A stretch of 43,096 bases of DNA from a phage: the sequence record PZ445463.1. The stretch is one strand, 5' to 3'. This document shows, in pieces, positions 1-43,096 of this stretch (positions are counted from its first letter, which is position 1; each line of letters begins with the position of its first letter). The position numbers and the translations under genes are program-made. The notes under the pieces are model-generated. The model did not search any database, had not been told where the DNA came from, and saw nothing but the letters and a program-made list of their open reading frames with translations.

Positions 1-1272
1 GTGAACGTTAATATCACGGCAACGGAGCCGCAAGGCGCGTTTCTCGGTATGCATTGCAAGTTTCCGGCATTCGTAGCTGGCTTCGGTACGGGTAAATCCG
101 AAGTTATGTGCAACTCTGCACTACTCGACAGCATGGAAGGTGGTAGCGATTCTATCATCGCCATGTATGAGCCGACTTATGACCTGGTGCGCCTCATCCT
201 TGCACCGCGTATGGAAGAAAAGCTCACCGACTGGGGTATCCGGTACAAATACAACAAGTCTGACAACATAATCTATACGTCTTCCGGACAATTTGGGGAT
301 TTTGTTCTGCGTACACTTGATAATCCAGCACGAATCGTTGGCTACGAATCGTTTCGTGCGAAAATCGACGAGTTGGACACCCTTAACATGGAGCACGCCG
401 AGCACGCGTGGAACAAAGTCATCGCCCGTAACCGCCAGTTGCCGCGGACATATAAACCTATTACACCGAAACCTGCTAATACCGTTTCCGTGTTCACTAC
501 CCCGGAAGGATTCCGTTTCGTACATGACCGCTGGGTAGTCAAAAAGAATCCAGGCTACGAGATGATTCAGGCGTCCACCCTGTCTAACCCGTTCCTGCCA
601 GAAGATTATGTGCAGTCGTTACGCGACACATACCCAGGTCAGTTGATTGACGCCTACATCAACGGCGAGTTCGTCAACCTGACGGCGGGGACTGTCTATT
701 ACGCCTATGACCGCAGGAAAAACAGCAGCCGCGAAACAATAAAACCAGGCGAGACTCTGTATATCGGGCAGGACTTTAACGTAGGCCACATGGCTAGTAC
801 AGTTTACGTGCAACGTGGCAAAGTCTGGCATGCAGTCGCCGAGTTGGTGGATATGTTCGATACGCCCGATGTGGTGAGAGCCGTAACAGAGCGCTGGAAA
901 AGTAAGGGCCACTATATCGTTATGTACCCCGACGCAAGCGGTAAAAACCGTAAAAGTAACAACGCCAGCACATCTGATATTGCCCAGTTACAGCAGGCCG
1001 GCTTCGAAGTGCGCGCTAAATCGACAAACCCACAGGTTAAAGACCGCGTAGCGGCGATGAATAAGGCGCTTGAATCTGGTATGGTCATGATTAATGAGCA
1101 GGCTTGCCCGGTTACCGCGCGATGCCTGGAGCAACAGGCTTACGACAAGAACGGCGAACCGGATAAATCGGGTGGTGTGGACCACCAGAATGACGGGACC
1201 ACATATCCCATCGCGTATGAAATGCCGATTCGCAAACCAGTTATTAACGTCCCGGTGACTTTCGCACTTTAA
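1..1272 (+). CDS. Terminase large subunit (GTG start at position 1)
   Basis: Walker A-like GFGTGKSE near N-terminus; immediately precedes portal; frame opens after a stop at 43082-43084 if ends are joined, with AAGG/GGTG SD-like sequence at window end upstream of GTG. Confidence 0.8.
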   Translation: MNVNITATEPQGAFLGMHCKFPAFVAGFGTGKSEVMCNSALLDSMEGGSDSIIAMYEPTYDLVRLILAPRMEEKLTDWGIRYKYNKSDNIIYTSSGQFGDFVLRTLDNPARIVGYESFRAKIDELDTLNMEHAEHAWNKVIARNRQLPRTYKPITPKPANTVSVFTTPEGFRFVHDRWVVKKNPGYEMIQASTLSNPFLPEDYVQSLRDTYPGQLIDAYINGEFVNLTAGTVYYAYDRRKNSSRETIKPGETLYIGQDFNVGHMASTVYVQRGKVWHAVAELVDMFDTPDVVRAVTERWKSKGHYIVMYPDASGKNRKSNNASTSDIAQLQQAGFEVRAKSTNPQVKDRVAAMNKALESGMVMINEQACPVTARCLEQQAYDKNGEPDKSGGVDHQNDGTTYPIAYEMPIRKPVINVPVTFAL

Positions 1273-1284
1273 GAGGATTATTCA

Positions 1285-2766
1285 ATGTTAACTATGAACG
1301 GTCAGAATCAGGGTGTTAAGACAAAACACCGGGAATGGCTGCATCACTTCGATAAATGGCAGAAGGTGCGCCACGCGCTGGAAGGTGACCTTATCCGCTA
1401 TCTGCGCAACGTCGGGAAGAACGAGCCTGACCCTACCTACGCGGCACAGCGCCAGGAAGAATATGAGAATGGTGCTATCTGCTACAACTTCACTAAACGT
1501 ACCCTTGCGGGGATGGTGGGGTCGGTGATGCGCAAAGACCCTGAACAGATTATCCCGCCTGAACTGGAGTACCTGTTACGTAATGCAGACGGTTCAGGTG
1601 TCGGTCTGTGGCAGCACGCGCAGGACACGCTGATGGAGATTGACTCGGTAGGCCGTGGCGGGTTGCTGGTGGACGCGCCGGAGACAGCTGCGGCAACGGC
1701 AGCCGAACAGAACGCGGGGTTACTAAACCCGGTCATTGCATTCTACACTGCTGAGAACATCATCAACTGGCGACTGACCCGCATCGGCTCAGTGAACCGT
1801 GTGACGATGGTCGTGTTACGTGAGGTGTGGGAATACTCAGAACCAAGTGCAGAGTTCGAAACAAAGTTCGGTGAACAATACCGCGTTCTCGATTTGATTG
1901 ACGGGCGCTACCGCCAGCGAATCTATCGCTTCGATGCCGAAGGTGGCGCACAGGATGAAGTAATCGAAATCTTCCCGGAACTCGGCGAACAGTTGCGCGG
2001 TAAAATCCCGTTCACGTTCATTGGCGCAAGCAACAACGACGCCACTATAGACGATGCGCCTTTACTGCCGTTAGCTGAGCTAAATATAGGACACTTCAGA
2101 AATTCGGCCGATGTGGAAGAGGCCAGCTTTATAGTAGGTCAACCGACACTGTTCATTGCCCCCGGCGAGAACATGAGCATGGAGCAGTGGAAAGAAGCCA
2201 ACCCACACGGCATACGCATGGGGTCGCGTTCAGGCCACAACATCGGCTCCGGCGGAAATGCGTTTCTGGTTCAGGCGGCGGAAACTAACCTCGCCAAACA
2301 GAATATGCTGGATAAAGAGAATCAGGCCATCCAGATTGGCGCGCAGCTTATCACCCCGACGCAGCAAATCACCGCGGAATCGGCCCGCCTGCAACGCGGC
2401 GCCGACACGTCAGTCATGGCAACAATAGCACGTAATGTAAGCATGGCGTATACCGATGCGTTGCGCTGGGTTGCGGGTATGCTTGGGCTTAGTGAAGATA
2501 CTGAGATTGAGTTCAAGCTGAATATGGAATTCTTCCTGCAACCTATGACAGCTCAGGACCGCGCTCAGTGGATGGCGGATATTAACGCTGGCCTGCTACC
2601 CGCCACCGCTTACTATGCTGCGTTGCGCAAGGCAGGTGTGACTGACTGGACAGATGAGGACATTCAGAACGCTATTGAAGACGCACCTCTGCCGTTGGGT
2701 TCTGTTGCTCAGGTAGCGGGAGAGATTCCGCAGTCGGCGCAGCAACAGGACACCACTCAGCAGTAA
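1285..2766 (+). CDS. Portal protein
   Basis: 493 aa ORF directly after TerL with AAGAGGA SD; position and size typical of portal; followed by hairpin 2776-2791. Confidence 0.7.
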   Translation: MLTMNGQNQGVKTKHREWLHHFDKWQKVRHALEGDLIRYLRNVGKNEPDPTYAAQRQEEYENGAICYNFTKRTLAGMVGSVMRKDPEQIIPPELEYLLRNADGSGVGLWQHAQDTLMEIDSVGRGGLLVDAPETAAATAAEQNAGLLNPVIAFYTAENIINWRLTRIGSVNRVTMVVLREVWEYSEPSAEFETKFGEQYRVLDLIDGRYRQRIYRFDAEGGAQDEVIEIFPELGEQLRGKIPFTFIGASNNDATIDDAPLLPLAELNIGHFRNSADVEEASFIVGQPTLFIAPGENMSMEQWKEANPHGIRMGSRSGHNIGSGGNAFLVQAAETNLAKQNMLDKENQAIQIGAQLITPTQQITAESARLQRGADTSVMATIARNVSMAYTDALRWVAGMLGLSEDTEIEFKLNMEFFLQPMTAQDRAQWMADINAGLLPATAYYAALRKAGVTDWTDEDIQNAIEDAPLPLGSVAQVAGEIPQSAQQQDTTQQ

Positions 2767-2775
2767 GTTCACCTA

Positions 2776-2797
2776 TAGCCCCGAAAGGGGCTTTCTT
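2776..2797 (+). terminator. Hairpin with GAAA loop after portal gene (weak U-tract)
   Basis: agcccc-gaaa-ggggct then ttctta. Confidence 0.35.
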
Positions 2798-2835
2798 ATA
2801 GTATGCTATTAACTTTAGCGCCACAGGGTTGATCT

Positions 2836-3879
2836 ATGAGCTTACTTACATCCCTAATCAGCCATCAGATATGGCTGCAACGCACCGCATCCGGTGAGGT
2901 GAAAGACCTCACGCCGTTCATTCAGGAGATAAGGGATGAAATCAAACGGCAGGTGCTGTTATTCGGTGACGACGGTCGCAGCACTGCGCGACTGAATAAA
3001 CTGTTACGCGACCTGGAAGAAGCACTAACCGGTATTACGGGTGACTGGCAAACAAAGCTAACAGACGACCTTAAGGAACTGGCGGCGTACGAGGCTGAGT
3101 GGAACGTAAAGACACTGACCGCCAACGTAGACGCGGAATTTGTTACGCCTACCGCTGAGCAGGTATGGGCCGCTGCCGAGTTTCAACCATTATCATTGAG
3201 CGACAAGCCCGTTGATTTCACCAAGCTGATGTCTGGATGGGGCGAAACGGAAGTAGCACGTCTTGTAACTGGAGTTAAGATGGGCTTTGTGCAAGGTCAA
3301 ACCACACGGCAGATTGTTAAGAATGTTGTTGGCGCTGGTGGACTAGCCGACATCTCAGAACGTAACGCGACTACGGTAATCCGCACCGCGCTGTCCCACG
3401 TATCCAACGAGGCCCGTAACGAGACGTACCGCCAGAACGACGACATCATCGAGAAGTACGAGTGGGTGTCAACGCTTGACAGCCGCACCAGTACGATTTG
3501 CAGGGTCAGAGACGGGATGACGTGGGAAATTGGTAAGGGGCCGATGCCCCCAGCCCATCCGAACTGCCGGTCGTGCACGGCTCCGGTAATCAGTTCCGAG
3601 TTCGACTTCCTCGATAAAGGCGCAAAACGCGCGGCTAAAGGCGCGGAAGGTGGCACTCAGGTAAGCGCAGACACCACTTACTACGAGTTCCTTAAACAAC
3701 AACCGGCGTGGTTTCAGGACCAGGCGCTCGGCCCGGTGCGAGGTAAGATTTTCCGTAACAGCGGTATATCGCCGGAAGAGTTTCGCGTAATATCTGTAGA
3801 TGGTTTCGGGAATCCGCTCACGCTTAAGCAGATGGCGGAACTCGATAAACGTGTTGCTGATTATCTGAAAGGGGAATAA
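2836..3879 (+). CDS. Head morphogenesis / minor head protein (SPP1 gp7 or Mu F-like by position)
   Basis: 347 aa ORF following portal; assignment by synteny and size, not by a recognised motif. Confidence 0.55.
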   Translation: MSLLTSLISHQIWLQRTASGEVKDLTPFIQEIRDEIKRQVLLFGDDGRSTARLNKLLRDLEEALTGITGDWQTKLTDDLKELAAYEAEWNVKTLTANVDAEFVTPTAEQVWAAAEFQPLSLSDKPVDFTKLMSGWGETEVARLVTGVKMGFVQGQTTRQIVKNVVGAGGLADISERNATTVIRTALSHVSNEARNETYRQNDDIIEKYEWVSTLDSRTSTICRVRDGMTWEIGKGPMPPAHPNCRSCTAPVISSEFDFLDKGAKRAAKGAEGGTQVSADTTYYEFLKQQPAWFQDQALGPVRGKIFRNSGISPEEFRVISVDGFGNPLTLKQMAELDKRVADYLKGE

Positions 3880-4340
3880 TGATGGGCTTTTTCAAAGTAA
3901 CTGACGTACCGTCTCGTCGCGTAGTCCAGTACGCCCGCGTGTCTGGCTCTGGCGAGAACGTGGTATTTATTGAGGACGAAAGTGTACTCGGTACACCGGT
4001 AGATGATATGCCGTTTGCAGATAAAACCGGTATTGCGTTGCCCGCCGCCGGTATGCTTTATGAAATTCCGTATCTGGCGGACGCTGGCGACGTGTATTTC
4101 TCTGCGCAACCGCAGGACGCTGAACTGGCGGGCGGCAGCGCAACCATCACTGTCGAGGTTAAGGCAGGCAAAGCGCCGTATTCTCTGACCTGGTACAAAG
4201 ACGGTAAGGAAGTGGTGAATGCGCCTGAGGAGGCTCTGTCTCTGACGGTTAATGCGGTCGGCGAATACTTCGTTAAAGTTACTGATGCCGATGGAGTAGA
4301 GGCGGTAAGCAAAGCGGCGAAGGTTACTAAGCCAGAATGA
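3879..4340 (+). CDS. Ig-like domain protein (possible capsid decoration)
   Basis: C-terminal motif KAGKAPYSLTWYKDGKEV...GEYFVKVTDADG resembles bacterial Ig-like fold; paralogous motif in ORF 7341-7685. Confidence 0.55.
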   Translation: MMGFFKVTDVPSRRVVQYARVSGSGENVVFIEDESVLGTPVDDMPFADKTGIALPAAGMLYEIPYLADAGDVYFSAQPQDAELAGGSATITVEVKAGKAPYSLTWYKDGKEVVNAPEEALSLTVNAVGEYFVKVTDADGVEAVSKAAKVTKPE

Positions 4341-4343
4341 TAA

Positions 4344-4370
4344 AAGGCCCCATTATGGGGCCTTAGTTTT
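4344..4370. terminator. Bidirectional terminator between convergent genes
   Basis: aaggcccca-tta-tggggcctt followed by agtttt. Confidence 0.5.
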
Positions 4371-4573
4371 CAACGGAATCTTGTGTTTAAATCCTGCTCA
4401 TGGACAACCCTCAGAACAGTGTCATAATCCCCGTATCTTCCAGGTTCAAATATATCTAATGCCTTGTAAGCAGACATTGCGTCAGGGAAAACCTGCAGAA
4501 CCTTTTTAACCCGGCACAAGTCACCGTCGAACTCTTCATCGAACTCTTGAACTACTTCGCAAATTGCATACAT
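4370..4573 (-). CDS. Hypothetical 67 aa protein, reverse-strand moron in head module
   Basis: ORF with AGGAGGTG SD (revcomp of 4579-4586); own promoter 4601-4629 on - strand; convergent terminator hairpin 4347-4362. Confidence 0.6.
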   Translation of the reverse strand: MYAICEVVQEFDEEFDGDLCRVKKVLQVFPDAMSAYKALDIFEPGRYGDYDTVLRVVHEQDLNTRFR

Positions 4574-4598
4574 TTTTCACCTCCTGTTTAAGTTAACT

Positions 4599-4629
4599 GA
4601 ATAGTACCCTATTATATTGGGGTGTGCAA
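4599..4629. repeat. 31-bp exact repeat (second copy at 13124-13154)
   Basis: gaatagtaccctattatattggggtgtgcaa identical at both loci. Confidence 0.9.
4601..4629 (-). promoter_or_regulatory. sigma70-like promoter TTGCAC-N17-TACTAT with embedded GAATAG-N4-CTATT inverted repeat
   Basis: Read on - strand; 31-bp block 4599-4629 identical to 13124-13154; drives gene 4370-4573. Confidence 0.55.
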
Positions 4630-4680
4630 ACTATTTATTTACGTATTCCAGTTATTCCTCGAATTGTAAATGTTGGAATA

Positions 4681-4696
4681 AACTATTCGAATAGTT
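4681..4696. promoter_or_regulatory. Perfect 16-bp palindrome AACTATTCGAATAGTT
   Basis: Uses the same CTATTC/GAATAG half-sites as the promoter-embedded repeat, in everted arrangement. Confidence 0.4.
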
Positions 4697-4947
4697 GACT
4701 TTTCACTAAAAATATGATAAGCTCCACCTGAGCTTGTGAAGTATGAACAAGCGACCGCGGCGCGGGCAGGTAACGGAGCGGGACGTAAGTCCTGAGTGCA
4801 GTTACGCTGACGCGTTCGGAAGGGCCATACTCTATTGCTTGTGTAAAAAGTAACTGGTTTACTGAGATTACGCCGTTTCTATGTTTAAATGATAAGGACT
4901 AGCGCCCCGCTTTATGGCGGGGCTTTACTTATCGAGAAAGGGGAAAC

Positions 4948-5334
4948 ATGAATCTTAAAGCAACTGTCGTAGCAGGAGCATGTTTCATCATCCTGGTTTA
5001 CGCACACGGCATCTACCAGTATCGCAGCGGATGGAACGAAGGCCGGGCTAATCTCGTTTCGCAGCAACAGCAGAAAGCACAGGCTGAGTTAGCGAAGAAA
5101 ACACAACGGCAGCAGCAGGATGAATCGAAGGCCGCCGCCGCTGACAACGAAGGCAAGACGAAATCAGAGGTGATTACCCGTGAAGTCGTTAAGTACATTA
5201 AAACGCCTGGTCGCAGCGTGTGCACTTTTGACCCTGAGCGCGTGCAGCTCAAGTCCCGCGCCGTCGCCAACGCCAATTCCATCCCCGGATACGACGATGA
5301 TGCAGCCGCCGTGCAAACTGGCGCAGCCAAGTAG
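4948..5334 (+). CDS. Rz-like inner-membrane spanin (i-spanin)
   Basis: N-terminal TM segment ATVVAGACFIILVYAHGI followed by Q/A/K-rich coiled-coil-like periplasmic domain; overlapping +1 frame lipoprotein ORF. Confidence 0.6.
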   Translation: MNLKATVVAGACFIILVYAHGIYQYRSGWNEGRANLVSQQQQKAQAELAKKTQRQQQDESKAAAADNEGKTKSEVITREVVKYIKTPGRSVCTFDPERVQLKSRAVANANSIPGYDDDAAAVQTGAAK

Positions 5335-5443
5335 CGACGCTGATGAGGATTTGGCCGTCGACGTTCAGAATGCTGAATGCGTACGGCAACTGAGACTGAA
5401 AGTGTTCATGTTGCAGGATTACGTGAGGAATATTCTGGAATAG
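5180..5443 (+). CDS. Rz1-like outer-membrane lipoprotein spanin (o-spanin), overlapping Rz in +1 frame
   Basis: Signal peptide with lipobox LSAC (LTLSAC) then proline-rich SSSPAPSPTPIPSP; overlaps 3' end of Rz-like gene. Confidence 0.55.
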   Translation: MKSLSTLKRLVAACALLTLSACSSSPAPSPTPIPSPDTTMMQPPCKLAQPSSDADEDLAVDVQNAECVRQLRLKVFMLQDYVRNILE

Positions 5444-5525
5444 TTGCCTTGCATGTTGGAATAATTTATTCTTGACATGTAAATCCGGGTGGCCCGGATT
5501 CCAACGTCCAGGGGACATACTGACT

Positions 5526-6227
5526 ATGAATCGTTTTTTACGTTATCCGTTCCAGGAAGAAGCTGGAGCAGAAGATAAAGCTGGTGGCGGTGACGCTCCT
5601 AAAATGTTCACCGCTGAAGAAGTTCAGGCGCTGATTGAGAAAGAAGTTGCCGGGCTTAAGGCTAATCAGGAAGCATTGTTGGCGGAGAAGAAAGAAGCCG
5701 CTCGCAAAGCAAAAGAGGCCGAAGAAGAACGGCAGCGCGCGCACCAGGAGGCGTTAAAAGCCGCTGGTAAGATGGATGAGTTCGAAAAGACGATTCGTAG
5801 CCAGTACGACCCTGTGTTAGCCGAGAAAGACGGTCGCATCTCCAGAATGGCAGAGCGTATCCTCGGCAGCGAACGTAAAGCGGTGCTAGGCTCTTTCGCG
5901 GGTGACTTTATTACCCCAGAAGCAGTGGACATTCTTGCGCCGTTCGTTAAGACTGAGTTCGAAGGCGATGATGTGGTTACTAAGTTTGTTGGTGCAGACG
6001 GTAACGTAATCACGACTGACCCGGAACAGTTCCGCAAATACCTGCGCGAACACAAGGCGTTTTCGCATTTGATCAAAGCAAATGCAGCTTCCGGCGGCGG
6101 GGCTTCCGGTAGCAAAGGCGGCGGGGCCGCACCAGCGTTTAAAGACATGAGTGAAGCAGAGCGTTTAGCCCTGTATAAATCGAACCCTGCCGAATTTGAA
6201 CGGCAACTTAAAGCCCTGAGGAAATAA
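5526..6227 (+). CDS. Scaffolding protein
   Basis: Charged helical protein (EKKEAARKAKEAEEERQRAHQEALKAAG) directly upstream of major capsid gene; start chosen at ATG 5526 with AGGGGA SD rather than ORF-track start 5472. Confidence 0.55.
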   Translation: MNRFLRYPFQEEAGAEDKAGGGDAPKMFTAEEVQALIEKEVAGLKANQEALLAEKKEAARKAKEAEEERQRAHQEALKAAGKMDEFEKTIRSQYDPVLAEKDGRISRMAERILGSERKAVLGSFAGDFITPEAVDILAPFVKTEFEGDDVVTKFVGADGNVITTDPEQFRKYLREHKAFSHLIKANAASGGGASGSKGGGAAPAFKDMSEAERLALYKSNPAEFERQLKALRK

Positions 6228-6229
6228 TA

Positions 6230-7279
6230 ATGGCAATTACCACTATCGGCGATATCGTAACTGGCAACATCCCGGTCCTGGCGTCTTATATGACCGAGGA
6301 CCCGGTAGAAAAAACCGCGTTCTTCCAGTCTGGTATTCTGACCCCGACCCCGTACGCTGCCGAGATTGCCCGCGGCCCGTCCAACGTCGCTAATATTCCT
6401 TTCTGGAAAGCGATTGATACCTCTATCGAGCCGAACTACTCGAACGACGTATACCAGGACATCGCCACCCCGCGTAACGTGCAGACCGGCGAGATGATGG
6501 CGCGCGTTGCGTACCTGAACGAAGGTTTCGGTCAGGCGGATTTGACCGTTGAACTGACCAGCCAGAACCCGCTGCAATCCGTAGCGTCACGTCTGGATAA
6601 CTTCTGGCAGCGTCAGGCACAACGCCGTCTGATTGCTACCGCGCTCGGGCTGTACAATGACAACGTAGCCGCTACCGACGCATACCACGAGCAGAATGAC
6701 ATGGTAATCGACGTGTCTGCTACTCTGGGCTTCGATGCGGGCGCGTTCATCGACGCTACCCAGACTATGGGCGATGCTCTGATGGGCAACGGCGGTGAAG
6801 TGCTGGGGGCTATCGCGATGCATAGCTTCGTTTATGCGCAGGCACGTAAGCAGCAGCTTATCGACTTCATCCGTGACGCGGACAACAACACCATGTTCGC
6901 CACCTACCAGGGCTACCGCGTGATTGTTGACGACAGCATGACCGTAGTCGGCACTGACCAGACCCGTAAGTTCATCTCTATTATCTTCGGTAACGGCGCT
7001 ATCGGTTACGGTGAAGGTTCTCCGTCCAACCCGCTGGAATACGAGCGCGAAGCGTCTCGCGGTAATGGTGGTGGCGTTGAAACCCTGTGGACCCGTAAGA
7101 CCTGGTTGCTGCACCCACTGGGCTACAGCTTCACCAGCGCAGTAATCACCGGCAACGGCACCGAGACTACCTCGCGCTCTGCTTCCTGGCAGGACCTGGC
7201 GAACGCCTCCAACTGGAACCGTGTTGTTGAACGTAAGCACGTACCGATCGCCTTCCTGGTAACTGGTGTCAGGTCTTAA
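6230..7279 (+). CDS. Major capsid protein
   Basis: 349 aa ORF after scaffold, followed by strong UUCG-loop terminator 7295-7323; synteny. Confidence 0.7.
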   Translation: MAITTIGDIVTGNIPVLASYMTEDPVEKTAFFQSGILTPTPYAAEIARGPSNVANIPFWKAIDTSIEPNYSNDVYQDIATPRNVQTGEMMARVAYLNEGFGQADLTVELTSQNPLQSVASRLDNFWQRQAQRRLIATALGLYNDNVAATDAYHEQNDMVIDVSATLGFDAGAFIDATQTMGDALMGNGGEVLGAIAMHSFVYAQARKQQLIDFIRDADNNTMFATYQGYRVIVDDSMTVVGTDQTRKFISIIFGNGAIGYGEGSPSNPLEYEREASRGNGGGVETLWTRKTWLLHPLGYSFTSAVITGNGTETTSRSASWQDLANASNWNRVVERKHVPIAFLVTGVRS

Positions 7280-7294
7280 GGTTAAGCTATAATC

Positions 7295-7323
7295 GAGAGG
7301 GACTTCGGTCCCTCTTTTCATTT
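7295..7323 (+). terminator. Rho-independent terminator after major capsid gene
   Basis: gagagggac-ttcg-gtccctctt then ttcattt. Confidence 0.6.
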
Positions 7324-7340
7324 ACTAAGAGGATTCCTAT

Positions 7341-7685
7341 ATGGCAGACGTATTGAAGCGGCGCATCACCGGCGTCTCCGCTGACGCCCCAGGTGCTAAG
7401 ATTGACATGGCGACTATTTCTCCTGCGTCTTTTTCTACCCCACTTAACGCTACTACCGAGGTTACCGCTCCCGCCGCATTGACTCTCACTGTTGCGGTAA
7501 CTGGTGGTCTGGCCCCTTATTCCTACCAGTGGTATAAGAATAACAACGCCATCGCAGGCGCTACCGAGGCTACGTACACCAAGGCCACTACTGTTGCTAC
7601 TACCGACTCCGGTACGTATAAAGTGGTTGTTCACGATGCGTATGGTAATATTATCTCCAGCAGCACTGTAGCAACTGTGTCTTAA
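7341..7685 (+). CDS. Ig-like domain protein (possible decoration protein)
   Basis: Motif VTGGLAPYSYQWYKNNNAI...GTYKVVVHDAYGN paralogous to ORF 3879-4340. Confidence 0.55.
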   Translation: MADVLKRRITGVSADAPGAKIDMATISPASFSTPLNATTEVTAPAALTLTVAVTGGLAPYSYQWYKNNNAIAGATEATYTKATTVATTDSGTYKVVVHDAYGNIISSSTVATVS

Positions 7686-7690
7686 TACAG

Positions 7691-7706
7691 CGGCCCTTCG
7701 GGGCCG
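7691..7706 (+). other. UUCG-loop hairpin without U-tract (possible RNA processing/stability element)
   Basis: cggccc-ttcg-gggccg. Confidence 0.35.
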
Positions 7707-7721
7707 TAATAAGGAAAGGTC

Positions 7722-7901
7722 ATGGCAGATAATTATGTAATCCGCGAAAAGTACACCCACGTTGATATTTTAGACGGTCAGGTGATGCCTGTTCGCGGTG
7801 TGGTAGAAGCGGATGAACTGGTTGCGACTCAACCGGACAACGAAGAAGCGCACAACAACGGCGGTGGTACTAAGCGTCGCCGCCGTAAGTCAGAGGAATA
7901 A
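7722..7901 (+). CDS. Hypothetical 59 aa protein
   Basis: ATG 7722 preceded by AAGGAAAGG SD; C-terminal basic tail KRRRRK; below ORF-track length cut-off. Confidence 0.4.
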   Translation: MADNYVIREKYTHVDILDGQVMPVRGVVEADELVATQPDNEEAHNNGGGTKRRRRKSEE

Positions 7902-7904
7902 TTT

Positions 7905-8417
7905 ATGCCGCTAATCGTGGAAGATGGGTCAATAGTACCTAATGCTGACAGTTACATTAGTCTGGCTGACGCCCGCGCGTTAGCGGCTAATTATGGTCTG
8001 GAGCTACCTGCAGACGATACCGCCGCAGAGGTGGCCCTGCGCAACGGTGCTACTTATGTCGGGCTTGCAGAGCCGCGGATGTGCGGTCGTCGGGTGTCCG
8101 CCGAACAGTCTCTGGCGTATCCCCGTACCGGGGTAACGTTAAACGGATTCCCGGTAGCGGATAATGTTATTCCGAAACAGGTGATTCTTGCGCAGGTAGT
8201 CGCCGCCGTTACGTACGGCTCCGGTACTGAGGTGCGGGCTAACTCGGACGGTCGTTCCGTGCAGACTGAGCGCGTAGAAGGCGCAGTGACCGTGACCTAC
8301 TTCAACAACGGCAGCAGTGGCGCCACAACCGCGATTACCGCTGCGGACGACGCCTTACGCCCGTTACTGTGTGGTGGTCTTAACAACGGCTTCTCATTTA
8401 ATGTGTACCGGGGTTAA
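7905..8417 (+). CDS. Head-tail connector / head completion protein (by position)
   Basis: 170 aa ORF in head-tail joining block; synteny only. Confidence 0.4.
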   Translation: MPLIVEDGSIVPNADSYISLADARALAANYGLELPADDTAAEVALRNGATYVGLAEPRMCGRRVSAEQSLAYPRTGVTLNGFPVADNVIPKQVILAQVVAAVTYGSGTEVRANSDGRSVQTERVEGAVTVTYFNNGSSGATTAITAADDALRPLLCGGLNNGFSFNVYRG

Positions 8418-8419
8418 AA

Positions 8420-9034
8420 ATGGCGAAGACTAAATCAGAGATGTTTACTCTTATCGGCGCAAACCTCCCCGATAACACTACCGGGCTTATTACCCCAGCA
8501 GCGTTGCGCGAGGTAATGACACAGATGGCTGACTCACCTATTTACGCCACTCCAGGTGTTAAAGAGGTTGAAGTTCTCCGTGCCGCGTCTACGGTAACCC
8601 AAGCGCCTACCGCGGTAGATACGGCATTGCAGTTAACTTTCGGTGCAGCTCAGGGTAGTGCATCCGACCCGGTAATGATTAATGCTGCGGGGCTGGTTAC
8701 ATTCAACACCGCCGGTAACTACGCCGTTCGCATCAAGTTACAGGCAGGCCGCACAGGTGCCAGCGGAACGTCTATCCTGTTATCGCGCATTCTTCTTAAC
8801 GGAGCTCAATACGGCTCACCAGCTGCCACGAAACTGGTAAGCGCCGATGTAACAATCCCGATTGAATCCCGCGTCGTTATTAACCCAGCCGCAGGCCAGA
8901 CGTTTGCCGTTCAGATTATGCGGGATAGCGTCGGAACTAACTTCGGTGGTGTATACCCGCAAGTAGCTACCGTAACCGCATGGGGTACAGCACCGTCAGC
9001 GTTACTGGTTATTTCGGGACTGGAGGCTGCGTAA
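8420..9034 (+). CDS. Structural protein (head-tail joining block)
   Basis: 204 aa ORF tightly packed after 7905-8417; synteny only. Confidence 0.4.
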   Translation: MAKTKSEMFTLIGANLPDNTTGLITPAALREVMTQMADSPIYATPGVKEVEVLRAASTVTQAPTAVDTALQLTFGAAQGSASDPVMINAAGLVTFNTAGNYAVRIKLQAGRTGASGTSILLSRILLNGAQYGSPAATKLVSADVTIPIESRVVINPAAGQTFAVQIMRDSVGTNFGGVYPQVATVTAWGTAPSALLVISGLEAA

Positions 9035-9147
9035 TGGAGGTTAAAAAACGCCTAGTAATAAAACGTAGTTACGGTTATAAGAAGCGGTTGTCTGATGCAA
9101 GTAAGGAATTAGCCAACATTCTTTCGACCAAGAGAGGGTTAGAATGA
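9034..9147 (+). CDS. Hypothetical 37 aa basic protein
   Basis: Coupled at both ends (TAATG at 9032-9036, ATGA at 9144-9147); unannotated in ORF track. Confidence 0.3.
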   Translation: MEVKKRLVIKRSYGYKKRLSDASKELANILSTKRGLE

Positions 9148-9503
9148 GCACCGCTTTCAGTAAACGTATGCAAGGCGTAGGCACACGCCTGCTAACCAAG
9201 TTCGGCAGCACGGTATCTCTCGTCCGCGCTGGCTCGAAAGTGTGGGATGAAGTTCTCGGTGAATACGTCTGGTCTGCGGATGAAGTGTTGCCGTTGAAGG
9301 CTGTTCCGGTTCCGGTAAACGCGGGACTGGTAAACGGTACGACGATTCAGGCTGGCGACATGATTGTTAAAGCGGATTGCAGCGTCGTTCCGAAGATGGA
9401 AGACAAAGTGCAATTCGGTGGCGAGCAGTGGTCTGTCGTAGCCATTGAGAAGAAGATGGTTAACGATGATGTCGTGGCATACTTTATTCAGGTGAGAAAA
9501 TGA
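9144..9503 (+). CDS. Head-tail adaptor / tail completion protein (by position)
   Basis: 119 aa ORF in connector block; synteny only. Confidence 0.4.
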   Translation: MSTAFSKRMQGVGTRLLTKFGSTVSLVRAGSKVWDEVLGEYVWSADEVLPLKAVPVPVNAGLVNGTTIQAGDMIVKADCSVVPKMEDKVQFGGEQWSVVAIEKKMVNDDVVAYFIQVRK

Positions 9504-9895
9504 GTTTCGCGCTTGATGTCTCTAAGTTCGTGGAAAAGGCGAAGAAGAACCCCGAGAAGGTGATGCGTCAGGTGTCTATCAAGCTGTTTTCCGCTATTAT
9601 AAAGGCGAGTCCGGTAGATACAGGCCGGTTCCGAATGAACTGGATGGCATCTGGTGGTACTCCTGCTTCCGGGATTACGGATGCTACGGATAAATCAGGA
9701 AACACAGCAACCGGAAACGCTACAAGTTTCGTGCTGAAAGCCACCGACTGGCATGAGTTCACGCTGACAAATAACCTGCCGTATGCACAACGGCTGGAGT
9801 ATGGCTGGTCGCAACAGGCCCCGCAAGGATTCGTCAGGACTAACGTGTCCCGCTTCCAGCAACTCATTAACGAAGAAGCTAGCAAGGTGAGATGA
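9500..9895 (+). CDS. Head-tail joining protein (by position)
   Basis: 131 aa ORF with ATGA overlap to neighbours. Confidence 0.4.
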   Translation: MSFALDVSKFVEKAKKNPEKVMRQVSIKLFSAIIKASPVDTGRFRMNWMASGGTPASGITDATDKSGNTATGNATSFVLKATDWHEFTLTNNLPYAQRLEYGWSQQAPQGFVRTNVSRFQQLINEEASKVR

Positions 9896-10308
9896 TGGGC
9901 TACTTTGAGGACTTAACAAAAGCGTTTGATGTGCCGCTGGTAGCCTTCGGAACCACCAACGGCATCAAGGTAGCGCTTGAAAACATCGACGCGCCGACGT
10001 CAACAGATACGCCGTATCTGGCAAGTTACATGTTGCTGGCGGATACCGAGCAGGCTGACTTATTCTTCACGGAACAACGCGCCGGTGTCTATCAGATAGA
10101 CATTAACTACGCATCGGTGAAAGGTAGCGCGCCAATCAATAAAATGGCAGACTTACTTAACACGGCGTTTAAAGCAGGTAAGTCATTTTCGCGTAACGAC
10201 ATCTGCGCCGAGGTTCAATCGGTTAGCCTGGGGCCGCTGATTGTAGAAAACGGATGGGCCAAACGGCCATTGTCAATTAACTTTATAGCATTCACCAAGA
10301 GGCTGTGA
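9892..10308 (+). CDS. Tail terminator / tail completion protein (by position)
   Basis: 138 aa ORF immediately upstream of major tail protein gene. Confidence 0.4.
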   Translation: MMGYFEDLTKAFDVPLVAFGTTNGIKVALENIDAPTSTDTPYLASYMLLADTEQADLFFTEQRAGVYQIDINYASVKGSAPINKMADLLNTAFKAGKSFSRNDICAEVQSVSLGPLIVENGWAKRPLSINFIAFTKRL

Positions 10309-11477
10309 ATATGGCTACAACTCCTTTTAAGGGCGCGAATACCGCGCAATTCTATGTGGCGGAAGTGACCCCGGGTGTAACACCGACTAACCCGGTCTGG
10401 TCACCATTACGTAACACGGGCGGTGTTCCTGCCATTACCCGTGACACACTGACCTCCAACGAACTCGACGGCAGCCGTGAAACTACATCCATCCGCACCG
10501 GTAACAAACAGGTTAGCGGTGAATACGCAATTGAGCTTAGCTCTAAAAGCCAGGATGACTGGCTAGCCGGGGCTTTAGGCTCTACGTGGCAGGCTGGCGT
10601 ATCTCTGTCAGGGCTATCGATTACCGTCGCACCGGCTGGCAAGACGTTCACACGTGCCACCGGCAGCTTTATCACTGACGGAGTTGGGGTAGGCGACCTG
10701 ATTGCGTTTACCGATTTAACTGGCGATAATGCAAAACCATTTATTGTTACTGCAGTAACGGCTACGGTTGTTACTGGTGCAGGCATCCAACACACCCTGA
10801 CCACCGAGACAAAAACTAGTAAGGCTAAAACTGGCGACACGCTGGAAACCGGTAATACGTGTAAGACGTTCTCTATCCTTACCTGGTACAAAGGCCAGTG
10901 CGGCGGTACTGACGCGTACACGTTAACCAAAGGCGTGGAAGTTTCTGGTTTTACCATCGAACAGGCTGTTAACGCGATGGTAACTGGCAGCTTCCCATTC
11001 ATCGGTCGCAGTCAGGAGATTCTCACCACGCCGCCGACCGGTTCCAACTTCTCATCTGTTACTTTTGGTGATGAGCCGTTTTCTTCGGTTGACGTTTCCG
11101 TGTTCGATGGCTCCACGCCGTTGCGTTGCGACAGCCTGACCATCACCAACGACAACAGCGCATCCGCGCAGTTCGAACTCGGCAACACTAACGTAGCGTT
11201 TGTAGAACGTAGCCGCGCGGCTAACACCTTCTCCATCTCCGGCAAGCTGTATGACATGGCGATGATTCAGAAGTTTATCAACGAGCAGCAGGTAGAGATT
11301 AACTCTATTCTGGCGGGGGTAAACGGGGCTATGTCTTTCAGTTTGAAACGTGCGGAGCTTACGGCAGTTACCCCAGAGATTGGCGGACCTGAGTCAATCA
11401 CTCAGTCCATTGAAGGCCAGGCTACTGGCAACCAGTACCAGTCGTCTATTGTTATTCAGCGTATCACCTACGCATAA
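10305..11477 (+). CDS. Major tail protein
   Basis: 390 aa T/S/G-rich ORF between connector genes and chaperone/tape-measure genes; followed by strong terminator 11482-11507. Confidence 0.6.
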   Translation: MNMATTPFKGANTAQFYVAEVTPGVTPTNPVWSPLRNTGGVPAITRDTLTSNELDGSRETTSIRTGNKQVSGEYAIELSSKSQDDWLAGALGSTWQAGVSLSGLSITVAPAGKTFTRATGSFITDGVGVGDLIAFTDLTGDNAKPFIVTAVTATVVTGAGIQHTLTTETKTSKAKTGDTLETGNTCKTFSILTWYKGQCGGTDAYTLTKGVEVSGFTIEQAVNAMVTGSFPFIGRSQEILTTPPTGSNFSSVTFGDEPFSSVDVSVFDGSTPLRCDSLTITNDNSASAQFELGNTNVAFVERSRAANTFSISGKLYDMAMIQKFINEQQVEINSILAGVNGAMSFSLKRAELTAVTPEIGGPESITQSIEGQATGNQYQSSIVIQRITYA

Positions 11478-11481
11478 AACT

Positions 11482-11507
11482 AAGGCCCCGAAAGGGGCCT
11501 TTTTTAT
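11482..11507. terminator. Bidirectional rho-independent terminator closing major tail gene and reverse-strand island
   Basis: aaggcccc-gaaa-ggggcctt then tttttatt. Confidence 0.65.
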
Positions 11508-11737
11508 TACTCATCAATGTTACTCCTGTACTCCCGTAACTTTTCCAGACTTTCAATTGCTTCCGCTAAGTCGGTTCCGGTGTCCTTGTGTCCACGTAAA
11601 CCCATGCACAATAGCTTCTTCAATGCGTGCTGTAACGCCGGGTCGCGGATGTCGAAAGCGCGGAGCACATCATAAACGTCTACTGTCATAGTGCTGCCGT
11701 GAGTATTTGTCATTGTGCGGTTGTATTTTGAAGTCAT
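11507..11737 (-). CDS. Hypothetical 76 aa protein (third gene of reverse-strand island)
   Basis: ATGA-coupled to upstream metallophosphoesterase gene; stop lies in terminator T-tract. Confidence 0.55.
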   Translation of the reverse strand: MTSKYNRTMTNTHGSTMTVDVYDVLRAFDIRDPALQHALKKLLCMGLRGHKDTGTDLAEAIESLEKLREYRSNIDE

Positions 11738-12864
11738 CCCAGCATCTCCGGTGAAATAGTTAAACGTGCGACCTCGCCATATTCGGCGCTATAAGTAATT
11801 ACGTTTGCGCTACGCCCAGACATCCATCCGCCGCGCGAGGCGTAGGCGTCTTTCGCCGCTAAGGTGCGGTGTTGCTCAACAATCATGTTACGGCTTTCTA
11901 CAATCTTCTGGTGGTGCAGATGGCCTACGTGGGCGTAGCTGTAAACACTCTCGCCGAACGCTTTACGGAACTTGGCAATCATAACCGGTTCGATAGCGTC
12001 GAATCGTGCTTTATGCCCGTGATGGAAGAACAGCGTCGTTTTGCCGTGTTGCACCATCTTATAAACATCCGGCGACGTATCGACGAATACACGAGGCTCG
12101 TTGTCGTACAGTGTGCTGAACATCTCCGCCAGCCAAATCATTCCGCTTTCGTCGTGGTTCCCTTGCACTATAAGCAAGCGAACATTTTTATGCTTAACCA
12201 GTGCCATATCTACAACACGGCGCACCATACGAATCATGTAGCGAACAAGTTTTTGGTAGCGAGTGTCCGCGTCAAGGGCGTGACCGCTTGCTGGCGTAAC
12301 GGCAACCAGACTATCGAAGTGCGCGAAGTCACCTAACAGGTTAATAACTCCAGTTCCTGCATCCGGTGCTTTCTGAAACGCCGCGTCGAACCAGCGGGAG
12401 AACAGGTCTTCCGCAATCTTCATGTCCCAGTCGTCGCCGCTCTCGTCGGCCCAGGCCAGCATACCGAGATGAAAATCAGATACCGTGTAAAGATTGAGTA
12501 GCTTGCCGTCGCGTTTGGCGCGTGCTGCTTTAACAGGGGCGACTGGTGTAATCTCTGATTTCATTCCTTCGATTACGGCTTTCATCAACTCGACCTGACG
12601 TTCGGCATCGGTGTCTGTCTTAACCCATTGCAACTTAGTGTTGCCGAACTCGTCCACAAGTGACGACGTTCCTTTAATCTTGTAGCCATCTGGCACAAGG
12701 TGACTAACGTCACGTCCGTGGCCTACGCCTTTCTTAGCCAGCTTCGCTTTACGGATACGAATAACGCGGTCTGAGATGCCGTATTTACGGGCGATGTCTA
12801 CATTCTTCATCCCGGCGTTCAATTCTTCCTGTAACTGTTCGTCGGTTATTTTCTTCTGGGCCAT
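11734..12864 (-). CDS. HTH domain fused to Mre11/SbcD-like calcineurin-type metallophosphoesterase
   Basis: N-terminal HTH-like DIARKYGISDRVIRIRKAKL; metallophosphatase motifs in canonical order: SDFHLG (D-x-H), LLGDFAHFD (GD-x-x-D), VQGNHDE (GNHD/E), FHHGH, VGHLHH (GH-x-H). Confidence 0.7.
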   Translation of the reverse strand: MAQKKITDEQLQEELNAGMKNVDIARKYGISDRVIRIRKAKLAKKGVGHGRDVSHLVPDGYKIKGTSSLVDEFGNTKLQWVKTDTDAERQVELMKAVIEGMKSEITPVAPVKAARAKRDGKLLNLYTVSDFHLGMLAWADESGDDWDMKIAEDLFSRWFDAAFQKAPDAGTGVINLLGDFAHFDSLVAVTPASGHALDADTRYQKLVRYMIRMVRRVVDMALVKHKNVRLLIVQGNHDESGMIWLAEMFSTLYDNEPRVFVDTSPDVYKMVQHGKTTLFFHHGHKARFDAIEPVMIAKFRKAFGESVYSYAHVGHLHHQKIVESRNMIVEQHRTLAAKDAYASRGGWMSGRSANVITYSAEYGEVARLTISPEMLG

Positions 12865-12903
12865 GCTTTACTTCCTCGTGTTTAGGATTTGTCCTATACT
12901 AGC

Positions 12904-13095
12904 TCACTTCTCGTTAACATTCGAGTTGCAGGCCCAGATTAAAATAAATACCCACGGCAGCAGAACCCAACCAAGAAACAGATTAGCCATGAATATCGCT
13001 AATTTCGCTTTATGGTTGCGGAAGTATGCAACCAAGAAAGGTGCGAAATAGGCGAGCAGTGCAAACAGAATTAAGGAAACTGGTAAACTTGACAT
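12904..13095 (-). CDS. Small two-helix membrane protein (63 aa)
   Basis: Hydrophobic segments LPVSLILFALLAYFAPFLVAYF and IFMANLFLGWVLLPWVFILIWA; start set at second ATG (13095) with AAGGGG SD; first gene after promoter 13126-13154. Confidence 0.55.
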   Translation of the reverse strand: MSSLPVSLILFALLAYFAPFLVAYFRNHKAKLAIFMANLFLGWVLLPWVFILIWACNSNVNEK

Positions 13096-13125
13096 TTTAA
13101 ACCCCTTCATTGTTGGTGTAAGCGA

Positions 13126-13154
13126 ATAGTACCCTATTATATTGGGGTGTGCAA
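13126..13154 (-). promoter_or_regulatory. sigma70-like promoter TTGCAC-N17-TACTAT (exact copy of 4601-4629)
   Basis: Identical 31-mer; positioned upstream of reverse-strand island genes. Confidence 0.55.
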
Positions 13155-13261
13155 GTAATGTGATAGAATAATTTTGCGCCTAGTGTCGCACACGAAAAGC
13201 GGGTGGTTCCCGTCTGGCGCGTCAATCTTAACCTGTAACCTCTTAACCAAAGGATTAAAGA

Positions 13262-13678
13262 ATGAAACTTTCTGATTTTTATTTCGAAGAGAAAGCGCTG
13301 GTAGGCAAGAAGATGCCGATTCTCCTGCCGAATGGCGAAGACTCCGGTGAGTGGCTTAACGTTGTAAGCCCGGATGCGGATGCCGCCGTTAAAGCGGGGC
13401 GTGCTTTCATTATCGCGTACCGTCGCGGACTGGCGCGTTTCGAAGAACTGGAAAAAGCTGCCAAAGAATCCGGCGACTATACTGAATATAACCTGGCGGT
13501 TAACGAACTGGCCGAAGACCTCAACCGGCAACTTGCAGCAGAAGTAGTAAACGGCTGGAGCTTTGACGAGCCTTTCTCTAAGGAAGCGTTTAGTAAATTG
13601 CTCGACCAGTTCAAGGCATTAGGCACACAAGTAGCGGCGTTCCATAACGCCGAGCGCAAAGCATTACAGGAAAAGTAG
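13262..13678 (+). CDS. Tail assembly chaperone (G-like)
   Basis: 138 aa acidic ORF immediately upstream of tape measure gene with AAAGGA SD; overlapping -1 frame ORF follows. Confidence 0.55.
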   Translation: MKLSDFYFEEKALVGKKMPILLPNGEDSGEWLNVVSPDADAAVKAGRAFIIAYRRGLARFEELEKAAKESGDYTEYNLAVNELAEDLNRQLAAEVVNGWSFDEPFSKEAFSKLLDQFKALGTQVAAFHNAERKALQEK

Positions 13679-14043
13679 ACGCGCTGTACAGGTTCGCCAC
13701 CTACGAGTTCGTCGATAAGCATAAAATCAGAGAGTTTGATTCTATAGCTGACGGACACGAACAGGCGCTTATCGCGATGGGTGTAATCGATAAGAAAAAA
13801 CGTGCAGCGCGACGGGGTGGGCCAGAATGCCCGCCCCTTTTTATATCCACCTTTGAGACGTATTGCGACATTAAGTTTACGCGACACGTGCGCGAGGACG
13901 CTGTAGTATTGTTTGCAAGAGAATCCGTTACGTGGCAAGACCTGAAAGCCTATCTCGATGTTACGCAAAAACAGCTTAGCCTGTTCGAGATAGACATTAT
14001 CATGGGCTTAGAAGCAATCTTTGAAGGTAGAAATCATGGCTGA
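13648..14043 (+). CDS. Putative -1 frameshift extension of tail chaperone (T-like segment of G/GT)
   Basis: Frame open from 13648 to 14043, -1 relative to 13262-13678; A-rich GGAAAAG at 13669-13675 directly before the G stop; runs to tape measure start. Confidence 0.4.
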   Translation, partial: RRAQSITGKVDALYRFATYEFVDKHKIREFDSIADGHEQALIAMGVIDKKKRAARRGGPECPPLFISTFETYCDIKFTRHVREDAVVLFARESVTWQDLKAYLDVTQKQLSLFEIDIIMGLEAIFEGRNHG

Positions 14044-16309
14044 TACCGCTAGCTTGATAGTACGAGTATCATCGACCGGCGTCGATAAAACCACATCACA
14101 ACTGAATGGTCTAACCAAAGCCGCGGGGGCTGCTGCCGCTGCTGTTGTTAGCCTGGAAACCGCTAAGCAGGTGTTCAGTGCGCTGGTGGCCTCTCAGCGC
14201 AACTTCGATAAGCTGAACTCAGGCCTCATCACAATGACCGGGAGTGCTGAGAACGCGGCTAAGGCTTTCAGCGTCCTGCAACAGTTCGCAAAAGAAACCC
14301 CGTATGGTCTTAACCAGGCGGTGGAAGGCTTTACTAAACTTGTAGCCCTCGGCCTGAACCCCAGCAAAGAAGCGTTAATCTCCTACGGCAACACCGCCGC
14401 TGCGATGGGTAAAGACCTTAATCAGATGATTGAGGCTGTGGCGGACGCCAGTACCTTTGAGTTTGAGCGCTTAAAAGAGTTCGGTATCAAGTCCTCCCAA
14501 CAGGCGGATACAGTTTCGTTTACGTTCCGCGGCGTAACGACCACGGTTAAAAAGAACTCCGAAGAGATTCAGAAATACCTTCTGAGCATCGGCAACACCG
14601 ATTTCGCCGGGGCGATGGAGACGCGCTCGAAGACCTTAGACGGTCAGTTGTCTAGCCTCGCCGACTCCTTCGATGGTCTTGTACTTGCGGTGGCGCAGTC
14701 TGGTTTTGGAGACGCGGTAGGTGAACAAGCGGCAACAGCGGAAGATGCTATTACTGCACTCACCGACGCTATCGCGTCTAATGAGATAGCCGCCACGCTC
14801 CAGGATTGGGTGACACTGTTCAATGAGTCGTTCAAGTTTATTTCTGATGCCCTGAATGACCTGGCATTTGACACCGAGGACAAATCCGCTGATATGTCCG
14901 ACTCGCTGGGCACTATACCAGACGCTATCCGTGAGTGGCTGCCTGACATTCAGCAGACGTTCCACGAGGTTATTGCATGGTTCCAGCGCATTGACGATTA
15001 CGCCGTAGCGTTAGGTCAGACCCTTGCCGACGTGTTTGACCCGAGCAAAACGGCAGCGCTCACATTTAAAAACCTGACCGCAGAGGCCGACGCCGCATAC
15101 GCCGCCAGTATAAAACGTGCGGAGGCTGAATCGCAGGCCATTACAGACAGGTCTAAGCAGCGTAAGAAAGAAATTGAGGAACAGCGCAAGCAGTACGACG
15201 AGCGCAAGAAGCAAGAAATTGACTTAGCCAGCCTTGTTAATAAAAAGGGTGGAACTGGTGGCACCGGAAACGCTGACGATAAAGCGACAAAAGCGGCTGC
15301 CAAGAAAGCAGAACAATTGCGGAATCAGGCGCAAGATTACCTCGACACTTTGGCCCGCCAGAACAACGATGAGTTAAAGGCTATCGACGCGCAGGAACAG
15401 CAGAAACTGGCTAAGGCAAAAGAGTTCTACAGCCAGGGCGCGCTGTCGCTGAAAGAATACGAGCAAGCAAAAACGGCTATTGTCCTTGAAGCAGGGCAAA
15501 AACGCCAAGATGAACTGGATAAACGTCAGAAAGAAGCCCTGGAAAAGCAGCAGAAAGGTGACGACTTCATGTCTCAGATTATGGGCCAGAACGCCACTGA
15601 GCTTGAGCTTCTCGATATCCAGGAACAGCAGAAACTGGCTGTCGCAGATAAGTACCGCGAACAGGGTCTGATTAGCGAGAAGCAGTACCAGGCCGCGCTT
15701 AACGCCATCAACGAGCAGTACGCCACGAAACGCGCCGACGCAACGGCAACCGCCTTTGGTAACATGGCCTCAAACATCGGTTCGGCTTTGGGCGAGGCTT
15801 CTGGCGCGTATAAGGCATTCGCTATCGTACAGGCCACTATAGCCACATACACCGCAGCTATTGAGGCGTACAAGTCCACGGCTGCTATCCCTGTAGTTGG
15901 CCCGTTCCTGGCCCCTGTAGCCGCTGCCGCAGCCGTTGGGGCGGGTATGGCGCAGATTTCCGCTATCAGGTCCGCGCGTGAACAGGGCGGTCAGTTATCC
16001 GCGGGGCAGGCTTCTACTATCGCCGAACGCGGTAAACCTGAGGTAATTATGCCGGCGGGGGCGTCGCGAGTACGCACCGCGCAACAAATGAAAGAGATTA
16101 TGGGCCAAAACGGGTCTTCTTCCGGCCCATCTAATGTTACTATCGTAAACAACACGAGTTCGCAAATCGGCAACGTATCTACTGAACAGGATGATGAAGG
16201 GCGTCTGCGCATCATCATCGAGGAGCAGGTAGCTGCCTCTTTGCAGAACAGTAATAGTAAGATTAGCAAGGCCCGCAAGGCCACAAGAAACGCGCCGGGG
16301 TTTAAATAA
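14021..16309 (+). CDS. Tail tape measure protein
   Basis: 762 aa Ala/Gln-rich coiled-coil protein with repeated QEQQKLA segments; position after chaperones. Confidence 0.8.
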   Translation: MKVEIMADTASLIVRVSSTGVDKTTSQLNGLTKAAGAAAAAVVSLETAKQVFSALVASQRNFDKLNSGLITMTGSAENAAKAFSVLQQFAKETPYGLNQAVEGFTKLVALGLNPSKEALISYGNTAAAMGKDLNQMIEAVADASTFEFERLKEFGIKSSQQADTVSFTFRGVTTTVKKNSEEIQKYLLSIGNTDFAGAMETRSKTLDGQLSSLADSFDGLVLAVAQSGFGDAVGEQAATAEDAITALTDAIASNEIAATLQDWVTLFNESFKFISDALNDLAFDTEDKSADMSDSLGTIPDAIREWLPDIQQTFHEVIAWFQRIDDYAVALGQTLADVFDPSKTAALTFKNLTAEADAAYAASIKRAEAESQAITDRSKQRKKEIEEQRKQYDERKKQEIDLASLVNKKGGTGGTGNADDKATKAAAKKAEQLRNQAQDYLDTLARQNNDELKAIDAQEQQKLAKAKEFYSQGALSLKEYEQAKTAIVLEAGQKRQDELDKRQKEALEKQQKGDDFMSQIMGQNATELELLDIQEQQKLAVADKYREQGLISEKQYQAALNAINEQYATKRADATATAFGNMASNIGSALGEASGAYKAFAIVQATIATYTAAIEAYKSTAAIPVVGPFLAPVAAAAAVGAGMAQISAIRSAREQGGQLSAGQASTIAERGKPEVIMPAGASRVRTAQQMKEIMGQNGSSSGPSNVTIVNNTSSQIGNVSTEQDDEGRLRIIIEEQVAASLQNSNSKISKARKATRNAPGFK

Positions 16310-17709
16310 TGAGCGACTTATACTTTCCACGTAGCCTTAAGCCAGTGGTATCGAAAGGCTACTCAATGACCAGACGCAACAACGTCTGGAGTGTAGATTT
16401 AGCCGGTGGCGGAGTGCGTCAAGGCCGTGACACGTATTATGATGTGTTCCCAATAAGCGTAACCCTGATTACATCTGCACTAGGGCGACAGGCGTTCCTG
16501 TCGTTCCTTGAGAAAGTGGACGGCGGCGCGTCAAGTTTCTGGATGGCGCATGACTTCGGCATGGGTATTGAAGATTATCAGGTAACCATCACGTCCACCA
16601 TCGCGGAGTCCACCGAAGACGGCATTAACTGGACGATTACTTTCACGGCAACCGCCGAGAAATCCCCGTTCCAGGACCTCGAGAACCAGTGTCTTGTCAA
16701 TAATCTGCCGGATTTGTATGGTTGCTATGGTGACGGGCTGGGGTGTTTCCTGAAAATATACGCGAACTATGAGACAACGTTCCCGCGAATCTGGAGTAAT
16801 GAAGGCCCTGCCGGATATCCGCCGATTAACCTTCTGGCGTCGACTCTTGATAGCCGCATTGTGTATGAAGGGCCGCAGGTTTATTACATCAACCGCAACG
16901 GCAATCTTGTGCAGTCCGCCACTAATGAATGGCCTCTTACGTTTATCGATGGAGTTGCTGTTGGGCGTGTACCACCGGAAAAGGCGGCTACCAATGTGGT
17001 AGAACATTCTAACAACTTACTATCTACATCATTTTCGCGCACCAGAACAACAACTACGGCGAGTTCTTTGGCGTTATTCCAAGAAACTTATGCTGCTAAA
17101 TTAACCGCAACGTCGGTATCAGGTAACCATTATATAAACAAGGCAGAGGCCCCAGAACAAGAAACAAGATACTCTATTAGTGCTATTATAAAAGCAGATG
17201 AGTACCAGTCGGCAGCGGTATCCATCGGCAACCGAGCCGCTTTAGATAATTTCCAGTATGCCTATGTTGACTTAGCCTCCGGCTATTTGATATCAGGCGA
17301 CACCTCAAGGTCGTTCGTAAGCAATCTTGGTGGTGGGTGGTATCACGTTTCAATGTCAGCGGACACTAACGACTCCGGCGGATTGATTTATTCGCAGATA
17401 AACATGTTGTCTCCGTCTAACTCCCTCACCTTCACAGGGGATGATGTCAGTGGGTTCATTATAGCCCTAATCCAGATGGAGCCTTCAGAGTTTGCCTCCT
17501 CCCCGATAGTGACCGAGGAGTCACCGGTAACTCGTCCAACGGCATCAGCAAAAGTGGCAATGAACGGCGCGACAAGCATCGACATTACCTATTCCGACGG
17601 CTCTGTGGTAAACGTTCTGGCGGCAGATGATTACGCAACCATCCCGCAGGCTGATTCCGCGTGGGGTAGCAAGTACATCACTCGTATTGATTTTAATGTG
17701 GACGGTTAA
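16309..17709 (+). CDS. Minor / distal tail protein
   Basis: 466 aa ORF ATG-overlapping the tape measure stop; synteny. Confidence 0.5.
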   Translation: MSDLYFPRSLKPVVSKGYSMTRRNNVWSVDLAGGGVRQGRDTYYDVFPISVTLITSALGRQAFLSFLEKVDGGASSFWMAHDFGMGIEDYQVTITSTIAESTEDGINWTITFTATAEKSPFQDLENQCLVNNLPDLYGCYGDGLGCFLKIYANYETTFPRIWSNEGPAGYPPINLLASTLDSRIVYEGPQVYYINRNGNLVQSATNEWPLTFIDGVAVGRVPPEKAATNVVEHSNNLLSTSFSRTRTTTTASSLALFQETYAAKLTATSVSGNHYINKAEAPEQETRYSISAIIKADEYQSAAVSIGNRAALDNFQYAYVDLASGYLISGDTSRSFVSNLGGGWYHVSMSADTNDSGGLIYSQINMLSPSNSLTFTGDDVSGFIIALIQMEPSEFASSPIVTEESPVTRPTASAKVAMNGATSIDITYSDGSVVNVLAADDYATIPQADSAWGSKYITRIDFNVDG

Positions 17710-17712
17710 TTT

Positions 17713-18228
17713 ATGAGCCAGGAATCTGTAGAAGCCGCCTATCGCCGTAAGCTGGCCTCAAATCCCGACGGCGAGATGGACTACATCACGTTGCAAATCA
17801 GCCACCCGTTGTTGTCAAAGACGTACTATCTTGTTCGTGGGCTACAGGAACTCACGGCAACACTGGAGACAGGCGAAATTATCACGTTCGAGCCAACCCC
17901 GATGGAGGCGTCGGGGGCGGCTAACAACAGTGATATGGACCAGACGACTACGTTTACTTTACCGGATATTCTCAATCAACTTGACGATGAGATGGATAAA
18001 ATCCCTATGAGTAACACCGAGTTGCCGAAGTTCGTCTTCCGTCGTTACGTCAGCACAGACCTGTCTTATCCGGCTGACGGTCCTGTCATGTATGAGTTGC
18101 AGGCCATCAACCAGGAGAAGGGCGAGTTCTCCGCGGATGTTGGTACACCTATGCTGAACCAGCGAAGCACTGGTATACTGATGACACCTAAAGAGATACC
18201 GTTATTACGCGGCCTGTTGACCACATGA
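17713..18228 (+). CDS. Minor tail protein (lambda L-like by position)
   Basis: 171 aa ORF between distal tail and K-like genes. Confidence 0.4.
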   Translation: MSQESVEAAYRRKLASNPDGEMDYITLQISHPLLSKTYYLVRGLQELTATLETGEIITFEPTPMEASGAANNSDMDQTTTFTLPDILNQLDDEMDKIPMSNTELPKFVFRRYVSTDLSYPADGPVMYELQAINQEKGEFSADVGTPMLNQRSTGILMTPKEIPLLRGLLTT

Positions 18229-18590
18229 ATATTAACGACTACACGGGCATACCTTACGACTTTCGCAAGCGCAATTGCTGGCATCACGTTCGCATTGTAC
18301 GGGCCGATGCCGGGTTAGAAACCCCGGCGTTCGACGTTACAAGCCCAACGGCGATTAACGAAGCGTTCGACGAAGGCCATCGTGACACGAAGGGGCTTAC
18401 AAAAATTGATAAGCCTGAAAACTTCTGTGCGGTTCTTATGGGGTATCGCCGTGGCGGTCGTATCGTGTGGCACGCGGGAGTTTACTTCGACGGGATGGTG
18501 AGTCATTGCGAGCTTGCGTCCCGTCAGGTACGGCTTGACAGGCTGGCGGATCTCAGAGACACGTACACGGAGATTGAATTTTGGCGATAA
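18225..18590 (+). CDS. Tail assembly protein, lambda K-like (NlpC/P60-type Cys-His)
   Basis: Conserved Cys and His context (RNCWHHV ... VWHAGVY) typical of K-like tail tip assembly proteins; position before J-like gene. Confidence 0.5.
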   Translation: MNINDYTGIPYDFRKRNCWHHVRIVRADAGLETPAFDVTSPTAINEAFDEGHRDTKGLTKIDKPENFCAVLMGYRRGGRIVWHAGVYFDGMVSHCELASRQVRLDRLADLRDTYTEIEFWR

Positions 18591-21148
18591 TCCTGCACTA
18601 CACGCGAAACGCTGATGGCGCTTTCAACCGTACAAAACACGTCGGGATGCCGATGGAGTTTGTCGTTAACCGTATCCCGGACGGCGTTCCGGTACGCGTC
18701 TATCTTGGCGAGATTGGTGATGATACTGATGTTACAGACGACTTCGACGCGCTCAAAGACGAGGACGCCGTGTACCACATTATTGAGGGCGCTGGCGGCG
18801 GCATTGGCGACGCCATCGGGAGTGTATTCAGTTTCATCCTTAAGCCAATCGCCAAATTGTTCGGGCTAAACACAGCGGCTAACGCTAATTATTCCGCTAC
18901 CAACAATCAGGCTACGTCGCCTAACAACAGTCTCACCGACCGCTCAAACAAGCCACGACCTTATGAGCGTTCCTATGATATCTGCGGGACAGTGCAGACC
19001 ATCCCCAATGACCTGATGCAGACATATAAGGTGTTTAATGCCGCGGGTGCGCTTATTGAATATGCGTACTATGACGCCGGTCGAGGGTATCTGCATATTG
19101 AGGAAGACGGTGTAACTGAGGCAGATACCCGAATCAGCGAGATAACTGGCTCGTCGGTGACGGTGTATTCTCCTTACACTTCGCCGAATAACACCAGCAC
19201 ACCACAATTGCATATCGGCGACCCTATAGACCAGAAATTGTACGTTACATTTAAAAACGCCGATGTCGATGGCGCTGTTCTTCCCGCCCCTAATGATATC
19301 GCTATAGACGTGCAGGACTACACTGTCCAGCGGCAGGGAACAACCGGCGTTGTAGTAGGCGATGACGCTGGTTTCGATGAGTTTTTGGCGGTCGGGGACC
19401 TGGCATACTTCGATAACGTATATGCAGATACAACCCCAGGGTCTTTGGGTAATGAGGTTAACCTGGACGGGAGGTACACGGTTCTTTCGGTTAGTGAAAC
19501 CACCCTTATTGTGGACGTCAGTACAAATCAATCAGTATGGAACCAGCTAGGGGCGTCTGTGTGGTTTATAGGTGAAGAGGGTAACCATCTTATAGGCCCG
19601 GCGGACACTTACGCGGCTTCTCTCTCTGAATGGGCGTACATCACCCGCGGTACTGTCGACCGTGTTGTAGCCAATGTCGCCGCCAGCAACGGCATGTATA
19701 AATACAACGGCGACTATAACCGCGCTTCAGTGACAGTGGAACTGCAATACCAGATGGTTGATGAGCTGAAACAGCCTGTAGGTGATATATTTACTGTACA
19801 AGGAACCGTAACAGGCCGGAACACGGATTACACAGGTATTACTCTTTACGGAAGTTTACCAACTGCTTCCAGATTCCGCGCCCGTATGCGTCGTGTTTCC
19901 GACACCGATAAAGATTTTGAAGGTACTGTTAGTGATGAGGTTACTTTCACTAATCTGTACGGGCAGTCTCTGGACACAACCCCGCACTACGGCAACAGAA
20001 CCACCGTACACTGCGCTCGTAAACAAACGCCACGTGCCGCGGAGGTGTCAGAACCGGAACTACGCATGATAGCAACCGAGATGTGTTACAAATACTTAGG
20101 TAACGGCATATTCGATACTGTAATGACCACAAATACTCAGGCGGTGCAGTCGCTAATCAGACTGGCCCGTGACCCGGCGGTAGGTAACTTAGAACTGACA
20201 ACCGCAAACATGGACAAGTTACTCGCTGTGCAGGAAGAAATTGAGTCCTATTTCGGCAGTGAATTAGCGGGACAATTCTGCTACACGTTCGACGACTACG
20301 ACACCACGATGCAGGACATCGTTCAGACTATAGCGGAAGCCGTGTTCTGTACTGCGTACCGTAAAGGTGCGGATATTATGCTGCGATTCGACCGTCCGGT
20401 TGCTGGGCCTGAGATGGTGTTCACCCACCGCAGCAAAACTACTGGTACAGAGAAATGGACGCGCACGTTCAACGATTCGACAACCTATGATAGCCTGTCG
20501 TTCTCATACATCGACCCGGATACTAACGTACAGGAAACGATTTATATCCCGGAAGAACTCGGAGCAAACACCGAGGAATATGAATCGAAGGGCGTACGTA
20601 ACTATCAGCAGGCATATTGGCTGGCGTGGCGTCGCTACCAGCGCAACGCGTTAAGTAAAGTTGTCGTAGAGTTCGAAGCTACCGAAGAAGGCGCTCTAGC
20701 TACTCCCGGCGGCGTAATCAGCGTGGTTAAAGGCTCCCGCATCGCGCCGCAGGATGGTTATGTTGTCGCCGTTAATGGGCTTACGCTTACGCTGTCGCAG
20801 CCGGTTACGTTTACTCCTGGTGATGACCATTCCATCATTCTTAAGAAGCGCGACGGCTCTGTGCAGAGTATTTCTGTTATCAAAGGAAGCCACGACCGCG
20901 AAGTGATTATGCTCTCCGCGCCGGAGGAGGCAATCTACACGGGGAATAGCGCGCTAAAAACTGAGTTTTCATTCGGCAACGAAGCAAGGCATAATGCTCA
21001 GAAGATAGTTGTTTCTTCAATCGACCCCGGCGACGACCGCACGGTCAAGATTACGGGCTACAACTATGATGACGGATTCTATAAATACGACGGCGTCGCG
21101 CCATACGGCAGCGGTTTCTCCGACGGATTCAGCAATGGTTTTAATTAA
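18581..21148 (+). CDS. Tail tip / host specificity protein (J-like)
   Basis: 855 aa ORF after K-like gene; exact start uncertain (alternative ATG at 18647). Confidence 0.55.
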   Translation: MAIILHYTRNADGAFNRTKHVGMPMEFVVNRIPDGVPVRVYLGEIGDDTDVTDDFDALKDEDAVYHIIEGAGGGIGDAIGSVFSFILKPIAKLFGLNTAANANYSATNNQATSPNNSLTDRSNKPRPYERSYDICGTVQTIPNDLMQTYKVFNAAGALIEYAYYDAGRGYLHIEEDGVTEADTRISEITGSSVTVYSPYTSPNNTSTPQLHIGDPIDQKLYVTFKNADVDGAVLPAPNDIAIDVQDYTVQRQGTTGVVVGDDAGFDEFLAVGDLAYFDNVYADTTPGSLGNEVNLDGRYTVLSVSETTLIVDVSTNQSVWNQLGASVWFIGEEGNHLIGPADTYAASLSEWAYITRGTVDRVVANVAASNGMYKYNGDYNRASVTVELQYQMVDELKQPVGDIFTVQGTVTGRNTDYTGITLYGSLPTASRFRARMRRVSDTDKDFEGTVSDEVTFTNLYGQSLDTTPHYGNRTTVHCARKQTPRAAEVSEPELRMIATEMCYKYLGNGIFDTVMTTNTQAVQSLIRLARDPAVGNLELTTANMDKLLAVQEEIESYFGSELAGQFCYTFDDYDTTMQDIVQTIAEAVFCTAYRKGADIMLRFDRPVAGPEMVFTHRSKTTGTEKWTRTFNDSTTYDSLSFSYIDPDTNVQETIYIPEELGANTEEYESKGVRNYQQAYWLAWRRYQRNALSKVVVEFEATEEGALATPGGVISVVKGSRIAPQDGYVVAVNGLTLTLSQPVTFTPGDDHSIILKKRDGSVQSISVIKGSHDREVIMLSAPEEAIYTGNSALKTEFSFGNEARHNAQKIVVSSIDPGDDRTVKITGYNYDDGFYKYDGVAPYGSGFSDGFSNGFN

Positions 21149-21160
21149 AGAGGACTCTAT

Positions 21161-23341
21161 ATGTCAAGCGGATGCGGTGACGTTTTAAGCCTGGCGGATT
21201 TACAGACCGCCAAGAAGCACCAGATTTTTGAAGCTGAGGTTATCACCGGTAAAGCTGGCGGTGTAGCTACGGGTGCTGATATTGATTACGCAACTAATCA
21301 GGTTACGGGACAGACACAGAAGACGTTGCCAGCCGTGTTGCGTGACGCCGGGTTCAGACCTGCGCCATTCACATTCGAAACAGGTGGGACTTTGGGCGTT
21401 AACGACGCTGACCTGGCGGTGTTGTGGCCAGGGCCATCAGGCGACGGCAACTATTATGCATGGAAAGGTGCCCTGCCAAAAACCATCCCGGCATCTTCAA
21501 CCCCGGCGTCTACGGGCGGAGTAGGCCAGACCGCATGGGTTGCCGTTAGTGAAGCTGCATTGCGCCGTGATTTGGCCCTAAGCACTGGCGCAGGGTTAGT
21601 TGGGACAACATCCGGCAGGACCGTACAGGCAGAGTTTGACTACCGCAAGACTCAAGCAGCAAAAACAGAGATAAACATACTTGACTACCTTCCAGCTAAC
21701 GTGATCGCAGCTCTAAACGATGTTAACGCGTCAAAAGCACTAGGAAGCGTAAGGACATACATTGAGCAGGCTTTAGCGGCAGCAACTAGCGAGAATATCG
21801 GTACTGGGGTTACTTTACGTTTCCCGGCTGGGTTCTTTTGGCTTGATTCTACTCTTAACCTTCCAAAAAGGACGCGTATTGTTGGGGTCTACCCAGAAAC
21901 ATACTTTATGGCTCTCCCTGACTTTACTGGCACTAACGTAATTGCCGGTTCCACAGGACCCGCTATAGTCGCTATTGATAACACAGGACAAGACCCGTTT
22001 TATATTGAAGGTTTCCAGATAAACGCAGATGGTTCCCAGCCGAATGTGGTTGGGCTGCACATTGGCGGCTGCCGTAATTCCGTCGTCCGTCGGATATCTG
22101 TATCTGGAACCTTCGATGCTGCTGTTATTATCCACCCTAAAAACGCAACATCTGGAGACGTGGAGAACCTGGAATTAAGCCACGTATGGACATTAGGCGG
22201 TGGGCTTGTGCTCAGGACTAATACAGATATCGACCGTGGAAATTTAACAGGCCTGTCATTCCGGGATTGTATGTTTTTCAGCACAATCGACAACAACCCT
22301 TCATGGGCGACATCTGGCAACCCTAGTATCAGGTTCTCCTGCCATGTAGACCGACAGATTTTTGCATGTACATTCGACCGTGTAGGATGGGCGAGTCGCG
22401 CAACATACGCCATCTATTCAGAAAGCCTAGCCGGAAATAGTGCATCTGATGTCAAGGGCTTCCGCGATATTCATTTTACAGATTTCCACGGAGAAGCCCA
22501 CAATGCCGATGGGTCATTAACAGCGGACTGTACTTTTGCCCTTCTTGCGAATATGCGTAACAGTACATTTACTAATATCCAACGCTCCGGCGCTGTGACT
22601 CGCGGCGGCATTATCATGGATGGGTGCGAATACGTAACATTCAACTCAGTATCATTTGCGGACCCTAATATCACAACAGGAACAACGACACCTTGTTGCG
22701 TATACCAGAACTCCACCAACAGATTTAATAGATTTATTAACTGTGACTTAACAGATGCAACCGGGAGCATGTTTGATTTAGCCGGTCGGACCGTGTCAGC
22801 CAGTGTAATGTATTATTTTAATGGTCTTTTTTGGGACGATAGTGGGACAAGTACCTGGGATAGTGAACAAATGTCTTCAAAACCATTTGTTCTTTTTAAA
22901 AGGTCTGCGCTTAACGCTAATAACGGTTCTGCTTACCCGCAGGAATCAGGCGTAACTATGACTACTTCTGGTGATAATCTACAGGTTACCTTTGCACGAG
23001 ACGTTCCCCAAAAAACATTCACAATACCAATCACAACTACAAACGCGGTTTTCAACAATCACGACCGCGTTTATGTTCTTTTCAGGCATCAATTTACCAG
23101 TTATGGGACAAATACTGTCGTAAAAATAGGACTAGGAACCTCATATGTGACTATATCACCACAGAACGGTAACGATTATTTTGCAGCCATCAGTCTTGCC
23201 AGAAGCCAGGCAACTAGTTTTAATATCCAAGTTACCTATAGCGGCGCATCTGCAGACTGCAGCATATTAATCAGAGATTTAGTAATTTCTGACAGGATGC
23301 CGTGGGTGCCAAACTTCACCAAATCCTTACTTTGCGATTAA
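21161..23341 (+). CDS. Tailspike / tail fiber with predicted right-handed beta-helix domain
   Basis: 726 aa; N-terminal anchor-like region then long central region with repetitive beta-helix-like composition (inferred, not a scored motif); last late gene, followed by terminator. Confidence 0.6.
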   Translation: MSSGCGDVLSLADLQTAKKHQIFEAEVITGKAGGVATGADIDYATNQVTGQTQKTLPAVLRDAGFRPAPFTFETGGTLGVNDADLAVLWPGPSGDGNYYAWKGALPKTIPASSTPASTGGVGQTAWVAVSEAALRRDLALSTGAGLVGTTSGRTVQAEFDYRKTQAAKTEINILDYLPANVIAALNDVNASKALGSVRTYIEQALAAATSENIGTGVTLRFPAGFFWLDSTLNLPKRTRIVGVYPETYFMALPDFTGTNVIAGSTGPAIVAIDNTGQDPFYIEGFQINADGSQPNVVGLHIGGCRNSVVRRISVSGTFDAAVIIHPKNATSGDVENLELSHVWTLGGGLVLRTNTDIDRGNLTGLSFRDCMFFSTIDNNPSWATSGNPSIRFSCHVDRQIFACTFDRVGWASRATYAIYSESLAGNSASDVKGFRDIHFTDFHGEAHNADGSLTADCTFALLANMRNSTFTNIQRSGAVTRGGIIMDGCEYVTFNSVSFADPNITTGTTTPCCVYQNSTNRFNRFINCDLTDATGSMFDLAGRTVSASVMYYFNGLFWDDSGTSTWDSEQMSSKPFVLFKRSALNANNGSAYPQESGVTMTTSGDNLQVTFARDVPQKTFTIPITTTNAVFNNHDRVYVLFRHQFTSYGTNTVVKIGLGTSYVTISPQNGNDYFAAISLARSQATSFNIQVTYSGASADCSILIRDLVISDRMPWVPNFTKSLLCD

Positions 23342-23346
23342 AACTA

Positions 23347-23372
23347 AGGCCCCGTTTGGGGCCTTTTCTCTA
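23347..23372 (+). terminator. Terminator after tailspike gene
   Basis: aaggcccc-gttt-ggggcctt then ttctct. Confidence 0.5.
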
Positions 23373-23507
23373 CTCTTCCGATAACTTCTCCAGCACAAAC
23401 GCCAGTTGCGCATTAGCGGCATCTCTCTGTTGCCGTAGGCGTAGAACCTCCTCTTCGAGTTCCTTGATACGTTTTTGCAATGCTGGAATCGGGGCTATGA
23501 TGTTCAT
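23370..23507 (-). CDS. Small coiled-coil protein (45 aa)
   Basis: ATGA-coupled to helicase stop; heptad-like LQKRIKELEEEVLRLRQQ; unannotated in ORF track. Confidence 0.35.
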   Translation of the reverse strand: MNIIAPIPALQKRIKELEEEVLRLRQQRDAANAQLAFVLEKLSEE

Positions 23508-24928
23508 TTCTTACCTCGTCTCTTCATGTAGTTAAGCAACTCTTCCTGTACCGATTTCTTCTCGTCGGTACGCGCGGCAACAACCTCGTCCAGCGTGTCT
23601 TTAGCGACTATGTGATAAAGGAACACCGGGCGCTCGTGCCCAGCTTGTTTCTGACGGACCGGGCCTATACGCTCGACAACCTGCAAATAGTGCTCAAGGT
23701 TCCAGCCTTGTGAGATGAATGCCAGATGATGTCCGCCGTCTTGTAAATTCAAACCATGGCCCGCTGACGCAGGATGTACGCATAAGATTTCTACTTCACC
23801 GCGGTTCCACGCTTCCATCTGCTTATTACCCCTGACACCTTTGGCAAAGGCCTGTGCTTGTGGGAATCGCTTAAGGATGCGCTCCAGTTCGTGCTTGAAC
23901 TGATAGGCCACCAGTAACGGTGCCCCCTGTAACTCCTCAACAATGGACTCGAGCGCATCAAGTTTCGTGTCGTGCACTTTCTCCCATTCTTTGGTTGATT
24001 CGCCATCTGGCCCCGATACATACACGGCACCGGAGGCAATCTGTAGGCACTTCGACGTCTTCGCCGCAGCGTTAGCCGCTTCAACTTCTCCGCTTTCCAG
24101 TTCCGCGAATAACTTCTCCTCCATATCGATGTACGCCTGACGTGCTTTCTTCGGCAGGTCGATTTCAACCGGCACAATAATCGGCGCTTCACACCCGAAC
24201 CACTCGGCGGCGTCAATCGTGAGACTAATGTCCTTCATCTTCTGGTGAATTTCATTATCCGCACCCGGGCGTGCGTGGTATTCACGGGCCATCGCAGATT
24301 TCCCTTTCTGTACCGAGTTAAACCAGCGGTCGGTGAATGCTGTGTACGATGACCCCAGGCGCTCGCCTGCGTCGATAAACCAGTTCTGCCCCCACAAGTC
24401 CTTGAGGCCGTTTGGTGACGGCGTGCCAGTCAGGTTAATGAAACGCTTAACTTTGCCAAATGCCACTTTACTAAGCGCCTTTGCCCTCTTGCTGCCGCCT
24501 GAACGGCTGCGGAATGACTTCAGTTTCGTGCTTTCATCGGCAACGATAACGGTAAAAGGCCAGTCGTCTTTGCCGTAGTAGTCAATCAACCACTCTATTA
24601 CCTCATAGTTCGTGCACACCACGTTAGCGTCCGACTCCAGCGCCGCGATGCGGCGCTTCTCTGAACCGGTCGCGTCTACGACACGCAGACATGGGAAATT
24701 CCACTTAGTTTGTTCCGCCGGCCATGTGCCTGATGCAACGCGCAACGGGGCGAGGATTAACACGCGGTCCTCTTCTGTAAGCTGCCCGTTGCGGAACAGT
24801 CGGTTTAATGTCCACAGTACGCTGCCAGTCTTCCCGGCGCCCATGCTCGCCCAAATATTACAGCGATGGTGCCGCAACATGAACGAAGTCATTAGCTTCT
24901 GGTATTCGCGCCTTTGAAACTTACTCAT
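23504..24928 (-). CDS. Superfamily 2 DNA helicase (SNF2/DEAD-like)
   Basis: Walker A ASMGAGKTGS; DExx-like VIVADESTK; C-terminal helicase domain. Confidence 0.75.
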   Translation of the reverse strand: MSKFQRREYQKLMTSFMLRHHRCNIWASMGAGKTGSVLWTLNRLFRNGQLTEEDRVLILAPLRVASGTWPAEQTKWNFPCLRVVDATGSEKRRIAALESDANVVCTNYEVIEWLIDYYGKDDWPFTVIVADESTKLKSFRSRSGGSKRAKALSKVAFGKVKRFINLTGTPSPNGLKDLWGQNWFIDAGERLGSSYTAFTDRWFNSVQKGKSAMAREYHARPGADNEIHQKMKDISLTIDAAEWFGCEAPIIVPVEIDLPKKARQAYIDMEEKLFAELESGEVEAANAAAKTSKCLQIASGAVYVSGPDGESTKEWEKVHDTKLDALESIVEELQGAPLLVAYQFKHELERILKRFPQAQAFAKGVRGNKQMEAWNRGEVEILCVHPASAGHGLNLQDGGHHLAFISQGWNLEHYLQVVERIGPVRQKQAGHERPVFLYHIVAKDTLDEVVAARTDEKKSVQEELLNYMKRRGKK

Positions 24929-25715
24929 TTACGGCCCCTATGAACGCCTTTATAAATTCAGCGGCTACTTGCGGGACGATAGCATTGCCGTAACCGCGCA
25001 ATCGTCCCACTCTGGCGGGTACCCCATTAGCCAGCGGGAATGCGCCGGGTTCAACTGGCCTGAATTTTCCATCCCGGCATCCGAGCCAGTCAGCATCTGA
25101 CCAGAACCCGTTAGGCGGATTGGCTGTGTCAGAGATGCCTCTGTTTGCAGATTGTGGCCCCCGTTCCTGCCCTGATGGCCTGCTCCCGCCGAGTTGTTCG
25201 CACACGGTGTTGGCCAGTTGCTGCGCTCCGAAGAACAATCGATTCCTTTTGTGCGGTGCGCCGACGCTACAAGCTGGGAGTACGGCAAACCCGACGGCGT
25301 AGTCTTCTCTTTCCAGGTGAGTTTGTAAATCGCACATCCACGATTTTGCAATTGCTGCCGCAACCTGCTCCCCAAAGATGACTGGAGGGTGGCACTCGCT
25401 GATGAGGTCGAGGAGCACAGGTGCGAGGTGTCTCTGGTCGAACTGTCCGAGTTGCTTTCCTGCCGTGCTAAACGGTTGGCAAGGCGGACTTCCCGTCCAT
25501 ATAGGCGTATCTTCAGAAACTCCCGCAAGTCTGAGCGCGAGAGGCCAGCCGCCGATACCCGCGAAAAAATGACACTGGGTGAACCCGTCAAGGTCTTCTG
25601 GCTTAACTTCGGTAATGCTTCTTTCATCTACAACTCCAAAAGGTATGTGACCCTGTTTTATCAACTCACGCAGCCACGCGGCTGCGCCTTTACCCCATTC
25701 GTTGTAATAGTTCAT
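24921..25715 (-). CDS. DNA (cytosine-5)-methyltransferase
   Basis: Motif I FFAGIGG, catalytic motif IV PPCQPFS, C-terminal [10 protein letters not shown]. Confidence 0.7.
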
Positions 25716-25903
25716 TTCGCCACCAGAACTAACTCTTTACGCCCGAACGCCGTAACGTTACCGGTTACGTCTTCAATAACCAGTTTACCGTTCGACTCGA
25801 CGAACACCGTATCAACGGCAACAGGACGACGGGTCTTAACGTTGAAAATCATGTCGCCTGGTACGATGTCACGTGCTGGTTTGCGGTCATATTCGTGTTT
25901 CAT
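25712..25903 (-). CDS. Hypothetical 63 aa protein
   Basis: ORF with AAGGAA SD downstream of promoter 25938-25966. Confidence 0.5.
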   Translation of the reverse strand: MKHEYDRKPARDIVPGDMIFNVKTRRPVAVDTVFVESNGKLVIEDVTGNVTAFGRKELVLVAK

Positions 25904-26219
25904 TTCTAAATTCCTTATATTGTTGGGGTATGTGCTTACTATAATAGTCTGCTATTAGGGTGTCAATCTGTTTTATCGAACCAACGACAAAAACATTTGC
26001 GCCACGTTTACGTATACGCTCGTGTTCCCGTAGCTGGTGCGGGTCTGGCTTAGTGTTTTCGTCTTTCTTCACCTCGACGAACCAGACGATGCCGCCGGGT
26101 AGAATTGCCAGCAGGTCAGGAGCGCCTGAACGTCCTTCGTAGGAAAGTTTACGAACGAGGCCACCAATGGCCTCGAATCGCTCTTTTGCGTATTTCTGGA
26201 TGCGGCCCTCTTTAGTCAT
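25887..26219 (-). CDS. VRR-NUC domain nuclease
   Basis: PD-(D/E)XK-like core GAPDLLAILPGGIVWFVEVKKDEN ... QLREHERI. Confidence 0.6.
   Translation of the reverse strand: MTKEGRIQKYAKERFEAIGGLVRKLSYEGRSGAPDLLAILPGGIVWFVEVKKDENTKPDPHQLREHERIRKRGANVFVVGSIKQIDTLIADYYSKHIPQQYKEFRNETRI
25938..25966 (-). promoter_or_regulatory. sigma70-like promoter TTGACA-N17-TATAGT with AATAG-N4-CTATT in spacer
   Basis: Lies within 3' coding end of VRR-NUC gene; upstream of 25712-25903. Confidence 0.45.
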
Positions 26220-26250
26220 GACCGCAGCATCCAGGTAAGGAAAACCCAGC

Positions 26251-26367
26251 CTAGAATGGCAACACCGGCAAACTGAAAGAACAGGCCGTAACAGAACATA
26301 GCAGCTATTCCCGCACCGAGTAACAGTGCGAGCATGGTTACTATGGTCCTAAATACAAACATTGTCA
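26251..26367 (-). CDS. Small hydrophobic peptide (38 aa)
   Basis: ATG 26367 with GAGGGG SD; single TM-like LALLLGAGIAAMFCYGL; below ORF-track cut-off. Confidence 0.35.
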
Positions 26368-26450
26368 TAATACGCACCCCTCACGTTTCGTATGCTCAAT
26401 CCCGCAGCGCGGGCAGATTCGGCAGTCTTCTTCATAAAACCAGTAAATTT

Positions 26451-26582
26451 TCATTCCAGCACCCACATATAAATTGCGATGAACATGCCCAATATGGCAA
26501 CCATCATGCCGTATTGTCCCTCGTGACAGTAGACACCGGCGGCAAATCCCGCCAGTACCGCGATAATCAGTTTACTTGGCAT
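26451..26582 (-). CDS. Small membrane protein (43 aa)
   Basis: ATG overlaps HNH stop; two hydrophobic stretches (LIIAVLAGFAAGVY, MMVAILGMFIAIYMWVL). Confidence 0.35.
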   Translation of the reverse strand: MPSKLIIAVLAGFAAGVYCHEGQYGMMVAILGMFIAIYMWVLE

Positions 26583-27267
26583 CTCTACATTCTCCTTCAG
26601 GCCACCTATTAGGAAAAGACGGTATATGTGAAACTTCTCTCGCCGCTTTTATTCTTTTAATGGTGGGACCTATCTCCGTAACCATTTCAATGAATGTAAA
26701 CCGGTGTCCTCTGGTAAGATTACATGTCTGACAACAAGAAACGCAGTTAGATACTATGTGCCCGCTTGTATTATCTATGCGGTCTACCCCGACTTTTGTA
26801 GTGCTTCCGCAATAATGGCATGGCTGTGATATTAGTTTAATAACGCTTTCCAGTGTTAAATCGCAGATAAGCCCTTTTCCTGAATCTGCTCTTTTGTATC
26901 CTAACAAAAGCGCGTACGCCCGCGTCCTTTGGTCCTTATTCACCAGTTCCCTGCGTTGCTTGTTGAGACACTCCCGGCAATCTTTCCTGATATGAGAGCC
27001 ATTACTTTTATTTCCTTTCCTGAAGTTTTCCTCTGTTAAAGGTTTTACCTCCCCACACTTTCTGCATTTAACAGGCTTCCCAGTGAAAACATACCAAGGG
27101 CTTTCTCGTCTGGATTTACCTTGTAATTTAAGTTTTTCGTCATACTTTTCCTTCCTGTTAGCATTTACACACTCTTTACACCAGCGTTGCAGCCCGAGGC
27201 GCGTTGACTTTGAAAAATACTCTGTAGTCGCCGGTTTATCTTCGCCGCATCTTGAACACTTTTTCAT
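26572..27267 (-). CDS. HNH endonuclease with N-terminal zinc-ribbon repeats
   Basis: HNH core CHYCGSTTKVGVDRIDNTSGHIVSNCVSCCQTCN; two CxxC...CxxC pairs N-terminal; start chosen at ATG 27267 with GGAG SD. Confidence 0.7.
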   Translation of the reverse strand: MKKCSRCGEDKPATTEYFSKSTRLGLQRWCKECVNANRKEKYDEKLKLQGKSRRESPWYVFTGKPVKCRKCGEVKPLTEENFRKGNKSNGSHIRKDCRECLNKQRRELVNKDQRTRAYALLLGYKRADSGKGLICDLTLESVIKLISQPCHYCGSTTKVGVDRIDNTSGHIVSNCVSCCQTCNLTRGHRFTFIEMVTEIGPTIKRIKAAREVSHIPSFPNRWPEGECRDAK

Positions 27268-27284
27268 TAATAACTCCAAAAAAA

Positions 27285-27313
27285 AATACCGACATAGCCA
27301 TTATATCGGTATT
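27285..27313 (-). terminator. Hairpin plus 9-T tract downstream of DNA polymerase gene
   Basis: On - strand: aataccga ... tcggtatt followed by ttttttttt. Confidence 0.5.
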
Positions 27314-27344
27314 TACATTTTCTACAACGTATTTCCTAAATCTA

Positions 27345-29525
27345 CTACTTGGCGTATCTGTACATTTCGCTACCTTCTGCTACAAGAGGGAACCCCTCCG
27401 CCCATTCCGGTAATTCACACATCAACCGCTCAAGCTCTGCAACATTGTATTCCGGTAAATCAGGTGTCTCGCAGATAATCTCATCGTGTACGTGAAGTAC
27501 AATCGGGTAGCCGTTTGCTTCTACGTTCAGCAGGGCATTAGCCAGCAAATCACGGCACAATGCCTGAGTGCAGTTTTCCACCAGTTTACCCGAGTAGGTG
27601 TACTGGAACCCCCACTGACGGGTTAGCTGATTTTCGCCCTGGTACTTAATGCGCACGTTAGTAGACACTTTTCCATCTTCGTCTGTTTCTTTCGACACGC
27701 TCAACCCGACGCCCGGATAAGACATAACGCGACCCGACGGCAACGTCATGCGCAACCACCAGCCGGCGACTTTGTTGCCGTTGTTGTCTGTCTCTACGTT
27801 GCGCGAAAACTTAACCCCCCTAGGCCCCGCGGTGAACTCTTTACCTGGATTGCGGATAGCGGCCATAGCTGCGTCTTCAATATCTCGCCAGAAAGCTACT
27901 GTTTCAGGGTGTGACTCTCGCCACATACGCTTGATAGCGTCACAGGTACGCCACACTTTCTTATCAAGAATATACGATGGTCGGTCATCCTTCTCCCCGG
28001 GTCGCGGCGGTCGCTTGGCTTCCTGAATACGTGCCCATTCATAGCCGCGTGCAGTAGCCGCCCAGATGTGGTCCGGGAAAGTACCGTCCATTGTTTTTGA
28101 CATATCAACAAGGTCAAGTCCGAGGTTCTTAGCAAACTGAACGAAAGCGCCAACACCACCAGCGTAGCCGAGGCCAAGCTCGCAGGCTTTACCAATCTGG
28201 CGCAAGTCTTTGCGTTCCTTCTTAATGTAATCCGGCTCCATGCCGAACATCTTACCCGCGGTTACACAGTAAATGTCCAGCCCGGCGCGGAACGTATCTA
28301 GCGCGGTTTCTTCGCCTGCCAGCCACGCAAGCCCCCGACCTTCAACGTTAGAGTAATCGGCGACGACAAACTTTTTTCCGGCTTCCGGGATAATGCAGCT
28401 ACGCACCGTCGATGCCGTTAGCTTAGCGACATCGAAACGGCGATGCGCGCGGCCCTTAAGTAACGCTGAAATACCTTTATCCAGTTCATCATCGTGATAG
28501 TACCCACGCGCGAGGTTCTGCGGCTGAAATCCTTTACCGGCAAATCGTAATGTACGCTTGGCTCCGCCGTACTGAATGCAACCACGACGGCGGTCGTCCG
28601 ACGAGCGCCCTAACAGCAGCGGGTTATATTTCGTTGACGCTGTGGACGCGGCCCCGAGGCGCATTTCGATAATCGTGCGTGCGTCGTCCGGTAAATCATC
28701 ATCCGCCAACAGGTCGTTAAGCGTAGACTTCTGCGCGTTGTGGATGCGGTGCGCTGGTGCAAGTTCACGCAGAATCGGCAGGAAGTCTTTACCAGTAAGC
28801 GAGCCGCCGTATTTGCGCTGTGCTTCTTCCTGTAGCTGGGCCTTGTGTTTTTCCACGGCTTCAATCGCGGCTTCCGCCAGCGTCACATCAACCTTAAACC
28901 CACGGTCGTTAATCAACTGGTCCAGTTCCAGTACACGGTCTTCGAACTCGGAGTTACCCCAACGCGGCAGCTTATGGAAGACTTCACGCATCGCAGTGAT
29001 GTCGCTCACGGCGTACCTGATGAACATCGCCCACTCGTCAGGGTGAGTTTCTGCGGTGTAGCGGCGGATTTTGTAGTTCTTCGGCGTCGGTTTAGAGAAA
29101 CGCTTAATCAGAGCCTTGCCGCGTTTATCTTTCGCGTTGTCTGCAGACACGCCCAGCACTTCGCACAGCGCATCAAGAGAACCCGGCAGCGCGTGACGGA
29201 ACGCCCAAATCATAGTATCAATGGTGTTACTTACCGGAATATCAAAGTCCCAGCAGTGTTTCATGATTAGGCGATCGAAAAGTCCACCGTTGTGCCACAC
29301 CATCTTGATGCGGCTGTTGGGCTTAACAAGGCGGCGCAGTGCGCGGTGTAAATCCCCCGGCATGTCGCTGCCGTCGGTGCAATCCCATACCCGCACAGGT
29401 TCGTCGTCAAAAGCATATGTACAGATAAGCACTTCGGTTGACGGGTGTTCGGCGTAAGCGTAAGAACCGACTTTCTTCAAATCGGCTTCTGAGAATGTTT
29501 CAAAGTCTAAGAACAGGTAACTCAT
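27345..29525 (-). CDS. Family A DNA polymerase with 3'-5' exonuclease domain
   Basis: Exo I LFLDFETFS; Pol motif A VVADYSNVEGRGLAWLAGE; motif C LHVHDEI. Confidence 0.85.
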   Translation of the reverse strand: MSYLFLDFETFSEADLKKVGSYAYAEHPSTEVLICTYAFDDEPVRVWDCTDGSDMPGDLHRALRRLVKPNSRIKMVWHNGGLFDRLIMKHCWDFDIPVSNTIDTMIWAFRHALPGSLDALCEVLGVSADNAKDKRGKALIKRFSKPTPKNYKIRRYTAETHPDEWAMFIRYAVSDITAMREVFHKLPRWGNSEFEDRVLELDQLINDRGFKVDVTLAEAAIEAVEKHKAQLQEEAQRKYGGSLTGKDFLPILRELAPAHRIHNAQKSTLNDLLADDDLPDDARTIIEMRLGAASTASTKYNPLLLGRSSDDRRRGCIQYGGAKRTLRFAGKGFQPQNLARGYYHDDELDKGISALLKGRAHRRFDVAKLTASTVRSCIIPEAGKKFVVADYSNVEGRGLAWLAGEETALDTFRAGLDIYCVTAGKMFGMEPDYIKKERKDLRQIGKACELGLGYAGGVGAFVQFAKNLGLDLVDMSKTMDGTFPDHIWAATARGYEWARIQEAKRPPRPGEKDDRPSYILDKKVWRTCDAIKRMWRESHPETVAFWRDIEDAAMAAIRNPGKEFTAGPRGVKFSRNVETDNNGNKVAGWWLRMTLPSGRVMSYPGVGLSVSKETDEDGKVSTNVRIKYQGENQLTRQWGFQYTYSGKLVENCTQALCRDLLANALLNVEANGYPIVLHVHDEIICETPDLPEYNVAELERLMCELPEWAEGFPLVAEGSEMYRYAK

Positions 29526-29544
29526 TATTTTTGACCCCTAGTAA

Positions 29545-29570
29545 AAAGGCCCAATGAAGGGCCTTAGTTA
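29545..29570 (-). terminator. Terminator between SSB-like and polymerase genes
   Basis: On - strand: aaggccc-ttcatt-gggcctt then tttttac. Confidence 0.5.
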
Positions 29571-29584
29571 AATTGATTCAGATA

Positions 29585-30211
29585 TTAGCGGCGGCGACGT
29601 TCGCGGCGCGGTGCTTCATCTTCTTCGTCGTCTTCCAGGTCATTGACGCTCGCAGCGACTTTAGAACCGCCGAACGCTTTGCCTTCGCCAACGTATTTAA
29701 TCGCCAGCAGGTTAACGCCGAGGACTTTGTATTTCTGGCTGAACCAGATTTCAACGCTTACGTTAGCTAAGCATCCGCTGTAAACCTGTTCACCTTCAAT
29801 CTGTTCGCCGTCTACGTTGAAGTCCTGCTCTACCTGAGTCTCACCTTTTTTAGAGGTTACAATCAGCGGCTGTTTCTGTGCCTTCGCTTTGAAGTAGAAG
29901 CCTTCCGGGAAGTCTTCAAACGGATTGTCGCGCTCGGCAATGTCTTTAATCGCGCATTTATCCATGTGCTTACCTTCACCGTAGTTGGACTTCATCCATT
30001 TCTCGGCAGCGGCTGCGCCTAACGCTTCTTCAACTACAGCGTAAACGGTGTCGTAGAGTGCATCGATTTGAGCATGGTCAGACGGCAGGATGATAGTCGC
30101 GCTGTACTGGCCTTTAGTGATTGAGCCATCATCGTTTTCACGGTCTTTTTCACGTTCAAATACGTTAACCCAAGCAGTGTTTACTTTACGCAGATTCAGT
30201 TTAATACCCAT
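29585..30211 (-). CDS. Putative ssDNA-binding protein (DUF2815-like by context)
   Basis: 208 aa ORF adjacent to polymerase with acidic/basic C-terminal tail DDLEDDEEDEAPRRERRRR; family assignment tentative. Confidence 0.4.
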   Translation of the reverse strand: MGIKLNLRKVNTAWVNVFEREKDRENDDGSITKGQYSATIILPSDHAQIDALYDTVYAVVEEALGAAAAEKWMKSNYGEGKHMDKCAIKDIAERDNPFEDFPEGFYFKAKAQKQPLIVTSKKGETQVEQDFNVDGEQIEGEQVYSGCLANVSVEIWFSQKYKVLGVNLLAIKYVGEGKAFGGSKVAASVNDLEDDEEDEAPRRERRRR

Positions 30212-30270
30212 CTTAATTTCTCGCTTTTAAGTTTCGTTTACTCCGGGAAGCTGCCCGGTCAGTGATTAGA

Positions 30271-30299
30271 ACTATAATAGCTAACTATTCAGGTGTCAA
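30271..30299 (-). promoter_or_regulatory. sigma70-like promoter TTGACA-N17-TATAGT with GAATAG-N4-CTATT in spacer
   Basis: -35 and operator half-site overlap the last codons (YLTPE-stop) of ORF 30285-30488; upstream of SSB-like gene. Confidence 0.45.
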
Positions 30300-30488
30300 A
30301 TAAAATTTCGCAATACGGACTATGTTCTCGAAATCATTCATATCAACGGGTTCGAATTCATCCTCCACATGGTTGTATCGCACCATCGTGCCGTTCAGGA
30401 ACGTAAACGATTCCGAATGGATATAACCGCCCCAGCGCCATATCATCACAAAATCTTTATCTGTGGGCATTTCATTTACTTGAATCAT
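30285..30488 (-). CDS. Hypothetical 67 aa protein
   Basis: ATGA-coupled to upstream nuclease; GGAGGA SD; its 3' end encodes promoter 30271-30299. Confidence 0.5.
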   Translation of the reverse strand: MIQVNEMPTDKDFVMIWRWGGYIHSESFTFLNGTMVRYNHVEDEFEPVDMNDFENIVRIAKFYLTPE

Positions 30489-31726
30489 TCCAAATCCTCC
30501 TCTGTTACCTGATTCCACTCAGGACGTTTGTCGTCTGCCGTTGCGACACATGGTGCGCCTGGCTTACGGGTAATGAAGTCTTTCAGTTCTTCTTCCGGTA
30601 TGACTTTAACAGCTTCGGTAGGTGACATGAGCACTTCTTTAGTCAGCTTGTCGCCGTAGAGTTCTGTTACTTTCTCCGCGTCTTTCCATGCACGATTACC
30701 CGGGCGGCCTTCAACCAACTTGTAACCATGAACTTTCTTACCTGAATGCAACGCGGCCGCCATAGCTTTCTCAACCTTGTCGATGTGCTGGCGCAACAGC
30801 GGCAACTTCTCATACTCAGCTACGAGTTGCTCCGGCGTCAGTTCCAGCACAAAGTCGTCTTCCAGTTCTTCCGCCAGTACAGAATTAACCGTCTTTGTAC
30901 GCGCAGCGCATTGTTCAGAGAACCGGCACCACTGACAACCATCTACCGATGGCTTGAAGTCCGACGCTTTCAGGTTCTTCTTGCCACGGAAATACGCATC
31001 AAGCGCTAACAGCGCGCGTTTCTGTGCGAACTTAGCGAACAGTTCCAGTCCTTCAACCGGGATGTCCCACTCTGTCGCGCCCCCAGCGTAAGGCTGGAAG
31101 ATGACCAGACGAACGGTTGTTATGTTATAACGTCTCTTGAGTCGACGATAAACACCGAGAGCGTAAAGCATAAGCTGCTTGTTTTCTTTCGCTTCGACGC
31201 GATGCCGCCCGGTTTTCAGGTCGCCGATAATGAGCATGTGCTCGTCGGTGTTTGCCAGTTCCTGGACAGCAACGAGGTCAGCGGTTCCGAACGTCTCAAC
31301 GCCTTCATACCCCGGATGCAATACCTCAGTAAGATTGACACGCATTTCCAGCTTGGCGTAAGTCGCTACGTCTATAATCGCTTTGCAGTAGTCGGTGTAC
31401 TTGCGCACCTGCTCAATCATGTCCGCCGTAATCAGTACCGCGCCTTTCATCGGGCTGATTAGCGCCTTAATCTGACCTTTGCCTTCATCCAGTACGTAAG
31501 CGCCGACTTCACGCTCCAACGGCAACGCAGTGCCGCGTATATAGGCGTTGAGATGGACCTCAGCTATGGTGTGCATGGCGGTCCCCGTAACGGCAGCTTT
31601 ACCTGACGTGTTAGGAATATCTTTTTCACAGGCCAGTGATGCACTGCACGTCAGCCACTTCTTAGCACCTGACGGCGACAATAAGGCGTGCACATCATTA
31701 TTGCCACCGCGTTCTTTTAGAATCAT
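30485..31726 (-). CDS. PD-(D/E)XK nuclease with Cas4-like cysteine cluster (DUF2800-like)
   Basis: N-terminal LTCSASLAC and C-terminal CQWCRFSEQC cysteines flank a nuclease core; start at ATG 31726 with GGGAGAA SD. Confidence 0.55.
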   Translation of the reverse strand: MILKERGGNNDVHALLSPSGAKKWLTCSASLACEKDIPNTSGKAAVTGTAMHTIAEVHLNAYIRGTALPLEREVGAYVLDEGKGQIKALISPMKGAVLITADMIEQVRKYTDYCKAIIDVATYAKLEMRVNLTEVLHPGYEGVETFGTADLVAVQELANTDEHMLIIGDLKTGRHRVEAKENKQLMLYALGVYRRLKRRYNITTVRLVIFQPYAGGATEWDIPVEGLELFAKFAQKRALLALDAYFRGKKNLKASDFKPSVDGCQWCRFSEQCAARTKTVNSVLAEELEDDFVLELTPEQLVAEYEKLPLLRQHIDKVEKAMAAALHSGKKVHGYKLVEGRPGNRAWKDAEKVTELYGDKLTKEVLMSPTEAVKVIPEEELKDFITRKPGAPCVATADDKRPEWNQVTEEDLE

Positions 31727-31995
31727 GCTCTGTTCTCCCACTGGTCAATTAAATGCCGTGTCTTGTGGTCGCAATGTAAGGCCCATCCATACATCGACTC
31801 GAAGACATAAAAGTCAGGCTTGGCGAAAGTTGTGCGCTTAATCTGTGACACGTGACGGCCTATATCTTTAGGCCGTGGTACTTTTCCTAAGTACGCCATC
31901 TCTTCCATCTGGTGCGCACCGGACGGAGCACGCAATAGCCATAGCGCCTCTGTGTTATCCCGCCTGTCGACGGCTCGGTAGAGTTGGTAAATCAT
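31723..31995 (-). CDS. Hypothetical 90 aa protein
   Basis: ORF coupled to downstream nuclease; UUCG-loop hairpin upstream at 32016-32031. Confidence 0.5.
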   Translation of the reverse strand: MIYQLYRAVDRRDNTEALWLLRAPSGAHQMEEMAYLGKVPRPKDIGRHVSQIKRTTFAKPDFYVFESMYGWALHCDHKTRHLIDQWENRA

Positions 31996-32015
31996 AATTC
32001 CGACCCTCAGTTAAA

Positions 32016-32031
32016 GCGGCCCGAAGGCCGC
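32016..32031 (-). other. UUCG-loop hairpin between acidic-protein gene and next ORF
   Basis: On - strand: gcggcc-ttcg-ggccgc. Confidence 0.35.
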
Positions 32032-32038
32032 GAGATAG

Positions 32039-32539
32039 TTATTCTTCTTCGAAATACTTGTTCTTGATTGCTGTCAGGCGTTCCAGGTATTCAGCCAGGT
32101 CTTCGTCTTTAATCGCTGCAATCTTCATTTTCTTACCTGTGAACTCTTCCAGCAGTTCATCAGAATCATCGCACGCGGCATCGCTCGGACCTTCGTTAAT
32201 TGCATCGTCGATAGCCTGAATCTGGTCGCGCAGAGACTTATAGTCTACTTCTTCTTTCTCTTCTTCCGGCTCTGGCGTCGTTTCCTCTACTTTAGCTTTA
32301 CGCGGCTTGCGTTTTGGCTTCTCTTCCTCCGCCGGTTTAGTGTCAACTACGTCTTCACCTTCAACCGGGATTTCTTTTGTTGCTTCTTCAGCGCACTCAG
32401 CTACCGCTTCTTTGGTGTACGATACCGTCTCTACTTCCAGCGGCGTGGCAACCTGAACAACTTGTTTCGCACTGTTCGCGGCAATCAGTTCGTGCGCAAC
32501 TACGAAACGTTCCAGTAATACTAAGAATTTCTCTAACAT
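32039..32539 (-). CDS. Highly acidic 166 aa protein (first gene of replication operon)
   Basis: Long Glu/Asp-rich stretches (PEPEEEKEEVDY, DDSDELLEEF); AGGAGAGA SD; downstream of promoter 32571-32599. Confidence 0.55.
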   Translation of the reverse strand: MLEKFLVLLERFVVAHELIAANSAKQVVQVATPLEVETVSYTKEAVAECAEEATKEIPVEGEDVVDTKPAEEEKPKRKPRKAKVEETTPEPEEEKEEVDYKSLRDQIQAIDDAINEGPSDAACDDSDELLEEFTGKKMKIAAIKDEDLAEYLERLTAIKNKYFEEE

Positions 32540-32570
32540 TTGTTTCTCTCCTCTCGTTTGGTATGGGCTA

Positions 32571-32599
32571 ACTATAATAGCGAACTATTCACATGTCAA
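32571..32599 (-). promoter_or_regulatory. sigma70-like promoter TTGACA-N17-TATAGT with GAATAG-N4-CTATT in spacer
   Basis: Upstream of acidic-protein gene; divergent from the XRE gene. Confidence 0.5.
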
Positions 32600-32615
32600 T
32601 GGGCTTTTCTAAAAT

Positions 32616-32633
32616 AATTAATATGGTACTATT
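32616..32633 (+). promoter_or_regulatory. Possible extended -10 promoter (TGgTACTAT) with degenerate AATAT-N4-CTATTC repeat, for XRE gene
   Basis: TG-n-TACTAT at 32624-32632; no good -35. Confidence 0.3.
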
Positions 32634-32663
32634 CACATATCAACTGACTAAGGAGTAATTGAC

Positions 32664-32879
32664 ATGCAACCATCTGAACTAGGCATCCGTGTAGAACAAC
32701 GCCGCAAAGAACTCGGCATCTCCCAGCGCCGTTTGGCGGCCCTGACCGGCGTTTCCCAGGGCGCGATTAACCAACTGGCACTTGGAGTAACTCAGGACGT
32801 CCGCCCGGCAACGCTGTTCAAACTGGCGGAAGTTCTGGAAGTAGACGCCAAGTGGCTGGCGTTAGGTGAAGGGGCTTAA
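32664..32879 (+). CDS. XRE-family helix-turn-helix transcriptional regulator (Cro/CI-like)
   Basis: HTH signature ISQRRLAALTGVSQGAINQLALG; AAGGAG SD; isolated + strand gene between two - strand operons; terminator overlapping stop. Confidence 0.75.
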   Translation: MQPSELGIRVEQRRKELGISQRRLAALTGVSQGAINQLALGVTQDVRPATLFKLAEVLEVDAKWLALGEGA

Positions 32880-32895
32880 AGCCCCTTTCTTTTTA
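32869..32895 (+). terminator. Terminator overlapping XRE stop codon
   Basis: aggggct-taa-agcccct then ttctttttac. Confidence 0.55.
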
Positions 32896-32896
32896 C

Positions 32897-35119
32897 CTAT
32901 TCCAAATCCTCCTCTGTCACCACCAGCATCTCATTTGGTTCGTATAGTGTCTTCGGCCTTAATCTATCCCCTATTCTTTCGGGTATACGATATGTTCTCG
33001 GTACTACTTCGCCGTTAGCATCGCAACCAAGCATTAGTTCTCCATCTTTCAACATTTTATCAAGATGGGTGTTAGTCACAGAGAAGTCACCGGAACGAGC
33101 CACTATCTGCTGCTGAGTAAAACCGCGACCTGTGTCATCTGACTGTTGCAGGTCTTCCAGTGCCGAAAGTATTGACTCCTTCCTTACTTCATCCCTGCCG
33201 CGTTTAACTTCTTCCTTTACTTTTTGCTTACCTTCTTTCGTCAACCCTTCTTCCCGCTCTTTCTCCTCGTCAGTTTTGAACGGCTCGAAACCCCACGGCA
33301 TCAACACAAGCGCCTTGTGTGGTTCAGGAAGGTCCAGGTTTACGATTGTGCCGTATTCTTCTGTGCCCCCCAGGAACTCAACCGCACGGTACTCTTTCGG
33401 CGGCGGAGCTTCGCGGAACTGCACAGACTCCAGCACCATGCCAACCGTTTTCTGTTGAGGACCGTGCTTAAATTTCGAGTGGTATACGTTTATTTGACGG
33501 TCGGTTGCACGTTCGATTGTCAGTTCCACGTCAACACCCGCATACAGCGCCCCACTGCCGCGTGCTTTCTTTCCACCCTTCGGCGTATGGTGGACAACGC
33601 CTACTGCGGCTTTAGTTGCATCGCGTACTTCTTTCAGAATGGCGATAACTTTACCCATGCCGATTGCTGTTGATGAACTGTTCTCGTCGAACTTATCAAT
33701 CGTCAGTGCCAGGGTCTGGTTAAGGGTGTCGAACGCAACCATGCCAATTGGCTCGTCGCCAGCAGTTTCGCGCATTAACTTAATCAGGCTTTTAAGTTTG
33801 CCGACTTCGCCCATATCGATGACGTGTACATAATCTTTACCTTCCCCGCCATATTTAGCCGCTAGTGCATCAATACGGGTGCGTGTAGCTGCGCCACCCT
33901 CACCATCAATATAGAAATGGTGGCAACGCTGGGTATCCGCCCCCGCAAACCTGTACCCGGCGGCGCTGAGGTACATCATCCCCAGCGTATAGAACGATTT
34001 GTACGTGCCAGATTCCCCGACGATATCCCAGATACAATCCGACGGCATGTACCCCTCAACGACGAAATCAGCCTTTACCGGCTCCGGTAACTCGTCCTCC
34101 TCTGAGTCCTCGTCGTCTTCCAGGTCGTCGAGGCTGCAAGTTACTGGGTCCTCGTTCTCTGTGCGGTGTAGTTCTTCAATCTCTTCTTCCGGTAAATCAG
34201 GCAGAGCCGCACGAATGCTGTTAATGCTGATAGGTTGCTTATCTATGTTAAGCTCGTCGGGTAGGCCACACATACGCAGGGCCAAATGCTGCCTACGGTT
34301 AAGCTCGGTGCAAGCGCCGTTGTTTGTATGCTGGCAGACAAAGCGCACTTCTTTACCGTCGAGCATTATGCTGGTGGAGCCCTTGCCTGTATGCAGATGT
34401 TCGTTAGGGCATGGCACTTCGTACCCGCGCCCGGAAGATAAAGCGTCAAGGCCAAGCTCGGCTTCGCAGAAGTGTGCTATATCCGCGTTAAGCCCATGCT
34501 CATCAGCGGCAAGTGTTTTAGCCTCACGCTTACGCAACCCCATCTCTTCGGCTTTCTTGATGTACCGCTCAGCACGGATAACACGCCCTTCTGTAACCGT
34601 TATCTTCGACTCTTTATGCGGCAGGTAGATAAGGCGGTTGCCGTCTTCTGTGCAGTGGTCGCGCAACGCTTCGTCTATTTCTAACTCTGCACAAATAGCA
34701 CGTTGCACCATCCACGCGTCGTTAGAGTTAAACGGCGTGCGAGCTGGAACCAGAACGCGGAAAGCGTAATCTCCATTTTTACATGCGTGCTGATGCGATG
34801 CCGTTGTGTGCAGAATATTGAAGAACGGCGCGTTCTTGAATTTGCGTGTCAGGTCGCGGTACTGAGTACGGTTGAGATGGTCGAAATCGAACTTAACCAC
34901 ACTGTCTTCCAGGATAGCGTTTTTACGGCGACCACCAACAGGCGCAATAGCTTTCTGTTTAATCTTGGCAGCGTCGTACTCTTCCTTAGTCCATGACGGG
35001 TCCACGGATAAACGCTTCGATGTATCGCAGACATACTCGACAAACTGCTCCAGCGGCATTTCACGCGCTACAGGGTTTTTATCGAATGTGTTACGCAGCG
35101 TTGCAAAAACAATATTCAT
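32897..35119 (-). CDS. Putative DNA primase/helicase-like replication protein
   Basis: 740 aa; P-loop-like GESGTYKSF in C-terminal half; acidic linker; assignment by size and context only. Confidence 0.45.
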   Translation of the reverse strand: MNIVFATLRNTFDKNPVAREMPLEQFVEYVCDTSKRLSVDPSWTKEEYDAAKIKQKAIAPVGGRRKNAILEDSVVKFDFDHLNRTQYRDLTRKFKNAPFFNILHTTASHQHACKNGDYAFRVLVPARTPFNSNDAWMVQRAICAELEIDEALRDHCTEDGNRLIYLPHKESKITVTEGRVIRAERYIKKAEEMGLRKREAKTLAADEHGLNADIAHFCEAELGLDALSSGRGYEVPCPNEHLHTGKGSTSIMLDGKEVRFVCQHTNNGACTELNRRQHLALRMCGLPDELNIDKQPISINSIRAALPDLPEEEIEELHRTENEDPVTCSLDDLEDDEDSEEDELPEPVKADFVVEGYMPSDCIWDIVGESGTYKSFYTLGMMYLSAAGYRFAGADTQRCHHFYIDGEGGAATRTRIDALAAKYGGEGKDYVHVIDMGEVGKLKSLIKLMRETAGDEPIGMVAFDTLNQTLALTIDKFDENSSSTAIGMGKVIAILKEVRDATKAAVGVVHHTPKGGKKARGSGALYAGVDVELTIERATDRQINVYHSKFKHGPQQKTVGMVLESVQFREAPPPKEYRAVEFLGGTEEYGTIVNLDLPEPHKALVLMPWGFEPFKTDEEKEREEGLTKEGKQKVKEEVKRGRDEVRKESILSALEDLQQSDDTGRGFTQQQIVARSGDFSVTNTHLDKMLKDGELMLGCDANGEVVPRTYRIPERIGDRLRPKTLYEPNEMLVVTEEDLE

Positions 35120-35244
35120 TTCTTTTTCTCCGCACGTTCTAAGGCTTCCTGCATACGGCGCATTGCGCGGTTCATCTTTACCGGCGCGAAGAAATCGGCG
35201 CCGTGTTTCTGTCGGCGCAGCTGTGGAACTATTAACTTCGTCAT
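35116..35244 (-). CDS. Small basic protein (42 aa)
   Basis: ATGA-coupled to primase start; AAGGA SD; unannotated in ORF track. Confidence 0.3.
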   Translation of the reverse strand: MTKLIVPQLRRQKHGADFFAPVKMNRAMRRMQEALERAEKKK

Positions 35245-35313
35245 TGTATAATCCTTGTGCTTACTTTGATGATTTGTGCTTTGGCCCCGACGTTCTTGCG
35301 TTGGGGTTTCTTT

Positions 35314-35604
35314 TTACCGTTTAGCCAACCCTTCCAGCAAATTTTTATACTCTTCAAAATATTCCTCGACCAAATCATCGCCGAAATAGAAGTCGATATA
35401 CTCGAGATTATCTCTTACGTTAAGCGATGCCGACATGGTGCTTAGTTGGCGTAAGCTAATTAGCTTCATTTCTGTTTCTACGCAGAAAGGCCGGTAGGTA
35501 TCAAGATGGCAAGAGATATTGAAGCATAAAGCGAACTCTCCGGCCACGGAGTGAACCATATACACTTCGTTTTCTGCTTTATTGTGGAAAATTACGCCTT
35601 TCAT
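35314..35604 (-). CDS. Hypothetical 96 aa protein
   Basis: ORF coupled to upstream HTH gene. Confidence 0.5.
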   Translation of the reverse strand: MKGVIFHNKAENEVYMVHSVAGEFALCFNISCHLDTYRPFCVETEMKLISLRQLSTMSASLNVRDNLEYIDFYFGDDLVEEYFEEYKNLLEGLAKR

Positions 35605-35786
35605 TTCACGTTCTCCTTAATCCATGCTTCGACTTTATTACGGTCAAATGTTCCCGGTAAACGGCGGCCCATAACCTTAATACAGCAGTCAGGGAATTTG
35701 CCGCTGCGCAACCAGTTATTAATGGTCTGACGTGTCACCCCGATACGCTCGGCTACCTCATTCTGTGTCATGTAATGTTGCATTTT
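35601..35786 (-). CDS. Small HTH DNA-binding protein (AlpA/excisionase-like fold)
   Basis: MTQNEVAERIGVTRQTINNWLRSGKFP; start at internal ATG 35786 with GGGGA SD; first gene after - strand promoter 35815-35843. Confidence 0.6.
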   Translation of the reverse strand, partial: KMQHYMTQNEVAERIGVTRQTINNWLRSGKFPDCCIKVMGRRLPGTFDRNKVEAWIKENVK

Positions 35787-35814
35787 TATATCCCCTGTTT
35801 GTTTAGTGAAACCG

Positions 35815-35843
35815 AGTATAGGATAGCGGGAATGTAAAAGCAA
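35815..35843 (-). promoter_or_regulatory. sigma70-like promoter TTGCTT-N17-TATACT (leftward, HTH/primase operon)
   Basis: Read on - strand; about 30 nt upstream of ATG 35786. Confidence 0.45.
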
Positions 35844-35880
35844 CCAATCCCTGCAATATTTAATCTTTACAAAAAAGTTA

Positions 35881-35910
35881 TTGAAAGTTCTTGACACATG
35901 TTTGTATAAT
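35881..35910 (+). promoter_or_regulatory. sigma70-like promoter TTGAAA-N18-TATAAT (rightward)
   Basis: Consensus -10 TATAAT at 35905-35910; back-to-back with the leftward promoter. Confidence 0.5.
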
Positions 35911-35936
35911 GGTTTTGGGACTTGTATATATTACGG

Positions 35937-35969
35937 AGTTGACGAACCCTCCCCGAGGGATTCGTCAAC
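35937..35969 (+). other. Strong hairpin gttgacgaa-ccctcc..gaggga-ttcgtcaac
   Basis: 9-bp perfect outer stem plus inner ccctc/gaggg pairing. Confidence 0.5.
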
Positions 35970-36109
35970 CCCTCCCAGACAGCTGAGATGCTTGCCTTGT
36001 GGTTTAAGGATAAGTGTATCTAAATCTCATTTAAAGAAGTAACCCGCTGAAATATCTACTGTTTCTTAATGTGCCGTAGATTCGCAACCGTAAAAATGTA
36101 ACGATTATT

Positions 36110-36137
36110 GGGCAGGCTTAGGGCCTGCCCTTTAGTT
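36110..36137 (+). terminator. Terminator ending the short non-coding unit
   Basis: gggcaggc-ttagg-gcctgccc then tttagtt. Confidence 0.5.
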
Positions 36138-36202
36138 ACCAAGTAATAAGAATAAAGGCACAACAGTTTCGAAAGAATCACAACGGCAACGTAACTATTC
36201 TC

Positions 36203-36231
36203 TTGCACACCCCAACATAATAGGATACTAT
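36203..36231 (+). promoter_or_regulatory. sigma70-like promoter TTGCAC-N17-TACTAT with TAATAG-N4-CTATTC inverted repeat
   Basis: Two mismatches from the 31-mer family; followed by conserved AACGAGA leader and SD of first early gene. Confidence 0.55.
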
Positions 36232-36265
36232 TCACTTATCGAAACGAGACAGAGGAGTGAAGGTT

Positions 36266-36451
36266 ATGTTTAAGAAGGGTCAGTTGGTTCGTAATAGATT
36301 GAGCGGCGATTTATTTACAGTAATAGAATCAAATCTAATGTGGTTTGGTTTTGTGGAGGTTAATAGCGTAGCGGGTTTCGGTAAAGGGTTACTCCGTAAA
36401 TGTGATTTAGAACTCATCGGCAACAATTTTAAATTCAAAGGGGCGAAGTGA
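36266..36451 (+). CDS. Hypothetical early protein (61 aa)
   Basis: ATG 36266 with AGAGGAG SD downstream of promoter 36203-36231. Confidence 0.5.
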   Translation: MFKKGQLVRNRLSGDLFTVIESNLMWFGFVEVNSVAGFGKGLLRKCDLELIGNNFKFKGAK

Positions 36452-36810
36452 TGGATAAGCAAGTTTTACGAACAGCCGCTGAAGGCGCTATTGAGAAATA
36501 TGGGGACGAATGGTTTGGGACTGGAAGTCAAATTTGCACCGTTCACAAGTCAAAGATTAAGCTTATATCTTATGCCAGCCCTAATCTCGTAATTGAATTG
36601 CTGGATGAAATAGCAGCCCTAACAGAGGAGAATATTAAACTTAATCAAAAAATTGATAAGTTATTAATATGGCCCGGTATAGAGTTTGATTCGTCAGCGT
36701 GGGGTTTCTCTAACAATGATGGTGATGCCGCGCTTGAATTAATATGCGACCACACGGCATCGGATCCTGATGCTCGTGCCGACGACTCTGAGGGAGGTTG
36801 CCGTAAATGA
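36448..36810 (+). CDS. Hypothetical early protein (120 aa)
   Basis: ATGA-coupled ORF. Confidence 0.5.
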   Translation: MMDKQVLRTAAEGAIEKYGDEWFGTGSQICTVHKSKIKLISYASPNLVIELLDEIAALTEENIKLNQKIDKLLIWPGIEFDSSAWGFSNNDGDAALELICDHTASDPDARADDSEGGCRK

Positions 36811-36998
36811 GAATTCGAATAACTGATGTTGATTATGCGGACCCGCGCGACGGTGACGATTTGCCGCTTAGTTACTGGGGTGTTGCTCTTGGTGGTGAGT
36901 TTGAAGTGGACGACGTAGCTGACGGTACATTCGTAATTGAATGTGACGCCGGGTATGTAGTTGTGTACCCCTGTGAATGCGAAGTCCTGGAGGACTAA
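36807..36998 (+). CDS. Hypothetical early protein (63 aa), acidic
   Basis: ATGA-coupled ORF. Confidence 0.5.
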   Translation: MRIRITDVDYADPRDGDDLPLSYWGVALGGEFEVDDVADGTFVIECDAGYVVVYPCECEVLED

Positions 36999-37001
36999 GT
37001 T

Positions 37002-37145
37002 ATGAGAGAAGCATTTGAACGGTGGGCCGTCGTTGAGGGTCTGCCCGTTAACAAGGGTTCGAAGAAAGAGTACCTGAACGCTAAGACGCGTCTCGCGTGG
37101 CGGGCGTGGAAGGCTGGTATGCAAGCTGTGATGAATAAGGGGTGA
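37002..37145 (+). CDS. Hypothetical 47 aa protein
   Basis: GGAGGA SD; unannotated in ORF track. Confidence 0.4.
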   Translation: MREAFERWAVVEGLPVNKGSKKEYLNAKTRLAWRAWKAGMQAVMNKG

Positions 37146-37148
37146 TTT

Positions 37149-37349
37149 ATGAGTCAGTGGATTAAGTGTAGTGAGCGGATGCCGGAAGAAGGCGAGATGG
37201 TCCTTACTGCGTTTCGTGGTGTTGTTAGGTCGGGCGTGTGTAAGGCTGTAGATGTTATCGGCGGTAAGTGTTTTGTAAGTGAGATTGACAGATGCCACGG
37301 GACACCGGCGACCCACTGGATGCCGTCACCAAGGCCGCCGGAACAATAG
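37149..37349 (+). CDS. Hypothetical early protein (66 aa)
   Basis: ORF with GGGGTGA SD. Confidence 0.5.
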   Translation: MSQWIKCSERMPEEGEMVLTAFRGVVRSGVCKAVDVIGGKCFVSEIDRCHGTPATHWMPSPRPPEQ

Positions 37350-37463
37350 TTTAAGATTTTACTGAGTGACTTACGCTGCTACACAGCAGCGTATCATTTT
37401 TCTCATTTTTGTTCTATTTCACCAAACGCAACAATCGAAGCGACTATTGCAGGAGATGCAACA

Positions 37464-37562
37464 ATGAAACTGAATGACATCGTAACCTGGACCGGTAGAA
37501 ACGGAGAAAAGCGATTCGGGCTTATTGTTGCGTCAAACGGCAACAAGTACCGTGTTATGTGA
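37464..37562 (+). CDS. Hypothetical 32 aa peptide
   Basis: AGGAG SD 10 nt upstream; very short, weak support. Confidence 0.2.
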   Translation: MKLNDIVTWTGRNGEKRFGLIVASNGNKYRVM

Positions 37563-37641
37563 TGGCGTCAGTGGGCACGACGCCCGAGGTACTACTGGAT
37601 TAGTGGAGAACGATTATCTTTAAAACACCAATAAAATTTAC

Positions 37642-37670
37642 TTGCACACTGTGATAGAATAGGCTACTAT
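37642..37670 (+). promoter_or_regulatory. sigma70-like promoter TTGCAC-N17-TACTAT with GAATAG-N4-CTATTC inverted repeat
   Basis: Same architecture and AACGAGA leader; upstream of 37702 ORF. Confidence 0.5.
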
Positions 37671-37701
37671 TCATTTACACAAACGAGAGGAGAGACAGAA
37701 G

Positions 37702-37830
37702 ATGTATAAGTATCTGACGGTAGAAAAACTGGAACAGATTTATGCGGAGTTGCGAGTTTGCTGCGTATGCAGCGGCAACTACAAACTTGTTTACGGAGAA
37801 CTGGAGGTAGACGATGCTCCTGGAATGTAA
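37702..37830 (+). CDS. Hypothetical 42 aa Cys-rich peptide
   Basis: First ORF after promoter 37642-37670; GAGGAGAG SD; VCCVCSGNY. Confidence 0.4.
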   Translation: MYKYLTVEKLEQIYAELRVCCVCSGNYKLVYGELEVDDAPGM

Positions 37831-38032
37831 ATCCCATGATCGCTATTGGGTGCTCACTAAAAATGACTTGTACCACCTCAAAGAAGACGGCGACGAGAGC
37901 CGCTGCTACATAATAGACGACAATGGCACTGAACTTGATGTCTATTACACCGGGTATGGTCGGTGGGCGTTATCAGCGGACGATGAATTTGTGTTTGAAG
38001 AATATAACGGGGAGGAGCCAGAAGATGAGTAA
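37814..38032 (+). CDS. Hypothetical early protein (72 aa)
   Basis: Overlapping coupled ORF. Confidence 0.5.
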   Translation: MLLECKSHDRYWVLTKNDLYHLKEDGDESRCYIIDDNGTELDVYYTGYGRWALSADDEFVFEEYNGEEPEDE

Positions 38033-38444
38033 CAAAAACGAAGTATTCGAGTACCTGATTGACCAGCTACGGCAGCAGGTAAATAACAACCAGTGCGAAG
38101 ACCTGGCGCATGAGGTGCAGTCACTTAAGAATCAGTTACGCGATGCGTCTGCACAGATTAAGGAGTTGCATCTGGCGCTGGTTACAGCTACCGGTGATGT
38201 GGAGGCGTACAAACTTATCCGCAAAGGTGGGTACGTTTCCGCAGGCCAGCGCTACGTGGTTGGCGAACATGCGCCCGGGCCAACGGTAAATTGTCGGCGC
38301 ACCCAGACGCCTGTACCGCCGGAGCAATCTGGTTGCCGTAAAGAAGATGCCCAGGAAGGGCCCTACCGTTTCTATTATGTAGTGATAGATGGCTCCGCGC
38401 CGTTCGGTACGAAAGTATGTAAAACGTGCGGGGGATACTTCTGA
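38025..38444 (+). CDS. Hypothetical 139 aa protein with N-terminal coiled coil and C-terminal CxxC
   Basis: Start at ATG 38025 with GGAGGAG SD (ORF-track start 37923 rejected); C-terminal CKTCGGYF. Confidence 0.5.
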   Translation: MSNKNEVFEYLIDQLRQQVNNNQCEDLAHEVQSLKNQLRDASAQIKELHLALVTATGDVEAYKLIRKGGYVSAGQRYVVGEHAPGPTVNCRRTQTPVPPEQSGCRKEDAQEGPYRFYYVVIDGSAPFGTKVCKTCGGYF

Positions 38445-38647
38445 TGACCAGCATCTTATTTATCTGGGTATTGTACGCAGGCCAGATGCAACTAGCGGCA
38501 TCAGAAACGTTTTACTCGATGGAGGCGTGCCAGTCAGCGGCACGCGCCGCAGAGAACGCGCACTTCCTGTTTCAGGGCGACAAGCCCAACGATTCAGAGG
38601 TACGCGCTATCTGCTCACCTAAGAGACTTGGTAAACAGGAGAAATAA
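38444..38647 (+). CDS. Small secreted/membrane-anchored protein (67 aa)
   Basis: N-terminal hydrophobic signal-like MTSILFIWVLYAGQMQLAAS; ATGA coupling. Confidence 0.45.
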   Translation: MTSILFIWVLYAGQMQLAASETFYSMEACQSAARAAENAHFLFQGDKPNDSEVRAICSPKRLGKQEK

Positions 38648-38648
38648 C

Positions 38649-38852
38649 ATGGTACAGAGATATTCTAAGTATGGGTCCGACAACCATTTCATTGACCGCC
38701 ACGGGAAGTGGGTTAAGTTTGAGGACTACCAGAATCTTGACCTAAAGCTGTTGGAAGTTGAAGCCGAGTTACAGAAATACAAGGACCAGTTCCCGGATTA
38801 CGTCGAGTGCGCGAACTGTGGGTCAGTTACACATGTGGGAGGGGTGGAGTAA
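38649..38852 (+). CDS. Hypothetical 67 aa protein with C-terminal CxxC
   Basis: AGGAG SD; C-terminal ECANCGS. Confidence 0.45.
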   Translation: MVQRYSKYGSDNHFIDRHGKWVKFEDYQNLDLKLLEVEAELQKYKDQFPDYVECANCGSVTHVGGVE

Positions 38853-39145
38853 TGTCGTTAGCAACTGACATCCTGAAACGAAGCGGCCTTGCGCCGCTGT
38901 CACCGAGAGCGAAGACACGTATACACAAGCGTCGCCGTAACGTGCTGTACCCTGAGATTCAGGCCAGACGCAAAGTTGTCCGCGCCTGTGGATTCCAGAA
39001 CGGGAAGGCCGTGAATCTGGGTGAGTTCAAAACACAGGAACGCGCAGCTATCGCTAATCGGTTATTTAATTACTGGAAATCGCTGGGGTATGAAGATATT
39101 CCGACGAAACCGCAGAGACGACAATACATCTGGCGTCATAAATAA
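38852..39145 (+). CDS. Hypothetical basic 97 aa protein
   Basis: Start at ATG 38852 overlapping upstream stop; Arg/Lys-rich. Confidence 0.45.
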   Translation: MSLATDILKRSGLAPLSPRAKTRIHKRRRNVLYPEIQARRKVVRACGFQNGKAVNLGEFKTQERAAIANRLFNYWKSLGYEDIPTKPQRRQYIWRHK

Positions 39146-39220
39146 ACCGTTATTAGGATAATTCCTACCCGTGGTATCCTCCAGTTACTGCATACTTAAT
39201 ACGCACCTGGAGGATTCATC

Positions 39221-39529
39221 TTGGATAAATTTACTGAAACAGTGACAGGCTGGCTTCTGGCAGCCGCACTAGCTGGTGGGGTAATCGGACTACGACAACA
39301 TAAGTCCGCTATTTCCGGCCCTATCGACGGATTCTGCTTTATTGCAACTGGCTTCACTTGCGCCGTATTTGGCGCGCCTCTCGCCGCTCAATGGTTCGGT
39401 ATTACCGGAGAGCGCGAGATAGCTGGCCTCGGATTCATCATCGCAATTCTCTGGATGCCCATCTATTCCCGTCTCTCCGGTATCGTCGCCGGAGAATACA
39501 TCGCACGTCGAGGAGGCACAGATGAATGA
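39221..39529 (+). CDS. Holin (multi-TM)
   Basis: Three hydrophobic helices (TGWLLAAALAGGVIGL; FCFIATGFTCAVFGAPLAAQWF; IAGLGFIIAILWMPIY), charged C-terminus; upstream of endolysin. Confidence 0.6.
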   Translation: MDKFTETVTGWLLAAALAGGVIGLRQHKSAISGPIDGFCFIATGFTCAVFGAPLAAQWFGITGEREIAGLGFIIAILWMPIYSRLSGIVAGEYIARRGGTDE

Positions 39530-39794
39530 ATTATTCTGGTTCGGCGGTATGCTGGCAATCGGAGGCACATCGCTGTTTAATGTATATCACCCCAGCGCGG
39601 ATGACGGATTATTTGGCCGTGTGCTATATATCCTGACCGCTATTGTCTGCGCCGCAGGATGTATCCACCTGTTACAGGGCAGCATGTCTCCGACGCTGCC
39701 TGAGACATTAATCACATTAGTTGCGCTGCGCCAGATTCGTCAGGCGTGGCTGTCATACGGAGGACATAAGCGTGTCTCGAAATATTTCAGATAA
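39522..39794 (+). CDS. Small two-TM membrane protein (second holin/antiholin-like)
   Basis: Two hydrophobic helices; lies between holin and endolysin. Confidence 0.45.
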   Translation: MNELFWFGGMLAIGGTSLFNVYHPSADDGLFGRVLYILTAIVCAAGCIHLLQGSMSPTLPETLITLVALRQIRQAWLSYGGHKRVSKYFR

Positions 39795-39884
39795 TGGACT
39801 TACCGCAGATAAGCTGCGCGAGGTTTTACACTACGACCCCGATACCGGAGTTTTCGCGAACCATAAATTACGGGAAGGTGCTTT

Positions 39885-40370
39885 ATGAGAAACATTAGCA
39901 ACAATGGCATCAAATTCACCGCCGCGTTCGAGGGATTCCGCGGAACTGCGTATCGTGCTACGCCAAATGAGAAGTACCTGACTATTGGGTACGGTCATTA
40001 TGGGCCAGACGTAACGCCAGGCAAGACCATCACCCCGGGACAAGGCCTCCTGTTACTGAATCGTGATATGGCTAAGGCTGTAGCTGCGGTTGACGCAGCA
40101 GCACACCATTCATTGACACAGGCACAGTTCGATGCAGTGTGCGACCTGGTATACAACGCAGGTGCTGGTGTGATTGCTGCTACTACCGGCACGGGTAAGG
40201 CACTGCGTTCTGGTGATATTGCAACGCTGCGGGCTAAGCTGACACTGTTCATCAACCAGAACGGCAGACCGTTACTTGGTCTGCGCCGCCGTACTGCCGG
40301 TCGTCTGGCGCTGTTCGACGGTAAACCGTGGCAAGAGGCAGAGGCTATCGGGCGCGCGGTGAAAGGTTGA
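39885..40370 (+). CDS. Endolysin, T4 lysozyme-like (GH24) muramidase
   Basis: Catalytic region FEGFRGTAYRATPNEKYLTIGYGHY matches the E...D...T triad context of phage lysozymes. Confidence 0.85.
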   Translation: MRNISNNGIKFTAAFEGFRGTAYRATPNEKYLTIGYGHYGPDVTPGKTITPGQGLLLLNRDMAKAVAAVDAAAHHSLTQAQFDAVCDLVYNAGAGVIAATTGTGKALRSGDIATLRAKLTLFINQNGRPLLGLRRRTAGRLALFDGKPWQEAEAIGRAVKG

Positions 40371-40434
40371 CACCTGAGACTAATCCGACGATACTTAAAT
40401 CACCTCCTGTTCCATACCTCTGCTCTCCAGTTTT

Positions 40435-40467
40435 ATCCCGGCCCTGACCCAGCCGGGATTTTTTTAT
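40435..40467 (+). terminator. Terminator after endolysin gene
   Basis: atcccggc ... gccgggat then ttttttta. Confidence 0.6.
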
Positions 40468-40487
40468 CTATTTTCTGCAATGACTAG

Positions 40488-40516
40488 TTGACTATTACCT
40501 ACGACCCTATTATATT
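40488..40516 (+). promoter_or_regulatory. sigma70-like promoter TTGACT-N17-TATATT
   Basis: Follows terminator 40435-40467; same AACGAGA leader upstream of 40550 ORF. Confidence 0.5.
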
Positions 40517-40549
40517 TACTCCATCGACAACGAGAACGGAGTAGAGAAG

Positions 40550-40798
40550 ATGAGTAACGTACAGACAATCGCAATAACCGAGGAACTTGAAGCCAAATGT
40601 ATCGCATGGACTATGGGTAATGACCCGGTTGCTATGCGTAAATTTCCAATGAAAATCACAGATACCGAAGCATTCAAAGACGCACAACTGATGGCGCGTA
40701 TCGCCGTTAGTAACCTGAGCCGCAATATCCCTGCGGATGCGTTCTGGTTCGCGGCTATGCAGACACTGAAAGCAGCTTATGCAGGAGAGAAGAAATGA
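40550..40798 (+). CDS. Hypothetical protein (82 aa)
   Basis: ORF downstream of promoter 40488-40516 with GGAG SD. Confidence 0.5.
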   Translation: MSNVQTIAITEELEAKCIAWTMGNDPVAMRKFPMKITDTEAFKDAQLMARIAVSNLSRNIPADAFWFAAMQTLKAAYAGEKK

Positions 40799-40992
40799 AA
40801 GTTAAAGCCGCTAAAATTCTCTGGTTAGCCGCCCTTGACTATGTCACAGAGGGTAAAGTGTATGATGTATACAACCCGACAGCTACTGGTTTCGGTTATA
40901 TAGACTCCGACGACGACTGCCATATTTTCATAGACTTTGGTAACGATGACGGTGATGGTTTCCACGGCGTTAAATGGGAGGTTGTAGAATGA
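40795..40992 (+). CDS. Hypothetical protein (65 aa)
   Basis: ATGA-coupled ORF. Confidence 0.5.
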   Translation: MKVKAAKILWLAALDYVTEGKVYDVYNPTATGFGYIDSDDDCHIFIDFGNDDGDGFHGVKWEVVE

Positions 40993-41150
40993 GCGAACAA
41001 GGTCAAGTAAGCCAACCATTACGAGTAGGCCGTAAGGTGAGTCACACCCCGTTCCCGACACGCGAGGAACTGATGAAACGTAACAGTTTCCCTGGGCCGG
41101 ACAAGAACAAGTATCTCAACCGCATGTGGGGAGAGCGTAAAAATGACTGA
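40989..41150 (+). CDS. Hypothetical 53 aa protein
   Basis: GGGAGG SD; coupled at both ends; unannotated in ORF track. Confidence 0.4.
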   Translation: MSEQGQVSQPLRVGRKVSHTPFPTREELMKRNSFPGPDKNKYLNRMWGERKND

Positions 41151-41328
41151 CCGTGAATATGAAAAGATGATGGTAGAGGCCGTTAACGGCGGCGTAGACA
41201 TTAGCCACGTGATGTGCGTCCTGAATAATAAAATCGCGGTAGCCGAGCAAATGGTGGAGTCGCTTTATGAGGCGCGCCGCGAACTGATTAACCGCTTCAA
41301 CCTGAACAAAGGTGACACCAATGCATAA
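41143..41328 (+). CDS. Hypothetical protein (61 aa)
   Basis: Overlapping coupled ORF. Confidence 0.5.
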   Translation: MTDREYEKMMVEAVNGGVDISHVMCVLNNKIAVAEQMVESLYEARRELINRFNLNKGDTNA

Positions 41329-41620
41329 AATCACAATTGCATCGCTCGAGCGCCGTATTATGGTGCTTGAGTCGGAGAAACAGACGTTAGGCGGGCAACT
41401 GTCAATTAACGGTGAGTTTCAACTGGAGGCGTATAAAGAACTTCTAGAGGCGTTTAAAGAGCTACAAGCCATCGCGTCTGACATAGAAAATATGATTGGA
41501 TTGTTGCAATCCGGGGAGTGGGCCGAACACTGCACTAAATCGGCGTTAGGAAAACGGCTTGAGACGGAGATTACTGACATGCTGAGTTGTCTTGTTGAGG
41601 CGCCAGATGAGCACGCCTGA
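41321..41620 (+). CDS. Hypothetical coiled-coil protein (99 aa)
   Basis: Start at ATG 41321 with AAAGGTGA SD rather than GTG 41312. Confidence 0.5.
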   Translation: MHKITIASLERRIMVLESEKQTLGGQLSINGEFQLEAYKELLEAFKELQAIASDIENMIGLLQSGEWAEHCTKSALGKRLETEITDMLSCLVEAPDEHA

Positions 41621-41789
41621 GCCGGTAGTTATCGATGGCGTCCTGTGGAAACCTTACTCGGTTAACCACATCGACGCCGATGGGAAGAAGTTCAGTTTCT
41701 ACATTTTTGCGATTAGCCGTGAGCACGCTGCGTGTGTAGTAGACGATATACGAGAAACGGCGTGGCTTGGCGATGAGATAGTGGGGTGA
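41607..41789 (+). CDS. Hypothetical 60 aa protein
   Basis: Start at ATG 41607 overlapping upstream stop. Confidence 0.45.
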   Translation: MSTPEPVVIDGVLWKPYSVNHIDADGKKFSFYIFAISREHAACVVDDIRETAWLGDEIVG

Positions 41790-41793
41790 GAGC

Positions 41794-41877
41794 ATGAGTC
41801 TTGAGGTTGTTATAAGTCTGGTTGGTATTAGTTACTTCATTGGGCTATTGGTCGGTTTTCTGTGGGGTAGATACTAA
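41794..41877 (+). CDS. Tiny hydrophobic peptide (27 aa)
   Basis: GGGGTGAG SD; single TM-like segment; ATG of next ORF overlaps its stop. Confidence 0.25.
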   Translation: MSLEVVISLVGISYFIGLLVGFLWGRY

Positions 41878-42047
41878 TGTTCAGCGACATCAACGCAGCA
41901 ATCGAAGAAGCAATCTGGCGCCGTTACAACGGCGAGCAACAGCGTCACTTCTGCCTGGTGCAACGTGGTAACATGGTCGCCGTGGTGCAGGACCGCGATA
42001 ACAAATATCCGAATGCGATGTGGACAACGAGGAATTTCTTAGGATGA
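41877..42047 (+). CDS. Hypothetical 56 aa protein
   Basis: TAATG and ATGA coupling to neighbours; unannotated in ORF track. Confidence 0.4.
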   Translation: MFSDINAAIEEAIWRRYNGEQQRHFCLVQRGNMVAVVQDRDNKYPNAMWTTRNFLG

Positions 42048-42280
42048 TTACCAGCATTCCTAACCTGATTAAAGAATTTGGTACGATGGCGGAGACATGC
42101 CGACAAACCGGTATCAACGAAATGACGATTGCTAAGTACAGTAAAGACGTTGATTGTGAGCGCCACGTAATTTATAACAATCGTCTGATGACGCACGTTA
42201 AGACTAGCCCGGTGTTATTCACGCGCCGTGGTATCACTAAAACTGAGCAACGTATTGCTAAAGAGGAGAGTGGAGAATGA
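42044..42280 (+). CDS. Hypothetical protein (78 aa)
   Basis: Start at ATG 42044 rather than GTG 42020. Confidence 0.45.
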   Translation: MITSIPNLIKEFGTMAETCRQTGINEMTIAKYSKDVDCERHVIYNNRLMTHVKTSPVLFTRRGITKTEQRIAKEESGE

Positions 42281-42462
42281 AAAAGTTAACTATCTACTGG
42301 AAAACAGGGGCTACGTCAGAACTCGATGTTTTCAGCGTAACGCAGTGTGAAAAGTTCTGGTATGCCGAAACATTCAACGGTGAAGTGAGAATACCAATCG
42401 CACTGGTATACGGCGGCGATATAACAGAATACCAATCGCACTGGTATACGGCGGCGATATAA
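42277..42462 (+). CDS. Hypothetical protein (61 aa) whose 3' end contains a 38-bp tandem duplication
   Basis: ORF ends within second copy of the 42391-42466 repeat; followed by terminator 42481-42504. Confidence 0.45.
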   Translation: MKKLTIYWKTGATSELDVFSVTQCEKFWYAETFNGEVRIPIALVYGGDITEYQSHWYTAAI

Positions 42463-42466
42463 CAGA
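42391..42466 (+). repeat. Perfect tandem duplication, 2 x 38 bp
   Basis: ataccaatcgcactggtatacggcggcgatataacaga occurs at 42391-42428 and 42429-42466. Confidence 0.85.
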
Positions 42467-42480
42467 ATAACCAACCCACA

Positions 42481-42504
42481 AGCCCTCTACGGAGGGCTTT
42501 TCTG
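42481..42504 (+). terminator. Terminator after last early ORF
   Basis: agccctc-tacg-gagggct then tttctgt. Confidence 0.55.
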
Positions 42505-42538
42505 TACATCCCGCCCAATCCCCTTATATAATCCATTT

Positions 42539-42557
42539 AGACGCGTAGGGCGCGTCT
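42539..42557. promoter_or_regulatory. Palindrome AGACGCG-tagg-CGCGTCT upstream of terminase small subunit gene
   Basis: 7-bp perfect arms; a further CAGACGC copy at 42574-42580; candidate regulatory or packaging-related site. Confidence 0.3.
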
Positions 42558-42597
42558 GGTGCGCTCTGATGGTCAGACGCATATGCAAGGGGATTCT

Positions 42598-43096
42598 ATG
42601 AAGCTGAAACTTAAGCAGCCATCGCCAGAGGTGGTACAAGCTGCACATGAAGAAGCTGTTAGCGCAAACCGTCGCCGTAAACGACCGCGCGGTAAACAGA
42701 GCCTTTATCAATCATCCCGTAATTCTGCGGCATTGTGGGACCCGGACTACTGTGACGCGTTAATCGAGTTCTTCGACCGCACGTCGTGGGAGCTTGTGCC
42801 AACGTCTAAGGGTGACGAACGCCCACTGATTCAGGATAAGCCGCCGTCACTGGCCCGCTTCGCCTTACACATCGGCGTCACTATCCCTATTATTAAGCTT
42901 TGGCTGCGTGAGATTCCCGCATTTGCAGAAGCCTGGGAGACAGCACAGGCGCTGGAAGAGGCATACTTCACTGAAACGGGGGCCGCGGGCATCTCTGCTA
43001 CGTTTGCCGCCGCGAAACTGGGCCTGAATAAAACAGTTGTCGCCGAAGAAGTACGCGACGAGCCAATCAGCGAAGTAACAATTAAGGTGGTGTCCG
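42598..43096 (+). CDS. Terminase small subunit (3' partial in window; continues to position 11 if ends are joined)
   Basis: AAGGGGA SD; basic N-terminus RRRKRPRGK; last gene before TerL across the junction; reading frame runs off the window end. Confidence 0.5.
   Translation, partial: MKLKLKQPSPEVVQAAHEEAVSANRRRKRPRGKQSLYQSSRNSAALWDPDYCDALIEFFDRTSWELVPTSKGDERPLIQDKPPSLARFALHIGVTIPIIKLWLREIPAFAEAWETAQALEEAYFTETGAAGISATFAAAKLGLNKTVVAEEVRDEPISEVTIKVVS

Follow-up and report, generated by a model that had tools for sequence, protein, structure and literature searches.

The operators of phage 434 are 14 bp long and lie in two clusters of three. The controller (C) proteins of restriction-modification systems, such as C.AhdI, C.Esp1396I, and C.BclI, act on palindromic boxes in their own promoters and give a concentration-dependent switch. 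The closest description of the motif studied here comes from phage fBC-Eco01, where PHIRE gave the consensus tgAATAGTa-ccTATTat-T for seven "phage promoters," which were taken to be recognized by an RNA polymerase of the phage itself (PMC9825357; GenBank OM272052). For the Guernseyvirinae, whose genera Kagunavirus and Jerseyvirus are among the most often isolated phages of Escherichia coli and Salmonella and serve in biocontrol and as scaffolds for engineering (e.g., CM001), the searched literature contained no binding, footprint, or expression data and no transcriptome, start-site map, or regulator study. Here we describe a palindrome that lies inside almost every recognizable promoter of one member of this group and is most likely bound by a small Cro-like repressor of the phage itself. 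Gene control of this kind is well known in phages but previously undescribed for this group.

The window analyzed, a stretch of 43,096 nucleotides, is Escherichia phage SonjaBuckley_Bas74 (Kagunavirus, Guernseyvirinae), which belongs to the BASEL reference collection and is strictly lytic on E. coli. About 40 of its small proteins have no known function, and Rfam and tRNA scans detected no RNA genes. The 81 annotated genes of the record include no RNA polymerase, and transcription would be carried out by the host sigma-70 polymerase.

The original prediction listed seven promoter-like sites with a shared inverted repeat, all of which were present at the positions and on the strands given. The repeat is real; its proposed form, GAATAG-N4-CTATTC, is perfect at a single site, in promoter A4 (Table 1). 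The common core is AATAG-N4-CTATT, flanked by G or T on one side and C or A on the other, for a consensus of KAATAG-N4-CTATTM (14 to 16 bp). The exact core occurred seven times, against 0.02 expected from dinucleotide-preserving shuffles, and the 16-mer with up to two mismatches gave 12 matches against 1.66 expected. When all 5-Nx-5 palindromes of the genome were counted without bias, AATAG-N4-CTATT ranked first (7 copies; runner-up, 3 copies). A weight matrix built from the seven cited sites retrieved four more, starting at 2796, 4689, 32619, and 40482 and scoring 16.5 to 17.7 bits; the next-ranked site scored 10.3, and the genome-wide maximum in mononucleotide shuffles averaged 12.4 (95th percentile, 16.2). 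On the same scale, the perfect putative operators score 20.7 to 22.9 bits and the imperfect ones 16.5 to 17.7. The total of seven (or eight) sites is thereby corrected to 11. The additions are the promoter of an XRE-type regulator gene, two rightward promoters with the repeat on the −35, and one orphan. Ten of the 11 sites are intergenic, and the other belongs to a promoter inside a gene.

Table 1. Putative operators, promoters, and candidate regulator genes of phage Bas74
Feature	Coordinates	Strand	Description
Orphan site TTATAGTATGCTATTA	2796..2811	.	Directly 3′ of portal terminator; 17.7 bits
Class A promoter A1	4599..4629	−	Putative operator 4599-4614; −35 to −10, 4601-4629
Class C promoter C1	4689..4723	+	GAATAGTTGACTTTTC 4689-4704 on −35 TTGACT 4695-4700; −10 TAAGCT 4718-4723
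Metallophosphoesterase gene, N-terminal HTH, 376 aa	11734..12864	−	Unlikely candidate binder
Class A promoter A2	13124..13154	−	Putative operator 13124-13139; −35 to −10, 13126-13154
Class B promoter B1	25938..25966	−	Putative operator 25942-25957
Class B promoter B2	30271..30299	−	Putative operator 30275-30290
Class B promoter B3	32571..32599	−	Putative operator 32575-32590 in spacer; center ~−18.5
XRE gene promoter	32604..32634	+	Extended −10 TGGTACTAT 32624-32632; class A register; 17.1 bits
XRE/Cro-like gene, 71 aa, HTH_3	32664..32879	+	Favored candidate operator binder
Terminator hairpin	32868..32888	.	Common to XRE gene (+) and helicase-primase gene (−)
AlpA-like HTH_17 gene, 60 aa	35601..35783	−	Disfavored candidate binder
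Class A promoter A3	36203..36233	+	−35 TTGCAC 36203-36208; −10 TACTAT 36226-36231
A3 putative operator TAATAGGATACTATTC	36218-36233	+	Over −10; center ~−12.5; 22.9 bits
Class A promoter A4	37642..37672	+	TTGCAC-N17-TACTAT; sole perfect GAATAGGCTACTATTC at 37657-37672
Class C promoter C2	40482..40516	+	−35 TTGACT 40488-40493; −10 TATATT 40511-40516
C2 putative operator GACTAGTTGACTATTA	40482-40497	+	Centered on −35, ~−33.5; 16.5 bits

Judged by position against the consensus −35/−10 hexamers, the sites overlap core promoter elements in three registers. Two had been anticipated, and both are present: class A (four sites), TTGCACAC...TAATAGGRTACTATTC, with the repeat over the −10 (−35 TTGCAC, 17-bp spacer, −10 TACTAT; center ~−12.5), and class B (three sites), TTGACAnnnKAATAG-N4-CTATTATAGT, with the repeat in the spacer, up against the −10 (−35 TTGACA, 17-bp spacer, −10 TATAGT; center ~−18.5), where K is G at 30271 and 32571 and T at 25938. 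The two-class scheme had missed a third register, class C, in which the repeat sits on the −35 (TTGACT-17-TATATT or TAAGCT; center ~−33.5); TTGACT is present there by construction, so part of the class C match is the −35 itself. Class B matches the sigma-70 consensus at 11 of 12 positions and class A at 8 of 12. The hexamers were assigned by conservation across all copies. An automated choice of the "best promoter" at each site was rejected, as it gave unstable alternatives such as ATCACA-17-TATAAT at A2.

The class A promoters A1 and A2 have identical cores over 29 bp and face, respectively, a 67-aa accessory gene in reverse orientation (4370-4573) and the superinfection-immunity, HTH-metallophosphoesterase, and hypothetical genes (13110-11507). 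A3 faces a rightward small-gene cluster starting at 36266, and A4 faces the genes from 37702 onward, the holins and endolysin included. B1 lies inside the VRR-NUC/resolvase coding sequence and is directed toward the methyltransferase and helicase genes, and B2 is directed toward the ssDNA-binding/annealing protein and DNA polymerase block. B3 diverges from the XRE promoter, the two operator centers being 44 bp apart. C1 is oriented toward the spanin, scaffold, and capsid genes; C2 lies 3′ of the lysis-cassette terminator and faces genes from 40550, continuing into the terminase genes. The leader motif AACGAGA, which the original prediction placed after the rightward copies, was found at 36243, 37682, and 40529 on the plus strand and at 32552 on the minus strand. 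An everted palindrome proposed at 4681-4696, AACTATTCGAATAGTT, does exist, but it consists mainly of an ordinary N4 site with an orphan half-site beside it: the right half belongs more naturally to the C1 element, as its left arm, and the half-site CTATTC (4683-4688) completes the palindrome. The degenerate copy expected before the XRE gene proved real. This weakened palindrome, TAATATGGTACTATTC (32619-32634), covers the −10 of the XRE promoter, which has no usable −35 (CTTTTC in its place) and owes the TGn of its extended −10 to a conserved G-to-T "defect" in the left arm.

To assess conservation, we compared about 35 Kagunavirus and Jerseyvirus genomes. The sites are syntenic in 21 loci from Kagunavirus, in about 12 from Jerseyvirus, and in 3 further complete genomes. 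In the two genera, the majority base reaches a frequency of 0.99 to 1.00 in the arms and 0.60 to 0.90 in the N4 center, and 28 different centers occur among 127 sites with perfect arms. The flanks, unlike the arms, vary as well. At B1 the arms are conserved at 0.99 and the center at 0.60 despite the coding location, and at B2 the upstream DNA is mosaic while the two promoter hexamers (−35 and −10) are retained together with both arms. The imperfect sites are also kept: the XRE promoter has TAATAT in 21 of 21 Kagunavirus loci, and C2, conserved in 12 sequences from Kagunavirus and 10 from Jerseyvirus, has the weak ACTAG arm in all of them, on opposite sides in the two genera. C1 is identical in four Kagunavirus genomes and is not kept in phage Jersey. 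Every Jerseyvirus operator carries T/A instead of G/C at the outer base, as does a Kagunavirus-like recombinant promoter (L031). Since one palindrome occupies three registers, it is independent of polymerase contacts; judged from the alignments, invariant arms, a free center, and three registers are the footprint of a dimeric DNA-binding protein. Comparative genomics, in arms, synteny, and class-dependent register, thus agrees with the proposal that the palindrome is a putative dimer operator embedded in sigma-70-type promoters, in positions where a bound protein would occlude RNA polymerase.

These data bear directly on the reading of the motif as something other than an operator, namely, a promoter for a phage RNA polymerase or a trace of shared ancestry among duplicated promoters. 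In its favor, the seven PHIRE promoters of fBC-Eco01 are annotated in its GenBank record, A1 and A2 are identical over 29 bp, and class A cassettes travel with accessory genes. However, no phage polymerase is annotated among the 81 Bas74 genes, the copies are set in a sigma-70 −35/−10 frame (except the orphan, which has no convincing promoter attached), and duplication cannot account for one palindrome in three registers of otherwise unrelated promoter sequences or for invariant arms around a freely varying center in two genera. We consider this reading the least probable of those weighed here, and the published interpretation as phage-polymerase promoters is corrected accordingly. The fBC-Eco01 copies match A1, A2, B1, the XRE promoter, A3, and A4; the seventh lies beside the portal terminator, near the gap that holds the Bas74 orphan site. 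At that gap a gene that carries an intact class A promoter is inserted in fBC-Eco01, and the Bas74 orphan, which has the same sequence in L069 and L070, may be what is left of such an accessory-gene cassette. The fBC-Eco01 account did not include the palindromic operator nature of the motif, the three registers, B2, B3, class C, or the link to XRE.

Outside the two genera, the Cornell-type phages lack the AATAG-N4-CTATT motif. Relatives of this type, such as St162, instead carry TAWTAS-N4-STWATA on their promoters, in registers at the −10 and the −35 (5 sites; expected, 0.05), an element whose homology to the operator is less certain because it overlaps a TAATAT −10 and is AT rich. An exact-pattern scan of IMG/VR with the class B core provided no evidence for the operator outside the Guernseyvirinae: multicopy loci came only from Guernseyvirinae contigs of ~42 kb and 50% GC, and the single matches in low-GC contigs are most likely due to chance. 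In another reading, the palindrome would be the site of a host transcription factor exploited by the phage. Nothing specific speaks for it; the hosts, E. coli and Salmonella, share most regulators. The motif follows phage lineage rather than host: the half-sites of Jerseyvirus and Cornell-type phages differ although both groups infect Salmonella, whereas the Kagunavirus phages of E. coli and the Jerseyvirus phages of Salmonella have the core in common. No regulator of E. coli is known to us to recognize AATAG-N4-CTATT, and we regard a host factor as very improbable.

The candidate binders originally named were the XRE protein, the AlpA-like protein, and the HTH domain of the metallophosphoesterase; of these, XRE is favored. 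Its gene, which is unannotated in the reference record, forms a single-gene unit that runs from its own promoter to a bidirectional terminator, within a divergent promoter region that has a putative operator on each promoter. The product matches HTH_3 at 49.7 bits (Pfam gathering cutoff, 23; E = 3.9e-13), and among proteins of solved structure it is closest in sequence to 434 Cro (E = 8.5e-6) and 434 repressor (E = 1.1e-5), aligned over residues 6 to 68. A single-sequence AlphaFold2 model (mean pLDDT, 81) is all-helical, with four helices by DSSP, including a low-confidence C-terminal helix that merges the last two of the 434 fold. With this model, Foldseek returned HipB, C.BclI, 434 repressor, 434 Cro, SinR, and P22 c2 (TM, 0.6 to 0.7; probability, 1.00) with weak E-values of 4e-3 to 4e-2. 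The predicted structure thus resembles those of dimeric operator binders, including HipB, the controller proteins, 434 Cro, SinR, and P22 c2.

The recognition helix of XRE, GVSQGAINQLALG, is the same in all Kagunavirus alleles examined but one (SQSAINQ), and it is retained even in an allele of 78% identity. In Jerseyvirus the helix is SQSLITH, and in Cornell-type phages it is TQSAISH. Helix type follows the outer operator base between genera with the core arms unchanged, although this link is confounded with phylogeny because both are genus markers. Two observations count against XRE: the Kagunavirus and Jerseyvirus helices differ at 4 of 7 positions while the 5-bp arms are unchanged, and the Jerseyvirus and Cornell-type helices are similar while their half-sites differ at one position. 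XRE is kept in Cornell-type relatives such as St162 (40% identity), from which the AlpA-like gene is absent. Distant XRE homologues lie among repeated 5-N4-5 palindromes in two unrelated phage contig groups (TAAAG-N4-CTTTA in L039-41 and TGTAG-N4-CTACA in L053), a weak signal at 2 of about 18 homologue groups examined. A DNA-level search for homologues of the XRE region on E. coli chromosomes found none, the single match being a CRISPR spacer. XRE was found in 488 phage records and the AlpA-like protein in 443; the difference consists of Cornell-type and unrelated phages, so Kagunavirus and Jerseyvirus offer no clean natural knockout.

Alternatively, the palindrome could be the operator of the AlpA-like protein, acting as repressor or activator. 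This is a true HTH protein (HTH_17, 35.1 bits against a cutoff of 27) that matches PHROG 66, "excisionase and transcriptional regulator." Its gene is present in every Kagunavirus or Jerseyvirus locus that is long enough and absent from the Cornell-type phages without AATAG-N4-CTATT, such that motif and gene co-occur perfectly across genera, and the AlpA-like proteins of Kagunavirus and Jerseyvirus, the genera with the core motif in common, are 80% identical. However, Kagunavirus phages carry at least four AlpA-like alleles, all beside unchanged Kagunavirus-type operators; the helix is rewritten in one allele (VSTMTLNRW versus VTRQTINNW; L006, L021, and L069), and in another it equals the Jerseyvirus VTRRTLNNW. 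The AlpA-like protein is disfavored because its recognition helix changes between phages with identical operators. In addition, its own promoter has no operator, and a related promoter element occurs in the Cornell-type phages, from which the gene is absent. For small excisionase-type HTH_17 proteins, binding to direct repeats or bending of DNA is more typical than recognition of a 14-bp palindrome. We judge this alternative unlikely. An analogy with the Pseudomonas aeruginosa AlpA antiterminator was also rejected. That protein is larger and unrelated, with an HTH at residues ~128 to 142 and an asymmetric binding element, GGGACG. Antiterminators of the AlpA/Q type, loaded at a promoter-embedded site, would be expected to be larger proteins with a C-terminal HTH, an N-terminal segment reaching into the RNA exit channel, and a single asymmetric element, whereas the Bas74 protein has only 60 residues and the Bas74 site is palindromic.

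A further alternative is another phage protein: the HTH of the metallophosphoesterase, a NinH-like protein, or an unrecognized small early protein. The phosphoesterase has an N-terminal HTH-like segment and is 78 to 88% identical in all three genera, the NinH-like protein (encoded at 42044-42280) scores 23.4 bits, under Pfam's cutoff, and about 40 small Bas74 proteins are functionally unassigned. Against this, a 376-aa enzyme fusion would be an unusual global repressor and is itself downstream of the operator-bearing A2, no other DNA-binding domain was detected among about 20 proteins scanned, and the divergent promoter arrangement of XRE, with its own operator, is seen at none of these genes. 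NinH-type proteins are Fis-like, nonspecific DNA binders. Such a binder seems improbable, and the phosphoesterase an unlikely candidate among those first proposed.

We therefore favor, at a probability of roughly 0.55, a reading in which a dimer of a phage-encoded HTH protein, most likely XRE, binds the palindromes and competes with RNA polymerase. The XRE gene would be transcribed from its own weak extended −10 promoter, and because the operator there is imperfect, XRE would build up before limiting itself. Promoters with perfect operators (small-gene cluster, accessory, and replication genes) would be shut down first; those with imperfect operators (XRE itself and the two −35-overlap promoters facing packaging and head genes) would be affected later or less. 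More tentatively, and with considerable doubt, one 434-Cro-like protein could be the master timer of the whole temporal program, acting through graded operators in three registers on essentially every sigma-70 promoter. If so, the phage could dispense with a polymerase, sigma factor, or antiterminator of its own, a component of a temperate-phage switch would have been repurposed as a genome-wide clock, and portable class A promoter-operator cassettes would plug newly acquired accessory genes into it. A defined putative operator, 11 sites, and a favored regulator make for a directly testable model of gene timing. For phage engineering, they offer a compact candidate repressor/operator pair and strong regulated promoters, and XRE supplied in trans might confer genus-specific "immunity" to these lytic phages.

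Among known systems, the nearest is phage 434. XRE equals 434 Cro in length (71 aa) and aligns with it from end to end, including the C-terminal WL..G motif, and its predicted fold is the same; the 14-bp core, with conserved outer bases and a variable center, is equal in size to the 434 operators and resembles OR/OL, and in both phages (putative) operators overlap divergent promoters beside the regulator gene. In contrast to 434, Bas74 is strictly lytic, without a CI partner or an integrase, and its 11 sites are dispersed genome-wide rather than clustered. The half-sites differ (AATAG versus ACAA), and identity to 434 Cro is only ~39% (E ~1e-5). As in lambda and P22, where Cro is an early small dimeric repressor, graded operators on early promoters and the regulator's own promoter would damp early transcription. 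The fold of lambda Cro differs from that of XRE, however, and Bas74 operators also occupy promoters facing replication and structural genes, with no antiterminator-based late switch evident. C proteins, HTH_3 dimers of ~70 to 80 aa, are among the best fold matches of XRE. They both activate and repress one operon from paired boxes, whereas Bas74 has single palindromes on many promoters and no site at the activating position (~−41.5). The functional analogy is with p4 of the Bacillus phage phi29, likewise a virulent phage without its own polymerase, in which the effect of a DNA-binding dimer is set by the position of its site; its fold, sites, and mechanism, which involves p6 nucleoprotein complexes and activation of the late promoter, are unrelated to those proposed for Bas74.

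All seven promoter-like sites of the original prediction were found where it had placed them. The repeat they share is the core AATAG-N4-CTATT, whereas the literal GAATAG-N4-CTATTC first proposed is perfect in only one place. The core is present in 7 exact copies (0.02 expected from dinucleotide-preserving shuffles), and the 16-mer with up to 2 mismatches gave 12 matches (1.66 expected). When counted without prior assumption, AATAG-N4-CTATT was the commonest of all 5-Nx-5 palindromes in the genome. A weight matrix built on the seven sites recovered four more (16.5 to 17.7 bits; next score, 10.3), including the degenerate copy predicted before the gene for XRE, a Cro-like helix-turn-helix protein. 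Two of the four make up a third promoter class (class C); its promoters point rightward, have a 17-bp spacer, and take their -35, TTGACT, from the N4 centre TTGA together with the right arm. Measured from the start sites that the hexamers imply, operators are centred at ~-12.5 in class A, ~-18.5 in class B, and ~-33.5 in class C. The sequence elements of a reported everted palindrome (4681-4696) are present but constitute an orphan half-site plus the left arm of the C1 operator. Orphan half-sites, which may be auxiliary sites, lie beside C1 and just 5′ of the A3 -35; at A3, 33 bp, or roughly three turns of the helix, separate the half-site from the right arm of the operator. A similar AACTATTC lies 5′ of a promoter in phage St162.

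Regulatory sites and associated features of the Bas74 genome
Feature	Position	Strand	Detail
A1	4599-4629	-	class A (n = 4): TTGCAC-N17-TACTAT; TAATAGGRTACTATTC covers -10
A2	13124-13154	-	class A
A3	36203-36233	+	class A
A4	37642-37672	+	class A
B1	25938-25966	-	class B (n = 3): TTGACA-N17-TATAGT; KAATAG-N4-CTATTA in spacer
B2	30271-30299	-	class B
B3	32571-32599	-	class B
XRE-promoter site	32619-32634		degenerate copy; weight matrix
C1 operator	4689-4704		GAATAGTTGACTTTTC; weight matrix
C2 operator	40482-40497		GACTAGTTGACTATTA; weight matrix
Orphan site	2796-2811		TTATAGTATGCTATTA; weight matrix
Orphan half-sites	36193-36200; 4681-4688		AACTATTC
AACGAGA leaders	36243; 37682; 40529	+	
AACGAGA leader	32552	-	
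Leader hairpin	30243-30258	-	CCGGGCAGCTTCCCGG
Promoter	35881-35910	+	TTGAAA-18-TATAAT, near consensus; within 35881-36136
Strong hairpin	35935-35972	+	
Terminator	36110-36130		
CRISPR spacer match	32595-32627		
XRE gene	32664-32879	+	HTH_3, 49.7 bits
AlpA-like gene	35601-35783	-	HTH_17
Metallophosphoesterase			N-terminal HTH
NinH-like			weak DNA-binding match
Bas74_0048	32679-32774	-	31 codons
Bas74_0053	35867-35968	-	
Bas74_0054	36056-36235	-	
Rightward genes	~36.2 kb to 23.3 kb	+	lysis cassette, small-gene block, terminase, structural
Replication genes	35.8 to 23.4 kb	leftward	
Accessory blocks (n = 2)	within structural region	reverse	small

Conservation was examined across 64 IMG/VR loci, gathered via XRE protein alignment, and five complete reference genomes. 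AATAG-N4-CTATT ranked first, alone or jointly, among the palindromes of nearly all Kagunavirus and Jerseyvirus loci, the exceptions being 3 to 4 short or partial loci in which another palindrome tied or led. Sites were syntenic (~-6.5 kb, -2.5 kb, -89, -45, +3.5 kb, +4.9 kb, and +7.8 kb relative to the XRE start), and other complete Kagunavirus genomes carried all 11 window sites except A1 (L070) and the orphan site (fBC-Eco01). The majority base had a frequency of 0.99 to 1.00 in the arms and 0.60 to 0.90 in the central four bases (19 to 26 distinct sequences per promoter); 127 perfect-arm sites had 28 different centres. DNA upstream of B2 is mosaic, in at least four unrelated versions, with both hexamers and both operator arms retained; at B1, within coding sequence, the arms are retained and adjacent wobble positions drift. 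At weaker sites, the imperfection itself is conserved. The XRE-promoter site always reads TAATAT, a defect that yields the extended -10 TGGTACTAT and so makes up for the absent -35. One arm of C2 is invariably ACTAG, but its side differs between Kagunavirus and Jerseyvirus. Half-sites that do not vary, a centre that does, and three registers relative to the polymerase contacts are, on sequence grounds, the classical signature of a dimeric DNA-binding protein; promoter ancestry does not account for them.

Accessory genes in reverse orientation, inserted among the structural genes, come with class A promoter-operator cassettes (A1 and A2). fBC-Eco01 has an additional gene with its own class A cassette (L068, 3918-3933), and the same gap in Bas74 holds only the orphan operator, suggesting that the cassette is a portable expression module and the orphan operator the remnant of a deletion.

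Four recognisable DNA-binding proteins are encoded (see table), three of which, XRE, AlpA-like, and the metallophosphoesterase, had been proposed as binders; sequence comparison narrows these to XRE as the favoured candidate, by conservation of its helix and by the variation among AlpA-like alleles. AlpA-like has at least four alleles in Kagunavirus phages, one with a rewritten recognition helix (VSTMTLNRW versus VTRQTINNW) and another with a helix identical to that of the Jerseyvirus allele. Operators are unchanged in phages carrying these variants, which is the discriminating result. The AlpA-like gene is mosaic (loci L004-L033), its four alleles, of 70 to 100% identity, being exchanged between Kagunavirus genomes that are otherwise nearly identical. 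Only one of the Kagunavirus XRE alleles seen departs from the helix GVSQGAINQLALG, which persists even in an allele only 78% identical overall. In Jerseyvirus, the helix is SQSLITH, and every operator, including that of a Kagunavirus-like recombinant promoter, carries T/A at the outer base in place of G/C. St162 and other Cornell-type relatives keep XRE (40% identity) and lack both the AlpA-like gene and AATAG-N4-CTATT; they carry a related element, TAWTAS-N4-STWATA, at 5 promoter-like sites (0.05 expected) in -10 and -35 registers. XRE homologues in two unrelated phage contig groups have 5-N4-5 palindromes repeated around the gene. The XRE gene is a single-gene unit, divergent from B3, with its own operator-bearing promoter on one side and a terminator on the other. 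However, phylogeny confounds the correlation between XRE and operator, the core arms are constant between genera although the XRE helix changes, and at the genus level the AATAG-type motif and the AlpA-like gene occur together. For these reasons, we assign a probability of about 0.85 to the palindrome being a protein operator, and consider the full statement, that XRE is the repressor at these operators, only a little better than an even bet.

From the observed sequence anatomy and conservation, we infer binding, sign, and timing as follows. Host sigma-70 polymerase would initiate at all operator-bearing promoters, with the weak extended -10 promoter supplying XRE. As XRE rises, dimers would fill the perfect operators of classes A and B (accessory-gene, small-gene, and replication-gene promoters), excluding polymerase from the -10 or from the spacer and -10 edge. 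Imperfect operators, at the XRE promoter and, in the two rightward promoters that read towards packaging and head genes, at the -35, would be filled later or less, the outcome being self-limitation of XRE and possibly temporal order. Activation of transcription by class C operators is not favoured, because these promoters already match sigma-70 well and activators do not usually sit at -33.5. The operator regulon model is cheap to test.

The conserved AACGAGA leader predicted after the rightward copies is present, and a common (A)AACGAGA(G)GAG lies just before the start codon 3′ of class A, B3, and C promoters in both genera. A second leader type, ACACCAACAATATAAGGA, occurs downstream of A2 and B1; both may be translation-initiation or RNA-binding signals. 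The 5′-leader hairpin between B2 and the single-stranded DNA-binding protein gene is conserved in Kagunavirus, Jerseyvirus, and Cornell-type St162 and lacks a T-run; it may therefore act in RNA stability or processing. Region 35881-36136 has no ORF between its promoter and terminator and no Rfam match; its fold z-score is -3.99, and conservation in relatives is confined to the 3′ 150 bp. It is possibly a noncoding transcript of ~220 nt or an origin region. A 33-nt CRISPR spacer (L190, NZ_AP025214.2, 4038667-4038699), in the array adjoining iap of E. coli strain 2017.09.02CC, is 100% identical to phage sequence in the divergent B3/XRE promoter region, evidence of a natural CRISPR encounter with Bas74's phage group.

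The window is PQ850627.1 (Escherichia phage SonjaBuckley_Bas74, complete genome) rotated by 538 bp. Bas74 belongs to Kagunavirus, subfamily Guernseyvirinae, a group of strictly lytic siphoviruses (~43 kb, 50% GC). PQ850627.1 carries no annotation for the conserved XRE gene, which encodes an HTH_3 domain behind an AAGGAG ribosome-binding site and is represented by homologues in 488 phage records; Bas74_0048, antisense to it, is probably a misannotation. Bas74_0053 and Bas74_0054, which cover the terminator, noncoding region, and A3, had no family matches and are probably not genes.

The motif itself is already known. The fBC-Eco01 paper (PMC9825357) lists seven PHIRE "phage promoters" (consensus tgAATAGTa-ccTATTat-T) and ascribes them to a phage RNA polymerase; no RNA polymerase gene is annotated among the 81 Bas74 genes. 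Six of the seven annotated in the fBC-Eco01 GenBank record coincide with operator sites, and the seventh lies beside the portal terminator. The Golestan paper likewise reports seven PHIRE promoters, and in the phage Jersey record several matching places are annotated as sigma-70 promoters. The published literature searched yielded no account of the motif as an operator, of a link to XRE, or of a Guernseyvirinae transcription map. New here, as computational proposals, are (i) the operator-regulon reading; (ii) the third class; (iii) the extended -10 autoregulated promoter; and (iv) the narrowing to XRE.

Taken together, the sequence evidence well supports a real cis-regulatory family, read as a Cro-type repressor-operator regulon in a lytic phage. 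The predicted XRE model (pLDDT 81) matches dimeric operator binders, and 434 Cro and the DNA-binding domain of the 434 repressor align with the 71-aa protein over its full length. Operators of 434 are 14 bp, the same size as the core found here.

Follow-up and report, generated by a model that had tools for sequence, protein, structure and literature searches.

In lambdoid phages, the nin region is followed by Q and then by the lysis genes. A small exported antiholin with a periplasmic domain, RI, is known from T4. The Lar restriction alleviation family (PF14354) is a four-cysteine ribbon. In phages, AP2 domains are found in HNH endonucleases and in free-standing AP2/ERF proteins, such as those of phT4A, Sf12 and HdK5, which are annotated as "AP2/ERF domain-containing protein" or "putative transcription factor". 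The CasPRs of Bacillota prophages combine AP2 with CapR, a zinc-finger-like domain in which a cysteine cluster is conserved; they are encoded in acr loci and are anti-CRISPR repressors that silence cas genes (10.64898/2026.02.23.707548). Here we compare these systems with a block of six small genes upstream of the lysis genes of a coliphage.

The window analyzed, a stretch of 43,096 nt (PZ445463.1), is a whole genome and matches PQ850627.1 letter for letter, the record of Escherichia phage SonjaBuckley_Bas74 (Kagunavirus). Window coordinates are used throughout and equal the PQ850627.1 coordinates minus 538. Bas74 is a published coliphage and a member of the BASEL collection (PMC11990801). The block (37702–39145) corresponds to Bas74_0062 to Bas74_0067, all six of which are hypothetical proteins in the PQ850627.1 annotation. 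The features of the block and its surroundings are as follows:

37372–37393, plus strand: intrinsic-terminator-like hairpin, TACGCTGCT...AGCAGCGTA with a T-rich tail (terminator scan)
37642–37670, plus strand: predicted sigma-70-type promoter, TTGCAC / 17 nt / TACTAT, position conserved in relatives
37682–37688, plus strand: leader box AACGAGA, 13–15 nt past the −10 hexamer and 10–17 nt ahead of the start codon
37702–37830, plus strand: 42-aa ORF with a CCxC motif (Bas74_0062)
37814–38032, plus strand: acidic 72-aa ORF (Bas74_0063)
38025–38444, plus strand: 139-aa protein (Bas74_0064, phrog_6094)
38444–38647, plus strand: signal-like 67-aa protein (Bas74_0065, phrog_3766)
38649–38852, plus strand: CxxC 67-aa protein (Bas74_0066, phrog_29624)
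38852–39145, plus strand: basic 97-aa protein (Bas74_0067, phrog_9632/4947)
39176–39215, plus strand: RNA hairpin, AUCCUCCAG ... CUGGAGGAU (−23.8 kcal/mol, z = −2.95)
39221–40370, plus strand: lysis cassette as annotated, with a holin/antiholin pair (39221–39529, 39522–39794), a 34-aa ORF and the endolysin (39885–40370)
40435–40466, plus strand: intrinsic terminator, ATCCCGGC, 9-nt loop, GCCGGGAT, T7

Four of the five junctions between the six ORFs are overlaps (17, 8, 1 and 1 nt) and the other is a 1-nt gap; a Shine–Dalgarno sequence precedes every ORF. Against their homologues, all six have dN/dS below 1; judged by sequence comparison, purifying selection acts on each. These observations support the reading of the block as genuine small genes that share one direction, are coupled in translation and follow a conserved sigma-70-type promoter. 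The first-pass annotation, made from the letters alone, had described tightly coupled small ORFs behind a promoter, and this picture holds, several of the genes being sporadic or mosaic. It had listed five ORFs; the acidic 72-aa ORF at 37814–38032 was overlooked. The motifs that it had read are present: VCCVCSGNY in the 42-aa ORF, CKTCGGYF as the last residues of the 139-aa protein and ECANCGS near the C-terminal end of one 67-aa ORF.

The promoter at 37642–37670 had also been proposed from the sequence. It has 8 of 12 consensus matches, which is under the threshold of the consensus scan. The site is nevertheless conserved across two genera (Kagunavirus and Jerseyvirus), and its position is kept in Bas73, K1G, NTEC3, EcoPhCCP1, Schulenburg, Jersey, wksl3 and RA112. 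In phage Jersey, a promoter with the hexamers TTGACA ... TACTAT is annotated at the equivalent place. Within Bas74, the promoter is a paralogue of a copy at 36197–36249, with 75% identity. The AACGAGA leader box at the block promoter is likewise conserved in the relatives, and the same order of promoter, AACGAGA and start codon recurs at 36243 (+), 40529 (+) and 32558 (−). The heptamer occurs seven times in the genome, four of them in this arrangement (expected 0.005, mean of shuffles). The operon at 32599 (−), which leads into annotated replication genes, has the same promoter-leader type, and so does the operon 3′ of the endolysin. We found no published promoter analysis for this phage group in the literature.

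The preceding operon of small genes ends at the hairpin at 37372–37393, which is also the upstream limit of the unit to which the block belongs; in phage Schulenburg, the homologous site is an annotated terminator. An annotated ORF, Bas74_0060 (37366–37467), overlaps this hairpin. Downstream, a site identical to the terminator at 40435–40466 is annotated as a terminator in Schulenburg. Our scan missed it because its loop exceeds 8 nt. The next promoter-leader cassette begins at 40488. Between the two sites, the terminator scan gave no further plus-strand terminator-like site. The RNA hairpin at 39176–39215 pairs the Shine–Dalgarno sequence that serves the first holin gene, whose TTG start is at 39221; lacking a T-run, the hairpin is not a terminator. 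An Rfam scan of 36000–41000 returned sub-threshold matches to the terminator hairpin only. Since the six small genes, the holins and the endolysin share the interval between two terminators, they probably form one transcription unit, and we infer that they are co-transcribed.

This layout resembles the lambdoid nin-Q-lysis region in that both place small, overlapping genes, mostly of unknown function, upstream of holin and endolysin. The likeness is positional only, and relatives of Bas74 carry NinH-, DUF2737- and DUF551-type genes in neighbouring operons. Unlike the lambdoid layout, the Bas74 unit has its own predicted sigma-70 promoter, with neither a long leader nor a terminator before the holin, and no Q-type antiterminator was recognised in Bas74 in this comparison.

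The conservation of each gene was gauged by counting tblastn records over 50,697 phage records, with the endolysin (473 records) as the yardstick. The signal-like 67-aa protein (475 records) and the 97-aa protein (495) are about as widespread as the endolysin; the 139-aa protein reaches 233 records and the CxxC 67-aa protein 101. The 42-aa ORF was found in 20 of the 50,697 records and in 4 of 67 IMG/VR loci, and the 72-aa ORF in 18 records. The signal-like gene is present in all 67 IMG/VR metagenomic loci and in all nine loci compared directly (the Bas74 record and eight relatives). The order of signal-like 67-aa gene, 97-aa gene, holins and endolysin is kept in 65–66 of the 67 IMG/VR loci, down to 53–61% identity. 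By these sequence counts, the signal-like and 97-aa genes are core genes of the Guernseyvirinae, located upstream of the lysis genes. The same comparisons support a sporadic or mosaic distribution for the 42-aa, 72-aa, CxxC 67-aa and modular 139-aa genes. At the site of the variable ORFs, relatives also carry an inserted HNH endonuclease and an HslV-like peptidase; in phage NTEC3, an HNH endonuclease is inserted within the block. Such insertion places often house accessory genes, anti-defence genes included.

The 97-aa protein begins with an invariant MSLATDILK peptide, which is followed by a basic linker and an AP2-like domain at approximately residues 41–80. The first-pass annotation had suggested structure prediction and fold comparison for these ORFs and had seen no recognisable motif in the block. 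For the 97-aa protein the latter claim fails, as the prediction gives an antiparallel β-sheet packed on one C-terminal α-helix, which is the AP2/ERF fold (PF00847). Over approximately 40 residues the protein is 26–42% identical to phage AP2/ERF proteins and domains, and the pattern W-x-A...G-K-x-V-x-L-G-x-F-x-T-x-x-x-A is in register between the 97-aa family and phage AP2 domains. The Bas74 protein itself has no match to the Pfam AP2 model at E up to 1; two distant members of the family score 15.2 and 15.8 bits, below the cut-off of 33.3. An hhalign comparison with four approximate plant AP2 sequences gave a probability of 74%. PDB sequence searches with the protein and with the family profile gave nothing meaningful. 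The first-pass annotation had called the protein basic, and its pI is indeed 11.35; this is compatible with DNA binding and is not specific to it. The dN/dS is 0.06–0.3. Nine of the first ten residues are invariant across members that are only 35% identical, and the β-strand residues are poorly conserved. In phage Jersey the AP2 gene is broken in two (gp60 and gp61), and that phage may therefore be able to do without it.

Taken together, we predict the 97-aa protein to be an AP2-type DNA-binding protein. Most likely, it would be a sequence-specific regulator of phage, or possibly host, transcription. It shares its small fold with the free-standing phage AP2/ERF proteins and with the AP2 domains of HNH endonucleases, but the family differs in having the extra MSLATDILK peptide and the basic linker, and in having no nuclease domain. 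In the 97-aa form its first strand is not confidently formed, it falls below the Pfam AP2 cut-off, and its gene belongs to the subfamily core, with a constant place ahead of the lysis genes. With the CasPRs, it shares the description of a small phage protein with an AP2 domain, which in CasPRs is needed for sequence-specific DNA binding, and they set a precedent for an AP2 silencer in anti-defence. This likeness is one of description. The 97-aa protein has a single cysteine (position 46) where CasPRs have the CapR cysteine cluster, and it belongs to the core of virulent enterobacterial siphophages, near the lysis genes, whereas CasPRs belong to acr loci of Bacillota (pro)phages. We also considered the protein as a binder of the AACGAGA box. 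This is unsupported; the box is equal in both genera, the AP2 domains are approximately 36% identical, and the strand residues are variable.

The signal-like 67-aa protein consists of a conserved hydrophobic N-terminus (MTSILFIW...) and a domain of approximately 45 residues. It had been described as having a signal-like segment and three cysteines. The hydrophobic N-terminus stands, but there are two cysteines, Cys29 and Cys57, both invariant in the family. The dN/dS is 0.03–0.19 in nine of ten comparisons and 0.40 against Schulenburg. On the Kyte–Doolittle scale, the 9-residue mean is 2.58 and the 19-residue maximum is 1.34, the latter being too low for a transmembrane helix; from its sequence, the N-terminus fits a short signal-type h-region rather than such a helix. 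There is no Lys or Arg in residues 1–20, and hence no basic n-region, and the AAS|E cleavage site that is possible in Bas74 is not conserved in the family. The N-terminus is also more conserved than is usual for signal peptides. For these three reasons export is uncertain. A HMMER search of the whole library gave only 16 representative clusters; no function is attached to any of these, and two are spurious repeat proteins. One homologue lies on an unrelated 58-kb phage contig that lacks Bas74-type holin, endolysin and 97-aa genes. Holin-like membrane ORFs are present on this contig approximately 1.5 kb away, on the opposite strand.

Most likely, the signal-like protein would be exported or membrane-associated and disulfide-bonded, and its site of action would be the cell envelope, where it would take part in the timing of lysis or in superinfection exclusion. 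It resembles T4 RI in its small size, its hydrophobic N-terminus, a domain that is probably periplasmic and the closeness of its gene to the lysis genes. This likeness is not drawn from sequence or fold, there is no co-variation with the holin type, and export is putative. A spanin identity was rejected for both this protein, which has no lipobox, and the 139-aa protein, which has no N-terminal hydrophobic or transmembrane segment; the spanins of Bas74 are annotated elsewhere, at 4948–5334 and 5300–5443. The spanins of phage Schulenberg are described by CPT as apart from its lysis cassette (PMC6763661).

The semi-conserved 139-aa protein comprises a long N-terminal helix or coiled coil, a disordered linker and a C-terminal CxxCG knuckle, as seen in the AF2 model and the alignment. 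The helix (residues 2–56) is modeled at a pLDDT of 75–92, and residues 69–114 are below 50. In Bas74 the knuckle is degenerate, having lost the Cys/His half-site of most relatives. The family has 1334 homologues of 108–237 aa, in which coiled-coil modules are inserted and one to four CxHxW...CxxCG repeats occur. The dN/dS is 0.2–0.43. The model, which is mostly helix and disorder, gave no fold match (all E > 4), and a PDB sequence search with the protein gave nothing meaningful. The protein would oligomerise through its coiled coil, to which a flexible linker joins a small cysteine knuckle, and its relatives would diverge through the gain and loss of helical modules and zinc-knuckle repeats.

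In the CxxC 67-aa protein (dN/dS 0.24–0.67), the ends are conserved, a coiled-coil insert is variable, and the C-terminal region carries CANCGSVTH with the only two cysteines, Cys54 and Cys57. Jersey gp59, a homologue, lacks the CxxC. Like Lar, it is small, phage-encoded and equipped with a CxxC motif, and it gives a weak Pfam match, but an assignment to Lar was rejected: the match scores 13.1 bits against a cut-off of 28.6 (E = 0.11), the protein has two cysteines in place of the four of the Lar ribbon, and the phage is reportedly highly RM-sensitive. The 72-aa ORF has a pI of 4.1 and 21 Asp and Glu residues. Neither it nor the 42-aa ORF matched a family in Pfam, PHROGs, NCBIfam or PADLOC. 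The 42-aa, 72-aa and CxxC 67-aa ORFs would be moron-like variable inserts, to which we assign no role.

Rarity and the absence of a family match could mean that the 42-aa and 72-aa ORFs are chance reading frames in the leader region and not genes, and their dN/dS values (0.25 and 0.22, respectively) each come from a single comparison with few sites. Both values are nonetheless near 0.2, both ORFs have good Shine–Dalgarno sequences and overlapping stop and start codons, and the 72-aa ORF is intact at 56% amino-acid identity although its synonymous sites are saturated (pS = 1.0, pN = 0.30). We therefore regard chance frames as very unlikely. A similar doubt may be raised for the 97-aa gene. As the phage AP2 fold is mostly part of HNH homing endonucleases, one of which sits in the block of NTEC3, the gene could be the decaying and functionless remnant of an HNH-AP2 enzyme, and its split in Jersey would agree with this. 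A remnant is hard to reconcile with approximately 495 records, about as many as for the endolysin, with the low dN/dS or with the invariant N-terminus, and no HNH remnant adjoins the gene. This makes decay highly improbable. The core genes might instead serve accessory lysis or envelope functions, with the signal-like protein as a periplasmic or membrane regulator of holin and endolysin (antiholin-like) or a superinfection-exclusion factor, and the block as part of the lysis cassette. Their fixed place ahead of the holins and endolysin, the probable co-transcription and a strength of selection equal to that on the holins and endolysin all point this way, as does the hydrophobic N-terminus with an invariant cysteine pair, as for a periplasmic disulfide. 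However, the allele of the signal-like gene is independent of the holin type (87–94% identical where holin 1 is 25% identical), its homologue on the 58-kb contig does without the Bas74-type lysis genes, and the spanins are encoded elsewhere (4948–5443). Bas74 already carries a gene for T4 Imm-like superinfection immunity, and export is putative. We consider this explanation unlikely as a whole.

The first-pass annotation had taken the block for an early host-takeover or anti-defence set, in which each protein would inhibit a host defence or process. A sigma-70-type promoter is usable by the unmodified host polymerase, the 42-aa, 72-aa and CxxC 67-aa ORFs are sporadic, and relatives acquire foreign genes here; the 139-aa family diversifies fast through module gain and loss, and the 72-aa ORF shares a strongly acidic composition with DNA-mimic proteins. 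AP2-domain phage proteins, the CasPRs, can silence cas genes (10.64898/2026.02.23.707548). The term "early" is not supported: no terminator-like site was detected before the holins and endolysin, which probably belong to the same unit, and the same promoter-leader type precedes both the operon that leads into the replication genes and the post-endolysin operon. In the one Kagunavirus RNA-seq study, of K1B4 (PMC12645636), the time resolution is poor, the gene calls are sparse and the text does not assign the block genes to a temporal class. Searches of the six ORFs against Pfam, PHROGs, NCBIfam and PADLOC gave no match of known function, only coiled-coil noise and PHROGs of unknown function. 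The anti-restriction families in Pfam and PHROGs gave no match, Lar being the sole hint, which fails. The PDB searches with the 97- and 139-aa proteins and the fold search with the 139-aa model showed no likeness to characterised anti-defence proteins (Ocr, ArdA, Acr, Tad, Gad, Acb and others). In the BASEL paper, Kagunavirus isolates, Bas74 among them, are reported to be highly sensitive to RM systems and to vary in their sensitivity to Old; small siphoviruses are placed there among the phages that lack genes for a dedicated protection mechanism (PMC11990801). As no anti-defence family was matched and the phage is reportedly highly RM-sensitive, an anti-defence role is unsupported for the two core genes, and a core pattern fixed upstream of lysis genes is not that of an anti-defence accessory. 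Moreover, transcriptional silencing of host genes is of little use in a short lytic cycle. For the block as a set, we find this interpretation rather improbable; nothing was found that shows any of its genes to block host defences. Bolder still, the 97-aa family, which almost all Guernseyvirinae keep, might be a new class of AP2-only regulator that, by means of its invariant N-terminal peptide and AP2 domain, silences a host defence or host operon (CasPR-like without CapR) or acts as the master switch of the four AACGAGA cassettes, with the hypervariable zinc-knuckle arrays of the 139-aa family as arms-race decoys. We give this little credence.

The explanation that we prefer, with moderate confidence, is that the block would be the promoter-proximal half of a single host-RNA-polymerase unit, which runs from the promoter at 37642 through six small genes, two holins and the endolysin to the terminator at 40435–40466. 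It would combine a backbone conserved in the Guernseyvirinae, the putative regulator of 97 aa and the signal-like envelope protein, with the semi-conserved 139-aa protein and moron-like variable inserts. All of these biological roles are predictions, as are co-transcription, DNA binding and export; the analysis itself shows that the genes are real, how they are conserved and ordered, that the promoter is conserved, where the terminators lie and that the 97-aa protein has an AP2-like fold. Apart from one new domain assignment, the AP2-like one, the block is phage dark matter of the ordinary kind, and it would not surprise a phage specialist. The BASEL collection is intended as a reference set for work on phage–host interactions, and the sorting into core, semi-conserved and sporadic genes tells experimenters which deletions to prioritize. 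Candidates for anti-defence are narrowed to the 42-aa, 72-aa and CxxC 67-aa ORFs, and perhaps the 139-aa ORF. The four promoter-leader cassettes that share the AACGAGA box provide a simple transcription map for this phage group, and the AP2-like assignment gives one of its core genes a testable activity, DNA binding.

The sequence is identical to GenBank PQ850627.1 (Escherichia phage SonjaBuckley_Bas74; 100% across all 43,096 bases), and window coordinates equal record coordinates minus 538. Bas74 is a Kagunavirus (Guernseyvirinae) of the second BASEL collection (PMC11990801). The six ORFs of the block at 37702–39145 are Bas74_0062 to 0067; the record labels each of them 'hypothetical protein'. 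Neighbouring ORFs overlap by 17, 8, 1 and 1 nt or lie 1 nt apart, and a Shine–Dalgarno sequence precedes each. Because dN/dS against homologues in related phages is below 1 for every ORF, the six are coding sequences, the 42-aa and 72-aa ORFs being the least certain. The first-pass annotation had described the ORFs largely correctly: they exist, although it skipped the acidic 72-aa ORF and gave the signal-like protein three cysteines instead of two.

Genes of the block and the endolysin, with dN/dS and the number of records matched by tblastn, out of 50,697 phage records
37702–37830, plus strand: 42-aa ORF, CCxC motif; dN/dS 0.25; 20 records
37814–38032, plus strand: 72-aa ORF, acidic (pI 4.1, 21 Asp+Glu); dN/dS 0.22; 18 records
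38025–38444, plus strand: 139-aa ORF, C-terminus CKTCGGYF; dN/dS 0.17–0.43; 233 records
38444–38647, plus strand: signal-like 67-aa ORF, two Cys; dN/dS 0.03–0.19 in 9/10 comparisons, 0.40 against Schulenburg; 475 records
38649–38852, plus strand: CxxC 67-aa ORF, CxxC close to the C-terminus; dN/dS 0.24–0.67; 101 records
38852–39145, plus strand: 97-aa ORF, basic (pI 11.35); dN/dS 0.06–0.30; 495 records
39885–40370: endolysin; 473 records

The 67 IMG/VR loci retrieved via the signal-like 67-aa family carry, downstream of that gene, a 97-aa homologue (65/67) and the endolysin (66/67). The order is constant, and it is retained even where the signal-like protein is only 53–61% identical. Salmonella phage RA112 shares 94% identity with Bas74 in this protein and just 25–40% in the holins. 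Some relatives have further genes inside the block, encoding an HslV-like peptidase (Bas73, wksl3, FSL SP-101) or an HNH endonuclease (NTEC3). Given the record counts, the fixed order and these foreign genes, the block can be described as a conserved backbone interrupted by insertion points, an insertion hot spot.

Additional HslV/HNH genes in the compared loci (L-numbers)
L002 3152–3592
L007 4187–4621
L008 4078–4512
L009 3415–3888

The gene labelled 'HslV family peptidase' is placed between the 97-aa gene and the holin, and the NTEC3 HNH homing endonuclease between the 139-aa and signal-like genes. A homologue of the 72-aa ORF (56% identical) occurs in two short 'Listeria phage' records, OR848645.1 and OR847174.1. 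The homologues there are identical to those of E. coli and Salmonella phages from the same submission series, and the two records are probably mislabelled or cross-contaminated contigs.

The promoter proposed at 37642–37670 (TTGCAC, 17 nt, TACTAT) is conserved: its hexamers keep their position in Kagunavirus and Jerseyvirus relatives, and the AACGAGA-bearing leader 3' of it is itself conserved. Since just 8/12 consensus positions match, the site was absent from the promoter scan output. The Jersey equivalent reads TTGACA ... TACTAT and has a promoter annotated there. A composite search (TTGNNN, 16–18 nt, TANNNT, 10–18 nt, AACGAGA, 5–25 nt, ATG) gave four copies in the genome, against a mean of 0.005 in shuffled genomes.

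Promoter-leader cassettes matching the composite
36203–36268, plus strand
37642–37704, plus strand
40488–40552, plus strand
32599–32537, minus strand

The observed layout is TTGNNN, 17 nt, TANNNT, 13–15 nt, AACGAGA, Shine–Dalgarno, ATG. Each cassette heads an operon and is kept in Kagunavirus and Jerseyvirus relatives. The copies at 36197 and 37636 also came up in an independent repeat search, as one direct repeat of 53 nt. Lying at about +8 to +16, the AACGAGA box may serve as an operator or as a translation element. The minus-strand operon at 32599, whose first gene is Bas74_0047, has the same promoter-leader type and leads into annotated exonuclease, ssDNA-annealing protein and DNA polymerase genes. 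The 'early' timing assigned to the block can therefore not be read from its promoter. The sole Kagunavirus transcriptome found, that of K1B4 (PMC12645636), reports 4 early, 42 middle (lysozyme among them) and 11 late genes and does not state the class of the block genes.

Two terminators flank the region.

37372–37393, plus strand: terminator-like hairpin upstream of the block; a terminator is annotated at the same place in Schulenburg
40435–40466, plus strand: strong intrinsic terminator just 3' of the endolysin (ATCCCGGC, 9-nt loop, GCCGGGAT, T7)

In Schulenburg, whose annotation is from CPT, a terminator is annotated at the place of the second as well. The 9-nt loop kept this one out of the consensus scan's output, and its Rfam matches are to sRNA only and sub-threshold. 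The terminator scan gave no other plus-strand site between the two. With terminators on either side and none between, the six small genes, two holins and endolysin probably form one transcription unit. Bas74_0060 (33-aa ORF, 37366–37467) has its GTG start inside the first hairpin, and this ORF call is probably spurious. A 9-bp RNA hairpin at 39176–39215 (AUCCUCCAG/CUGGAGGAU, z = -2.95) pairs the Shine–Dalgarno of the first holin gene (TTG start at 39221), which points to control of holin synthesis at the level of translation. Of the first nine loci, only those of Bas74 and Bas73 have the annotated 34-aa ORF Bas74_0070 (39794–39898), which lies between holin 2 and the endolysin; 3/67 IMG/VR loci have a partial match, and it is doubtful whether this ORF is a gene.

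In homologues of the 97-aa protein, nine of the first ten residues are invariant (MSLATDILK), followed by a basic linker and a C-terminal domain that in 116–133-aa forms resembles AP2 (GV..(x)..W.A..Y.G.K...LG.F.T..RA..A). AP2 (PF00847) was the sole Pfam family seen, in distant members only and below cut-off (E = 0.018, 0.028); the 97-aa protein does not pass the Pfam AP2 sequence threshold, and a profile search of PDB sequences with the family was negative. In the AlphaFold2 model, residues 41–80 form a core predicted with confidence (pLDDT 80–89), a β-hairpin plus helix. When the model was compared with the viral BFVD library by Foldseek, the family's own members ranked first; subsequent named matches were mostly AP2/ERF proteins and HNH endonucleases (probability 0.99–1.0), for example the phage phT4A AP2/ERF protein (42% identity across 43 columns). 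Alignment of the family by hhalign with four plant AP2 sequences gave 74% probability in the expected register. Because of the Pfam trace, the modelled core, the BFVD matches and hhalign, we assign the protein a predicted AP2-like DNA-binding fold. In the Jersey reference genome two ORFs, gp60 and gp61 (L003 3913–4334), take the place of this single gene; the split reflects a frameshift mutation or else an error in sequencing.

The 139-aa family (1334 homologues, 108–237 aa) has a conserved N-terminal helix, optional helical inserts, a conserved linker (GEHxPGxTVNCRCT..PEQSGCRKED) and one to four tandem C-terminal CxHxW...CxxCG knuckles. It is modular to an unusual degree for a small phage protein; its size spread among the homologues (P0043–P0162) comes from inserted helical modules and knuckle number. 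In Bas74 and its nearest relatives the knuckle has lost its first Cys and its His to other residues (QEGPYRF), so that only CxxC is left. The model shows a long helix at 2–56 (pLDDT 75–92), disorder at 69–114 and a weak hairpin, and its fold search gave no match.

The signal-like protein has just 16 clusters among 1.84 billion representative proteins searched. True relatives retain the N-terminal MTSILFIW segment, a TFY..EAC..AA..AE motif and two invariant cysteines. Hydropathy fits a short signal-type h-region better than a transmembrane helix; a basic n-region is absent, and the putative cleavage site varies among relatives. A 53% identical homologue lies among small ORFs of an unrelated 58-kb phage contig (L079 4001–4195, IMGVR_UViG_2974706976_000001). 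This contig lacks the 97-aa gene and a Bas74-type holin or endolysin; at a distance of about 1.5 kb from the homologue, the opposite strand encodes holin-like membrane ORFs. A spanin was considered and rejected: the Bas74 spanins are at 4948–5443, and CPT reports Schulenberg spanins separate from the lysis cassette (PMC6763661).

The block had been proposed to serve host takeover or anti-defence. None of the six ORFs matched a family of known function in Pfam, PHROGs, NCBIfam or PADLOC. The CxxC 67-aa family, with conserved ends flanking a variable helical insert, was compared with Lar; the match is weak (E = 0.11) and fails by score and by cysteine count, which is only two. CasPRs, phage CapR+AP2 proteins, silence cas genes (preprint 10.64898/2026.02.23.707548). 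The 97-aa protein, unlike these, has no CapR domain and is therefore not a CasPR; by analogy, a silencing role is conceivable. The high restriction–modification sensitivity reported for Kagunavirus isolates including Bas74 argues against effective anti-restriction, as far as the systems tested there are concerned. The anti-defence reading is a generic guess, which the evidence makes unlikely for the two core genes (signal-like 67 aa and 97 aa); for the sporadic genes it may hold.

Of most use among the new points are the predicted AP2-like fold of Bas74_0067, the core/accessory division of the block, the operon structure that the block probably shares with the lysis cassette, and the four promoter-leader cassettes.
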